A stretch of DNA of 64,000 nt from Lophium mytilinum (lineage: Eukaryota), in assembly GCA_010093605.1 (NCBI GenBank), contig MU004184.1, positions 126,179 through 190,178 on the forward strand, read 5' to 3'. Positions 1 through 64,000 of the stretch are shown one piece after another. The notes under the pieces are model-generated. The model did not search any database, was not told the origin of the DNA, and saw only the letters and a list, made by a program, of their open reading frames with translations. The translations under genes were made by a program, and so were the position numbers. How positions within the stretch are numbered: the stretch's first letter is position 1; each line of letters opens with the position of its first letter.

Positions 1-974
1 ATCTCCAGCAGCATGCCCACCAACCCCACCGCCGCTTCCACCGCCGAAACAGCCCACCACGCGGCCGGCACCAGCTGGAAGTACGCGTTCTTCTCCAAAC
101 TCCCATACACTCCCGGCAGTCTTACGTCCATTCCCCCCAACACCGCGTCCTGCACTCCCCAACCTTCCGCCCCAAGAACCATCGGAACGCCAGGCTGCCC
201 CCGCTGCGCCAACAGCGCGTGCTGCACCGCGCGTGCGCCCGCGTCGGCGACTTCCCAGCTCTTTCTGCCGGATCCAGGCACGCGGAGGGCGCCAGCGTCG
301 GCCCACGCGTTGGAAAGAGCGGCGAGAGCGTCTTCTTCCGAGAGCTCGAGGAGGTGAGACACACACGCCGTGGCGGCGACGTTGGCGAGCAGGGCCGGGG
401 AGAGCGTGGGATTGTGGGCGGCCAGGCAGCCGTAGAGCTCGTAGGCCTCGATTTGGACGGTCAGGAGCGTTCGCAGCGACACGCCGGTTGGCGGCTCCGG
501 GGAGGCGCTGGCGTGCGGGAGGGAGCTGACGGAGCTCGCGGTCGGGGTGGAGGATCCGGAGCGCGAGGACGGGGCTGGGCGGGTGCGGGTGCGGCTGAGC
601 CAGTCTGCGGTTGCGAGGAGGGCGCCGAGGGTGGAGGAGGGGTGGCCTGGGGTGGTGGTGGGCGGGCCAGAGGTGCTGCCGTGGGGGTGGGTTATGAGAG
701 CCCCGAGGTCGAAGGCGCCTTTGACAGGGTCGAGCTCGAAGCTGGTGCCGGGGAGGCGGAAGCCGCAGAGGACGGTGGTGCCGGGGACCATGGGGCCTAC
801 GAGGCGGCGGTAGGTTGGGTCGGGCGAGGAGAGGTTGGCGATCGCGGTGCCGAGGGCGTCGAGGAGGGAGAGGCGCGCGAGGTCGTAGGCAGAGGCGGAG
901 GTGATGGGCGCGTGGTGGATGTAGTCGAGGGTGTCTTGGAGGACGCGATCGTAGTCTGAAGCTTGGGCCGCCAT
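1..974 (-). CDS. MmgE/PrpD-family (2-methylcitrate dehydratase-like) protein, 3' end runs off the window start
   Basis: Manual minus-strand translation from ATG at 974 (absent from the ORF track because it has no stop in the window): MAAQASDYDRVLQDTLDYIHH...ARLSLLDALGTAI...GPMVPGTTVLCGFRLPGTSFELDPVKGAFDLGALI...GHPSSTLGALLATADWLSR...ALSNAWADAG...RKSWEVADAGARAV. These blocks match fungal PrpD-family motifs. Confidence 0.85.
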   Translation of the reverse strand, partial: MAAQASDYDRVLQDTLDYIHHAPITSASAYDLARLSLLDALGTAIANLSSPDPTYRRLVGPMVPGTTVLCGFRLPGTSFELDPVKGAFDLGALITHPHGSTSGPPTTTPGHPSSTLGALLATADWLSRTRTRPAPSSRSGSSTPTASSVSSLPHASASPEPPTGVSLRTLLTVQIEAYELYGCLAAHNPTLSPALLANVAATACVSHLLELSEEDALAALSNAWADAGALRVPGSGRKSWEVADAGARAVQHALLAQRGQPGVPMVLGAEGWGVQDAVLGGMDVRLPGVYGSLEKNAYFQLVPAAWWAVSAVEAAVGLVGMLLE

Positions 975-1344
975 CGTGAGGTTTGGTGATGGTGATCAGA
1001 CGGTTGTTGAAGGAGGTTGGAGGTTGGACGAGAAAGCTGAGGGCCTGGTGGGAATTTATATATCGGGTGAAGTGGATGAGGTTTGTGCGCCGACAACACA
1101 CGTGTGGGAAGGGACTGGTTGAATGTTGGGATTTGACGGCGGAGAAGTGTCCGTCGGTGAAGGTGGTAGCTGGTGTCGATCATCAATGAACCAAGGCCTT
1201 GAATGGAGCAGTCTGAGCGTCGATCTCTTAGGAGGGCTCCGATTGATATACAATTGAGCTTATTCTGACATTTCTTTGGTGGTGTACCGTGTGTCTTGGT
1301 TGACTAAGTAGAGGAGTATCAAGCATCCGCCACCTTTCGCCTGT

Positions 1345-1875
1345 TTTGTGGAGTGTAGGAGTGATGGAGGTGGAGGAGCCGCCAACCCTCTCTTATAGCT
1401 CTATTCGGAGCCACGAAATGCTACGGAGGAGGCGAACTCTTCGTAGCCGCTCTAGTTCTGCTCGATGTAACGTATTGCCACGAAGCAGGCAAGCTGTTTG
1501 TAGACTCTTGAAACAATGATTTGTGGAGTGTAGGAGTGATGGAGGCGGAGGAGCCTGAAAGCTCTCTTATAGTTCTGGTCGGAGCAACGACATGCTACGG
1601 AGCAGGCGAAGTATTCGTAGACGCCTGACGTGATGGTTTGTGGAGTGTAGGAGTGGTGGAGGTGGAAGAGTCGGAAGGCTCTCCTATAGTTCTGTTCAGA
1701 GTAACGAGATGCTACGAAGCAGGCGAGCTGTTCATAGACTCTTGACGCGATGATTCGTGGAGCGTAGAGGTAATGGAGGTGGAAGAGATGACAGCCTCCC
1801 TCAAAGTCCTGTCCGAAGTGATGACTTTTTACGGAGCAGGCGATTTGTCTGTAGACGCCTGACGTGACGAGCGGA
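1345..1875. repeat. Degenerate 117-bp tandem repeat, about 4 copies
   Basis: TGGAGTGTAGGAGTGATGGAGG-like unit starts at ~1349, 1524, 1641 and 1758 (last three 117 bp apart). ORF 1452..1958(-) shows the corresponding 39-aa repeat (LHHSYTPQ..SRVYEQLACFVA). Confidence 0.8.
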
Positions 1876-3640
1876 GTTGTAATGTGTCGGAATTCAGTCT
1901 TGCCAGAGTGGACAGGTGTGGAAGACACTTCTAGACACTTTAAATTCTTCGACGGCAATTACATTTTCCTTGATGCCATGAAAGAGACCAGGGACTTTGG
2001 GAAGAATTTGGGTCTATGGTTAGGAGTAATTCAGTGAAGAATAAATGGGATCATATTCTATGTCGTCCCCCGCCTACTCAGCACAGCACACCATCGAGAA
2101 AGCAGGCTGCTTGTAGACAATTGGAAACAGAGCAGTGTGAAAGGTTCACTGGCTTTGGCGATTTTATGGACGTTGGGTGGTAAGGGGTGGAGGAGACAGA
2201 AGCTTGTTTTATATTCCCTATCTATTTGGGGCAAAGACATTCTAGGGAGCAGGCAAACTGACTCTAGCGGTCTGCTCGATACGATGGTGACAATCGTCAC
2301 CTATGGTCCAGTTCACGAAACGTAAGAGTGATGGAGGTAGATGAGAAATGAACCTTGTCTAAATTTTCGACTGTTTAGATCAATGAGCGTCTTTGAAGGC
2401 GGCACATCGTAAGTGGAGACGCGAGCTAGGGATGAAAATTATAAACGGTAAAGAATTGGGATTGATCTAGAGTGCATCGAGACTTGATCTTGTACGATAT
2501 GTCTAATTAAAACAGAGGCTAATCTACTCTAGTGATTCTCGAGTTTCCCGGAGTAACTTTTGATGGCATAATGGGTCGAGTAACAGGCTTGCGTAGAGTT
2601 TGATGATTGAGTTTCGCAGTGGGGATTCATACGGATCGGGGGTGAAGATACGGAGCGAACTCTGGACATGATCTCGTAGAACAGTTCAGATATTTGCACA
2701 TTGAAGTCTTTTCTGAACGCTGTTTGAGGCGCCAGGGCGTTTCTCGAAGTACTATTGAGCTGGGCAAGGACACACTATGAGGCAGCGAGTTGGCCTCGTT
2801 ACGCGGTGCTTGCGATCCATTGACCCGATTGCGAAGACCGAACCTGGTACCGGACAAGATAATTCGAATTGCAGCTATATTGACTTTCTTTGGTTACCTC
2901 GCGGAATAAAGCGACTGGGATTTGAGATTCGACAAAGAAAAGCGTGTTCCTACTTGAGCTGAAGCAAAGCATGAGAGGAAAGCATGCGTTCTTCCTGATT
3001 CCCAGATTGCTGAGAGTGAACGCTCCGTATCGACAGGTTTTCATTCACCTGGCATAAATCCTCGGTTAAAGAGTGGCACATGTTGGGATTGCTCCAAAGT
3101 CTCGATGAAGCAGTGGCTTGAACGCAGATCTCCATATTTAGTAGTTACTTGTCTGTGTTGCCGATCGAAAAGCGCCATGTAAAGCTTCCTGAAGTGACAT
3201 CTATCGGCGCAGGTGATGTCGGATGAAGCTCGCCGCGGTATTGGGCCGGTGATAATGAATTAATGGTGACGGAGCAGTCATTGGAAACAGAACTTCTGAG
3301 ACATTACCCTGATGAGAAGTTTGCATTCCATCGCTGACTGGCCAATAATGGTGCTTCTCTAGCGGCAAGGGAAGTCTACACGACTATGCAATCGTGTAAG
3401 TTACCTACGGCGACGATTAACGAGGGGAAAGAGAAGAAATAGGGCATTATTCGAAGGAACTCTATATGCATATCACATTCGAAGTCTGGTACCACGTGGA
3501 AAGGAGGCAGCTCATTTGGGCAGTTCTTGGAGGCTGTGCTGGGCTTTCTGAAAATCGATTGAGTCGGATGATTGAGATATGTTCACTACTTGAGACTGAG
3601 GTAGACACAATATTATTGATAGGAGAGCAGTACTTGAAAA

Positions 3641-3670
3641 ATCGAAATCGAAATCGAAATCGAAATCGAA
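3641..3670. repeat. (ATCGAA)5 microsatellite
   Basis: Read directly from the sequence. Confidence 0.9.
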
Positions 3671-3762
3671 TGAATCCAAACCGGCGAAAGATCTTACACC
3701 TAGACCATGCACTGCCTTGATTTGTTTGAAATGTTCTCCGCTACCCGAGAAACCCGTATCCC

Positions 3763-4597
3763 TTACAACCCAGCTGCCGTCTTCACAAACGCCGCCGCGG
3801 AGGCCGCATCCTGAGAGTACGTCAAATGCGGCAACAGTATCGTATCCTGCCCCTGACAGATCAAATCGCCAGTATGGCAGATGATATCCACCTTCGCAGC
3901 ATCGACATTCGCGACCGCCTGACCATCATCCGGATCGCCAAAGATGACCACTGCACAACGTTAGCAAGCCATTCCCACTCAAATGCTCCTACCACACCAC
4001 TTTGGAATAAAATCGTACCTGAGCTCACCGCCGCCCCCTGCGCCGCCGTGATCCGCTTCGCAGCATTATGCACCAACTGTCCCCCCTGACTATACCCGCT
4101 CATGACCACCTTCGTATCCGGACACTGCGTCTGCGCCTGTCCGACTAGCTGCGCCATGAGCTTGCTTCCCGCTGCGTCGCCGCCGGCTAAGAAACCGGCG
4201 ACGTCGGCGGGGTAGTCCACGCCTTGAACGGCGAGTTGGTCGGCGCCGATGGAGGTGGCGAGGGCTTGGAAAAAGGGGGGGCCTGCGAGGGAACGGGTTA
4301 GATGGGGCGGACATGGGTATAGTCATGATAACAGGCGAAAGAAGTGTTGATAGCCCATTGGAACGGAGCGGGAACGGTGATGGTACGAGTGGGTTTGGGC
4401 TTACCGGCGATAGATCCCACATTCCCGCTCTCGAGGGTGCCGCGCGCGAAGATAATGGTGACGGCTTTGCAGCCAGTATTGTCGACGACATCGTTTTGAG
4501 TGTCGGAGGTCAAAGGGGAGGCGCGGGGGGCAAGGAGAGGGTGGGTGTAGGCGAGAGGGAGGGAGAGGAGAAATAGGAGGATGGTTTGGTGGTGCAT
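3763..4597 (-). CDS. Secreted cutinase (CE5), 3 exons: 4597-4405, 4282-4019, 3950-3763
   Basis: Signal-peptide-like N-terminus, then CKAVTIIFARGTLESGNVG, QGVDYPA, catalytic GYSQG, VIFGDP and CHTGDLIC..PHLTY. Introns GTAAGC..CTAAC..CAG (4404-4283) and GTACGA..GCTAAC..CAG (4018-3951) keep the frame. Confidence 0.95.
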
Positions 4598-7500
4598 ATT
4601 GACGAAACGGATGGGAAACGATGATATAAGGGCCGAGTACAGCGAAAAGAATGATAGAGCTTGTTGAAACGAAGAATGATTGTAAAAGTTCGAATCGAAA
4701 CTGGACGCTTGTGGTAAAGGGGAAGAATCCCTTGCAGTTCAAACAAAGCTCTGCGACACCCATCGACCAGTATTTATTCTTCCTCGCGCCCTCCCAACCT
4801 CTGGTAGGAAAGATTCCGAGGCATGACTATAGCGTGTAGTGGAAGATGCTGCGCTAGCCCGTCTACTTCCCCGACGTCCATGCATCTCGTGTCCACGGGA
4901 GTTGTTTCGTGCTTTAGTCAAAAGCAGCATCCATGCTTCCCTCGGCAGTGCTTCCTCGATGCTGTTGCTGATAGGTTCAAAAAGGTCATCGCAAGCGGCA
5001 GACTGGGATAGCCTAGATTGGCGACGCCAGCGGAGCGGAGCCGACATTGCACAGGCTGTCGTGGGACGGGAGCGACCAGGGACGAGGCGTTGACAAGTTA
5101 TCTGAAAGAACCACTCAAATCAGGAGATAGGTGCCAGGATGTTCATTGTCGATGGGTCTGCCCGGAGGACACTTGAAACGAGTATTGTTTCGCCGGGTAG
5201 AATAACGTGTGATCTTAGTAAAAGGTGTTGGCGATGCCTCGGATACTCTCTTTCTAGATAGTTGCCGAAGGTGCTAAAAGTTTGTTATATAACAATGTAG
5301 ATCAATGCGGGGAAGATTACGCTGCGTTTGCGCGGGGTAGTGTGCCTGACTTAGACGAAAAGGTCGGATGTTGAGGAGGTGTCCGCGGACTGGAAGATCA
5401 TCAACCTCGGCACGTTTCATGTCAACTTAGCGCCCGTTTGAAACGTGATTCATGCAGCCTTAATGGCGCCGTGGCACGTCGGAACTTGGGGCGATTGTTC
5501 CAAGATCACCCTTGCATGGTTTTGGGGATCACGGCGTTGAGTAGTGGGACGTGCATTTCCTGGGAGAGTTTGATCTTGAGGGACACAACAAAAAAAAAAT
5601 GCGGACGCTGCATAAGGTAGAAATCTTAGCTACTCTGTAAACTGTGGCCCTCTAGCTAGAGGAGATGTTTCTTCTAGTCGCAGCAAGGCTGGCTCATAGC
5701 AAGTCGAAAGATGCGTGTGGTGTTATGATCGAGATGGTGACATCAATACTCCGAGCGGATGCAATTGAGAATGAGTGGCGTTATCTGATTATAGAGATCG
5801 AGCTGCTAGAAGCAGCAATTTCGTGCGTTGAGGAACCTCTCACGGCACTTGAACGGTTCAATCTTTTCCACACCCCCTCAGCGACCGCACCGAACAAGCA
5901 TCACAGTGTTACAAAAATCGATTTGTGGTTCTCGTATCATTCTTTGCCATCCAATAACCTAGCATTCTTCTCCGCTCTTCCTTCCCTCCAGCGGACTGGT
6001 CAGCACGACCTGCCTCTTCGCCGCGACCTACCTCAACTCCTACGCCGTCAACCCTCTGCCACGAAAAGGCCTGCGGCACACCTTCAAAACCGTCGACCGG
6101 GCTCAGAATCTTGGTCCCATCCGCAGCTGACATCGCGACACCCTCTGCCCGCTGCTGTCAAGACATTTTTCAGCGACCCAGTCCTGTCTAGCAACGCACC
6201 GCCTCACTTTTCACCTCCGCAACTTCAAACTTCTACCTCAAGATCTGGACTGCGATATCATGCGCCCCGAGTTGATCTATAGCTACAAAGGCGCTTGCTG
6301 AAGAAGAGTTGTCTTAGCGGTTTGACGAAGTCCGCAAGATCCGCGCGCTTCAGGAAATTCTCCTCCTTATCGCTCAGATAGAGGAAAACCGACTCCCAGT
6401 TTTTCTCGAGTCCAAAATCTGGACAGGCCATCACAGTCGAGGACGACAAATGCTAGCTCTCCGAACGTTGAATATGCCAATGCCATTATGACACAATGGG
6501 GTTTGCCACATTGGACTTGAGATCGAAACCGGATATAGATCTCAACGATTCGAAGCTTCTACAGCACATTGACCAGACCGAACATCTACATGGAACGAAA
6601 GAGACACGAGGTCTCGGGCACAACTGCCCCCAAGGCCGAGCTAATTCAAGACATATGGGAGATGGAGCTATGATTCCCTGTTTGCTCGTCAAGCAATGCA
6701 TTGTCTGGTGCAGCGCGCTGAGCGGGGCGGCACTGATAGTAGCAATCTTCGTGGACGGCCAGTACATACGGATATATTTCCAGAGCGTCCTCAGATATAG
6801 GCCAGCACAGGCTGCTTTTCCACGAACCGACCGATTACGAATTTGCGACGGCCGGCAAATTTGAAGACGGAACAAGCTTCACCTTCCCCCAAGGCCACCT
6901 CTCGTACATGAATGCGCTCTTCTTCCGCGCCCTCCTCCGAGAAAGATCGCCACTCATACTTCCGTTCCTTCAACAGCGCTCAAGCGACAGACCTTCAACA
7001 TGTCGCACGCGTACAAAAAGCCCACCCAGTCATTTCCTGGCTTTGGTGGAACAAGATCCGACAAGCAGCAGGCTCGCCGTCCGACCCTAGACTGGACATC
7101 ATCTCCACAAGCCATCGAAGCTCGTCGCCTGCCGCTTGCCGCGCTCTCTACACTGGTCTCTCATCACTAAATCTCACCAGAAGCAACGATGGCCGGTCCA
7201 GCTAAAAAGCGCGCTCGGGTGGAGCAGAGCAGCAGCAGCTCCTCCGATGATCAGAAGTCGTCTCGCAATGGCGGTTGTGAGGGTAGTCCTCAGCGTTCGT
7301 CCCTGACCACCCTCCAGCGTGCCTCACCGCAATCCATTCCACGCGTCGATGACAACCGGGACACGCAGGGCGGCGTCTCCGGCCGTCGGCCTCTGCCAAT
7401 TGAATATTTGAACCTGCGCAACCTGTCTGATGCTCTGGGTATGATGGGATGGGCCGCCGCTTCATATTGTGATGAAGATGGAAGCGAAAATGTGCTCACT

Positions 7501-8380
7501 GGGGTCAATTCCAACCCGCTCGCCGCACGCCGTCAGTCGTTCTCATGGCTGAACAACAGTCAACTCCCTGGAAAAGGCCTTACTCGATGACGCCTCGCCG
7601 ACCGGCAACTTGTAGCCCCCCACCCCGTCCTCCGCATGTGTCGTTCCAAAGCCGTGTCCGCCAATTCCAGTCGATGTATCAATAGAACCTTTCGACGAGT
7701 CCCTTGATCGCGAGAGCAATCTAAAATGTGGTTACAAGAGGTGAGTCATCTAATAACTTGCTGAGTCCCCTCCACTCTGCCTTTCTAACACTCAAATCCA
7801 GCTTCTGCGCCAACATGTCTTTGGTTCTCTACATCTACGTGCTTTTCTAGAGAGAGAGGAGCGCTTTGGACACTCTCTCGGATGATGACATGGGTCCAGC
7901 TTCGGATGCGTGTCAAAAGCTGGGACGCGATGCATTGGGAGACACTTTTGCAGGTGATGATGATGGGGTTGCATGAGCAGTGGATGATTAAATCCGAGTA
8001 GTGTAGAGCTGTAGAACGCCGTCTGAAGTGGCTTGGCGTGTTTCTAGATCATTCAAAACGATCAATGCTCTATTCTTGATAATCTACGGAGAGGCTTCAA
8101 ACGCTGGTGTCAAGATGCCCATGGGCTTATGATAGGAGGCCAGATTTTAGCTCACTGGAACCGAAGAAGGAAACAAGCCTGACATGCGGGCAGTGTAGAG
8201 CGGTGAAGTATAATTCAAACCATGTCTGAACAACTTCTCCTCTTTTCCTGAGAACTTGCAGAGGCACTTCAAACGGTGGTATCACAATGTCAACGAGCTT
8301 ATGACGAGAGACTGATCTTCGATTCACTACAATTACAACGCAAAAACCGCCCGATCTCCACACCGGAAGCCACAGGCTCG

Positions 8381-8641
8381 CTAGGCCTCCTCGTCGACGA
8401 AGTCGAACACGACGCGTACCCTTCTACCCTCCACCTCTATCCTCATGCTAGTACATAAGACGCGTTCCATGACCAGAAGTCCCACCGAGGCCCGCAAAGA
8501 AGCGACGGAAGCGGCCGGCGCGGTCCACGCGATGAGAGAGAATGTGATGGCGACTTCTTCTGCGATTGCGGCAGTTGGTGCAAAAAAGACGGCGAGCGTG
8601 GCCTTGGCGGCGACGAAGACGGTTGGGAGGAGGTGTGCCAT
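8381..8641 (-). CDS. Small hydrophobic orphan protein (86 aa) with a 5'-UTR intron
   Basis: Intron GTAAGT(8753)..GCTAAC..CAG(8670) lies just upstream of AAATGG. The ORF MAHLLPTVFVAAKATLAVFF... ends at TAG 8381. No family recognised. Confidence 0.4.
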   Translation of the reverse strand: MAHLLPTVFVAAKATLAVFFAPTAAIAEEVAITFSLIAWTAPAASVASLRASVGLLVMERVLCTSMRIEVEGRRVRVVFDFVDEEA

Positions 8642-9369
8642 TTCGGCGAAGGTTTGGATGTTGTTACGTCTGCGTCGCATTTGTTAGCGTTCATCTTTAC
8701 GAGGCGTAGTTGATCATCATCAACTACAGCAGAAAGGGTGATTTGAAACTTACCTTTTGGTGTCGGAGCTGTTGCTGGGGTTAGAAGTGAACACCTTGGG
8801 TGAACTATCAAATAGAGGCTCCGGAACGAATGTCGGGCCGAGGGCACGTCATCACAAAGTCTAAATAAGTGGTAGTCACATCGTAAAAGCTGGAATATGT
8901 ACGAGATACCACTGTTTGGAGTGCCTCTGTACTGTCTTTGATATGAATCTAAAGTACAGCTGAAGCCTTCTCTATCTGAACCTGCGAAGCGATATCAGTG
9001 AATTGCATCAACAGAGCACAGTGCTCGTTCTTGTAACTATGATGTTTCGTAGGTGACCACCATCCTCCTACTTCGTGGGCGCCAATCGCTACGTATCTGC
9101 CTGAATTTTCACCATCGCGGCACACGCTCCCCAGTACAGGAATCTATCCGAGGCTAAACCACAGAGTTCAAAGCACCAAGAAGCATGCAAGCAAGAAGAC
9201 AAAGACGCAAGCAAGCAGAAGGGCACACGCACATATTGCTGCTTGCACCCCAGCTTCGCTCACCTGATACGGCTGGGAGGGTTGGCCTGACTGAAAGGTG
9301 GTCGAGCCGTCAAAAGTGCACCCATTGTGTACCGCAGAAGTGAAGAGCATGTATGAGCGCTGTCACCAC

Positions 9370-9720
9370 GACTACTTATAGGCCGTCATCGTCACAATAA
9401 ATCTATCTCCACAAGGTCGTGAACATCGCGATACCGCTGTTTGACGTGCCTCTGTACATTCTCTGATTTGTGTCTAAACTCCAGCTATGGCCCTCACGAG
9501 CTGAAGGACTCTTGAGCTCTGTGACCGCAAGCAGTTGTTAGGCCGTTATCGCCACAATCAATCTCTCGCAACAAGCCCGTGGACATCGTGACACGGCTGC
9601 TTGGTATGTCTCTGTACGTTTTTTTAAATGGATTCAAAACTCAGCTATAGACCTCTCGATCTGAAGTACTCATAGACTCTGTGACCGCAAGCATTTGTGA
9701 CGCCGTCATCGTCACTGCCA
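9370..9720. repeat. Degenerate 160-bp tandem repeat, about 2.3 copies
   Basis: GCCGT(C/T)ATCG(T/C)CAC at 9382, 9542 and 9702. CTCTGTGACCGCAAGCA at 9517 and 9677. Confidence 0.75.
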
Positions 9721-11369
9721 CAACCGTTGCGCCTGAAGAAGAAGAGAGTCGGTGGGGCTGGCGCGTACACACCACGCACAACAACAACAAGCAACAACAC
9801 CACAAAACACCAAAGCCCAACCACAACTTGCCTTACTCGAACCAGTAAAGGAAAGAGAAGCTTCTTCTTCGAGTACCCGCACAAGGCAGGCAGTTCAATG
9901 AAAAAGAGGTTTTGCGAAGAGATAGCTCATCCGACTTGGTCTGCAATCAAAAATTTGCCCGGCAGTTCGCCACACTGTACCCCCCCAGCTCGACCCGTTG
10001 TGCAATGAAGTCAGCCGAGGCCAGTAGGTCGAAGGAATTCATGAGCTCCCAGACCCCGAGCCGGTGGTGGTTTTTCCAGCACCGCCGCCAAGTATGAGGA
10101 AGGAAGGGGGGTCGGGGGCTGGCCGAGTTCTTATAGTCTGGCGGAAAGCCCGCTGACTCAGCTGACTCATCAGCGCTAGGCAGTTTAACCGAGCAGTATA
10201 ACCGTGTCTGCGTGCGGTGGAATGTCGTGGAAACTGGCGGAGCGGAAAGGGAGGAGTGAAGACGGGCGTGGGGGGGCGCGTGCCTGGTTAGTCATCCCCC
10301 AGGCCGTCAGTGAGGCGGCGAATTCCGCATAGGCCACCCCGGGGCTCGAGGAGCATCTGGAATGATTACAGAGTTAGATAGTGTCTCGCCTCAATGATTA
10401 GCGGCTGTGCCTGCTTGCGACGGCTATTGATGGGATGAGTCTTCAGCAGGCCGGATGTCGGTGTCAGCCCACCCACTTCAGCGAAATTTCAAAGTGCATC
10501 GCCGATAAAGCCTGTGAAAATGCAGCTAAATTCCGTCTTATTATTCTATAGGATCTACCAGCTGCTTTTGCGTCTCGTCAACGGGATTGATTCAACTTAG
10601 CATGAATCATGACGGGTCAATGGTACGCTTCTCTCTACATCCAGCTAGCATAGTATCTAGTTCACCTATCGAAAGCACAATTAACACCAGCGGGATAGAT
10701 GCGCCCAGACGAGGAAATCCTGAAGAAGAGTGTGGAGTCATAGGAAAAACCGGCACGCCGTGGGAGAGGGCCGGCAGAATGCTGGATTTCGGAGATGTCC
10801 AATTAGCACGAGATTGGGGAACCTTTTAAAATACACATGAAACAGCATATGCAGACAGTAAGTATCGATTGCCTTAATCATAGTAAGAGAAGCTACGTAT
10901 GGTACTTATCGACTATCCAATATACTAATTAAGTTCTACAGACAGCTTCGAACCCAAGGCAGATCCCTGCTTCCACTTCATCAGTGGCATATCACTGCAC
11001 TACCTCCTTTACCACCTCCTCTAGGCCCCCTTGCGCCCAGGTTCAGCTCCGTACCAACACCTTGTCGATACTTTGGACTCCTCCTCATTGACCGTCCACG
11101 ACTCTTTCCTCGTGGCGTACACCTTCGAGGTCATCAAATGCATCACGCTCTCTGACCTCTGCAAGCTCGTCGGCTTCTAGCTTTGTTGCTAGACAACTGT
11201 AGATCCTTGCCACCCTACAAAAAGGCATTGGCGCTAATTACCTGCAACGTGGGGATGCTCGGATGTTTGCCCGTTCGTCAAGCAGGTAAGTTGGCGCAAT
11301 AGCTTTGGAGATCACTTGATGGGCGCCGCTGCAAGGGCAAGACACCAGAATTTAGCTAGAACCTCTCTC

Positions 11370-13920
11370 GTTATGGATATCTCCATGTGAGTGACGGCGC
11401 TGTAGAGCTCTCAAGCCCTAACAACGATGGGACAGACATTGGGAAGACCGAACATTGAAGGTGGGGAAAGCTGCGTAAATAGTAAAGCGGACGATTAGAA
11501 CAAATGAAATGAGATACCGAAGAAGGCAAAATGAATGGCGTCCGCTGAAGTAAAACACAACCCATCGGTTCAGTCGGACGCCCCTCTTCCGAGCCCTAAG
11601 CATTCGACGTTGTCCAATCCACCTCTTACGAATAACGAAAGCGCTCAACAAGACCAGCTCGTTTCCCTGACCAAGATGTCTTCGAATATCCAACTGAGTA
11701 TCTCCAACCTCCATGCCCGACGGACCCTTGTCAAAGAAATTCGCATCTTCCTCAGTGCTCTCTACAGAGCTCAGTTTGAATGGAGCCCCATTCTTCTAGC
11801 GGTCTCTTCTGCTTTTCGTGATATTGAGATTGCCCTCAACTGTTCCATCACAAGAGGGTCCTTATCGCCGAGGCCATTCGTGTATTCCTTATCCACAGCG
11901 CTGGGCATTGCCCTTTGGGATACCGTGTTTTGCTTTACTCTGCTACCACCGGCCCTTCAACGGTAGAGGTTTTCGCTTGCGGCTCTTCTCATACCCAACT
12001 TCAGTATCCTTGGGTCTCTCGTTGCCCAAACACCTTGGGGTATCTCTGATCGCCGTCTGTAGTCCTCCCATGGCAAATTCGTTCGTGCCATGTGCCGCGG
12101 TCGCAGGGTGTTCATACTTTCGTCTTTTCGCCGCCTTCTCTTCCCGATATCGCTCGTTTGGTGAATGGGAGGAGCGCCTTCTCGGTATAGTCTTATGCGG
12201 GTTCGTGGAGTATGTGTGTTTTGTCCCGCTGCCGGCAAATGAAGGTTTATCGTAATCCAACCCATCCATATCATCATTTATCTCCGAAAAGGATTTCCGA
12301 GTGCCGTTTTTAGTAGGAAACGTCGGGGGTGAAAGGAGAGTTGTTTGGCTTTTCGACTGTTGCGGCAAACTGTTATGTTCATTAGTTCAGTTTAAACAAA
12401 TTAAGATAGGAAGTACGATGCACCAACAAGTAATCTATTTGATAAAATAGATAGTAATACCCGCTGATCTGGTTGTGAGACTCCCGGTGGATCTCTCCGT
12501 CGGCATATGCCGCCGTTTCGGACGCGGTAATGGTCCATGACGGTTGTGAGAGAAGTAACGCCGCGTGGTAGAATAAGAAAGGCGTGTCCTAAGTATTGGG
12601 GGTAAAGTCAAACTGCTTCGTCTCCGTGGATGATGTAGCGCAGTTCTCTGATTGTTTCTGAGCGCAATCGGTTTCTTCATCCATGTTTGAGTTGGGGCAG
12701 CGAACTTCGCCAATTCCGGCAGTGATTCGACGGCAAGCCGGACGACTCATGAAGCTTTAGAGAATACCAAAGCCTAGTAGGATTGGTGGATAGGCCGGCA
12801 TGGTGTTTGTGAAAGTTTAAAGATGAGATTGAGGTCGGAGAAGTTTGCGATCGGGAAAGCCAGGGACTAGCTAACCTATATCCCGTGGCGTGTTCGAGCC
12901 TTTTCAGTATTTAGGTAGGAGAAAATGGCCAAGGGTATCGAGTATTAGCTGCGACTGAGAAGAGGGAGTTGTTTGGGGGGCGTTTGAAGCCTTATGAGGG
13001 CGGTACCCTGGTGGAAGCCTGCACCGTAACGGTGCGATGTTTTAGAGCTCGAGTGGCGCATTTCGTCCACCGTTCAACAACGCCACACTCATTCTCGGCC
13101 CAGTAGCATCTGCTCTGATTCCGGCCAAGGTCGCAGGAATGGGGCTTGCGCGGATTTCGAGGCCTCTTTCTATCATCTTTATCAACACCTCCAATCCAAA
13201 ACCCGCCGTAAGTATTTGAAGTGTCTGTTGACATCTCAGCACTATGATTCACCCATCCAGTCCTAGTGAGAATTGAAATGATTTTGAAGTCCTTTACCTG
13301 CATCAAATTGTCAAAGTATACTCCCGTCACGTAATCTCTCGTATGGAAGTATCCCTTCAAGGTTTGCTAATCTCTATAGAGAGCAACGCTCACTTAATCA
13401 GTTGCGATAGCTAGGGCATTCTCCCCATCTCGATTCACTTATGACAGTGGAGACTTTGTCTATAGTCTTATAAATGTCGTCGCCAGAATATACTTGGAAT
13501 TTGCAAACAGCTTGTAGTCTGATCGAGGGTTTCACGTCATAAGTGCCACCACCCGACCAAAATCGAAAGCCGTACGGTGGAGCACCAGCCGGCTATCTTG
13601 ACGATATAGCAGACCTAAATTTCATCTTTGTCGACAAGCTGAAGGAAGAGTCCTCCATTGTGGTTCTCACTCGAGGGAAACAGCACTCGCATTATATCTT
13701 CGGCTAGCCATCAGCTCGCTGAAGAGGAACCTTGTCGCGACCTCTGGACATCATAGTCCCAGGTCCGAAGCAAGGGCGTGCGCAGATACCTATGGAGTAG
13801 ACCATCCCCCAGGGTTTGATATCGAGGTTTGAGGATGCGTAGACATGCAGGAAGCAGATGGGCGGTAGTGAGGACAGTCTAGAGCGACGCCGTGCAATAC
13901 TTCGTGACACGGGTATGTCT
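11370..13920 (-). pseudogene. Stop-interrupted coding-like remnants, family not recognised
   Basis: Minus-strand frames read as protein-like text broken by TAG/TAA/TGA stops (e.g. upstream of ORF 12992..13360, and from ATG ~12750). Confidence 0.3.
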
Positions 13921-16900
13921 TGGGCTCCAAGATGATTTCTACCAGTGCAAGGTTAGGTGAAGATGAAGGTGAGAGAGTTGATATAGACTAGTAAAGTCTT
14001 AGAGCGAGAGACTAAGCCATCGCTCTGTTTCAAGATAGATCGTTCTCTTCCTTCCCCTGACCGTACCAACTCGAATCGTCCCCATCGTCTTTGATCTCTA
14101 CCCCCCGAACAGCGGTTTCCCGTCAACATGCCAATCTACTCTCGTTACGGCCCTCGAGAGACACTAACGATCGTTGCCCGCTCCGGAAGGTCAGAACGGA
14201 GTGTGGCATCAAAGCGTAAATCGCTTCGCCCTCGAAACGTTGTCTCGCAAGGAACCTACTCCACCTATGTCGTCAGCATCTGTATTTAACAATCATGTAA
14301 ACATCGTCGTATTCTCAGAAATCAACATATATGAGCCCAGACACCTCCACCGGCGCCATGGATGCAGAGCAGTGCGGCGCCGTGGTAACTCCGGTGACTC
14401 GATCATCGCTAGGTGCTGCCTCGATTCTGCTCAATCTGCAGTCCCTGGAAAAGGACTAAGAGGTGACTTGCGTGAGGTCTTACGCGCCAGAAACCGTTTA
14501 GGCCTGGCCCCTCGCCCACGCTCGATGACTTTGGTTTTCTCTTGGCTCTCCTGTCTGCGAGCGGGGCTATGGGAAGCCGAGCTCAGTGGATGTGGTGGAG
14601 CCGTATGGTATTGAAAGGGGGAGGTATTGGGGTTTCGGAGTAGGCGGAAAGGGGACGTACTGGGTGGTCTTGTCGGACTAGGCGGCGGCGTCGCATTGGA
14701 GGGGACTCAACAGAGCTCACTTGCTGGGCATTCGATGAAGGAGCAATACAGGAACTACATGATATTAGCTTTCACTTTGCGAGCTTGAAGTAAAGAGCGG
14801 ACGGATACCCTTTCACCTATTCTTATAGGGCTGGATAAAGTTGTAGAACTTGGCGGACGTTTCCTTGCCCGCTTTGGTCGGATCATTGGATTGATCTAGC
14901 GCTACGTGCGCGCCCATGTCACTGGCGAACTTCAGGAAGACTGGGGCCTGTGAGTGGTCGGTCCCCTAGACCGGGAAAACCTTCTCCAAGATTCCGAACT
15001 GCACGTACAATTAGCGGGTACACCGTATGCAAGAGGAGCAGATTGACGTACCTTCGCGAAATCCTCCCCAATCTCTTGCCGCATTGCTCCGACATTCCTA
15101 TTCTCGTCGTCTTTGGTGGTTGTGAGGAGAGCGTAGTCTTGGTGATAAGTCCCGTCGTAGGCGGCCTGAATCGAAGCCTCTGCGATACCTCGGAGGTGTT
15201 AGAAGGCTTCACTTTCTGGACATGCAGTGAAGAGCGAAATACCTAGAAGTCCCTCAAGAGGCTTATTCGATAGGCATGATGGCCGATTCCATAGGATGGT
15301 TCTCCCAGGCAGCGCGGATTGCTCCTGCGGGTGCGGCGTGCTATGTTCGGCACCCGGAGAAGAGATGGCAAAGTGTGGACGATGAGGTGCGGTCTAGAGG
15401 GCGCAGGAAGACTGTGGTATTGTTTCAAGTCTTAGAATACACTGGAGAGCGCAAAGTGAAGAGAGGATGCAGATCTGGATATCATGCCAGGTGGTAGGAC
15501 TGAAACTTCACACAGCATCTCTTCTCCGCGAGGGTGATGTCCAACGGCTCCATAAATGCCGCCTCCACAACCTGGGATGTGTGGTGTTTGGTAGAGAGAG
15601 AAATGAAGAGGGAGATGTTGCGGTTGGGAGTGGAGAAGACGGGACATCGCCGGCGAGAGCTCTACAGGCCATGCTCCCGAGTAAGATTCTCACGAGCGCG
15701 GCGGGCTGTGATAGAGTAGCTAGTGTGAGGAGCGAGGCCTCAGCGATGATGCTCGGTCTAGATGGCTGGAAATGCGGTAAGGGTTAGAAGATGTTGGACG
15801 TGCTCACTGCGTAGATAAAAGTAGGACTTACCAATGGACCTAAGATGGACTTCAAAGATCGAAGGTTCTCTCTCGCAGCTCTGGGTGAGGTTGAGTGCCC
15901 CGAGCTTACAGGCTGCTTCCTTATCGAATTGTTCCGACTCAGTGTGGATCGTAAGTTCGGCCTACTCAAGCTGAGCAACTGATGCAAGGAGCGAGGATCT
16001 TGCGCGGCGAAGGCTGTCGTGGGCGAGCTGAACAGTCATGTAGCCTGGATTTTGCAGCGGTTGTGGAAATGCAATTCTGGGCGCCGGTGACATCTCCGTA
16101 GACACCGGCGGTCTTGAGGTTGTCGAGGAGGCGGTCAAGAGGATAGTGCGGTCCTGGGACTTGTCGCGCTCTGTTGTCTAGGCAGGAAGGTTCTTTCGAA
16201 AGGCGGAGAATCATAAAGAGAGCAACTGAGGTGGGCGAGAAGAGTGGATATTATGGTGGGATGGGACGTGATTGATATGGTAGAGCGACCCGAGTGTGCT
16301 TCGGCGGGGGACGCGACCCAGACCCGAGAGTCACGTGAGGCTATCGCCTACGTCGCATTCCCGCTGGAGATATAGAGTAGCATATCCCTGCCCATGTATC
16401 CATGGTTCCTTGAGGCATCTTGGTAGAAGTCAGTTTCGCAACGAGATTTGCTAAGCCTCGATCTTGACGTTCAATCACGGTCGTCTTTGCAGCGGCCGGA
16501 GCATCCATAAATCAGCCTGCACGCTCTCAAAAGAACAGCCAACTCCACTTCTTCTGAATCCATCAGGGGTACGGCGTTCTTAATATGCTATCGCTCTAGA
16601 TAATGTAGTTCCAAATCTCTTGCATATTACGTTTACCCATTTCTTGCCCACGCCCACCGGAGAGTCTACATACATGTACAAAGGCTTATAGAAAGGGTCT
16701 AGACCCGCTTTCTAAGACGTCTTCTGTGAAACGTCTTTCAAACAAGTTCGTAGCCGAGAGTACGACTTTGTAGCCCTGGGACAAAGCATTCACTAGCGCG
16801 CCAAATGCGACGTTCAGATTGTCTACAAACCTTCCTATACAGGTTCAAGAGCAATATCTACGTACTTGACTTACATACTTGCTGTCAAGCTAATGTAATG

Positions 16901-17304
16901 GTCGCCGAGTCATAGCTTAGAGTGCAATTCAAAGGTGCGTGGTCGTGACTTTCACACGTGCTTAGCCCGCTTCGCCCTAGGCGTGGACAAATTGACACAG
17001 GCGAAGCCTGAGTCGCAACTTGATTTCATGCAAGCCATAGACTCAGCTCTATTAAGCCCAGTGACGCCCCTCTGTGCGGGAAGATTACTAGTTGAGTGTA
17101 AAATAGAGGCGGCAATGCGCAAGTCCTCGCAGTAGCACAAGGACAGGCTAAATTGAACGTGAAAGACGCACAATAACTGTTAAAGGCATCGGCGGTAATC
17201 GTGCGCAGGTGCTCTAGGGCAGCAGAAGGGTTGTGCAGCCGGCGTTAAGCCGTAGTAGTGGCCCAATAATAACAAACGCGCACTGACCCCGCCCGCTTTT
17301 GGGC

Positions 17305-17313
17305 TATATATTT
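17305..17313 (+). promoter_or_regulatory. TATA box of U6 copy 1
   Basis: TATATATTT 30 bp upstream of the U6 start; the same motif sits at the same distance in copy 2. Confidence 0.85.
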
Positions 17314-17334
17314 GCTATAAATTCAACGCACTTC

Positions 17335-17438
17335 GCCTTCGGGCATTTGGTCAATTTGAAACAACACAGAGAAGATTAGCATGGCCCCTGCACTAAGGAT
17401 GACACGCTTTATCAAAGAGTAGCTTCAAAATTTTTTTT
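17335..17438 (+). ncRNA. U6: U6 spliceosomal snRNA, intronless copy
   Basis: 5' hairpin GCC-TTCG-GGC, internal A-box-like TGGTCAATTTG, ACAGAGAAGATTAGCATGGCCCCTGCACTAAGGATGACACGC core, and a T8 terminator at 17431-17438. Confidence 0.97.
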
Positions 17439-17462
17439 GTGTTTTGTTTTGTGCTTAGACGA

Positions 17463-17472
17463 GGTTCGAGCC
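17463..17472 (+). promoter_or_regulatory. Downstream Pol III B box of U6 copy 1
   Basis: GGTTCGAGCC about 25 bp after the terminator, conserved in copy 2. An extragenic downstream B box is the known architecture of S. cerevisiae SNR6. Confidence 0.85.
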
Positions 17473-18949
17473 GCGCAGCGGTCATCTTTTTCTTTTTGCT
17501 AGTGAATAGTTTTGAGCTACACAACGACGTTGAAAACAGGTGTTGCTGCTAGATACGTAGAATAGTGAGTCTAGATTCGCGTCTGTCCTTATTCGCGATC
17601 TTATCTTCTCCATATTGAGTACGGATGTTATTCACGCCGCTAAAGCACTCAAACGCCACCATCACACATGCAGACCACTCTCCATTGGCGGATCCGCTGG
17701 CTCTGCATTATCCATGGGTACAGCTACTTCTATTGACATCTTTGCTAAGATACAACTTCCAATTCGATGCTTTGCGTTCGAGATGTGCTTGTCCCTACTG
17801 GGCGCCTCCACCGCCGCAATCACAGCTGCAAATCACGCACCCCCACCTCCCGAACGACAGCCGGTCTTTTGCAACAATTCCAAGTCTGACAATTCGACAC
17901 CGAATTCTGCTTTTTTTGTACCGTGGTACGGATGGCGCGGCAGCAGCGTCTGTAGTTGCGGACGGCGAGGGACGTCCGGAGGATGATCATGCTCCAGCCA
18001 AAGGGTTTGATTGCGGGCTCGCAATGGCTGCCGATATGAATGCTCGAGATGAAGGAGTCGAGGATGAGGAGGGAGATGCCGGCCTAGTCGCTGAGTAGGG
18101 CCACGGAGTTGAAGGTGAAGATGTCGCGGTCCAAGGGCGTAGAGATGACGGCTTTCTCTTGAAGACCTCCATCGGCAGGGAGCAGCTCACGCAGCTTCGC
18201 ATACCTTTGAAACCCACGTTCCTGCGACACTGTCTAGAGCTCTCGAGAACAACACTGCAACGGTGCAAGGGGGAAGATTGAATCGCAATTCATAACGTTC
18301 ACACCTCGACGTTCACCCCGTTCAACTGTCCACCTGCCAGAGGTGTCCCACGCAACTAGGCGTTCCCCAAAACATACGCTTATATGACCCGGTCTGGTGG
18401 ATGATGAGGAATCGGACCCAGTGGGACTGAATATAAAACGCAAGTGTGATACACAGCCTCGAGTCTTTTACATTCACGGTACTTGGCTCTCCCTCGGTTA
18501 GGGGGCTGTCTCATGCATCTCGGTATACCCTCAAAAGATACGCCCAGATGGACTGATCTAGCTCGTGTGAGATAAAGGGTGCGGTATAGCAAGATGTAGG
18601 ATACAATTTCAATTTACAGCGTCGAACTCCTCACACCCGTGTGAATGTATATCGACCCCAGGAAGCCACTCAAACGTCGTCATCTGAGGTGCAGTTCAAG
18701 CGCAAACTCTGCCCGATACCAAGAGCAGGGCAATTCTAATAGTATTGGATAGAATCCCGGGCTAGTTCAGATTCACGGTGTCGAGATCATTACATCGTGC
18801 TTACCACGTACCTTTCTCTACGAAGCGACTCAAACACCCTCATCCCGCAATCAATTCAGATGCATACGGGCCTTGAATTTCAGAGGACAGCCATTTCACG
18901 AGGTTCAGGTAGAGAAAGTACGTACGTTTCAATTTAAGACGTCGAACGC

Positions 18950-19640
18950 TTCACATCACGTGTGCATGCTATGCATTACCTTGAAGGCGCTCAAACCCCG
19001 TCATTCCGCGTGCAAATAGAGCCTACACATGCTCCAGGATCAACGTGATAGCAATTCCAGTACTTTCAGATCCTCATGTCATGTCTGTTCCAGTCCACGG
19101 CGTCGAAGTCTGACGTTCTTGGTCTCTTGGAGGGCGTGGACGAGGGTTTCTGGGGATAAGCCGGCTCCTAGCCTAGCATTCGCGATTACTCTGACAACTA
19201 GAGATAGTCAGGATTGGTTCGGGATCGACGTGGTCTGGTATAGAAGGACGCTATCGACGAGTTTGTTGATGGGTTCATTTATTTGTTACCAGAGCTTCGA
19301 TATTGCCTCCTTGTGCAGGTTGAACTTCTTGCAGACAGACCGCACCAATCGCCTGGGTCAATCGTGGCTGCGATAGTAACTCAAGAAAGCTTTTACCAGC
19401 AGGAGAAATTCGATGTTGATGTTCGAATTGAGAAGTACGAAATTTGAGGAGCCTAGGTTGTCTATAGGACTCATAGAGTTTGCAGTACTCGCGATAGACA
19501 CGACGTTCCGGTAGTCTGCAGGGATACCTCCACCTAAGTCACCTTCAGATGCTAACTGTTCGGAGGCAGTTGTAACGATATACTGACGATCTGGAGGGCT
19601 GGTGTCACGGAACAAGGAGCTGTAGGCCGTGTACGTGATG
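18950..19640 (-). pseudogene. Stop-interrupted coding-like remnant
   Basis: The frame of ORF 19358..19873 continues as protein-like text through several isolated stops (..YYRSHD*PRRLVRSVCKKFNLHKEAISKLW*QINEPINKLV..). Confidence 0.3.
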
Positions 19641-20128
19641 TATTGGATGAAGGATTGATGATGTAGGAGAGAAGAGAGGTCTAGAGGAAGCGAGGCTATG
19701 TACAAGAGGTAACACGTGCCTGCCTGCCGTAGCCCTACCGCTACTCCCTGACAGCTGGTTACCTTTCCCCAAAACCCCGCTGTCCCGCATGCAAAATAGA
19801 CACAACAAAGACGAAAAGTCAAGAAGAGAGGATTCTCATTAACGTCAGATTGGTAATTCGGGTTGATTTCCATTCACGGCATCAGAATCGTGTCATCATG
19901 CTCAAATTTATTTTGCAGCATCACAAACGCTGTCATTACTCACGCAACTGAAAGTAATATACGTCTCGAAATAGGAAACACGATCATCTCATTCAACTAT
20001 TTATCTCATTCAACTATTTATCTCATTCGCACTCCACAGCACGAAGAGCCCCAAAAACACCGCAAATCAGACCACAGAGATCGCCACGATTCCACTTCAT
20101 CCACTGCGCCGAAGTACCCCCCACCCCT

Positions 20129-21142
20129 CTACACCCTAGTCACAGAAAATACGACCTTCCTCTCATCTAGCTGCTCTCGGTGCGCATCGCTCAGCTCCTC
20201 GTACGGCACCTCCCGTCTAATCTTCTCCATCTTCTGGTGGTGCTCCGCGTTCCACCCCGCCCAAACGTCCACCTTGACCCCCTCTGCGTCCGCCACACGA
20301 TGCCACAACGCGGCCATGCTCTCACAATTGTGCCTATAAACGTACTTCTCCTCGCCCTGCCTACAAAACGGCGGTTCAAGTTTGTCATTCTTCGCCGTGA
20401 GTGTCCCCGTCTGCGTGCCAATGACCATCGCGCCCGGTTCCTTCTTCAACAACTTGAGGATGTTTGCGGCAGCCTCTTCCTGCTGCTCCAGCGGCCAGAT
20501 ATGTAGGAACATGGACACGTGGACGAAGAACCAACTGCCCCGCGTCTTCAAGAGCTTATCCTCCGCGTCGTCGTCGGCGGCGAAGATGTTCCCCTGAATA
20601 TAGTGCCCCCGCGTGAAGCGGTCCAAGTCACGGAACAGCGCGTGGCCTGCGGCCTCGAAGTCTAGGAGGTCGGCGCCGAGGAGGGCAGGAATAGGGGCGC
20701 CGTCGTAGGCCAGCTTGCGGAGGTCTTGGCCGAGGCAGGTTCCGAGGTCGAGGAGCTTGTACGGCGGGTTGGGGTCGTTGTGGGACTGGAAGCGCAGCGT
20801 GTCGAGGATGTGGGTGTACGCGGGGTGGCGGCTCAGGGAGAAGGTGAGGAACCAGAACTCTCCGATACAGGGCCAGGGGGAGATTGACCAGGCGGCGTCA
20901 CGCTAAGAAGCAGTGTTAGCTTGAGTTCTGGACAGAGAGTGTGGGAAGGTAAGTAGGAAGGGGAGACGTACAGCGCGGAGGATGTGAGCTTCGACCTCGT
21001 CGGGTCGGATGTCTGAGTACTGGATGAAGAAGAGCTTGACTTCGGCGAGCTGGTTGGGCTCGAGTTGCTCGGCGTACCAGGGCACGCTGGTGGAGCGGGC
21101 GGCGGAGTCGGCGGGGAGGTTGATCAGGCTGTTTGAGCTCAT
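20129..21142 (-). CDS. Class I SAM-dependent methyltransferase (AusD/Trt5-like fungal family), exons 21142-20972 and 20902-20129
   Basis: A 69-nt intron GTACGT..GCTAAC..TAG joins the exons to give ..AHILRA|RDAAWSISPWPCIGEFWFL..HPAY..LLDLGTCLGQDLRKLAYDGAP..GADL..GHALFRD..GNIF..SMFLHIWP..YRHNCESMAALW. Confidence 0.92.
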
Positions 21143-21514
21143 ATTGGCGGTGGCGAGCGCAGATGAAGGAGATTGAGTGCGGTTGGGCGGTGCTTTGCGA
21201 GAGGTTGAAGCGGCTTGAAGACAGTTCGCGGACGTGAGAGCGAAGGAAAGAATTTTGCGCGGAGGGTGAAGTTCAAGTTAACGAGGAGGAAGCCTGGTAA
21301 CCTGCCTCATTGTGAGATGCTTGGGATATGCGGCCACCCACCTTCACCTTTCTGTCTTCACTTCACTGAATTTTCCTCTGACGGCCTATATAATGTCCCT
21401 TCCACCCACCGTCACTCACCAACATTCACGGCCACCTCCAACGTACGTACCTTCAGACCTCCCCCTGTCAGCTCTACCCACTTTGCTAACCCAACGTGCC
21501 ATCTAGTCAACACA

Positions 21515-21733
21515 ATGCCAACAACAGCCGGAGAAGCCGCCCGCCAAGCGCGCTACTTGCGCCGAAAACGTCGATTGGAGGCACGCGGCCGGTCCGCGAT
21601 CAGACACCTCCAGCAGCAGCAGCAGCAGCAGCGCCGGGCGCCCTTCGTGGCGACTCTAGACACCATTGAGGAAGAGTCAGAAGAATCCACGACGGACTCG
21701 GGGTGCTCCTTCTGCTCTTTGGCCTGGGTGTAG
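21515..21733 (+). CDS. Small orphan protein (72 aa; basic, then poly-Q, then acidic, ending in CxxC), divergent from the methyltransferase
   Basis: TATATAA at ~21387, a 5'-UTR intron GTACGT(21443)..GCTAAC..TAG(21506), CACAATG start context, and (CAG)7. Confidence 0.5.
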   Translation: MPTTAGEAARQARYLRRKRRLEARGRSAIRHLQQQQQQQRRAPFVATLDTIEEESEESTTDSGCSFCSLAWV

Positions 21734-21779
21734 GCCCTAAAAACCAACCACATCCGCGCACGCGTCGAGACTGTAGATA

Positions 21780-22430
21780 TGGGGCGCCAAGAGGATCTTC
21801 GACCGCGACAGCTTGATATTGGGGGACTAGAGGGTTATGGTTGACGAGGAGATGACGCTGTCTGGGGGGCTTTGAGTTTATCGAATATATATATTAAGAA
21901 GTGTTTGCTGTCGGCTCGAAATGAAGCTTTGATGATCGTTCCTACCATCGCATGCCTTTGAATTGAGACCTCCACATGCTTTGCGGTATATATATGGCGT
22001 GATAAGAATGTCTTACCGCGGCAGCTTCACATTAGGGGGGGAAAAGGCGTTGTTTGCGAGGATGATGACACCGTTTGGGGGGTTCTATATGTTTTGAGTA
22101 GGAACATCCGAAAGCATTTGATGTTAGCTAGAAATGAATCGTCGAGGACCATACTCCTGGTGGCCTGCCTTCAGATTGTATCCTTAAAAACCTTAATCGC
22201 ACGTATCTGGCGCGAAGAGGATGTCTTACCGTGACGACTTCAGATTGGGGGCTCGGACAGCGCTGGTTGACGAGCTGGTGATGTTGTTTGGGGGGCTTTG
22301 GATTGATCCAATATGAATATTGGAAAGTATTTGGTATTGGCTGGAAATGAAGCCTCGAGGACGCATTCATACTGCCATGCCTTCAAATTGTGACCCCGAG
22401 CTCTTTCAATGAAGACGACATTACAATTTG
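21780..22430. repeat. Degenerate ~213-bp tandem repeat, 3 copies
   Basis: GAAATGAA at 21918, 22131 and 22345. TGTCTTACCG..CTTCA.ATT.GGGG at ~22009 and ~22222, with a related copy at ~21795. Confidence 0.7.
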
Positions 22431-23416
22431 AGAGGCAGGCCATAAGTCTGTGTACACCCGTTTGCCACTGCTTGAGGCACCCTGACGCGCGTTCACTTCT
22501 CCATATGCGATGTAACTATCAACGCTGTGCAAATCACATTACGCTTTGATTCGTTACAGATGTGCTATCTGGGGCGCTCCCTACAGCGGTGTGGAGAGAG
22601 CAAGAGCGGAGCTATAGCAGTAGTGTATCCGAGTTCCTGAATTAGTGGCTTAGTACTGTAGAGACGTGGAAGCCATGGCGTTCAAAACAGGACAGTACCT
22701 AGACATAGGCTGCGCCCTTATTGCCACTGCTTGGGGTACCCTCTATGAGTCTCGGAAGCCTAGGCACAATGTCAAATTCCAAGCAATGCAGATCAGGCTG
22801 CTCCTTGACTCGTTGGTCACTGACCAGCTAGGCTACTCCTCTCAGTGGTGTACAGTGAGCAAGATTGGAGCCGAACAGTATCAATCTCGTGTACCTACAC
22901 TTATAACATTGTGTAGTACATATCTAGGCATAATGTTGAGTTTTGGGCAGTGCATATCAGAGTGCTGTTTAACTTACTGCCTTTTGATTAACTGGGCTAC
23001 TCCTCACAGCGGTGTCCAGTGAACAGTATTGGAGCCGAAAGGTGATAATATTCGTGTGCCCGATATATGGCAAAGTACTGTACACTGCATTTGCATCTGA
23101 TTTCAACATCTAGCTCCATTAATTTGCACTTTGACCGAGCGGGTAAGTCCTGGTTGGGCTACCCCGTACAGTGGCATCAAGAAAGAAAAGGTTATGCAAA
23201 GTGTAGTCCGATATCCATGGCGGGGTTACTGCAGTGTGCGACAACATAGGTGAATGAGAGACAGGGGATCACAGGTTTCAAATTGCAACAAGAGATGAGC
23301 TTGAGTTCAGAAAATTCGATCAATTGAAGCCAGTCTATCCACAAGAACCCACTCCACCACCTAATGCTGAGCGTTCGGGGATGTAGCAAATATGAGGGCG
23401 GCAAGAGTCGGTGAAT

Positions 23417-23986
23417 CTAGTCGTAGCGGGTGGAGCCATGGCTAGAGCTGGAGGCATCTTCCACAGATGCCTTGACTGGTGTGGCCGGGGTGGTCTTGGC
23501 CTCGCCGTCATGGTCCGAGTTGGATCCGTCGCCCTCGACTTTGACAATCGATGGGATGCTGGACTGCGACATCGGGTGGCCACGATGCTGGCACTCCGCC
23601 ATCTCGTCCTCACAAACCTGCGCACCAGGGGCAGTTTTGTAAGAACGGGACGACGGAGTGCCAGCATCGAGGAGCTCCGTCTCCGGTTCCTCGGTGCTCC
23701 GAAGAGTTTCTCCGTCATCCAGCAAGTCTGGAAACCTCAGGGCGACCAATGCTAGTAGGAGTGGAATCTCGACGACAGCGACGAAGACTAGCGAGAATTA
23801 GCTTGATCGGTGGAGGTGGGTTTAGGCGAGCGATGAAAGCAGGTACTTGGGCTGGCCCAAGAGGGGCCAGGAGGACTTACGCTGGGGACGCGGACGGTGA
23901 CGAAGACGGTGCCATTGGCGGGCGAGGTGCACACTGTGCAGCTTGGACATTGCGAGCTCAACGCTGGCGGCTCGGAGGAAGGTCAT
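23417..23986 (-). CDS. Orphan protein (158 aa) with one hydrophobic segment, exons 23986-23881 and 23787-23417
   Basis: Intron GTAAGT..GCTAAT..TAG (23880-23788) joins the exons in frame: MTFLRAASVELAMSKLHSVHLARQWHRLRHRPRPQ-LFVAVVEIPLLLALVALRFPDLLDDGE... Confidence 0.55.
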
Positions 23987-24902
23987 TATTGAAGCATGTG
24001 AAGCGGTGGGCGGCGCGGTGAGTGGTGGTAGTCTGATGGTTCTGGGGTTCTGATGTGGTCGGTTGGTGCTCCGGATGGGTGCGGAGGGAGTTGGAAGGGA
24101 TGGAGGATTGGTCGAAGCGGAGGGGTTTGAGGGAGTTTTCGAGGCCGCGGAGTGTTTCGTAAGGCGTAGATCTCGTGAGAGTCTCTAAGCGGTTTGCGTA
24201 CGAGATGGAAGTCTTCGTCCTCGGATTCCCAGTGGTCGCTGATGTTGTGGAGAGGAAGCGTGTTGCGGACGGTCGGGCTTTTAAGACGGGCGACAGTGGA
24301 CCGACAGTTAAGCGAGAGAAGCTAGGCCGATCTGGGAAGAGGCAGAGAGTATGGCAAAGCTCGAAGCATTATGAAGGGGAAACGTCAGCTAGAGGGGCGA
24401 GACCTCTACTCATGAATGAGCATAATGGCACCCAGACTCCTTATCTTGAGCATGTTTCAGGCTGCACTCCCTGAATGGCATCACACTGGACAAGTGGACG
24501 CGACGTTGAGCACGCCGGAGGCGTTCCGAAAGGCTATGCCTGACTTCAAGTCTGTTGAGCCGAACTCCACGGCGGGAGTGTGGACAGGCGGCTCCTGGAT
24601 GCCTGACGGGGTGTGGCCAGGAGCGCCGGTCTGGCACGCCAGTGTCCAGTCTTGTGCCAGTTCCCTTCACTCTGTACCTTCACCCTGGACCTTTCCTGGC
24701 AAACTATATAAACTCCCCCTCCCCCTCCCTTTGACAACCAAGTTCCAACAGCGCACATCATCACAGCCTCCACAACCTCGATCAATTTTCGACCAAGACT
24801 CACACAAACAACCACACTTCCGCGCAACGTTCCAACAAAACCACAACAACCAACCACACATCCACGCCAACTTTCTACAAATCAACCACAAACAACCACA
24901 CA

Positions 24903-25109
24903 ATGTCCAACTCCGCAATCCCGGTCGTCGAGCTGACCCCGGAGACCGACTACGACGCGGACGAGATGTTGTACTGGGAGGAGGCGGTGATCGCGGAGGG
25001 GCTCCCCTGGGAGGCGGAGGAGGAGGAGAAGGCGGAGGCGGAGGGAGAGGCGGAGGTGGAGGGGAAGAGCGAGGGGTCGGCGGAGATGGAGCTGGAGAGC
25101 GAGTGGTAA
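24903..25109 (+). CDS. Small, very acidic orphan protein (68 aa)
   Basis: TATATAAA at ~24705, a CA-rich leader, CACAATG start and GC3-rich codons. An intron-like GTAAGT..GCTGAC..CAG overlaps the stop codon. Confidence 0.55.
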   Translation: MSNSAIPVVELTPETDYDADEMLYWEEAVIAEGLPWEAEEEEKAEAEGEAEVEGKSEGSAEMELESEW

Positions 25110-25454
25110 GTGACTGTCCTGTGAAATGGGTGAATGGCTGCTGACTTTTGACAGAGGGGTGACGCTGTCGGGGGTGGGCGGGGGAGCATCCCAGGGATTT
25201 GAAGTGGTTGCATTGCCTGCGAGCCTCGATCAACGGCGGTAGTGTGTCCTAGTAGCGCTCTAGCGAACGGGGGCTACCGTCGCGGGGCTCAAAGGCAATG
25301 TAGTCACGGAAGTCCCTGGTGGTGCTCCCTTGGGAGGTAGGGTTTGGCGGAGTGATGCCGGCGTGGGGGGGTGCCTGGCTCGGTAGCGGGAGGGGAGAGG
25401 AGATGCTGTGCCTGCGCGGCCGAGAATTGAGCCTGTTCCAATCTGCATAAGAGA

Positions 25455-27850
25455 ATTGACTTGCTGCTGCGTGAAGTGCCTTGTGATATGGTCGGAGAGG
25501 AGAAGTAGATGTAATGTTCTTGACAACGAGTATTGGAACTGTCCAATGACTGCAGAGATCTTATCTTGCCGCTGTATGAGGTGCCTTGCCTTGTAATCAG
25601 GAAACAAAGGAGGATGTAAGGATCTTAACAGCGTGAATGAGCACTATGTCGAATTTCTCTCTGTAGAGTTTTCTTGCCGCTGTTTGAGGTGCCTTGCAAT
25701 AGGATTGAAAATGAAATAAGATGTGATTATCTGGATAGCGAGTATTGGAGCAACTTCGAAAGCCTGTAGGGACCTCATCTTGCCACTGCATGAGGTGCCC
25801 TGTAGTAGAGTTGAAAAGACAATGAGATGTTATGTTCTGGATAACGTATATTGGAACACGTCCAGGCAAATGTAAAGAGTCTATCATGCCACCGCATGAG
25901 GTGTCCTGCCTGACGTTGATGAATCTAGATATGATGCAACTATTTCAAGATGGGGAATGAGAACGTAGTCAAATCACCTTGGAGTCATCTTGTCGCTGTT
26001 TGGGGTGCCTTGCAGAGAAGCCAAGAAGCATAGAAAACCCGAACGAAATGTAATGTTTTTGAGGGCGCGAATAAGAACGCGATCAAACCTTTCGTAATCC
26101 GCACATCACACCGCCGCGTGAGGACCCTTGTCATGAGATCTCCAATGTACTCAGGATGTAATCCTTTCTAGCACCTGGATGAGAGTAGGTCCGGTCCTAT
26201 ATTGAACCTGGCTTCGGACTATTTGAGGTGTCCTGCCATGGTATCATGAATCGGAGTGGCATGTCAAGTGCGTGAGACTGTGAAAAAGAGCAGCTTCACT
26301 TTAGCTGCATTTCGCTCTATAAATTGTAAGCCTCTACTCCTAGCCTTAGATGGAGCAACTGGATCAGCAGATCTGTACCCTTTTTTGCAGCTGTTTGAGG
26401 TGTCCTGCTGTGGTGACATGAATCAATACCTGATGTCAAAGTTCGGAGGGCGTGAAAGAGAGCGACTTCAGTTCAACGGCGATTAGCTTTGCAAACCGCA
26501 TCTCCACGCTCGTTGGCGGGAGATTCAGCGCCTGTATCAGCTTCTTTTGGGGCATTCTTGCCGCTGTTTAAGGTTTCCTGTCGTGGTGGTGCGAATCGAG
26601 GTCTGATCTCAAAGTTTAGAGCGCGCGAAATAAAGCCAGTTCAATTTGTTTGCGATCAGGTCTTGAAATAGCAACCCTATGCTCGTCGGCACGGCATGCA
26701 GCACCAGAATAAGAGATAGGTGCACTGCTTTGCAACCGTTTGAGGAGCCTGAGCCCGGCATTGGAAAAGAGGACGAGATGTCGAGTTCTACGCGATGTAA
26801 ATGAGAATAACTCCAAATCTTTTGTGATAACTCAACTAAATCGTAAGTTTGTCCCACATCCCATCAGAATCAGCATTTAGATGAATGCACAATAGATATA
26901 GCTTGCGACTGTATGAGGTACCTTGACACGGTGATAGAAAGAGAGGTGTGATGTAAAGTTTTCGAGAACGTAATCGAGAAGTGAGCCACAACTCACTCAC
27001 TAATTTACCTTAAAGCACGGCTGTATCCTCGGACTTGTAGTTCACGGTATCTAGATAAACGATGAACGCACTGGCTTGCAACCGTCTGAGGCGCCCGGTC
27101 ATGCTCCTGGGTTTCGAGATGAGATGTCACGTTCTCGCCAACGTGAGTGACATGAGGTTCGAAGCTTTTGCGTTCAGTCACCTCAATCGCAACCGCATTG
27201 GAGATACCGCGGTTTCTAGCGTGTAGAAAAATAGATGCAGACATTGGGTTGCCGCTGCATGAGGGGCCTCGTCGATGGACTGGACACGAGGATGGGATGT
27301 AACGGCTCGGAGGACGTGAGCGAGACCGCGTCCAAATCGCTTGTACTAAATCACCGCAATCGCAACAGTGCCGTCCTTGTTATGACCTTTACTGTGTTAG
27401 TAAAGGAATAGATGCAACGAGATGCCGCTGTATGGGGTGCCTCGTCAGCTGATTAGAAACGAAATATAAATGTATATCTGTAGAGCGCGTAAATGAGACC
27501 TGCTCTAGATTTCTTGCCCAAACTCACGATGATCGCACCAGCATTGTTCATCTCAGGATCCGTAGTGTCTGGGTAAGAGGATAGTGGTACGAGCTTACCG
27601 TCGCAAGAGGTGCCCCGTCACATGACCGGGGACGGGAATCGGATGGAAAAACTCAGACAACGAGGATGAGAGCAGGCTTAATGCGCTGCGCTATCACATC
27701 GCAAGCGCGCCTATGTCTTTCATGTGATGGCATCCAGCGCCGAAGCAAAAGGATGGATACATTATGACGTCGCTGCATGAGGTGGCTCATCACATGATCC
27801 TGACCGAGAAGAGGATGTCAAGTCCTAGAGGACGGTAATGAGCGCGAGTT
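25455..27850. repeat. Degenerate tandem array of 17 copies of motif TTGCCGCTG(T/C)(A/T)TGAGGTGCC(T/C)TG; ~105-bp period, then 172-173-bp period
   Basis: TGAGG-equivalent anchors at 25472, 25577, 25685, 25791, 25897, 26001, 26119, 26224, 26396, 26569, 26741, 26914, 27087, 27260, 27433, 27606 and 27778. Confidence 0.85.
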
Positions 27851-27937
27851 CAAAAGGTTTTCATTCATACATCTGAGCCATAACTACATTCCTGGTCGCA
27901 CCCCGCATTCCTCTCGTGAGCTTCCATCCTCATCCAC

Positions 27938-28395
27938 CATGGCTCATCCGGTCCGACATCAGATTCTCGACGTTCCACTCGGCCTGCCACGAATCGTCAC
28001 CTCGCTGATGTGAAGCGCCGCATCTCCTCTTCGATTTTTCGAGCATGCTCCGACACCCTAGTAGTGTGACAGATGGCCCTTGCTGCCCACATGGGTGAGT
28101 AGGTGGGAGCCATCGCTGAAGTTCGGCTTTTTGGGGCAAATGTTGCAATGCAAGGGAATGATGCGCCGACCCAAGACACGCCGCACACCATTCTGCGCCG
28201 TTGCAGACCCCCTACATGGTAGTTGATGGCATCCTGGCGAGGCGATTGGAGCGAGAACAGACGGACATGGCTCATCCGGTCCGACATCAGATTCTCGACG
28301 TTCCATTGACCTGCCATAGATAGTTACCTCAGCCCTCCTCTTTGTCGAGCAGCCCCTGGCGATGAGGATGTGGGAAACATCGCTGAAGTTCGGTG
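27938..28395. repeat. Direct repeats of 40 bp and 16 bp in a modular region
   Basis: CATGGCTCATCCGGTCCGACATCAGATTCTCGACGTTCCA at 27938 and 28267. CATCGCTGAAGTTCGG at 28111 and 28378. Confidence 0.85.
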
Positions 28396-31300
28396 CAGAT
28401 GTTGCAGTGCAAAGGCACGGTGTGACCGCCGTCTTCTGCAACGTCTAGCTCGCCCAATATACGTCCAATCAAGGCGAGCCGCACACCACTCTGCCCCGCC
28501 GGTGACGGGTATGCTGGCGAGGCAATTGGGAGTGGGATATAGAGGTAGTCGGCAGACAAGATCAGAGAGGTGCAAAGGAGAGTGCTTGGGTGCTGAGAGA
28601 GTGTATGGCGGAGAAGGCAGGCGTGGAGGCCCGTGAAGAAGCCTTGGGGGTGACCCGGAGTCGAATAGAGGGGCTGGTTCTACACAATTCAAACCGGAGT
28701 CGATACCGGAGTCGGTACCAAAATGTGGTGCGCGATGTACAACACGAATGGCAGGAGGAGGTAAGCTGGTGTAGAATCCTGGGTTCTTCGAGCATATGTT
28801 GGAGTGCGAGGGAGTGGTGCCGGGGACGGACATGCTGGCGAGGCAATCGGTTTTTGCCGCTGTCTGACCAGGCAGTCCCGCCAAGCTACCATCTGCCGGA
28901 TCATGACCGAGAGTATCGTACCGTACTCCGAAATGAGTCCGATGGCTGGGTTCCGCCGGCTGATGATGAAATTCAGGAGAATGAAGCAAGGAACAGGCAT
29001 GTTGGCGAGGCAGTTGGGAAACTCTGCCGAAGCACCATGCTGAAAACTGGCTTGTGGCAGCCGAGCGTTCATAGCGATGTTGCATGCTGATTCTCCGATG
29101 CTGGTGACGACAATCACGACACTGCAGAGATGTGAGCAAGGTCTCGACACTGTGAGGGCTTGAAGAAGTCATACCAAGCTCTCCCCTCCCTCAGATTGCG
29201 GAGCAGTGCTTAGATATGGCATACCTTTTGCCGCTCCGGACGTGAAGAGAAGGACATAAAGTGAAAGAAAGACTTGTCCAGGTGAAATGGGACAGGGAAG
29301 GCAGTGATCGGGCTGTTTCGAGGTTGGTCGGCAGCTAGTGCGAGGGTGCGTCTGCGGAGTCTCGTGGGCAGAGATCGACCTCAGCACTGTTTCTCGTAGG
29401 CTTCACTTGACGACTGCAGGTGTATCAGCATCAACGTGGTAGACTTACCCTCCTCCGTGGGGTTCAGAGCGGAGCGTCGTCAGGAAGCTTACCTGTGCGG
29501 CTGACAACATGGTCGGCAGCAATAAACGCTCGATGTTTCGACTGGATACGGATGCTGCAGTGATGCCTGGAGTATGCGGATGGGATAACTCGATAGAATA
29601 GGATGATGGTGATGATGATGGGAAGGGTGGAGTATATAGAGAGTGGAAGCTGGCGTTGAGGTTGGGGATGGCGTGAGAGGTCAGGCGGAGATATGGTTGG
29701 GCTCCTTCTCCGGCAGTGAGGAAGTGACGACTCTACGAGGCGGCCGGCATCGGCGACAAGATAAGGATTTGATGGCAAAGAAGAGCAGTCTGGCAGTTGG
29801 TAGTAGGCAAGGGCGAATTGGACGCATGCAGGCTTCAAGAAGTGAAGCAGAAGAGTCGCTTCAGGTCGTGCATGATGAGCCGTTCAGCATGATGATACTA
29901 GTGATAATCCGATGTGTAAAAGGCCAGTGACTCCGGCAGGTCTTTCAATTAATATACAACTGCTGCATGAAATAGAAGTTTGCACGCTGAGCTTTCAAAA
30001 AGCCTATTCGCGCTGCCGTTCTGCTAATCCCAGTGCTGAAATCTAGGATGAATCAGTCCATGACGTAGCTTTAGCTTCAAGCAAGCTACAAACCAGCCCT
30101 CTTGCTCCCAGCTTCGGTGATAGTACCGATATCTTCACCTATACAGGGTATGGAGGGTAGTATCGCTGTTGTTCCAAGCCAAACCTGAAGTCCCCATTGC
30201 CTCCTCAACAGCGGTGGGACTCTCGAACTTCGTGCAAATGATCGTATCCTCGATGTGCTACGCAAAACTACTCATGAGCATCTACATCCTGACCGCGACT
30301 GAGCTGAGGAAGGCGGAGAGAAACGCTTACCCGTTGAACATCTTGAACATCGTGCCATGGTCGCACGACTAATGCTATGGCTTTTGGTGACCAGTAGATC
30401 AAACACGGATGCAAGGAGCTAGGTCAGTCATAATCCGCTTGCACTTGACCAGCTCTCCCAACGTAGTGTGAAGGGTGGAAAAGGTAGGCCCTAGATATGC
30501 CTCGGAATTCCTAGGGCCAAGACCACTACCGACCTTGCTCTTGGTGTCAAACCTCTCTCCCACCCACTGCCTCCGGTACTCCTGCGCAGCTCCAAGAATA
30601 TTAAAGCCCATCCTTCCTTCTGTTATTCCTCCACATCGTTTGTGATTTTGCTGGCTAGGCCATGTGGGTTCGTGACAAGGTCCTCGAAGCTAGAAAGGTT
30701 CCGTGGTCCGATCCACCAGGCTGTGGAATTCGACCGGCGCTTCCCTCCGAATCTTTATGGAATGTCGTCAGTCGCGTCGACGGGATCGCTGCTCTGATGG
30801 CGACTGTTGTTGGAGGGGGCGGGCAAGATGGTAGATATTCTCTAAAAGTCGATGCCCGTCGACGAGGGCCGTAATTGCGACGAGCTTGCCGATCTGTTTG
30901 AGGAACTCTACGTTAGGGCGACAACCATGAGGATACAACCCTAGCCGTTCCCAGTCAGTGATCTGGAAGGTTCTTCTAATTTGAAGAAGGTCACTCACAA
31001 ATAAAGAGACAGATGGTTGAATCTGGTAGGCAATATCACAGAGTTGAACTTGACAAAATCATTGCAGAGAGCTGCGTCGTCGGGATGCTAGGCAAGACTA
31101 CTTGCAGATATTATCGCGCGTGCTCGTAGGGAACGGAGAAAGGCTGGTATTTCGACCTTGACTCTTGATTGCCTTGGCCATGATGGCTGATGACAATGTC
31201 CAAGATGACCACGCCCCCGATCATTTGTTCTTAAAGAGCGGGAATCCCAGTCGTCCAGTAGCAACCATCTCGTCGGTCTCCGCTCTCTCAACGTGTAAGA

Positions 31301-31653
31301 GGTCATAGAGAGCGTCTATGAGAAGAACATTTAGCAATTGCATAAAGAACTACAGGCCGAACAAAGTGAGGATGGGCGTAGTGTCAGGCTCTTTGGTTTC
31401 CACAAGCTCAGCTAGCTATGCATGGAAAATGCGGTTGGGCGCTTCGGATAGTTCAAGTGATAAAGCTTCAGCATTCGAAGAAGTGGGGTGTGGGATGACG
31501 GGGTGGACATACTTACAGAATACAGGATGAGCTAAGATGTTTTCGGCGGCCAGCGACCTAGTAGATGAGCTCCTGCTCGACGAAGTGGAAACCAGCTCCC
31601 TAAGAAAATAATTCACCACTATCAGAACATGAATCCGACCATGACGTGCAAGC

Positions 31654-31889
31654 TTGCTGCCCACTCTTTGCTTCAGCAGCACCTCCTCAGGCGCGATCGC
31701 AGCCTCCTCTGCCGCCACGGTCTCCAAATCCACCACGTCGAAGAGGAGCACCTTGTCCTCAGGGAGCACTACAACCTCAATCGCAGAAACCGCCTCGAGA
31801 GCCGTCTCTACCATCGCTGTCTCCGAATCCACCTCTACCACCGCTGTCTCCAAATCCAGCTCCTCCGCGTCCGCGACCGCCGCGACCTC
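31654..31889 (-). pseudogene. NOP1: Decayed fragment of the fibrillarin (NOP1) N-terminal GAR/RGG domain
   Basis: GRGGRGRGGAGFGDSGGRGGFGDSDGRDGSRGGFCD*GCSAP*GQGAPLRRGGFGDRGGRGGCDRA*GGAAEAKSGQQ resembles the fungal fibrillarin GAR ending GGAAGAKGGQKV. It is preceded by ACTAACAG (branch point plus 3' splice site). Confidence 0.6.
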
Positions 31890-34039
31890 CTGTTAGTTGA
31901 ATGGACGGTGGCTTTGCCAGACGACATCGAGTTATCCAACCTTGGTATCCCAGGAACAGTGCACCTGAAGGAGAACTCATCCAAACAATCTTCCTTGAGT
32001 ATTCAGCCCGTCCCCTCGCACCATCACTGTTCTGGTTCCGAGCCACTACTCTGGCGGGTTTGTTTCTGCGCTTCCGTGCTCACTGAGAGGCTAAGGGAAA
32101 AAAGGTGATCGAGCTCTCCGGAGCTTCGAAAGGCAGTATGAATGGACTCGTTCGACTCGAAATTGGGCCTGCCAACGTGTTAGCTTATGATGCTGGACAG
32201 GAGGGCCGCTGGGCGAGTTTCCGGCAACGGATTTCAGGTTTGCCGTACACTGGCGCAATGCTGACCTATTCCAACAGGATATAGAGAGTCGAGTCGTCGG
32301 TGCACAAGGCAAGAATGCTGCAAATTGTCAGAGCGCGTAGCCAATAGCTCAATAAAAGGCGTACCTTGTAGAAGGCTTGAAATCTGCTGTAGCTGTGAGT
32401 TCGACGGTGAATGGCCAGGTTCGCCAGCCTCCTCGCCGGCAGCACTCTTGCGAGCCACGGCTGACACTGTCCTGAGGCTTGCGAAGTACCTTATGTTTCT
32501 CATGTAACCTCGCCGCTGCGGCCAACGACGCTCCGAATGCAAAAGTCAGGGACATCGTCAGAGGCCGCGTATCTTCGCCAGCCGCGTTGTTTATCTAAGA
32601 TGCTTGAGCCTGATTGATTCCACGGCTTAGTGCTGTGGCGACGGCCGGAGGAGGTTGAAAGGATCGTATATTAGGCAAGCTGAGCGATTTGGATGTTGAA
32701 CTGCGGAAATCAGCACAACTCCACCGGGATATAAAAGATGAAATAGCAACTCACTGAGGAAAGCCAGATCTGGCGAGTATTCTTCTGGAAAGCCTCAGAG
32801 CGGAGAACTAGCGAGGAGATATGGAATTGCGACGGGGTGCTCTTGCAAATGCATGTCGAGCCCGTTGGTTAGGCATGAAGGGGTCGGTGGTGTCCGAAGA
32901 AGGTTATCCTCGCCGATTGAAGACTTCTTGGAGAAGCAGAGGAAGAGCGCTTCAATAGCAGCTGGCGGTCGTTGCTGTGTTAAACGTGGTGTTGAGGTTG
33001 GAAAAGAGTAGCGGTCGACCCGCGATATCCCATGGTTCAGCTGCCCCGCTACCGACGCCGCCGAGAGCGGCCCCTTCTTTCGGGTTATAGGACGACAAGT
33101 TACTCCACTTTGTGTATGCAACAGAGTACGGAAGGTGAGATGCGTAGGGCAAGGATAGTAACCGTGAGCAGCCTTGGTGGTGGAGAGGATGGGGAGCCCT
33201 AAGCCAAGATGAGGGATAGCCATAGGTAGGAATCGCACCACAGCTTCTTGATAGCCCTATGCTGTTCACTTGCAGACCAGAGGAGCTCTTGCGCCATTCA
33301 CTGCAGACCATGAACTATTGCTACCCTTCTATGCCCAAGTTGCAGGCTTCATGCAGAGGTGGGGGCACCGGACTGGTCCAACTGGGCGTCTCAGCATCCG
33401 CTCTTCCCAATTACAGCGGATTACGTCAGCCCGCCTTTCCTCCTCAAAAGCGTCCAACTTCCTTCTTCTTCTCTTCTTCCTCCACCTCATCAACACCAGC
33501 TTCACTTTTCATCCATCTCAACCCACTACTGAACCATCATCCATTTCATCTCCACTGCAATACCTCCATCTCTGCCTCATCCGTCGACGCTCAAAAGGCT
33601 TCATCACCGCTCTTCCAGGGCGAGTTTCCTTCTCATTGAGCTCCCGAGCCATCCACTCCGCTACCTTCTCTACGTCTTGCATCAAGACTCGCTACATGCC
33701 CATCAGCGTCTGTCCTCTTCATTGGTATGATAGTATCTTCCCCATCATCATTCCTGTCTGCGAGGTTGCTGTCCTCTGCCCGCTCCTCATGGCAGCCTGA
33801 CTCGAAACCAAAGCTGACTAAGCCAGGTCCACCGGCAGTGCTCCGACACCTCAACGACGTCCTTGCAGTTCCTTAGGCAGCGTCAAACATCCGCAGGTAC
33901 GTCTCCAGTCCTGGTTCTCTCTCCGGGTTTTCCATGGCAGCGGCTAACTACCATGAAGGCATCCTTGCAATTCATTCTGGTTTCCTCCTTGCATCCACAA
34001 CAGCACATGGCTCTCGAAAGGGTCATCTGGCCTCGACTC

Positions 34040-34590
34040 ACGGACGACACATCGACCATAGCACCTAGACACCCCCATCTGTCCAGCAGTGCCTCGATCC
34101 GATCGATGTGACGGTTCCGGTCCCTACTATCGCCGGCAGACAAGCGGCTGCTCAAGCCACCGGCAGTGGAAAAGCGGCTACTCAAGCCACCGGCAGTGGA
34201 GAAGCGGCTGCTCAGAATCTCCACCATTTCCTGCTGAACCGTATGGTCCCCAACCAAGAGCACATCGACCACAGCACCTAGATACCCATCTGTCAGGTAG
34301 TGCCTCGATCCGATCGAGGTGACGATTCCGGTCTCTACTATCGCCGGCAGACAGGCGGCTGCTCAAGGTCTCCACCCCTTCCTCACTGAACCAAGTGGTC
34401 CTCACCGACGGCACATCGACCATAGCACCTAGATACCCGTCCGCCATGCAGTGCCTCGATCCGAGCAAGGTGACGATTCCGGTCCCCACTACTGCCGGCA
34501 GACAAGCGGCTGCTCAGAATCTCCACCCATTTCTTGCTGAACCATGTGGTCCTCAACCAAGAGCACATCGACCATAGCGCCTAGATACAT
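34040..34590. repeat. ~151-bp tandem repeat (3.2 copies) with an internal 27-bp sub-repeat expansion in copy 1
   Basis: CATCGACCA(T/C)AGC(A/G)CCTAGA at 34050, 34263, 34414 and 34566. AAGCGGCT(G/A)CTCAAGCCACCGGCAGTGGA repeated within 34142-34215. Confidence 0.9.
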
Positions 34591-35023
34591 TTGTTTGGAT
34601 GGGGGTTTGGGGTGGTCGAAGTGCGCCATCCACCAGTGTTTCATATAGATCGATATCAAAACAACCTCTCAAATCATGCTGTCTCTCTTTTCGTATGTGA
34701 TGTGACTCTTCAATTCAGCTCCGCAACTCCGGTCTATCTATTCCAGCCTCTGATTCTTCTCACGCCCGAGACACCTCTCAACCCCCACCGTCTCGTCTTT
34801 GACATCGACCTCTCCAGATCCTGCCACCCCCAGACTGTCCTCACACCCTCCACCCATTACCGCAGAACCGCCTCTCAATCCTCACCCTCTCCTCCTTGAC
34901 ATCCCCCCCTCCGAATCTCGCCACCCCCGGACTGTCCTCACCCCCACAGCCAGCAGCCGGAAAGCCTCCTCCCAAATCACGCCCTCCCACCCTCTACATT
35001 CCCCTCCCCCAATCTCGCCCCCC

Positions 35024-35809
35024 TCAGACCGCCCTCGCCTGCCCACCCGCCCCAGCAGCGCCCTCCCCATTCTCCCCCAATCTCCGCTGCCGCACGCACC
35101 CCGCCTTCGTTCTCCACACCCCCTCCAGCACACTCGCAACCGGGCAGACTGTTGAAATTAGCACATGATCCCCTATAACCCCAAGAACCCGCAAATGTCC
35201 TTGAAGCAATTGTTCAGGGTGGTACATACTCTCGTTCAGCGTGTAGACGCCGGGTGCCTTCATGAAGGCATTTCCAGCCACGTTGCCGCCAGCGCCGGCC
35301 GCGCGCACGAGCTCGATGACGCTGCGGGGGGTCACCCACGCGAAGAGGTCCTCCAGATCCGGGACGAGGGGGGCGGGCGTGGGCAGGGTGTTGTGGGGGG
35401 TGGGCCCTAGGACGCGGACGGAGAGGGCGGCGAAGTGGTCGTTCTGGGGGTGGGTTAGTTGGATGTTGAGGAAGAAGAAGAGGTTGAGGAAGTTTAGGAA
35501 GTGGAGGATGAGTAGGATAAGAAAGGAGTGGAGGTAGGGTAAGATAGAAAGAAGGGGAGGGAATGGAGGATATGTAGGCAGAAGAGAATATTTAAGAGTT
35601 TGAGGGGTTCTTACCTCCGGCTTGTGCACCTCACAGGCGCGGTAGATGGTGCCACAAGGGCAGCTCAGCATGATGCAGTCCGGGCACGCCGTGAGGTCCC
35701 ACGGGATCACGATGTCCCGGCGCAGGAACACGAAGTCGGCGCGGACAGGGGGGTTGGCGGCGTTGTAGGCGGCGGTGTTGGCGTTGTTGTTGTTGTTGGC
35801 GGCAGACAT
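35024..35809 (-). CDS. Orphan protein (204 aa after splicing) with a Cys/His cluster, exons 35809-35615 and 35443-35024
   Basis: An in-frame 171-nt pyrimidine-rich intron GTAAGA..CTAAC..CAG accounts for the FLILL stretch in the ORF track. Codons are GC3-rich. Motif CPDCIMLSCPCGTIYRACEVH. Confidence 0.6.
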   Translation of the reverse strand: MSAANNNNNANTAAYNAANPPVRADFVFLRRDIVIPWDLTACPDCIMLSCPCGTIYRACEVHKPEVRTPQTLKYSLLPTYPPFPPLLSILPYLHSFLILLILHFLNFLNLFFFLNIQLTHPQNDHFAALSVRVLGPTPHNTLPTPAPLVPDLEDLFAWVTPRSVIELVRAAGAGGNVAGNAFMKAPGVYTLNESMYHPEQLLQGHLRVLGVIGDHVLISTVCPVASVLEGVWRTKAGCVRQRRLGENGEGAAGAGGQARAV

Positions 35810-38800
35810 TGCGGCGATGTTGAGGTTGAGGTTGAGGTTGTGGTGGTTGTAGTGACGAGAGTATAGTAGGAAGCTGTGGCTTTGGAAGATCTAACGTGCG
35901 ATGTGTAGTAGGATGTACGTGATCTATCGTGAGTTGTGTAGGCTGAAGAAGGAAAATTTGAAGCTGAGGTGGTGATGAAATAGGAAGCGAATTTGGAGCT
36001 TAGTCAGGTATCATTGCAGGGTGAAGTGAGAATTACAAGGGAAGACGGACTGTTTTGATACAGTGATCGTATCGTCTGAAGTGGATTAAGGGGTCAAGTT
36101 TGGTTGAGTAGTGATGTCACGTTCTCCACACGCTAAATTTGAGGTTTGGGTGAAGGATACGGCTGAGAAGTGCGAATTGCGCTGGGGCTGAGATCACGTA
36201 CACTACGCAGCCGTTTTGATTGTGCCAATGGAGCTTTGAAGCACTTCTTGAGGTTGTATGAGGATGAGGAAGACGATGTAGCCTTCCAAATGCGCGAGAT
36301 TGGACATTTGGATCGGGAATGCCCTCAAGATATATGAATAGCGACCATGTAAAGATCACGTACACGAGGGGTCAATTTTGACAGCGCAGATATAGCTCTG
36401 AAGCACCTTCCAGGGGTGGAGATTCTTGACGTAGCAATGTAAGCTCGCCGGCGCTGCATATCGAACATGGTTCCGAGTAGATGCGAATGCTACCGCAAAG
36501 CGCTTGACTGAGGGGACTGAGTGCAAATCGAGTACGTCAGCGTAAGGTTGTGTATATGTGATCATACCGTCTGAGGTCCTTCAATGGGAAGTTGACGGTT
36601 GAGACAGAGTGCAACTGTTTCGCGACCAATATCCATCGCCCTCCAAAATTTACGCGCATTCTACCACATGACGCACCTTTGTAGCTGATGAGCCTGACGT
36701 CACAAGCTATCCCCCACGGTGTTGGCGTTGCATTAACATTGTTGAAGACCTTCCATATGCTCTACCAGGTCTCCAAGGCTGTGGCGTATCTAATGAGGGT
36801 GGGGAGGAGTGAAATTTGGAGGGGTGGGATGGGGCGTACTTGACCGTGATCACGACTACGCAGAGGCAAGATGCCTCAACCTCACCTCATGCCTTCATAG
36901 CAAACGAAGCAGCATTCAGGCACAGAAATATAGGGGTTTGCCATTCGAAATGCTAGGAAATTTACTGTGAATCTAGCCTCACTGCGGGTCTCGCTGGCCG
37001 GTCGGACTCGCCATCTCATCTTCCATCAGCTTACCGTTGAACACGCAAGCTTGCGCAGACTTCAGGCCTGCCCGTTTGACCCTTAGATTTGACGGAATGT
37101 ACTATGCTGATAGACTTACATCAAATGCTCATTTGCTGCGTTCTTGTGCCTGATCGCCCCGCTCGTGAGGTAAACTTACGATACACGAAGCGGTGACACG
37201 CTGAAACTTTCAGAGCTGATGTATCCTCTTTTTAGCTCCTTTCTCGCCCAATCCAGTGATCCCTCCATCCTTTGTCCCCGCGATGCTTTCTCGATTGCGG
37301 TCTCGCGCGGTATGCCCCTGATGGTTCTCGTAAGCAGATCTCCATGCAATGCCAAACGCACTGGTACATTTTATTCTTTGTCCGACAAGGAAACATCATG
37401 GGGGCCTACGGTTCCCCAATCCCACGGGTTCTGCTTTCGCGCGCGTTGGCCGGACGTGGGTTTTGGAGCGCTGGTGCGGGCGGAGGATATGGAGGAGTCT
37501 GTATAGCCAAAGCGGCGCAGGAAATCGCGCGTCTGTAGTATGTCAAGCATCAATTAGCTATGCCATGGCCGTCGTGATATATGCAGGGCTTTATTTGGTG
37601 TGTTCTCACCCTCCTCCGCCGCCTTCCCGGTCGCGCGCTGGCCGGCACTCGATGACGCTCGTTTCCAACCCCCTGAAACTTCGTGCGCTACTAGTATGGC
37701 CCCCAGGGACTCCACTCAGGCCCTGCTGAAGAGCCTCTCCGGTGTTGTGGTGTAGTGAGGCCGCAGAAGGGGTGCTGGACCAGCGCGCTGGCAGGGAGCT
37801 CCTGAGCTCGGCGGAGCTTCGCGATACCCTTCCAAAAGTCCCTATCGACCCAAGAAGCTCGGAGGAGAGAGTTTCGAGGTTGCCGAGAGCGATGAGAGGG
37901 TTCCGGAGGTCGATATGAGAGTCCGCGAGGCTCTTAGGAGGGCGTAGGAGACTGGCGAGGGGAGAGCTGTCGTCGAGAGCTGGCTTGGCGGCGGCCCACT
38001 GAAATTCCTCAACACCAGGCCGCCTTCTCTCCTCGTCTCTCACCAACCCTCCCTCATCACGACCCCTCAACATCGTCCACCGGTGCCTGGAGAACTGCCT
38101 CAGCTCGTCCAGGATACCCTCCGCATGCCCAGCAGCGGTCTTTCGACGGCCCTGAGGCGTGATGTCGCTCGTCAAAGGGGATCTCCGGATCTGCCTCTGA
38201 CTCCCCTCTTTGCCCACCCTACTCACTCAACGCGACTCACCCACAGCAGCAGCAGCTTGAGGGCCGAGAAGTCGACTCCCTCCAGCTCCTCCGACAGATG
38301 GCATCGCGGCTTCGAGCTCGATGGCCTCGTCGCAGGGGCTGGAGGGCCAGCAGGTACGCCAGGCGGGCAGCGACCGACCGCCGATAGCCTGGCAGCGACA
38401 ACCACGACTTGGCTCACCGTGAGCAGCGTTGAGAAGCTCTAGCAGAGCGAGGTAAGCCTCATCCCTAGTAGCTTCTCCACCGTGATAGCTCGTTGCTCGC
38501 TGCACCTCTTCTGACGCAGATCCTCCCCTCTTCCGCCGACCGGGCCTCAGCCAGCCTGCGCTCAAGACCGCTTCGGTCGATCACCTTGCCTCCCGAGCAA
38601 CTCCGCTAGCGATGTCGCATGCTCAGAGGCTTTGTTTCCAGTCGACAGCTGTCGTCGTCGACCCTCAATGCCTTGTCGACGGCCCCATCCCCTTACCCCG
38701 CCCAGCTGCAACAGCCCCAGCCATGAGGGTGGGTACCCAATTCCGACTCTTCAGTCTTTGCGCAAGCTCAGGTGGGATGTCTAACACGCCTCTTGCATCA

Positions 38801-41139
38801 TTCGAGTCCGAAAACTGCATCTCTTAACGTCTCCTCAACACCAAGCTGGCATCGCGACTTGGCATCGGCCGAAGTTTACCCGAAACTTGCCCCTTGCCTA
38901 CGGGCACAGCACAAGATCGCCTCCTAGGGCATCGATACTTCGCACGGAGGATCAGATGAGCATGCGAAACAAGCTGGTGGGCCTTGTTTCCGCTTCATTC
39001 GACTCCACCTCGCTGGCCGACGTCTGAGCAGGCTGCGGCATCCTGACTCCATCGGGTCCATGGGCATTCCCAGCGAGCATGGACAGGTAAAACCGCATCG
39101 TAGGTCGAAGGTAAGGTCTTCTGCATAATCTCAATGGCATCTCACGCCCGAGTCAGCTTCTGGACGCTTGAAGATCATACCTCATCGTCAAGATCACCCA
39201 TCACAGTTAGGAATCGTGTTTCGTTTACGCAAATAGTCCGCGTCGCTTGGACTTTCTCGTCCTTCTGCGCGCATATCTCCTTCATCACGGACTCAAGCGG
39301 TATCTCAATGCCCTCGACGTCTTTTCCCTTCTCTCGCCTCCCATGGTAGGTTCCGTTTGCTCGTCTCTTGGCACCCATGGTGCTTCCAGACCATCTTTGC
39401 TTCAACTCTTGCGTCCATCTCTTTCTCTTCTGTCTTGTGGATTGCCTCCGGGTGTCTATGCCTCTGGGTTGGCATCTCTTTCGATTTTGTCGTGGCCTGC
39501 TCGGGCCGCCGTGTTTCAGCATCTTCAATCGTCATATCTCATCCGTCGATCGCGTTCGCTCTCCACCCATGTTAGATGCCATGTCATTTTCTTGAGGCCT
39601 TTTCTTGCGCTGAAGGCTTTTCCTTTCTACCTGCTCATCTCTTTCTTGGTCCTTATTCTCGTCTCAATGCTTCTCAGTCTTTTGCATATCACGTGACTAA
39701 CTTCATCATACCCCATCATAGGAATCAAGCTAGGTCGACTCAAGGGGAGGTTTGCGCATGATGGGAGCTGATGTCGGCGTAGAAAGAAGCGACTCTGCAT
39801 GAAGGTAAGCTGGAAGTGGGCCCAAGGTAGATATTTCTCTTCTCGGGGTTTGGTCGTTTTCCATACCAGTTCCAGATCAACTCTCCCGCTCGCGATCCGT
39901 CGCTTCCATGGTCTTTGGGGATTTATGCCTTCGTTAGCTAATGCGCCGTCACCTTCCTTTTCATGTCTTGATCCTTCTCAACTTTCGTGACGTCTTCAAC
40001 TTTCTTTTCACGTCGTGAACTTCATTTTCCTTGCACGTCCATCAGCTTTCGGCATGTCTCGGTCGCTGTCTGCTTTCAGATCTTCGGGTCTCGCTTCTCA
40101 TGCTTTCAGAACGTCCCGTCGCATGATTCTTCCGTCTTCATACGTTCATAGCTTTTTCAGCTCTCGCCTTTTAAAGGGTAAACCTTTCATTTCCAATGGC
40201 CCATGCTCTTCGTCCGCTTCCAACATTGGAATCCTAGCTAATTTGATGTGGGGGCATGCACGATCGGAGTTGGCAACCAAAGGTATTTCATGTGGAGTGG
40301 AGTTTGGAAACCTCGAAGGTGGGTCCAGTGAAGGTAGGATACCATCTCGGAGTGAGATCGTTGCTCGTTCCAGCGCTTTACGAATGCCAATGGCGAGTGA
40401 GGCATCTACTTTTCGAAGTCTTTCTGTCAAGCTTTCCTCCTGGTCATTCTTCATGCTTCCGATAGCTCCTTGTCGACTCAGTCATTGGCAGCCCATCAGT
40501 GGTTCCCTTTAGACTACATTTTCTCAGCCTCTTCTTCGTTCCCGTGCTCCTTTCCGCTTGCTATCTTTCATCGCGTCTTCAGCCCATTCCTGATTCGCTA
40601 TTCTTGTCGCCGACACTAGGTAGGCATTCCTTCCGGACACTCTCGGTGCACCGATGTTCTCTCCTGAGGTCATTTTTCGCGCTGGAGGCCTTTCTGCTTG
40701 ACTTCGCGTTTCGTCTTGCTCTCGATCAAATTTCTTTCGGCTCTTCAGTTGCAGCAACGAGTAGATTTCTTTCCCGCACACCTATAGTGCACCGATGATG
40801 CTCGTCTTGACGTCTTTTCGTGCCTTGATGGCAATTCTGCGTCGTCGGTTTCGTTCTTCGTCTCTGTATCACGATCAGCAGCCAAGCCTTCCCTACCGGA
40901 CACCAATGGTGCACCGACGACTCGTCATTTTCTAGGCCTCGCTCTCTTCGGTCATCCGAGGTAGTGGTCGAGGGATATGTCGGGTGGGTCTCCAAGGTAA
41001 GAAAGCACGGTAAGGTCTCCTCCACTTTCATCCCATCCTCATCGAACGTCAACGGTGCTCCGACACTTCGAACTCCGCTAGACTCTATCCTTGCTCTTTT
41101 CGCATTGCTCGACCAAAATTCTTGTCGTACTTTTCCAGC

Positions 41140-41990
41140 CGAAACCAAGTCATTCTGTCGGCATCCGTCACCTATGGTGCGAGTGTAAGCCCGAGTTGCT
41201 CTGTTGGACACAACTCCACGCTATCTCATGCTTACCGTTCTCGCTCACCCTTCAGTACAGCTTCACTCTTCGATGATGGTGTCTCCCTGTAATTCCTGCT
41301 CGGTCAATGTCACTTCTCCCAGCTTCTGGTCGTCCATGGCGCCAGTGCAAGTCCGGCTTCGTCTTTCTTTTCCTCCCACTTACCTTCAGCGCTTTCCACC
41401 AGCATGGCTCCGTTCTTCTGCCCATGGCGTGTCCGCTTGTTGCTTCTGCTTCCTCGAGTCCTACCGGCATCCGCTACCCGTGGCACGAGTGTAAGCCCGA
41501 GTTGCTTTGCTTTGAATTGCATCTTACTTACCGTCCTCGCTCATCTCTCGGCACAGCTTCTCTTATCTGCGCACGGCGCATTGGTAGGTCATTTCTCTTT
41601 TATCTGAGTCGATTCTGCCGGCACCTCGTCGCCTTTGGCGCAAGTTGTAAGTCCGCATGCTCTTGCTTTGAAGTCTCTCATGTCTACCGAGCATACTCAT
41701 CGCTCAGAACCGGTTTGTGTTTCCATTCAAGTATCATTGGAAATGTCTCCAGTTTCATCGAGGTCGTTTTTGCCGGCTTCTCGTACCACGGTTGCGAGTG
41801 TAAGTCCTGAATGTTCTCGTCTCTCGAAATGGATTTGTGTTTCCGTCCAGGGCATTTTCTGGCGTGTTTCGGAATCCCCCCTAGTGTCGGCCATGTCGTT
41901 TTTGCCGGCATCTCGTACCACGGTTGCGAGTGTAAGTCCGGGTTGCTCTTGTCTTGTAGTCTCACGCTTACCGTCTGCGCTCACCCCTCA
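41140..41990. repeat. Degenerate 130-155-bp repeats with a CGAGTGTAAG(C/T)CC core
   Basis: Cores at ~41180, 41486, 41640, 41795 and 41927. GTCGTTTTTGCCGGC.TCTCGTACCACGGTTGCGAGTGTAAGTCC occurs twice. Confidence 0.8.
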
Positions 41991-43149
41991 GCTTGGTCTC
42001 TTCATCCGCCCATAGCGGCTTGCGTGTCTTTCCGGTTGCTTTATCTCAGGATCCAATTCTTGAGCTCCACCGCTTCTCGGACGTCGCTGGCGTTGACCCA
42101 CGCGCTTACACACATTTTGCACTAAACTTTCAGCTCGGCGTGACCTACATACCGGAGTGCTCGCATGCCGTTCTCGGCTGGTCAATTTTGTCTCTTTGCG
42201 ATGTTTCTTGAGGTTTCTCCCAGGAGAAGTCCAGACCTTTGTGCGGGCGCTTCTGCGGTCGCGCGATGCGCCGACCCTGGGGAGAATCCCAAGGTGTCTT
42301 GAGGGCTGGTTAGGTGTTGCCCGCGAAAGGTGTTCCGAGTCGCCGGCTGGTGGCATCCCCACGAGTCTACGAGGTTTGTCGATACGTGAGTCGTGAAATA
42401 CCTTTTTTTCCCTTTCAAGTCATTCCTCCAATTGTCGTGTTACCTGCGTGGTTTTGCTGTTCTTGTCAGCGTGCAACATCGTCTGTTCCTCATCGGTAGG
42501 CTCTGGGGTCTCTTTACTTTTCAGCATGCGCTTCCTTGTCATCCCGCAGTCTTTACATGTCTCTCGGACCGATGTGTCTACGAAAGGTAGGTCAGTTCCG
42601 CTCGTGGCTCCAGTTCTCGGGCTTGACTATACTCCCGGTGTCGATTTCAATCCTTTGCGGCTTCGCAACGAGGCTTCCCGGTGGTAACGGCGCTTCGATT
42701 TCTTTACACGTCTCACGCATCTTGGCCTTCTCTTCCTCAGGCTTTGAGTTTCAACCTTGGCAGCTCAGCTTGCTAATGGCATCCTTCCACATATCTCGTT
42801 AGCAGCTCGCTCTTTCTCCCTCATTCAGTGTCATAACGTTCTTACCTCTCATCTTTCATTTCTTTCCTCATGATCCGTAGGCCTCGTCACCGTCTCCGCT
42901 GCTTTCGTCTCTTCTTCTTTCCATATCCAGCAGGCAGGCTTTCCCCGAGCAGTTTGTTCTTGGGCACTGCCAACCGTTCTCCGCGCATCTTGATACTCAT
43001 TTCTCTCTGCAGCGGTAAGCGTTTTTCATACGTTTCTGGGGCATCGTCCCATGCTTTCTTGTCGCTCACGCCTCTGTTTTGATCTCTTTCGTTCTGCAGG
43101 TAGGCGATGTCGTATCCGCGTCTTCAATTCTTCCATCCTCAGAGTCATG

Positions 43150-43860
43150 CCAGGTAAGCTTTCCTGAAGTGCGTCTTTCTCGGGCACAGCCTAAACTCTC
43201 ACGCTATTTCTCTCATGTCAACTTTGCGTCTTTCTGGAACGGTAAGCTCTTCTCATACCCCTCCTGGGGGTTCTCACGTGCCCTTCCTTCCGCTGTTCTT
43301 GCCTTCGCTTCGTCTCTTCCGCCCCCCGGGTGTGTGATCGACGTCTTTCTTGGCGTCATCGATCTTTCTGTATTCAAACTCGCACCAGGTAAGCGTGTGT
43401 GGAGTCTTCTTTCTCGGGCATGGATCAATCCTCTCAAGCTATCTCTCTTACGTCAGCTTTGCGTCTTGTTCCGGAACGGTAGGGTCATCTCATACGTCTC
43501 CTGGGTGGGTTCCCACGTCCTTCCTTCCGCTGTTCTGGCCTCCGCTTCGTCTCTTTCGTTTTCCAGATATGTGATTTCCCGCCCTCTTTCTTGGCGTCTT
43601 CGATCTTTCCGTCCTCAACCTCATACCAGGTAAGCTTCTCCAGAGTACTCTCTTCTCGGGCATCGGCCATTCCTCAGCTATCTCTCATGTCAACCTCACG
43701 TCTTCGGCTCAAATCGTAAACTCATCTCATACGTCTTCCAGGCCTTGTCCCATGTCCTTTGCGCTCCTCTTTCCTCCGATTTCGATCTCACTCTTCTGCG
43801 GGTGGGTGATGCTTCTTCGTTCAATCTTTTCTTTTTCGATCATAGCAGGTAGGTCTTTCT
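43150..43860. repeat. ~237-bp tandem repeat, about 3 copies
   Basis: CCAGGTAAGC..TCTCGGGCA..GCTATCTCTC..GGAACGGTA..CTTCCTTCCGCTGTTCT units start at 43150, 43385 and 43626. Confidence 0.8.
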
Positions 43861-46800
43861 TGAGCAAGTCCTCCCGATACATCTCACTGTCGACCATGTC
43901 GGATCTTCCTGTCGAACGGTAAGCGTACCTGATGTCTGTTAGCCGTCGTTTCATGCTTTTTTGTTACTGTCACCTTCATTCCGTGAGTTCCAGTAGGTAG
44001 GCTTTCCTTCAGCAGCGTTAGCTCCGGCATCGGCATTTCCTCAAAGTCTCGTTCTCGTCAACATCGCATCGTACTTTACGAAGGTAGGTGCCTCTCATCT
44101 TTCTTTCGTGCATCGTCCCATGTGGTGATCGTCGTTCCATGATCTCTCCTTGCCGGTCGGTGTCTCTTCTTCTTTACGTCGGAACCCAATTTTCTTCTGC
44201 GCAGGGCATCGCAGGTAAACCGTCTCCGGTAAGTCTTTTCTTGGTCTTCGGGCCTCAGTGCCCTCACTTTATCATCTCGGTTTCCAATGGAGATTTCGCA
44301 TCGCCGGTCATTGCAGTTCAGACCTGATCTCTTCTCTCGCGGTCTCAATTCTTTTCTCAGTACAAGAGGGTATGGTAGGGATTCCATCAAACCTCCAGGG
44401 CTCCGAGCCTACGTTGTGGTGAGTCTTTTCATACTCAACTTCGATGCAAAGGTCTAGATGTCTCGCCGTCTCGCATGCTTCTTCGTCTCTTTCCTAGCCT
44501 CACATTGCATTCATTCCCAGGAAACGCGTCCGTTTTTCCGACAACCCAGGTAAGCAAGGTAGGTATTTCCATTCCTCATCCTGTTCTTTGGATTTGTCCT
44601 CCATGTTTCTTTGTTCTTCTCTGATGTCCCTGTCAAGCGCAATTTGTGAGGCGCTCCGTTATCCCCTCGCCTCGAGGCATCAAATGCATGTTTCTCCATG
44701 CCGTCCCGTCTTTCAATCACTCCGAAAAGTCGTCACATTTGTCTCTTTCACGTCATACTTGTGATATGGTGCATACCACCACCCTCCCCAAGGTATCGCT
44801 GGTCATGTTGGTGTTGCTAGGTAAGGAGATAGGGTCGTTTGACCTCGTGGTCTCGAAGGAGGGATGTAGGAGGTCGGAGGTAGGAAGTAGATAGGCTGGT
44901 ACGATCTCGTTGTGTCGCGGGAGGGAGGTGGGACATAACGTAGGCGGGAGGTAAATCTTCGCTCAATCGCAGGGTGTCGTTTGGGGAAGAGTGGTACGCG
45001 GTCTCGCTCGTGGGTTAAGATTGTGGAGGGTTTCGCATCGTGCAGAGAATGCCTGGATACTAGGTAAGACCCCATCATGTCAGTCTATGCTCCAAGCTAC
45101 TGATGGCATCGAACCTCAGGTCTAACCTTGTCAGATCTAGTCTTCGAAATTCCTGGTTTGGAGTCGCATATGGTACTAGGCCTTGGATCAAGTGGCTTGT
45201 CTCCTTTCCATGTCCGTTGCTAAAGAGGCTATGTCTCCGCCGATCTTCTTTTGGGCTTCATTGGTGTCCTATCTCAAGCTGTCTGCAGCTGAAGGGGTGG
45301 GATGCCAAAATCATGTCGCGAGAGCGCAGGACGGTCTCTGGAGGCCTCTTCGGTACCGGGAGCAGCGATTAGACGTGGGCAACGCTCTCTCGGCTCTTAT
45401 CTATGTGCGTGTGGTTACTCTTTCGAATTTACTTGATCAACTTTGGGCTCTGGGCTGGTTGTCGTGGAGCTGTGGTCTTGCAGGACGCCGTCAAAGCTAG
45501 TAGGAGGGTCAGTCATTGAGGAAGAGTGAAATAGGGATGTTGTTGCCCATAACCTGGCATATATCGAGGTAGGCGTTCTTCTGATATCCCTAGAGCTCCG
45601 TAATACTGACCAATCTTCAGATATGGGGCGGGCCTTGCCGTAATTCAAACTTCCGTGATGGAATGGGGTGTGTCTGGACTCGAAGGCTTAGAGAGGGAGG
45701 GAAGCAGGTCGATAGAGGTTAGTGGACTACTGTGCTCCAAACATTGTGTTATTGAATCAGTTAGATGTTATGGCACGTCGATGGTAGCAAGTCTGGCAAG
45801 GAGAGTTAGCTGTTGGTCTGAAATGATGGAAATCAGTCTAAACATACAGATTGGAGCGGTACCATGCTGATTTCCTAGACCACCAAAGCGGCATGGGTGT
45901 ATGCAGCTTCGGCTCTGCCTATCCTCTGTGTCCGGGAGTCAAGGCGGAGGCCCCCTTTCCGGCTGTTTTGGAAAGATTCACCAAGGTTGCCTCCACGAGC
46001 CATCCAGAGTCTCCAAGTGGACACCGGCAGTGTTTGTGCTTCCCTATCTACCTCCATAGATTACTGTATTTCATAGAAACGCGCCTCTGACTCGATGGTC
46101 TCCGCGGAGGAGTCCGAGACTGGTTTGACGGTCTGGGATAGGGGGCTTCGGCGTCGCAGGCTTTCTCTTCATTGCTGTAGTGTTTGAATCTGTGGTGCCA
46201 AGGAGATATCTGCCGTAAACTGTAAGTTTCATGTTGTCAACATGGGATCCAAAGGAAAGTTGAAAGAGAGACCTACTGTAGGTGGTGTTGACCGAAGAAG
46301 TCAAACCACTCCCGTTTTCTTTTTTGCTCTCCCTTCTCATGACGCCCATGCCCACTGCCCATACTCTCCACAAGTCGACGTCAGCGGGTCCCTCTGCCTC
46401 TTTCCAACGCTCTGTGCTGTCTGCCTCATCTCGACATGGAGGTAGTAGTGTTCTCGGTTTGTATCTGATCTGCACGTTGGCCCCGTAACGGCCCCCTGAG
46501 CGTGGATTTGCTGTCTTGTCTGACCGTCTCGTCCATGTTTCTGCACACTGTCCACTGCCACCTCCTCGCCTCCCCCAGTATCGTCAGTTCGTAGGTTTTT
46601 CTCGGGGCGGAGGTCCGCTACGGACCGTTCACTCTCTGGGAGCCAAAAGACAATTCACTGCGGCCTGCCATACCCATCGGCTTTGCCGATCGCAAAAGGT
46701 GTTCCCCTTGTGCCCTCCCCTCTGTTGTCTTCTCTCGTGGTCTTTGAAGCTGTCGTGTTGCTCTCGTCCCCGCCCCGACCCTCCAGTCTCGCCGCCCATC

Positions 46801-48899
46801 TCCGCCATCCACGCTCTCGTCTCGGGGCTCCGGCAACGACATGGCGATGAGGTTGGCAGCCCGATACCGCTATGGAAACGCATGAGGTGGGTTGGAGTAT
46901 CGTGTAGAGGAGCAGGACGTGTGGCGGAGGAGAGGTTGCGGGGGGTATGACGAAGGTTGAGACGGGAATCCCTCACCGCCAGTCTTGGAGATTCTAATCA
47001 TCATGTTTCTTCGTCTCGGCGGGCTTCAGCTTGATAGCGTGGCCTCTCTTGTTGCTCTGCTGGTATGCCTTGGGTGTGCAGGATGCCGTGCTTGGTGGGG
47101 CAGGTTGTAGAGATGGCGCGGGAGCCTTGGGTCACTTCTCGAATGGCTTTCTTCGCTGAGGTTGCTCAGGGGCGTCGGGGCGATGGCGGAGAGGATTAGG
47201 GTTCTCGTTGGTAGGTAGATGAGAGGCTTGTCGCTCGCTGGATGAAGACGGGCTGCCGTGGCGGCTGGGTGCTGGGCTACGGGGAGGGGTCTGGAGAGGA
47301 GGAGCGGGCATCGTGGGGCGGCCTTTGGTGTTGAGGGGCAGCGGTATCGTGAGCTGCATCGTGGCGAGGGCTTCACGCAAGGGCAATGAGGGTGTTCACA
47401 ATGCATGCAGACATTATAGATACAGTACTTCTTTGGCTATCTGGAGTACTGCCTGAGGGAAGAAAGGGATAGGCAATTTGGGTCCGGAGTGTGTTAGACA
47501 GCCAGCTTCCAAGGCCCTCGCCAAAGGACCTGAAGCCCATGGGTTCAAGGATATTACCGTGGAGGAGGCCATCTCCAGGTTATGTTTTCACCCTTCTTGT
47601 TCTTCACATGCAGCCGCTCGATGTTGTGGGCTGCCCTTGTCCCTCCGTTGTCATATGAGGCTCGCCGCTGGCCCTCTCCGTCCACATCAGAGAGGCTCAG
47701 AGGCGCCCGGCGCTGTCCCCTGGAGCCACCAGGAAGTATACGATGTCGTCCGTTAAGAAAGATGATACGGTATCGTAATGCGGAGGTGTGCGGAGTTCGT
47801 GAAGGTAGGGAGGCCATCCTGAAAGCTGGAGTCAGTGGGGTCAATGGAGTCAATCTTTTAACGGCTCGAGGTCCTGTAGCACCAGCTCGTGTCTTATGGT
47901 GTACCCTCGATCTCCGAGAGTCTTCGCCCTCTCCGAGAGTGTCTCCGCTGTCTTCTCCCGGTCCGAGGGCTCACAGAACGCGGTGGCGGCGTCTCGCTCC
48001 TCGATCTCCTCTCCCGCTCGCTGGAGGCAGCCTTAAGACGGACAATGGGTAGGCGGGCTTCGGCGGCCTCGATTGTACCTTGTTCATGCGTAATGCTTCG
48101 TGGGAGGGCCTGGCAGGAGTGGGTGATAGTGGTTGGAGGCTGCGCGGTCGGGTTGAAGTTGGAGAAGAGCTGCGGGCATCCTTTAGTGTTCAGGGGCGGG
48201 CAGCATCGCCAACGACCGCAGTGCGACATCCCCGCGCTTCAATTCTCAGCCTCAGCTAGATGGTATGATGCAGCTGAGGCTATATATTTCTGTATTTGGC
48301 ATTTTGAGGCCTGAGAGACGAGCAAAGGGGCGAGGGCATGCTAATGCGGTGGGGTCGCCCTGGTGGTCGTGCGACCTTTGCCTCCTGCGCTGAGGATGTC
48401 GGGCTCCTCAAGATTCCGATCCCAGCCACGTGTGAAGCCCGGGGGAGATCATGATGGTGTTGCTTTGAAGTGACGATGGGAACAAATTTTGAAGACGCAC
48501 ATGGCGAGACAAATTCAACCCTCCAGCAGCGAGGCATTTCTCCGCGTCTGACCTGCTTGAGATGAGCATGTAGGGCATTGGATAGGGACCGCGACTCTTC
48601 ATAGACAGACTGCTACTCGAGTCACAATGTAAAACAAATTTCGAAGCTGGACAGTGTCCTTGGTGTCGCGATGCTCTGCTGTTACTTCGTGATCTTGCTT
48701 CCGGCGTTAGCAACTCTCGTCTTTTGATTCTTTCGTGGGTATGACATGGCCATACGACTCCCATTCGCATCGTTTTCCAACTCGCAATCATCACCAAGGC
48801 TTCCAACGGACAAGATCATCTCACTTAGACTTCAGTCGAAGATCAGTCATATCACAGCAGATCACGATTGCAAGGAAGATTGGAGTTTTTAGAGTTTTT

Positions 48900-50700
48900 A
48901 ATTTGCTAGAAGCCTTGGCCGGCCCAGTCCCCATGAGTCTTTTCGTAACATATACACCATATTGTGAGTGGTGATTGAGGACTGGACCGGCCGTGGCCAT
49001 GACGTCCACACCCGGGTCCATGACCATGACCGGCCTGGTCCCACTTGCGGAGCACGGTTACCCGTGATCGTCGCTGTTGGAGAAGATGGTTAGCAAGGTG
49101 AGGTTGAAAGAGGATAAGAAGTGGAAGAAACTCACTAGCAGACTAGACCGGCCATGGCCATGACATCCACACCCGTCTTCCGCCGTGACCGACCAGGTCC
49201 ACCGCACCGGCACATAACATATACACCGTGCTCGGTACTATTAGAGCGTCAGCAAGGTGAAGTCGGATGAGAAGAAGAAGGGTTGGAATAGGACTCACCG
49301 GTGATCCGGGTCGGTCACGGCCATCCCAAGCCACTCTCTCATCAAGCGCCCTAATCGATCCGGCCCACCGCACCAGAACATAACATATACGCCGTGCTCT
49401 GGGCTGCCAAAGGGTCAGTAAGGCGAAGTGCATAGACCAGAAGGAGGAAGAAGACTCACCGGTGGGACCGGATCGACCCGGGAACCACAAAACCACTCCA
49501 TCATCCATCGAAATGTGACCGGCCTGGCCCACACGGACATAACATATACACCGTGCTTGTCTGGTGAAGTGTCAGCAGGTGAAGTGGAAGAAGGATAGGT
49601 TGGAAGAAAGAAAACTCACCAGGGTGGACCAGGCCGGCCACGTCCCAAGAAGCTCCATCACCCGAAGGCATGGCCGACCTGGCTCCATCGCCGGGAAGGA
49701 GTCCAGGCCGACCAAGCCGCTGAAAAAAAACGCACCATTGCCCGCAGGCATGACCAGCCTGGCTCCCTCGCGGGGAAGAAGCCCAGACTGGCCATGCTGA
49801 GGGACTTGTCGACGAGTCGCCTTGACTGGAGTCAGCCGTGGTGGCGGCGGCGGACATTGCGGGGTGGAGGAGGGTAGGTCGTCTCGGGTTGAGGTGAAGA
49901 CGCCCGCGTTCCATGGGAAGCTGACTGGTCCAACGCGTGGTTGGTTCATGCCTTGTTCGGTAACCGGGGTGGGAGGTTGGGAATTGCCGGTCTGCGAGGC
50001 CCCGCTGCGTGAGACCTTTCGGTGCGGTTGAATGTCATTTAGCCACGAGGAGGACTGGCGGCGCGCAGCCTGCGTGTCCCGGTTGCCATCGACGCGTGGA
50101 ATGGATTGCGGTGAGGCACGCTGGAGGGTGGTCGGGGACGAACGCTGAGGAGGACGGCGAGCCTGCTGCTTGTCGAAAATACCCGCAAGCATGACCAGCC
50201 CGGCTCCCTCGTGAGGAAGAAGCCCAGGCTGGCCATGCTGATGCAGGCGGATCGACATGTCGCCTTGACTGGAGGCAACCTTGGTGGCGGAGAACCGGCG
50301 GCGAAGGACCGGTACCGGGTAGCCTGGTCGAGTATGGGAGGATGAGTGGGCGTGTGATCTTCCACCTTGACAGCATACTCGGACAGACGAGGGTCGAGCG
50401 GGTTCAGCGAAGAGGGTGGCCGAGCAGGACCGGGATTTCTAGCATCTGAGCCCACGGCGTAGAGTTCGATGAGGCTCGGAGGAGGTCAAGGCCACTGGGG
50501 TGGGTCGGGGCCGGTTTTGGCCTCGCTGTCGTCGGCTGTGGTCAACTGGGGAGTGTTAGTGAGAGCGACCAGAGGCGGGTGAAGTGAAGAGGTGATGAGA
50601 CAGACGGAAGGAGGACTCACTTGACCAAATGAGGATGAGGAGGATGGATGAGGAAGAGTCGTGATGGAGGAAGATTGAAGTGGGTGATTGATGGAGGAGA
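48900..50700 (-). other. Multi-intron transcription unit (gene, pseudogene or lncRNA) with tandemly duplicated exon+intron modules
   Basis: Introns GTGAGT..(G/A)CTRAC..YAG at 49619-49561, 49459-49404, 49298-49238 and 49135-49074, plus one at about 50620-50545. The exons share AGCACGG(T/C)GTATATGTTATGT. Confidence 0.7.
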
Positions 50701-52379
50701 CGGTTGGTGGAGAAAGGTTGGTGGAAGACGGATGGTTTGAAGTGGGCGACGGCAAGAATATATACCTGGGCGGGGCCACCACACTCCGACGCCGGCCCCC
50801 AATCTTGCAGCCTGATATCGCGTCATCGGGGCAGGCGGAAGGCTGTGTCGGGTGAAGGTACGCCCAACGAAACGCCGGTGATGGAGGCGGGGCCAGTTAC
50901 AGGTGCCAGTGACTGAGCATTGAGCACTGTTGGGGGGAAAGTGCAGCGGATAGCTCTCCACATCGGGCTCGTGCTACCTTGAGGGCACCTCCCACCGGCC
51001 GATGCCAGGTGTCAGTGGCGGAGGTTAACAAAGTTCGGTGATTGCGAGTGGAGGTCTGCCGTCCGAGGATGCCATTGAGCGGAGGGGGCTGATTTGAGCG
51101 GCACTACAGAAGGCAGCGGCTAATTTGCCTCGTGTGGAGCTAGTGTGAGACTGCAGTGCAAGAATTGAAGTGCCATGTCATCCCCGTGGAGTCCAGCAAG
51201 ATGCAACTGCTGGCGAGCGGCGTCGCGGTGGGCGGTCGCCAGTGAGCAACAAGACAAGGTCCAATGGTAAGAATCACGCCATCGCCCTGGCGAGGACTCT
51301 TTGAGTGTCCTGAACCTTCCGCTGCCTGGTTATGTTGGTGCTGGTGGTCTTATCGGGGTGACGTTGAGCTCCTGCCGCCGCTTGCGGCGTGGCCAAACAG
51401 CTCACTTGACCTGTGCGTCACGCCGAAGATATGAAACCGATATCGCCCCACAACGGACACGGCAAAGACGGCATTGTACCCTTCTGACAGAGCTTGGACG
51501 TTGCACAGTGATGCATGACTTCACTGCCGCTCTGCCTGGTGATGAGGGGTATTGTCATGGGGTGGAAGTCGGCGAGTCGGCCTAAAGGGGCTTCGCAGGC
51601 GTCTCCACCGGCTGGGTAATACCAGCGCCGGTCTGATTGATGTGAAGAGGTGAGATTGAACGGTATCGAGGGCGAACATGTATAGCTGGTGGTTGCTCAA
51701 GTGATGGATGGTCAAGGATTTCGAGGCTTGAGGCGTAAGCGCCATGCTTTAGTTCCACAGATTCGCAGCGTGAGGAGTCTGGCTCGTGTCTTTTCGATGG
51801 ACAGGTCTCTTCTAGCATTCTTGATTTATCGAAGAAGAAGTGAGGGTCTTGTGTTCATGGTGAGGAAGACCGAGTTGTTCCCGTGAGGATGGTTCTTACC
51901 TCGACCAACAGCAGATGTAAATTGTACATTGTACGCTATATACACTGTGTTGCAAAGCTCAAAACTAGAGACATTCGACAGCTTGAACTTCACAGGAATG
52001 TCAAATTCAAGTTGTGTGCACTGTGATGAACAGGCTTATCTTTGGCTGTGATCCACCACTCGGGAAGGCCAGCTCCGCGAACATTCGTGAAATCACTTGC
52101 ATCCGCATACACGCAATCAGAAAGACGCCCTTGAGAACACAAGACTCTTTTCCCAAGTCCATACACCGCTCGCTATGCTGATCCGCTAGTAGCTACAACC
52201 AAAGAGCACCCATGACTTGGCAAGACTCGTGCAGTTCGGATCGATGCACTTAGTCTCGCCCTCAACAATGCTCCACCGGCTGCTCAAACGGAATGCACAA
52301 GGTCTTGACACCCATCGTCATGGTCTTCGAGTCAACGGCTGTGTTGTCGCCTGCTTCTTTGCCAGCACTCGCGTCTTTG

Positions 52380-52860
52380 CTTTGCCTCCCTTGGTGACCC
52401 AGGCGACCTCAGCAGCGAAGCCTTCGATGTGTTCCTTCTCCCGCTCCAAGTTATCGGCACTAATGAAGATGGGGAAATAGCAGTTCTTGACTTTCACGGT
52501 GCTAATCTTCTTGTCAAAGAAGTCCTTGATAGACTCCCAGATGGCGTAGCTTCCGGGTTCGAGGATATAACAGCCAGCAACATCATCATAGGAAGTCGTT
52601 CCACCATTGGTGATGACTTGCTGGTACCATTCTCCAAGCTGCTGATGTGAATTAGTAAAGTGAATGTGCATTTCGCATGCCGGAGGATACTTACGTCGAC
52701 TTCCTTGTTCACGTCAATGCCAATGAGCGCGGCGCCCTGTGTCCCAGTCAGCATATGTTCATAGTATGATGGTTTAGGTAACCCACCTCAGTCTTCTTCT
52801 TCTGCTGCTGGGGTTTCTTCTCTTTCGGCGGCTTGGGCTCTTTCTTAGGCTTCGGCCCGC
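52380..52860 (-). pseudogene. Truncated N-terminal/catalytic fragment of cytosolic prolyl-tRNA synthetase, retaining two introns
   Basis: KPKPPKEKKPQQQKKK | GAALIGIDVNKEVD | GEWYQQVIT..YDDVAGCYILEPGSYAIWESIKDFFDKKI..VKNCYFPIFISADNLEREKEHIEGFAAEVAWVTKGGK. Introns at 52786-52737 and 52694-~52640. Similarity stops after GGK. Confidence 0.9.
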
Positions 52861-52872
52861 GCTTCTGAACCT

Positions 52873-53180
52873 ACACTTGTCCCCATGGCAATGCGGGGAA
52901 AGCATGACGTTCATGCCAGAAGGCATTCGTCCCACCCGCTCCAGGGCTGATCCCGACATGGTGGGCACGGTACTCGGAGCCAGCTTTCTTGACCATGCCT
53001 GGTCCTTGCGGGCGCTCATGTCTTTGATCTCGTCTTCGCACTTGTTTCCGTGGCAGTGCGGGGAAAGCACAACGTTTCCGCCAGAAGGCAGTCGTCCCAC
53101 CCGCTCCAGGGCCGATCCCGACTTGGTGGGCACGGTACTCGGAGCCAGCCTTCTTGAACATGTCAGACTGGATGGTCTCG
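52873..53180 (-). pseudogene. Tandemly duplicated, frameshifted C-terminal fragment of prolyl-tRNA synthetase
   Basis: ETIQSDMFKKAGSEYRAHQV and, in another frame, NVVLSPHCHGNKCEDEIKDMSARKDQ. A ~125-bp direct repeat lies at 52873 and 53039. Confidence 0.7.
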
Positions 53181-55460
53181 GAGAGAAAATGAGGTTCGAG
53201 GACGTCTTGCTGGAGGAGCATGGCGTTGGTTCAATGGCGGATCCGAAGCAGGATTGTTCGAAGGCAGATTTCTTCGCTTGCAGAGGCTTTTGAGAGAGAG
53301 GACGTTCGTTTGGGAGAGCGGTGGCAGGAGTAGGCGGCGAGCTCAGCGGCGAGCTTTGGGCGGACAACGGCGGACTACGTGCTGTCAGCATCGGGTTTAA
53401 TGGTACCCCACCCCTTCTGTCCGTCGACCTACGCTTTCTGTGCACGAGAGATCGCTGTTGATGAGGCTGAAGTCGAAGGAGATGGCATGATGACGTGGCC
53501 TGAGACGAGCTGCCTCTTTCTGTGAGGCATGCTGATAGAGCGGGAGACGGTGGGCAGAAAACTCGAAAAATGAACGGCGAAGCAAGGTGCAGACAGAGCT
53601 AGATGCAACACATCGCTCGACCGAGGGCTGGTTGGTGGTCCATGAGGATGCTGAGTATTACGTGGGTGAGGCGGGTCGGGATGATGACATATTTCGCTTC
53701 GGGTCACATGACATGCGCACGTGATTTGTTACTTCTATCATCATTATCACAACGCAATACTAGGAAGGGGATCTCATTGAAGAGTGATACTGGCTCATGC
53801 AATTGAGTCCTTACAACTTCTGTGCGGTTTGGATCATGTCTCGCTCTTCGAGACCGCTCTGCGGCGTGGATAACAAACTCCAGCATTGAGCCCTCCAGAA
53901 CCGGTCCGGTCAGGCGGTCTCAATAGAGGAGTACTTTGCGATTGGCAAGCTTGTTGCGATAGGTATAGGAATGGGGATAGTAGTCGATAGGCAATACTGC
54001 GTGACACTGTAGGGGCGACTACTGCTGGTTAGGTGCGACGCCGCAGGTAAGATACTGGTCACATTGAGGGCGGCAAGAGGTTGTTCACGGCAAAGATTGC
54101 ACAAAATAGGTGAGGACAGTTCTCTTGCGCAATCAGACTCTTGCCTCTCGCAAGCAATTCAACTACACTAACGCATATCCGTCTGTCCTCGGCCTGGACT
54201 CCTGCATTAACGAGGTCGCCTTCGCTTCCCGATCATTGCTCATGATGAGGTCCTCGTCGTCACACTTGCTCTCCACGAGGAGTGTCTCTGTGTTCTCCCT
54301 GGCGCATTGCTCTTGATCCACCACCGTCGGGCCTTGGCCAAGTTGGTCGCGTCCAGTATAGCAATCAGCCCCCGTCCTCAGAGAACCACTTGCACATGAC
54401 GGTGACCGCATCCTCTGCTGCGGCGCGACGAAACCGCGTCCTCCGGGGTTTGTGTTGTCGAAAAACTCTGCGGAGGGGTTTGGGGTGGCGGTACGGTGGT
54501 ACTGGCCGACATTGAAGGTCTCAGCGGTGATGAACAGCCAGTGGAGGTATCTGACGACTGCCCCAGAGAGCAAGGTTAGCGTTAGGTACGTGACATGAAT
54601 CTGTAGCACCCAAGAAGAAGAGGTTTACCTTTCTGCGCAATCAGACTCTTGCCTCTCGCGGGCAAGCCAACCAAACAGCGCGGACACGCGTTTTCTCGAC
54701 CTGCGCTCAGGCAGTGAAAGAGGCGCTGTCCCGGGGTGAAGTGCAGGCCCTCCGGTAGTGAAAGACAACTTGTCTAGCAGTGAAAAGTCTGGCGTGCAAC
54801 AGTGAGAGACGAAGTGTCCTCCTTGTTCATCAGGGCCCCCATGGCCGAAGCGCCTGCCACTGCCTTTGTCCCCGCCGGAGAGAGCGGGAACAGTGATGCC
54901 TTCTTCTTGAGGCGCCCGTCAGCCATGATCCTTCCGTTGATTCCTGGCGTTTGAGCAGTGGCTGGTTCCTAGCTAGGGCTTTTGGGCACGGCAGCGCTCA
55001 ATCTTAGCGTCTGCAGGTTGTTAGCACGATTGTTAAGGACAGGAAGGCGGTGGGAAGAGGCGTCTCTGAGGGCGTACCGAGCTGAGCCTTGCCCATCTGC
55101 GCTAGAGCATATGGGTGCGACATCTGCGAAGGCGAAGGAGCTGCACTGTCGCCAGCTAGGCAGCCTGGCGGTGGCGCTGTTGGAGATGCGCTGTCACTGG
55201 ATGCTGAATGTTGGTGCAAAGACTGAGGTGTGGTGGTGTGTAAGAAGGACGGAGGCGCTGACCAGCAAAGGCGGGGATGAAGCTCCAGGGCGGCGAAGGT
55301 CGATTTTGCAACACCACTCGACGCTCCTAATACCACTTGCAAACCAAAATAATAGTGAGTATAAGATTTCTCTCATTGACAAGAAGAGTAGACCAGTTAG
55401 TAGATAGCGCTGTAGCGATAAAAAAAAGGGGAAAGTAAAAAGAAAACCCACCCCAAGCGA

Positions 55461-55470
55461 GGCTCGAACC
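55461..55470 (-). promoter_or_regulatory. Downstream Pol III B box of U6 copy 2
   Basis: Reverse complement reads GGTTCGAGCC, identical to copy 1. Confidence 0.85.
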
Positions 55471-55491
55471 TCATCCAGCCAAACAAAACAC

Positions 55492-55644
55492 AAAAAAATT
55501 TTTTAAGCTACTCTTTGATAAAGCGTGTCATCCTTAGTGCAGGGGCCATGCTAATCTGACAGATATTAGTTTTGAAGCTGAGTGTTAGGGGGGATAGTGC
55601 ACACCTTCTCTGTGTTGTTTCAAATTGACCAAATGCCCGAAGGC
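55492..55644 (-). ncRNA. U6: U6 spliceosomal snRNA with a 49-nt spliceosomal intron (55604-55556)
   Basis: Reverse complement: GCCTTCGGGCATTTGGTCAATTTGAAACAACACAGAGAAG|gtgtgc...actaatatctgtcag|ATTAGCATGGCCCCTGCACTAAGGATGACACGCTTTATCAAAGAGTAGCTT, then A6 and T7. The spliced product matches copy 1. Confidence 0.96.
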
Positions 55645-55664
55645 GGAGGGTCTTATTTTGTAGT

Positions 55665-55673
55665 AAATATATA
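55665..55673 (-). promoter_or_regulatory. TATA box of U6 copy 2
   Basis: TATATATTT 29 bp upstream of the start. Confidence 0.85.
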
Positions 55674-56407
55674 CTGTTAGAAAGAGCCCGTTTGCTTCCG
55701 CCGCTTGTTTACTGCCTACGTCATAGGCAGCGCAGTTATCACATGTGACTCTACCTCACTAGATCACGTCTGATAGAATTGCACGTCTCGCGCTGCTGGC
55801 GCAAATACAATAACAGTAGCTGGTGCGTCATGTGACATTCCGTCGCTGGCGAACAACGGCGGTGCCTTACATTGGCAATACTGCAACTGGGTAAGGCATT
55901 CTGAGCCGCACTACAAGAATATGTTCCCACTTGTAGTATTTTACTTCCTGAGGAGCATGCTGAAGTTTAAAAAGATACACGTGTTTATAAATCTCTATTT
56001 CCTCGCCCTTCTATATCTACTTAATGAGAGTAGGCACTGCCTGCTAGTCGGGCTCGCTCTCCAGACTCGTGAGCCCATCGCCCAAGTCAACATCGTCTAC
56101 GGATTCCTGAGCTCTCTTGTGGACCCCCTTGCTGCGCTCACCTCTTCCGTTCCACCCATGATGCCGATCTCCACCTCGTTCTTCATGATGCTGGTGTCCA
56201 TCTTGTAACCCAGCATACCGATCTCCACATCTAGCCACTCACTTCATCGGTCCCCGTGCGCTTGAGGTATTCGACAGTGGTTTTGATCCCCCAGTCATCC
56301 GTCTTCACTGAGATCGATCATGTGACTGCTGGTACTTGGTCCATCGAGCAAGCCGGTAACGGTGCTGATGTTTCATTTCACGGCGACAAGGTGAGTCTGA
56401 CCATATA

Positions 56408-56590
56408 GCTGCTGAGGGACCATCCGCCATGACGTCTTGAAGTAAGCCTCATCAGCGACGACAACGGTGTTCATCCGACGTCTTGCGCTGGAAAACGGCA
56501 GCGGTTTTGATATTCCAGTCTACGGCTCGAGCTTGAGGTCGATTATGTGGCTGCTGAGGACCCATCCGCCACGACGTCTTGAAGTAAGCA
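56408..56590. repeat. 40-bp direct repeat, 142 bp apart
   Basis: GCTGCTGAGG..CCATCCGCCA.GACGTCTTGAAGTAAGC at 56408 and 56550. Confidence 0.8.
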
Positions 56591-58514
56591 TACTCTGCTG
56601 TTCGCGTTGTCGATTGGCCCGGCAGGCTCGTCTGTTGTTGAGGACCTCGTGGCGTGGCCTTGTGCATGCCGAAGCGGACGCGCTGGCTGAGGATGCAAGA
56701 TTGAAAGAAAGACCGACGGCAACTGAAGAAGACGAAAATTCACTCTCGGAAATCAAGTGAAGAGGTAACGGCAGTGAACGCAAGCCGAAGCAGCTCTCCG
56801 TTTCATCTCTCAAGGGGTATAGAGTCCGCGGTCTGTCGTCTCCCAATCACGAACCGGGAACGCGATGTCGTCCACCAGTGTCGTCCAAGCTTGTATACCT
56901 GCCCGACAGCGTCCATGCGGTGATATAGCTGCTCGTCATTGGGGTTTGTGGTGTCGGAGAACTCGGCCGGGGAGCGGGGGGGCGGGGGGGTTGGATTAGT
57001 AGTGGAGCAGTCGTTCGGTCGGGTTACGGCATCGAAGGAGTCGACGGAAGGCAGGGCGTGGAGTGGCAATGGCGGGTTCGTTCATCTTCTGGTTTTGTAG
57101 TGGCAAGAAACTCGTTGGAGGGAGGTAGGCTGGCAGCGGAGCAGTCGCACGTCTTCCGGACTTGAGGTATCGAGGAATCGGCGGAGGGGTTTGGGGTGGT
57201 GGGGCGGCGGCACCAGCCTTCGTTAAAGGTCTTATCCGTGATGGATAGCCAGTGGAGGTATCCGTCAACCGTTCTCAGGCGATGCCCGCTGGTGTCTGTC
57301 GTCGCCTCCAAAGATCACAGGTCCAAGGACGGTCGAGCCACAGGTAGAGATCCCGTTCTTGACCCAGCTGCTTGGAACACCGCGTCTACTGCCACGAAGA
57401 CCCCTCCGGAAACAGCTAGCTTGAAGGCGTCCAGAAGCTCGGGGAAAAGACAGACATGTGCAGGATGGAAGGTCTGCTTCTTGGCCTTCGAGATCTTTGG
57501 GCCGTCGATTCTGCCCAACTCTTTCCCATTGCCCGCCCGATTCTTCTCCGCAGTGTCGCACGTTATCCTCAACTCGTCCCACCAATACGTGTGATGCTTG
57601 TTTTTGACGGCAGCTAATATATTTTCGATGGATGAGGCTGGCTTCCGAACCCTGAGCGGGATGTTCTTGCTCTGGCGGTGTCAAGGTGGCTGCTCCGTAG
57701 ATGAAGGCTGGAGACGAAGTAAGCCGGGGCGCCATCAAGCTGCCGAAGTATGGCTTGTTTCTGTTCCGATGCCAACACGATCTTCTCATCCTCGGAGTTG
57801 GGAGACTCGTGCGCAGGGTAGGTAGTACTCGGCGCCTAGGTCCAAGGACAAGTTTCAGCGACTCTGCGACAAGTTGGGGACGGGGCGGAGCTCATACCGA
57901 CGGAGTAGTGGTACTGAGAACGGTTCGCCGAAGTAGTGATGCAGACGATGCAGCCCAGGCTCATGAGTATGATGTAGATGTCGTAGTTGGCGTGTTTACT
58001 TGGCCGGAAGCATCGCCAGTCGAGGTTGCTGTGGTATCTATGGCAGCGCGGAGACCAAGAAATGCCTTCCGGTCCCATTGTCTGCTTGTTACTGGCGCCC
58101 TGACTTTATTGTTTTGGACAAGACCTTTTCGAGCTTGAGCGTAGCTCCTCGAGTAAAATGAAGGTGAAAGGAAGGTGAAAGGCAGTTGAAACAGGGGGCA
58201 GAAGTCGTTGGTATGCTGGGGTCCAGCGCGGCTGCAAAGGGGTGGAACTTTTGGTGGAGAAGGCCACGACCGACCGTGACCCCGCGGCATCACTTCCGCT
58301 TCACATGGTGCCCGACGGCTAGAAGAGGGACAACATTCATTGCAAGTTAGACTAAACAGAGCACGATAACTCGATCAACACTTCTCATCACGCTCTAAGA
58401 TGCAAAGTGAAATGACGGAAGGACAAAGCAAGGTTGAATTTGGTATTTCGACGAGGCACTCTCGTCCGCGAGAAGCAGCCCGGCACTCCCATCCATCCGG
58501 AGAAGCCCGGCCCA

Positions 58515-58735
58515 CCCATGATTACCATCGCAAATGACCAGACGCAGGAACCATCCACCTGGAACAGGACGGCAGCCCATGATTACCATCGCAATTGGCC
58601 AGACCACACCCCGTGATTACCATCGCAAATGACCGGAGGCCGCACCCATGATTACCATCGCAAATGGCCAGCAGGAACACCCATGATTACCATCGCAAGT
58701 GACCAGCAAGACATGGGAGAAGCGCACGAAGCCGA
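58515..58735. repeat. Short array, 5 copies of CCCATGATTACCATCGCAA(A)TG(A/G)CC with variable linkers; sixth copy at ~59309
   Basis: Copies at ~58516, 58576, 58610, 58645 and 58680 (35-bp period after the first). Confidence 0.9.
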
Positions 58736-61700
58736 GCCTGCAACCGCGTTAGCAAAGAGCCACTGAAGAGCAGAAACGTTGAAGTGGAAAGGAATGAACG
58801 CGAACGACAGCATGAGGTGTATGAGCTGGAGAACCCGGATACGGCAATAAGACTACCATCGATGGATTTGAAGCTCCACTTTTGCATTGTGTGCCATTTC
58901 GAAAGTGCAAGAAGTGCGACGATGTTGGTCATTCTCCAGCGTCACAGCTACGCGCGGGTCCGATGGCCTCAGTCCGGATGACACTCCGTCGAGCCATCCA
59001 CATCCGCTGCTCACGTAGCCTGCGTTGTTCTCCGGCACCCGAGTCTGTGGAAGGCTAAGAGGAAGCCGACCACTTTCGACGGGGCGATGCCGGGTGGGGG
59101 GGATGAGGAAGGAAGAGAAGGTGTTGGTTGAGAAGAAGAGAAAATCACGTACCAGTTCGCCGCAGGAGAGACTCGGGCGACCCGAAATTTCTTGACCTTT
59201 GTCTTTCAGTTAGTGACGCTGCAGTGAGGTGGTTCTGTCGTGTGAGCCGACGTACCTGAAAAATGGTCCATTGCCAGGCCATCTCCTCCGCCGCACCAGC
59301 CAGCTCCACCCATGATTACCATCGCAAATGACCAGCGGGACATGGGAGAAGCGCACGAAGCCCAATCCACGGCTACGGCCAGTATCGCGGTCCTTCTCGG
59401 CCTGTGCATTTTAGTTAGTGATGCCATAGTGAAATAGTCTTGTCGTTGGGCTGACGTACCTGAAAAACTGCCTTGTCGCCAGCGCGAATTCCAAATCTCA
59501 ACGCGTCCCGGATGCCGCCACGGACATGCCGAAGGAGTTGATGCCGCAGGAGAATAGGCCGGAGCAAAGCCGACCACTGGTCTTGACCCGGATGGTCTTG
59601 CCTTCGTCGCAGAGGATATGGTTGTAGACCCGCTCGCGGACGGTCAAGGAGCAGCGGCACTGGCTCGACTTCAAGAGCAGCACAGATGTTGGCCAAAGCG
59701 CTCGAGCCGAAGGGAGGCGGCTCCGCATGATGAGCTTGCCAGCCTGGTATTCCGTGCGTAGGTCGAAGGTGCGCGAATGCTGTAGATACGGCGGCAAGAC
59801 CGGCCTTGTCGCGGGCCTCTCGGGGCCTGAGCGAAGACGTTAGATGGAGTGAAAGGGAAGGAATAGGATCTTGCTGAGCAGTGATTTTGATGGTTGTGGT
59901 GAAGGAGAGCGAGGACGAGTGTGTCGAGGAAGTGAAAAGATGATGACGAAACAGTGAACTTACCTCCCGCAGAGCACCCCGCTCCATTTCAAAACTGACA
60001 TTTCGCCAGTGGCGGTCAGGAGCCTGATGATCGAATGTCAGCATGATGAAGAGAGGAGAGTGGAAGATGGCGTTGTTGGATGGTGCTGATGACTGTCCTC
60101 GACAGCGACCAGCAGCGCCATGTTGCGGAGATGAGAAGCATCGTCGACAAGGAGTGATGAAGGAGTGAACGTACCGCCCGCAGCTCCCGACCCCCACAAG
60201 AAAAAAACACACCATAACCAACTGCAATGCAGCAGTTGATGGCCCGTAGGCACCGCACCCAGTTGTGTCGTGTCGTGATGAAGGAAGAAGAGTGGGTTGA
60301 GCTGGGCGTGAGAAGTTTTTAAGGCAGCCCCCGCACTAGCGCCTTGGCGCCAACACGTGACGTGCTGCCTGCTGCTCCACTTCACTGTGGCCGAGCTGAG
60401 ATTGTGCTGCGCCGGTTGGTGCCGGTTGGGGTAGCACGTGACGGCTTGTGGGTAGACACAAAGTTTAGAGTCACTCCGATTCGAGTTTGAGGGGTGCAAG
60501 AGCAGTAGTCTTGCCTCTTCAACCATGTCGCCAGTAGCAGGATGGTGTTTCTGCTCATGCCTGACCGGGAGTGGTTGGTGGTGTTGCAGAGGCTGTCACA
60601 TGCACGGTTGAAGCAGCCCGGTTCAGGCGTTCCCGTTGAAGTCACTCATATCACGATTGATTCACGAGCACGTTGAAGTATACAGTCAGATATCTATTGT
60701 GTTCTTCTATCCAAGAGCATCCTCCCTTCAAACAGCCCCATTCGACCCACACGCCTGCACCCGCTCTCGCATCTTCATTACCCCCCCAGGCGGACAGTCC
60801 TGCATTGATCTCGAAGTCAGCATGTACTCGCAATGTGAAAGCTTGCTTGAAGAGATGTGATGATGTATCGCGATTCAGACAAGTGTATTGTAATCATTGA
60901 TAACCAGGTTCTGACACCTTTGCCAGGACGATCGCAAAACTAGGTTTACTGCTGTTCAGGTGACCCCAAACCAGAAACGCATGTAGTGGTCAACGCCAAG
61001 GCGCAGGGCAGAATAATCCCAGTCATCTTAGCAGTATCTGTTGGCCCGAGGGCCGTCATCCTGGTAGCGGGGGGGTGGGGAGGTGCAGTGATGAAGGGGA
61101 GACGGTACGTACTTTGCGGAGAACGGCTGCGCCCCCAGCTAGGAGTCAGCTGCGAGAGAAAACGGATCTGGTCCTCGTTAACAACGATAACAAGAGGAGA
61201 ATTTTTGTATCGCAGCTAAAAACCTGAGCTCATGTGAGTGGATGTATGAGCCGAGCGTCCATTGATACTGGTTCCGATCCTCCACGGATGCAATTAGGAG
61301 TCGGGGATCATGCCCAAGCGTCACGGTCATTGCGCGGGATCAGAGTGCTTCTTACTTCTTTCGAAGTGGCATGACCGGAACTACCGTAGTAGTGAACATC
61401 TGCCTCAAACGCAAGACGGGATATCAATCTTGGCATCGCCGTCGAGAGCTCGGCTATGGGGAAGCCGAGTCGGATAGATGGAACTCCACAACGGAGTGGT
61501 GCCGACAATGCAAATCGCAAAGATGTTGAATTGGGGAAGACTTACGGGCTTCTTTTGGCGCTCACAAGTGCTGAGCCGTCGAGATCCCCACCGGAGCCAG
61601 ACCGGCATCCCCAAGACCCTTGCGGGGTCATCCTCTCGTTCTATCGCGATTTCGAATTTTTAGGGGGGTTTCCTGCGGTCTTTACTTGCCCCTCGCTGCT

Positions 61701-62729
61701 GGCATCCATATCAGGAAGACCATCGGGCGTGGAGATAATCGTGATTGGTGGACGCTGCGCGACGGTGGTGGTTCGCGCTTGGCTCGATGGGGAAATTTTC
61801 AACGTCGTCTCTTGAAGCGCTTGAGAGACGACCCACATCTCCCACCACGACAGGGTTTGGTAGAGCTCAGAGAAAGTCGAAAAAGAGAGAGGACATATGT
61901 TCGATGCACCTCAGAGGGGTTGGTGATGTTGATGTCGACGTGGTGCGGCGGGTGGCGATGGCGGGGTAGTGGAGGGGATTTGCAGTCGAAAGTCGAGAGA
62001 GGACGAGAGGACGCCTGGCGTTTGTGGCATGGCCATCTAACCACAGATTAGTGTCAAGAAGAGCTGTGAGAGGCCTCCGGAGGGGAGTGGTGTGGTCATC
62101 CGAGCTGGCTTACATCGCCCGACGGCATCGAGTCAGCAACCGAAGCTGGCCTGAGGCGCCGAGCGATGTTGAGTCTGCACAGTAGCTCAACACCACGAGT
62201 TCTCTGTGGAAGCCCTTGCCAATTGTATGACTAAGACCGTGCTGAGGCCACGTCGCTCAGATGGATGTTGTCCCGTATGCCTCCTCTCGTCAACCAGGTT
62301 CTTCCCGACGACAATGTCCTGGCAATTTCCCAGCTGTGTGACGGATAGCATCGAATCGGACTGTGTTTGGATGATGAGGGTGGATATGAGGAAGAGGGTC
62401 GGAAGGTAGAGAGTTGGAAGGGTAGAGGGTCGGAAGATAGGAAGGGGCTAGCGGAGGTCTAGTCGGTATTTTCGAATGTCTGGTATAGACGTGGTGTCAG
62501 TACGGCTGGATGTTGAGAAAACGAGCGGTCGGACCTACTGGAATGTAACTCGATCTTCATTCGCCTACGCAAAAAGTCCCTGTGATCAATTCGAGTCGCG
62601 CCGTCACGATGCAAGGAGCACCCGAGGGCTAAGAGAGAAAGCTTTCGATTTCAACTACCCAGACTCCCTGACCCTTCTACCGCGAACGGAAATCAAGAAA
62701 AGCTCATCGCTAAACGCATCGGGCTCTCT

Positions 62730-62888
62730 CCAGTTCTTGATCTCGACTCGGTGGGCGCCGAAGTCAGAGTCAGCCTTCTTGAACATGTCAGACTGAATAG
62801 TCTCCAGGAGTGCTGGGATGGCGTCCTTCAGGTCTGAGCTGGCTGTCTCTCGAGCTCGGTCCTTGTTGTCGATATCGCGGCGGGAGAG
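62730..62888 (-). pseudogene. Isolated fragment of the prolyl-tRNA synthetase anticodon-binding/C-terminal junction
   Basis: SRRDIDNKDRARETASSDLKDAIPALLETIQSDMFKKADSDFGAHRVEIKNW. It shares CCTTCTTGAACATGTCAGACTG with 53149-53170. Confidence 0.7.
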
Positions 62889-63273
62889 TTTCCAACAGCT
62901 AGCAGAGGTATCTTCTAGTAAGCTTCGAAAATTGGTTTGATTCCGGTGGGGCGCACAACGAACGCTCGGCTTGACTGGGGTGTTCAGAGGGAGGGGTCGA
63001 GTTGACTGTAGGAACGCGGCCAGGGCAGTGGGCGCTGGGGTTTGGCGAAACCGACTCCTTGTTTGTTGACCGACAGGGTATGAGAGCGAGCGCACCACCT
63101 TTCGAATAAGTCTCTGGTTAAGGATGGAGACGTAGGAGAGCGAGCGCACCGCATATCGGACGGTCTTCAGGTTGTAGGAACCCCATAGCTTGCTCTTGCT
63201 GGGTTACAGAGGACAAGGCGCTCGGAGCACAGCAACCATCACACAACTTCTTGATACGACGCTACACATCGAT

Positions 63274-63390
63274 GTTCTTGTCGTTCACGATGTAGACTGG
63301 AACATGAGGGCGAGAGGTGAACTTGTTTCTAGACACGAGCATCGCTGTATCCCTGTTCTTGTCGTTCACGATGCAGACCGGAACATGGGT
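63274..63390. repeat. 33-bp direct repeat, 81 bp apart
   Basis: GTTCTTGTCGTTCACGATG(T/C)AGAC(T/C)GGAACATG at 63274 and 63355. Confidence 0.85.
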
Positions 63391-64000
63391 TCTGGCTCAC
63401 GATGGTGATCTAGCGACAGTCGTTAGTAGGTCGTTAGAAGCAGGAGATGGAGTGGACTTACATCATATTGATACGTGGGCTTGGTGGGACGTACCCACTC
63501 CCGCCGCCAGTTCATCACGTCGAAGAAGAGGAACCGACCCCGCTCCTATTGCTACGAGATGCGGATTGGCTGTGGCAGCTCGGGGTCCTTCATCACCCAC
63601 TGCCGTAGGACCTTGTGCCACCGCCAGTCGCGACATGAGGGTGACGGCAATCTCCCGGCTCATCCTCAGAACCAAGCTCTGCCGGAACGTTTCAAAGGGT
63701 CAGCACCAAGAGCGGAGGTGCTCAAGGCAAAGGCTGTACATCAGGTCCGTGACACTCCGATTCGAGGAGAGTATCCCCATCGGCATCTTCCTTGCCAACC
63801 ACGGTGAGATCTCCGTGCTCGGAAAATCTTCACTTCCTGCAAGCGATTATGCTCCTCCAAAGGCACCCGGAGTCTGGACCTGTGGAGCGGGGGTGCTGGA
63901 TGTTGACGGCGAAGCTTGGAGAGGCGGGCAGGGCACGTATTGGTCGGTTGGCTGTGGGAAGTGGAAGTCGCTGTTGCTGGCGTCGCGGTAGCAGACTTCC

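Follow-up and report, generated by a model that had tools for sequence, protein, structure and literature searches.

Introns beside the catalytic core of U6 provided early evidence that U6 lies at the active site and that splicing is reversible, and the U6 intron of S. pombe has become textbook material. That intron was described by Tani and Ohshima (1989), and reverse splicing is its proposed origin according to the U6 review PMC5855946. As the same review relates, a survey of 145 fungal genomes (Canzler, Stadler and Hertel 2016, RNA Biol 13:119) found many unrelated U6 introns; the genomes averaged 2.3 U6 genes each, and a single gene held as many as four introns. In that survey most insertions clustered around the ACAGA box and the internal stem-loop, U6 promoters occurred with or without TATA, A and B blocks, and many of the fungal U6 introns appear to be species-specific insertions (PMC5855946). 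Mixed sets of intron-bearing and intronless U6 paralogs, together with the idea of regulation via splicing, are likewise already in print (Didychuk 2018, citing Canzler 2016; PMC5855946), and the review states that experimental validation of intron-bearing U6 genes is still needed.

Here we describe a pair of U6 genes, one intronless and one intron-bearing, in a 64-kb stretch of Lophium mytilinum DNA (referred to below as the window, meaning the whole stretch that was analysed). The genome of this species was presumably published after the Canzler survey of 2016, and the pair is probably not among the genes that it covered. To the extent that the review portrays the surveyed genomes, the window pair resembles them in being multi-copy, in having canonical intron signals at a site near the catalytic core, and in that only some paralogs carry an intron. 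A preliminary description of this DNA had given S. pombe and Rhodotorula/Rhodosporidium as the known cases, a list that proves too narrow beside the many cases reported from 145 genomes (PMC5855946).

Identification of two U6 genes

A search of the whole 64-kb window with Rfam at gathering thresholds (a score of 44 for RF00026) returned exactly two matches to U6 (RF00026), and nothing else above threshold. The two genes and the parts of copy 2 are as follows.

17335-17434, plus strand: U6 snRNA copy 1, intronless (RF00026, 86.5 bits)
55494-55644, minus strand: U6 snRNA copy 2, intron-bearing (RF00026, 56.1 bits)
55605-55644, minus strand: exon 1 of copy 2, U6 nt 1-40, ending ACAGAGAAG (40/40 identical to copy 1)
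55556-55604, minus strand: intron of spliceosomal type in copy 2, 49 nt, with GTGTGC 5' site, CCTAAC and ACTAAT branch candidates and CAG 3' site
55499-55555, minus strand: exon 2 of copy 2, U6 nt 41-97, starting ATTAGCATGG (read from the sequence and by comparison with copy 1)

Both copies cover RF00026 model positions 1-105 in the Rfam alignments. Beyond the two U6 genes, a permissive Rfam search of the window gave only 2 sub-threshold matches at chance level, and ARAGORN found no tRNA gene in the window. With the intron removed from copy 2, the two genes are identical over nt 1-91 (91/91 in the alignment), and they differ only in the variable 3' tail, where nt 92 is C in copy 1 (17426) and A in copy 2 (55504), and nt 97 is T in copy 1 (17431) and A in copy 2 (55499). 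The ACAGAGA box, the AGC triad and the GCAUGGCCCCUGC...GGAUGACAC core are intact in both mature sequences (Rfam alignments, copy 2 after intron removal). These results uphold two claims of the preliminary description, namely that an intron-bearing and an intronless U6 gene occur together, for which Rfam supplied both genes and their coordinates, and that the mature sequences match up to the 3' A-run.

The base just 5' of ACAGAGA (17364 and 55615) is C in both copies, giving the motif AACACAGAGA, where the Rfam consensus has U. We read this C as a lineage-specific change at a highly conserved position that is common to both paralogs.

With regard to the source of the window, the methyltransferase gene at 20132-21142 encodes a product with 100% identity to an NCBI entry named Lophium mytilinum, and the cutinase at 3784-4597 matches another Lophium mytilinum protein exon by exon; the next best matches of the two, at 85% and 91%, come from Mytilinidion resinicola. 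Judged by these genes, the source is a filamentous ascomycete, either a member of the Mytilinidiales (Dothideomycetes) or something that cannot be told from one.

Intron signals in the insert of copy 2

The U6 model alignment of copy 2 was broken by a 49-nt insert after ACAGAGAAG (Rfam). Two nucleotides stand between the ACAGAGA box and the insert, and three between the insert and the AGC triad. The insert boundaries read gaag/GTGTGC...GTCAG/attagc, where slashes mark the junctions. Because AG stands at both ends of the insert, the boundary is ambiguous by 2 nt, and GT-AG was obtained only with the insert placed after AAG. Read from the sequence, the exon junction AAG/A resembles a proto-splice site. 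A script that removes candidate GT...AG segments and rescores copy 2 against nt 1-86 of copy 1 raised the score from 93 to 172 upon removal of the insert; the maximum is 172, and the match to copy 1 nt 1-86 is perfect.

The insert has G at +5 and two branch candidates, CCTAAC and ACTAAT, located 29 nt and 11 nt, respectively, from its 3' end. CCTAAC, which was absent from the preliminary description, is the better branch candidate of the two, and an AG 6-7 nt after it could compete as a 3' site. No TTTT run occurs in the insert, and Pol III could therefore read through it. Minus-strand reading together with the score of 172/172 after removal bore out, coordinates included, the earlier placement of a GT-AG intron with GTGTGC, ACTAAT and CAG at this site.

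As a control for chance, all 127,902 49-mers of the window (both strands) were passed through four successive tests. Starting with GT and ending with AG left 479 of the 127,902, the further demand for G at +5 left 127, and CTRAY at 7-30 nt from the 3' end left 10, 9 of which lacked a T4 run. The insert passed all four tests, and the chance rate for this template is ~8 in 100,000. The view that the insert looks like a spliceosomal intron is thus supported.

Three introns from the methyltransferase and cutinase genes served as a sample of host usage. They read GTACGT...GCTAAC...TAG, GTAAGC...TCTAAC...CAG and GTACGA...GCTAAC...CAG, and the first, at 69 nt, is the only one with a measured length. 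A CTAAC branch was present in 3/3. The GTAAGC and GTACGA donors show that the host does not require T at +6. Within the limits of a sample of three introns from two genes, the length and signals of the U6 insert would fall within the range of host usage.

No donor for the 49-nt intron was found within the window, where its best non-self match spans 12 nt (E 0.12). A 10-nt sequence, AGCTTCAAAA, is common to the copy 2 intron (55570-55579) and the 3' tail of copy 1 (17421-17430); with E 1.9 in the window, this sharing is probably due to chance, and the folds below lend it no support. Folding the precursor gave -23.5 kcal/mol with an unremarkable z of +1.3, and the mature RNA gave z +0.5. Pairing of the intron with exon 1 in the manner of a telestem strand was considered and rejected, as the folds gave it no support. 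The copy 2 intron contains no promoter element, B box included.

Promoter elements and divergence of the flanks

Both genes are accompanied by the same set of elements outside the transcribed part, listed here by position.

17305-17313, plus strand: TATA-like TATATATTT, starting at -30 of copy 1 (pattern search)
55665-55673, minus strand: TATA-like TATATATTT, starting at -29 of copy 2 (pattern search)
17431-17438, plus strand: T-run of copy 1, 8 T (sequence)
55492-55498, minus strand: T-run of copy 2, 7 T, presumptive Pol III terminator (sequence)
17439-17449, plus strand: GTGTTTTGTTT directly after the T-run of copy 1 (sequence)
55481-55491, minus strand: GTGTTTTGTTT directly after the T-run of copy 2, common to copy 1 (sequence)
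17463-17472, plus strand: B-box-like GGTTCGAGCC, 24 nt after the T-run of copy 1 (pattern search)
55461-55470, minus strand: B-box-like GGTTCGAGCC, ~22 nt after the T-run of copy 2 (pattern search)

The TATA-like TATATATTT occurs 3 times in the window against 0.06 expected, with two of the matches at the U6 genes. A third exact TATATATTT stands at 48281-48289 (plus strand), and no Rfam family was found near it within 47800-49200. The element GTGTTTTGTTT is possibly a back-up terminator. We take the B block consensus to be GGTTCGANNCC-like. As a pattern, the B-box 10-mer shows no enrichment, occurring 5 times in the window where 2.6 occurrences are expected (13/100 shuffles reach 5), and the evidence for the B box therefore lies in its identical sequence and position at both genes. 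Any intragenic A block would fall in sequence that is the same in the two copies.

Aligned identity between copy 1 and copy 2 was determined by region:

-150 to -36: 41%
-35 to -1: 63%
exons, nt 1-91: 100%
spacer after the T-run: 61%
B-box region: 13/14 columns
after the B box: 54%
further out: 32%

The preliminary description had held that the flanks diverge except for the TATA, the tail after the T-run and the B box, and we recovered the same islands between outer flanks of 32-41% identity. Its further claim that copy 1 is not a simple retrocopy likewise stands, as the untranscribed TATA and the downstream B box are present at both loci while the other flank sequence is unalike; since both carry elements outside the transcribed part, neither locus is a retrocopy. 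Conserved exons amid diverged spacers (~61-63%) and outer flanks point to purifying selection on both loci, the promoter elements included.

Several further observations concern the remainder of the window. Pieces resembling the C-terminus of prolyl-tRNA synthetase form a tandem pair, with a third piece at a distance of 9.6 kb (52874-53179, 62739-62804), and pieces resembling 6-phosphofructo-2-kinase flank U6 copy 2 on either side (54467-54558, 57178-57269). From its sequence, the region around copy 2 looks like a patchwork of partial duplications. An inverted pair of 83 nt (7287-7369, plus strand, and 50069-50151, minus strand) is 98% alike with flanks that cannot be aligned, a pattern like that of the U6 pair. 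It matched no Rfam family; a small element under constraint is one possible explanation, and a short duplication of recent date another. Strand asymmetry is strong over 40001-48000, where the AT skew is -0.37 in the first half (40-44 kb) and -0.20 in the second (44-48 kb), and the short direct-repeat families D9, D12, D15 and D16 lie within the same interval. Tandem repeats in degenerate form are also present, with a period of 117 nt at 1450-1867 (D1), of 151 nt at 34074-34588 (D3/D5/D10) and of 160 nt at 9379-9698 (D4).

U6 introns in metagenome contigs

As background for the window pair, metagenome contigs were scanned with a 26-nt exon 1 pattern containing one degenerate position (C or T), which yielded 32 U6 loci with 26 distinct gene sequences. 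All 32 have T at the position where both window copies have C, and for this reason none of them is a close relative. Intron-like inserts were present in 19/32 loci (12 with one, 5 with two and 2 with three), although donor calls for some inserts in the 5' stem-loop are uncertain; a stricter removal script found introns in 11/32. A first mapping by free-gap global alignment was dropped for its spurious inserts in the variable 3' tail. Once the inserts are removed, the tail of each complete locus reads through to a T-run.

Insertion sites among these loci comprise the 5' stem-loop, nt 41/42, 49/50, 50/51 and 60/61, and several places after GACAC. An intron at the copy 2 site, nt 40/41, was found in 0 of the 32 loci, and a pattern scan of the metagenome contigs for a 34-64 nt intron at exactly this site gave 0 matches. 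The nearest neighbour of the window's site is the first intron of locus L026 (L026:127-552), 1 nt further 3'; this locus has introns at nt 41/42, with a GTAAGC donor, and at nt 50/51, with a GTAAGG donor and a CTAAT branch. The S. pombe U6 intron follows GCAUGG, and loci L028 and L026 show an intron at that position. In the environmental fungal U6 genes L003, L007, L009/L020, L021 and L029, which have two or three introns each, the intron after GACACA(TG) resembles that of S. pombe in holding a B-box-like element, GAGTTCGATCC or GGTTCAACTCC. Among the ~30 donors read from the metagenome U6 introns, most are GTAAGT or GTGAGT, and the GTGTGC donor of copy 2 is weaker than any of them.

Searches of public sequencing runs

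Public sequencing runs were searched with a 261-nt query sampled as 24 words. Each of the 24 listed runs contained 3/24 words, and the 3 shared words come from the conserved part of exon 2; none of these runs resembles the source fungus. At 90% likeness, run X1 gave 6 contigs, which cover 55481-55557 only and contain no joints; they were rejected as evidence of expression. Three of the 6 extend further, showing 4-5 differing letters and then unlike flanks, and by sequence the X1 contigs are U6 or U6-like loci of another organism. Runs X2, X22 and X9 gave no contigs matching the copy 2 region at 90% likeness.

Probable function and origin of copy 2

We propose that both loci would act as independent U6 genes transcribed by Pol III, each with a TATA element at ~-30, a T-run terminator and a downstream B box. 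Pol III would make a copy 2 precursor of ~150 nt, from which the spliceosome, using pre-existing U6, would remove the 49-nt intron to leave a U6 identical to the copy 1 product over nt 1-91. The intron would most likely have been gained in this lineage after gene duplication. We infer transcription, splicing, and the route and timing of the gain from the features described above, on which copy 2 is probably a spliced, functional U6 gene. Left unspliced, a U6 whose ACAGAGA box and AGC triad are pushed apart by 49 extra nt could hardly work. Constraint on copy 2 has been strong, because 91 exon positions are unchanged while divergence of the spacers is near 40%, a reading that covers the time since duplication and not the time since insertion, as a recent insertion into a good gene would look alike. 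Exon-limited gene conversion could also keep the exons identical.

The foremost alternative is that copy 2 was disabled recently, when a functional paralog received an intron-like insertion that is spliced poorly or not at all, leaving copy 1 to supply all working U6 and copy 2 to decay. The GTGTGC donor, weak next to the other U6 introns seen, would fit such a history, as would the two substitutions in the 3' tail and the existence of an intronless paralog, with which loss of copy 2 could be tolerated. Nevertheless, the exons are 91/91 identical, the TATA, terminator and B box are intact, and all splicing signals are present, a combination with a chance of ~8 in 100,000 that a random disabling insert would rarely show. 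We therefore regard a disabled copy 2 as unlikely.

A second alternative concerns the direction of change. Both copies may descend from an intron-bearing gene, copy 1 having lost the intron precisely through recombination with a cDNA of spliced U6. Precise intron loss through cDNA is an accepted route in fungi, and copy 1 keeps its own flanks, as that route predicts. However, an ancestral intron followed by loss takes one more event than gain after duplication, and with 0/32 environmental loci bearing an intron at nt 40/41 there is no sign of an old site. Ancestry with loss is accordingly a distinctly unlikely history. Gain after duplication is the account with fewer events, the lack of a nt 40/41 intron among the 32 metagenome loci fits a lineage-specific gain, and the site between two catalytic elements of U6 is where reverse splicing would be expected to strike.

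It had also been suggested in the preliminary description that the pair could form a feedback or bootstrap arrangement. As a selected circuit, this would make copy 2 yield U6 according to the splicing capacity of the cell, while copy 1 guarantees a basal supply. An intron-dependent and an intron-independent gene that are both under constraint would suit such a circuit, which the U6 review PMC5855946 also mentions as a possibility. No sequence feature requires this role, however, and the intron has neither a promoter element, unlike S. pombe-type introns with an internal B box, nor notable structure. Furthermore, that many U6 introns are species-specific insertions, as PMC5855946 reports, agrees with their being relics that are neutral or slightly harmful. 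Selection for a regulatory role is possible, but nothing that we found requires it, and we consider the circuit very improbable as an account of this pair.

A bolder version of the reverse-splicing gain would have the copy 2 intron be young and datable, with a near-identical donor mRNA intron still in the genome and the paralog kept because its output tracks splicing capacity. Were this true, recovery of the donor intron would be among the few direct pieces of evidence for insertion of introns by the spliceosome into the RNA of its own catalytic centre, but in this full form the proposal is a long shot. Finally, that the pair is an assembly or haplotype artefact, which the preliminary description had named as a possible undoing of its claim, or that the insert is a sequencing or assembly error, is scarcely credible, because the loci are in opposite orientation and 38 kb apart on one sequence, their outer flanks are only 32-41% identical, the neighbouring sequence differs, and the insert has full intron signals.

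Comparison with known U6 genes

The S. pombe U6 gene, as far as the review's account reaches, is like copy 2 a Pol III gene with a short spliceosomal intron beside the catalytic core. It differs in being a single gene, such that all U6 must be spliced, whereas the window has an intronless paralog. The S. pombe intron lies on the other side of the AGC triad, while that of copy 2 is 5' of the triad. Moreover, the S. pombe intron holds the B box (PMC5855946), whereas the B box of copy 2 is downstream of the gene and none is in the intron.

For filamentous ascomycetes, a table in a CRISPR review has a row on a U6 promoter of Trichoderma reesei 'with 1st intron'. An intron-bearing U6 gene of a Sordariomycetes fungus comes, like the window pair, from a filamentous ascomycete (Pezizomycotina), but from another class.

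In two basidiomycete yeasts, Rhodotorula hasegawae and Rhodosporidium dacryoidum, Tani and Ohshima are said to have described in 1991 U6 introns of mRNA type in the conserved central domain, reportedly with up to four introns per gene and at sites that differ from that of S. pombe. Copy 2 resembles these genes in having an mRNA-type intron in the conserved central U6 domain at a site unlike that of S. pombe, although both yeasts, being basidiomycetes, are unlike the ascomycete source of the window.

S. cerevisiae SNR6 is a single intronless gene, whereas the window has two genes, one with an intron. The SNR6 B box lies ~120 bp downstream, and those of the window genes ~24 nt after the T-run. 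In their general layout, with a TATA upstream and a B block downstream of the terminator, both window genes nonetheless resemble SNR6 as described in PMC5855946.

Our literature search found no paper on Lophium mytilinum snRNA, nor on U6 introns in Dothideomycetes. For the choice of a U6 promoter for guide-RNA expression in related fungi, copy 1 is the simpler of the two. As the RNAs of copy 1 and copy 2 can be told apart at nt 92 and nt 97, the pair offers a convenient natural test bed. Compared with the systems described above, what is new here is the species, a tidy pair of U6 genes with distinguishable products and, probably, the insertion site at nt 40/41.
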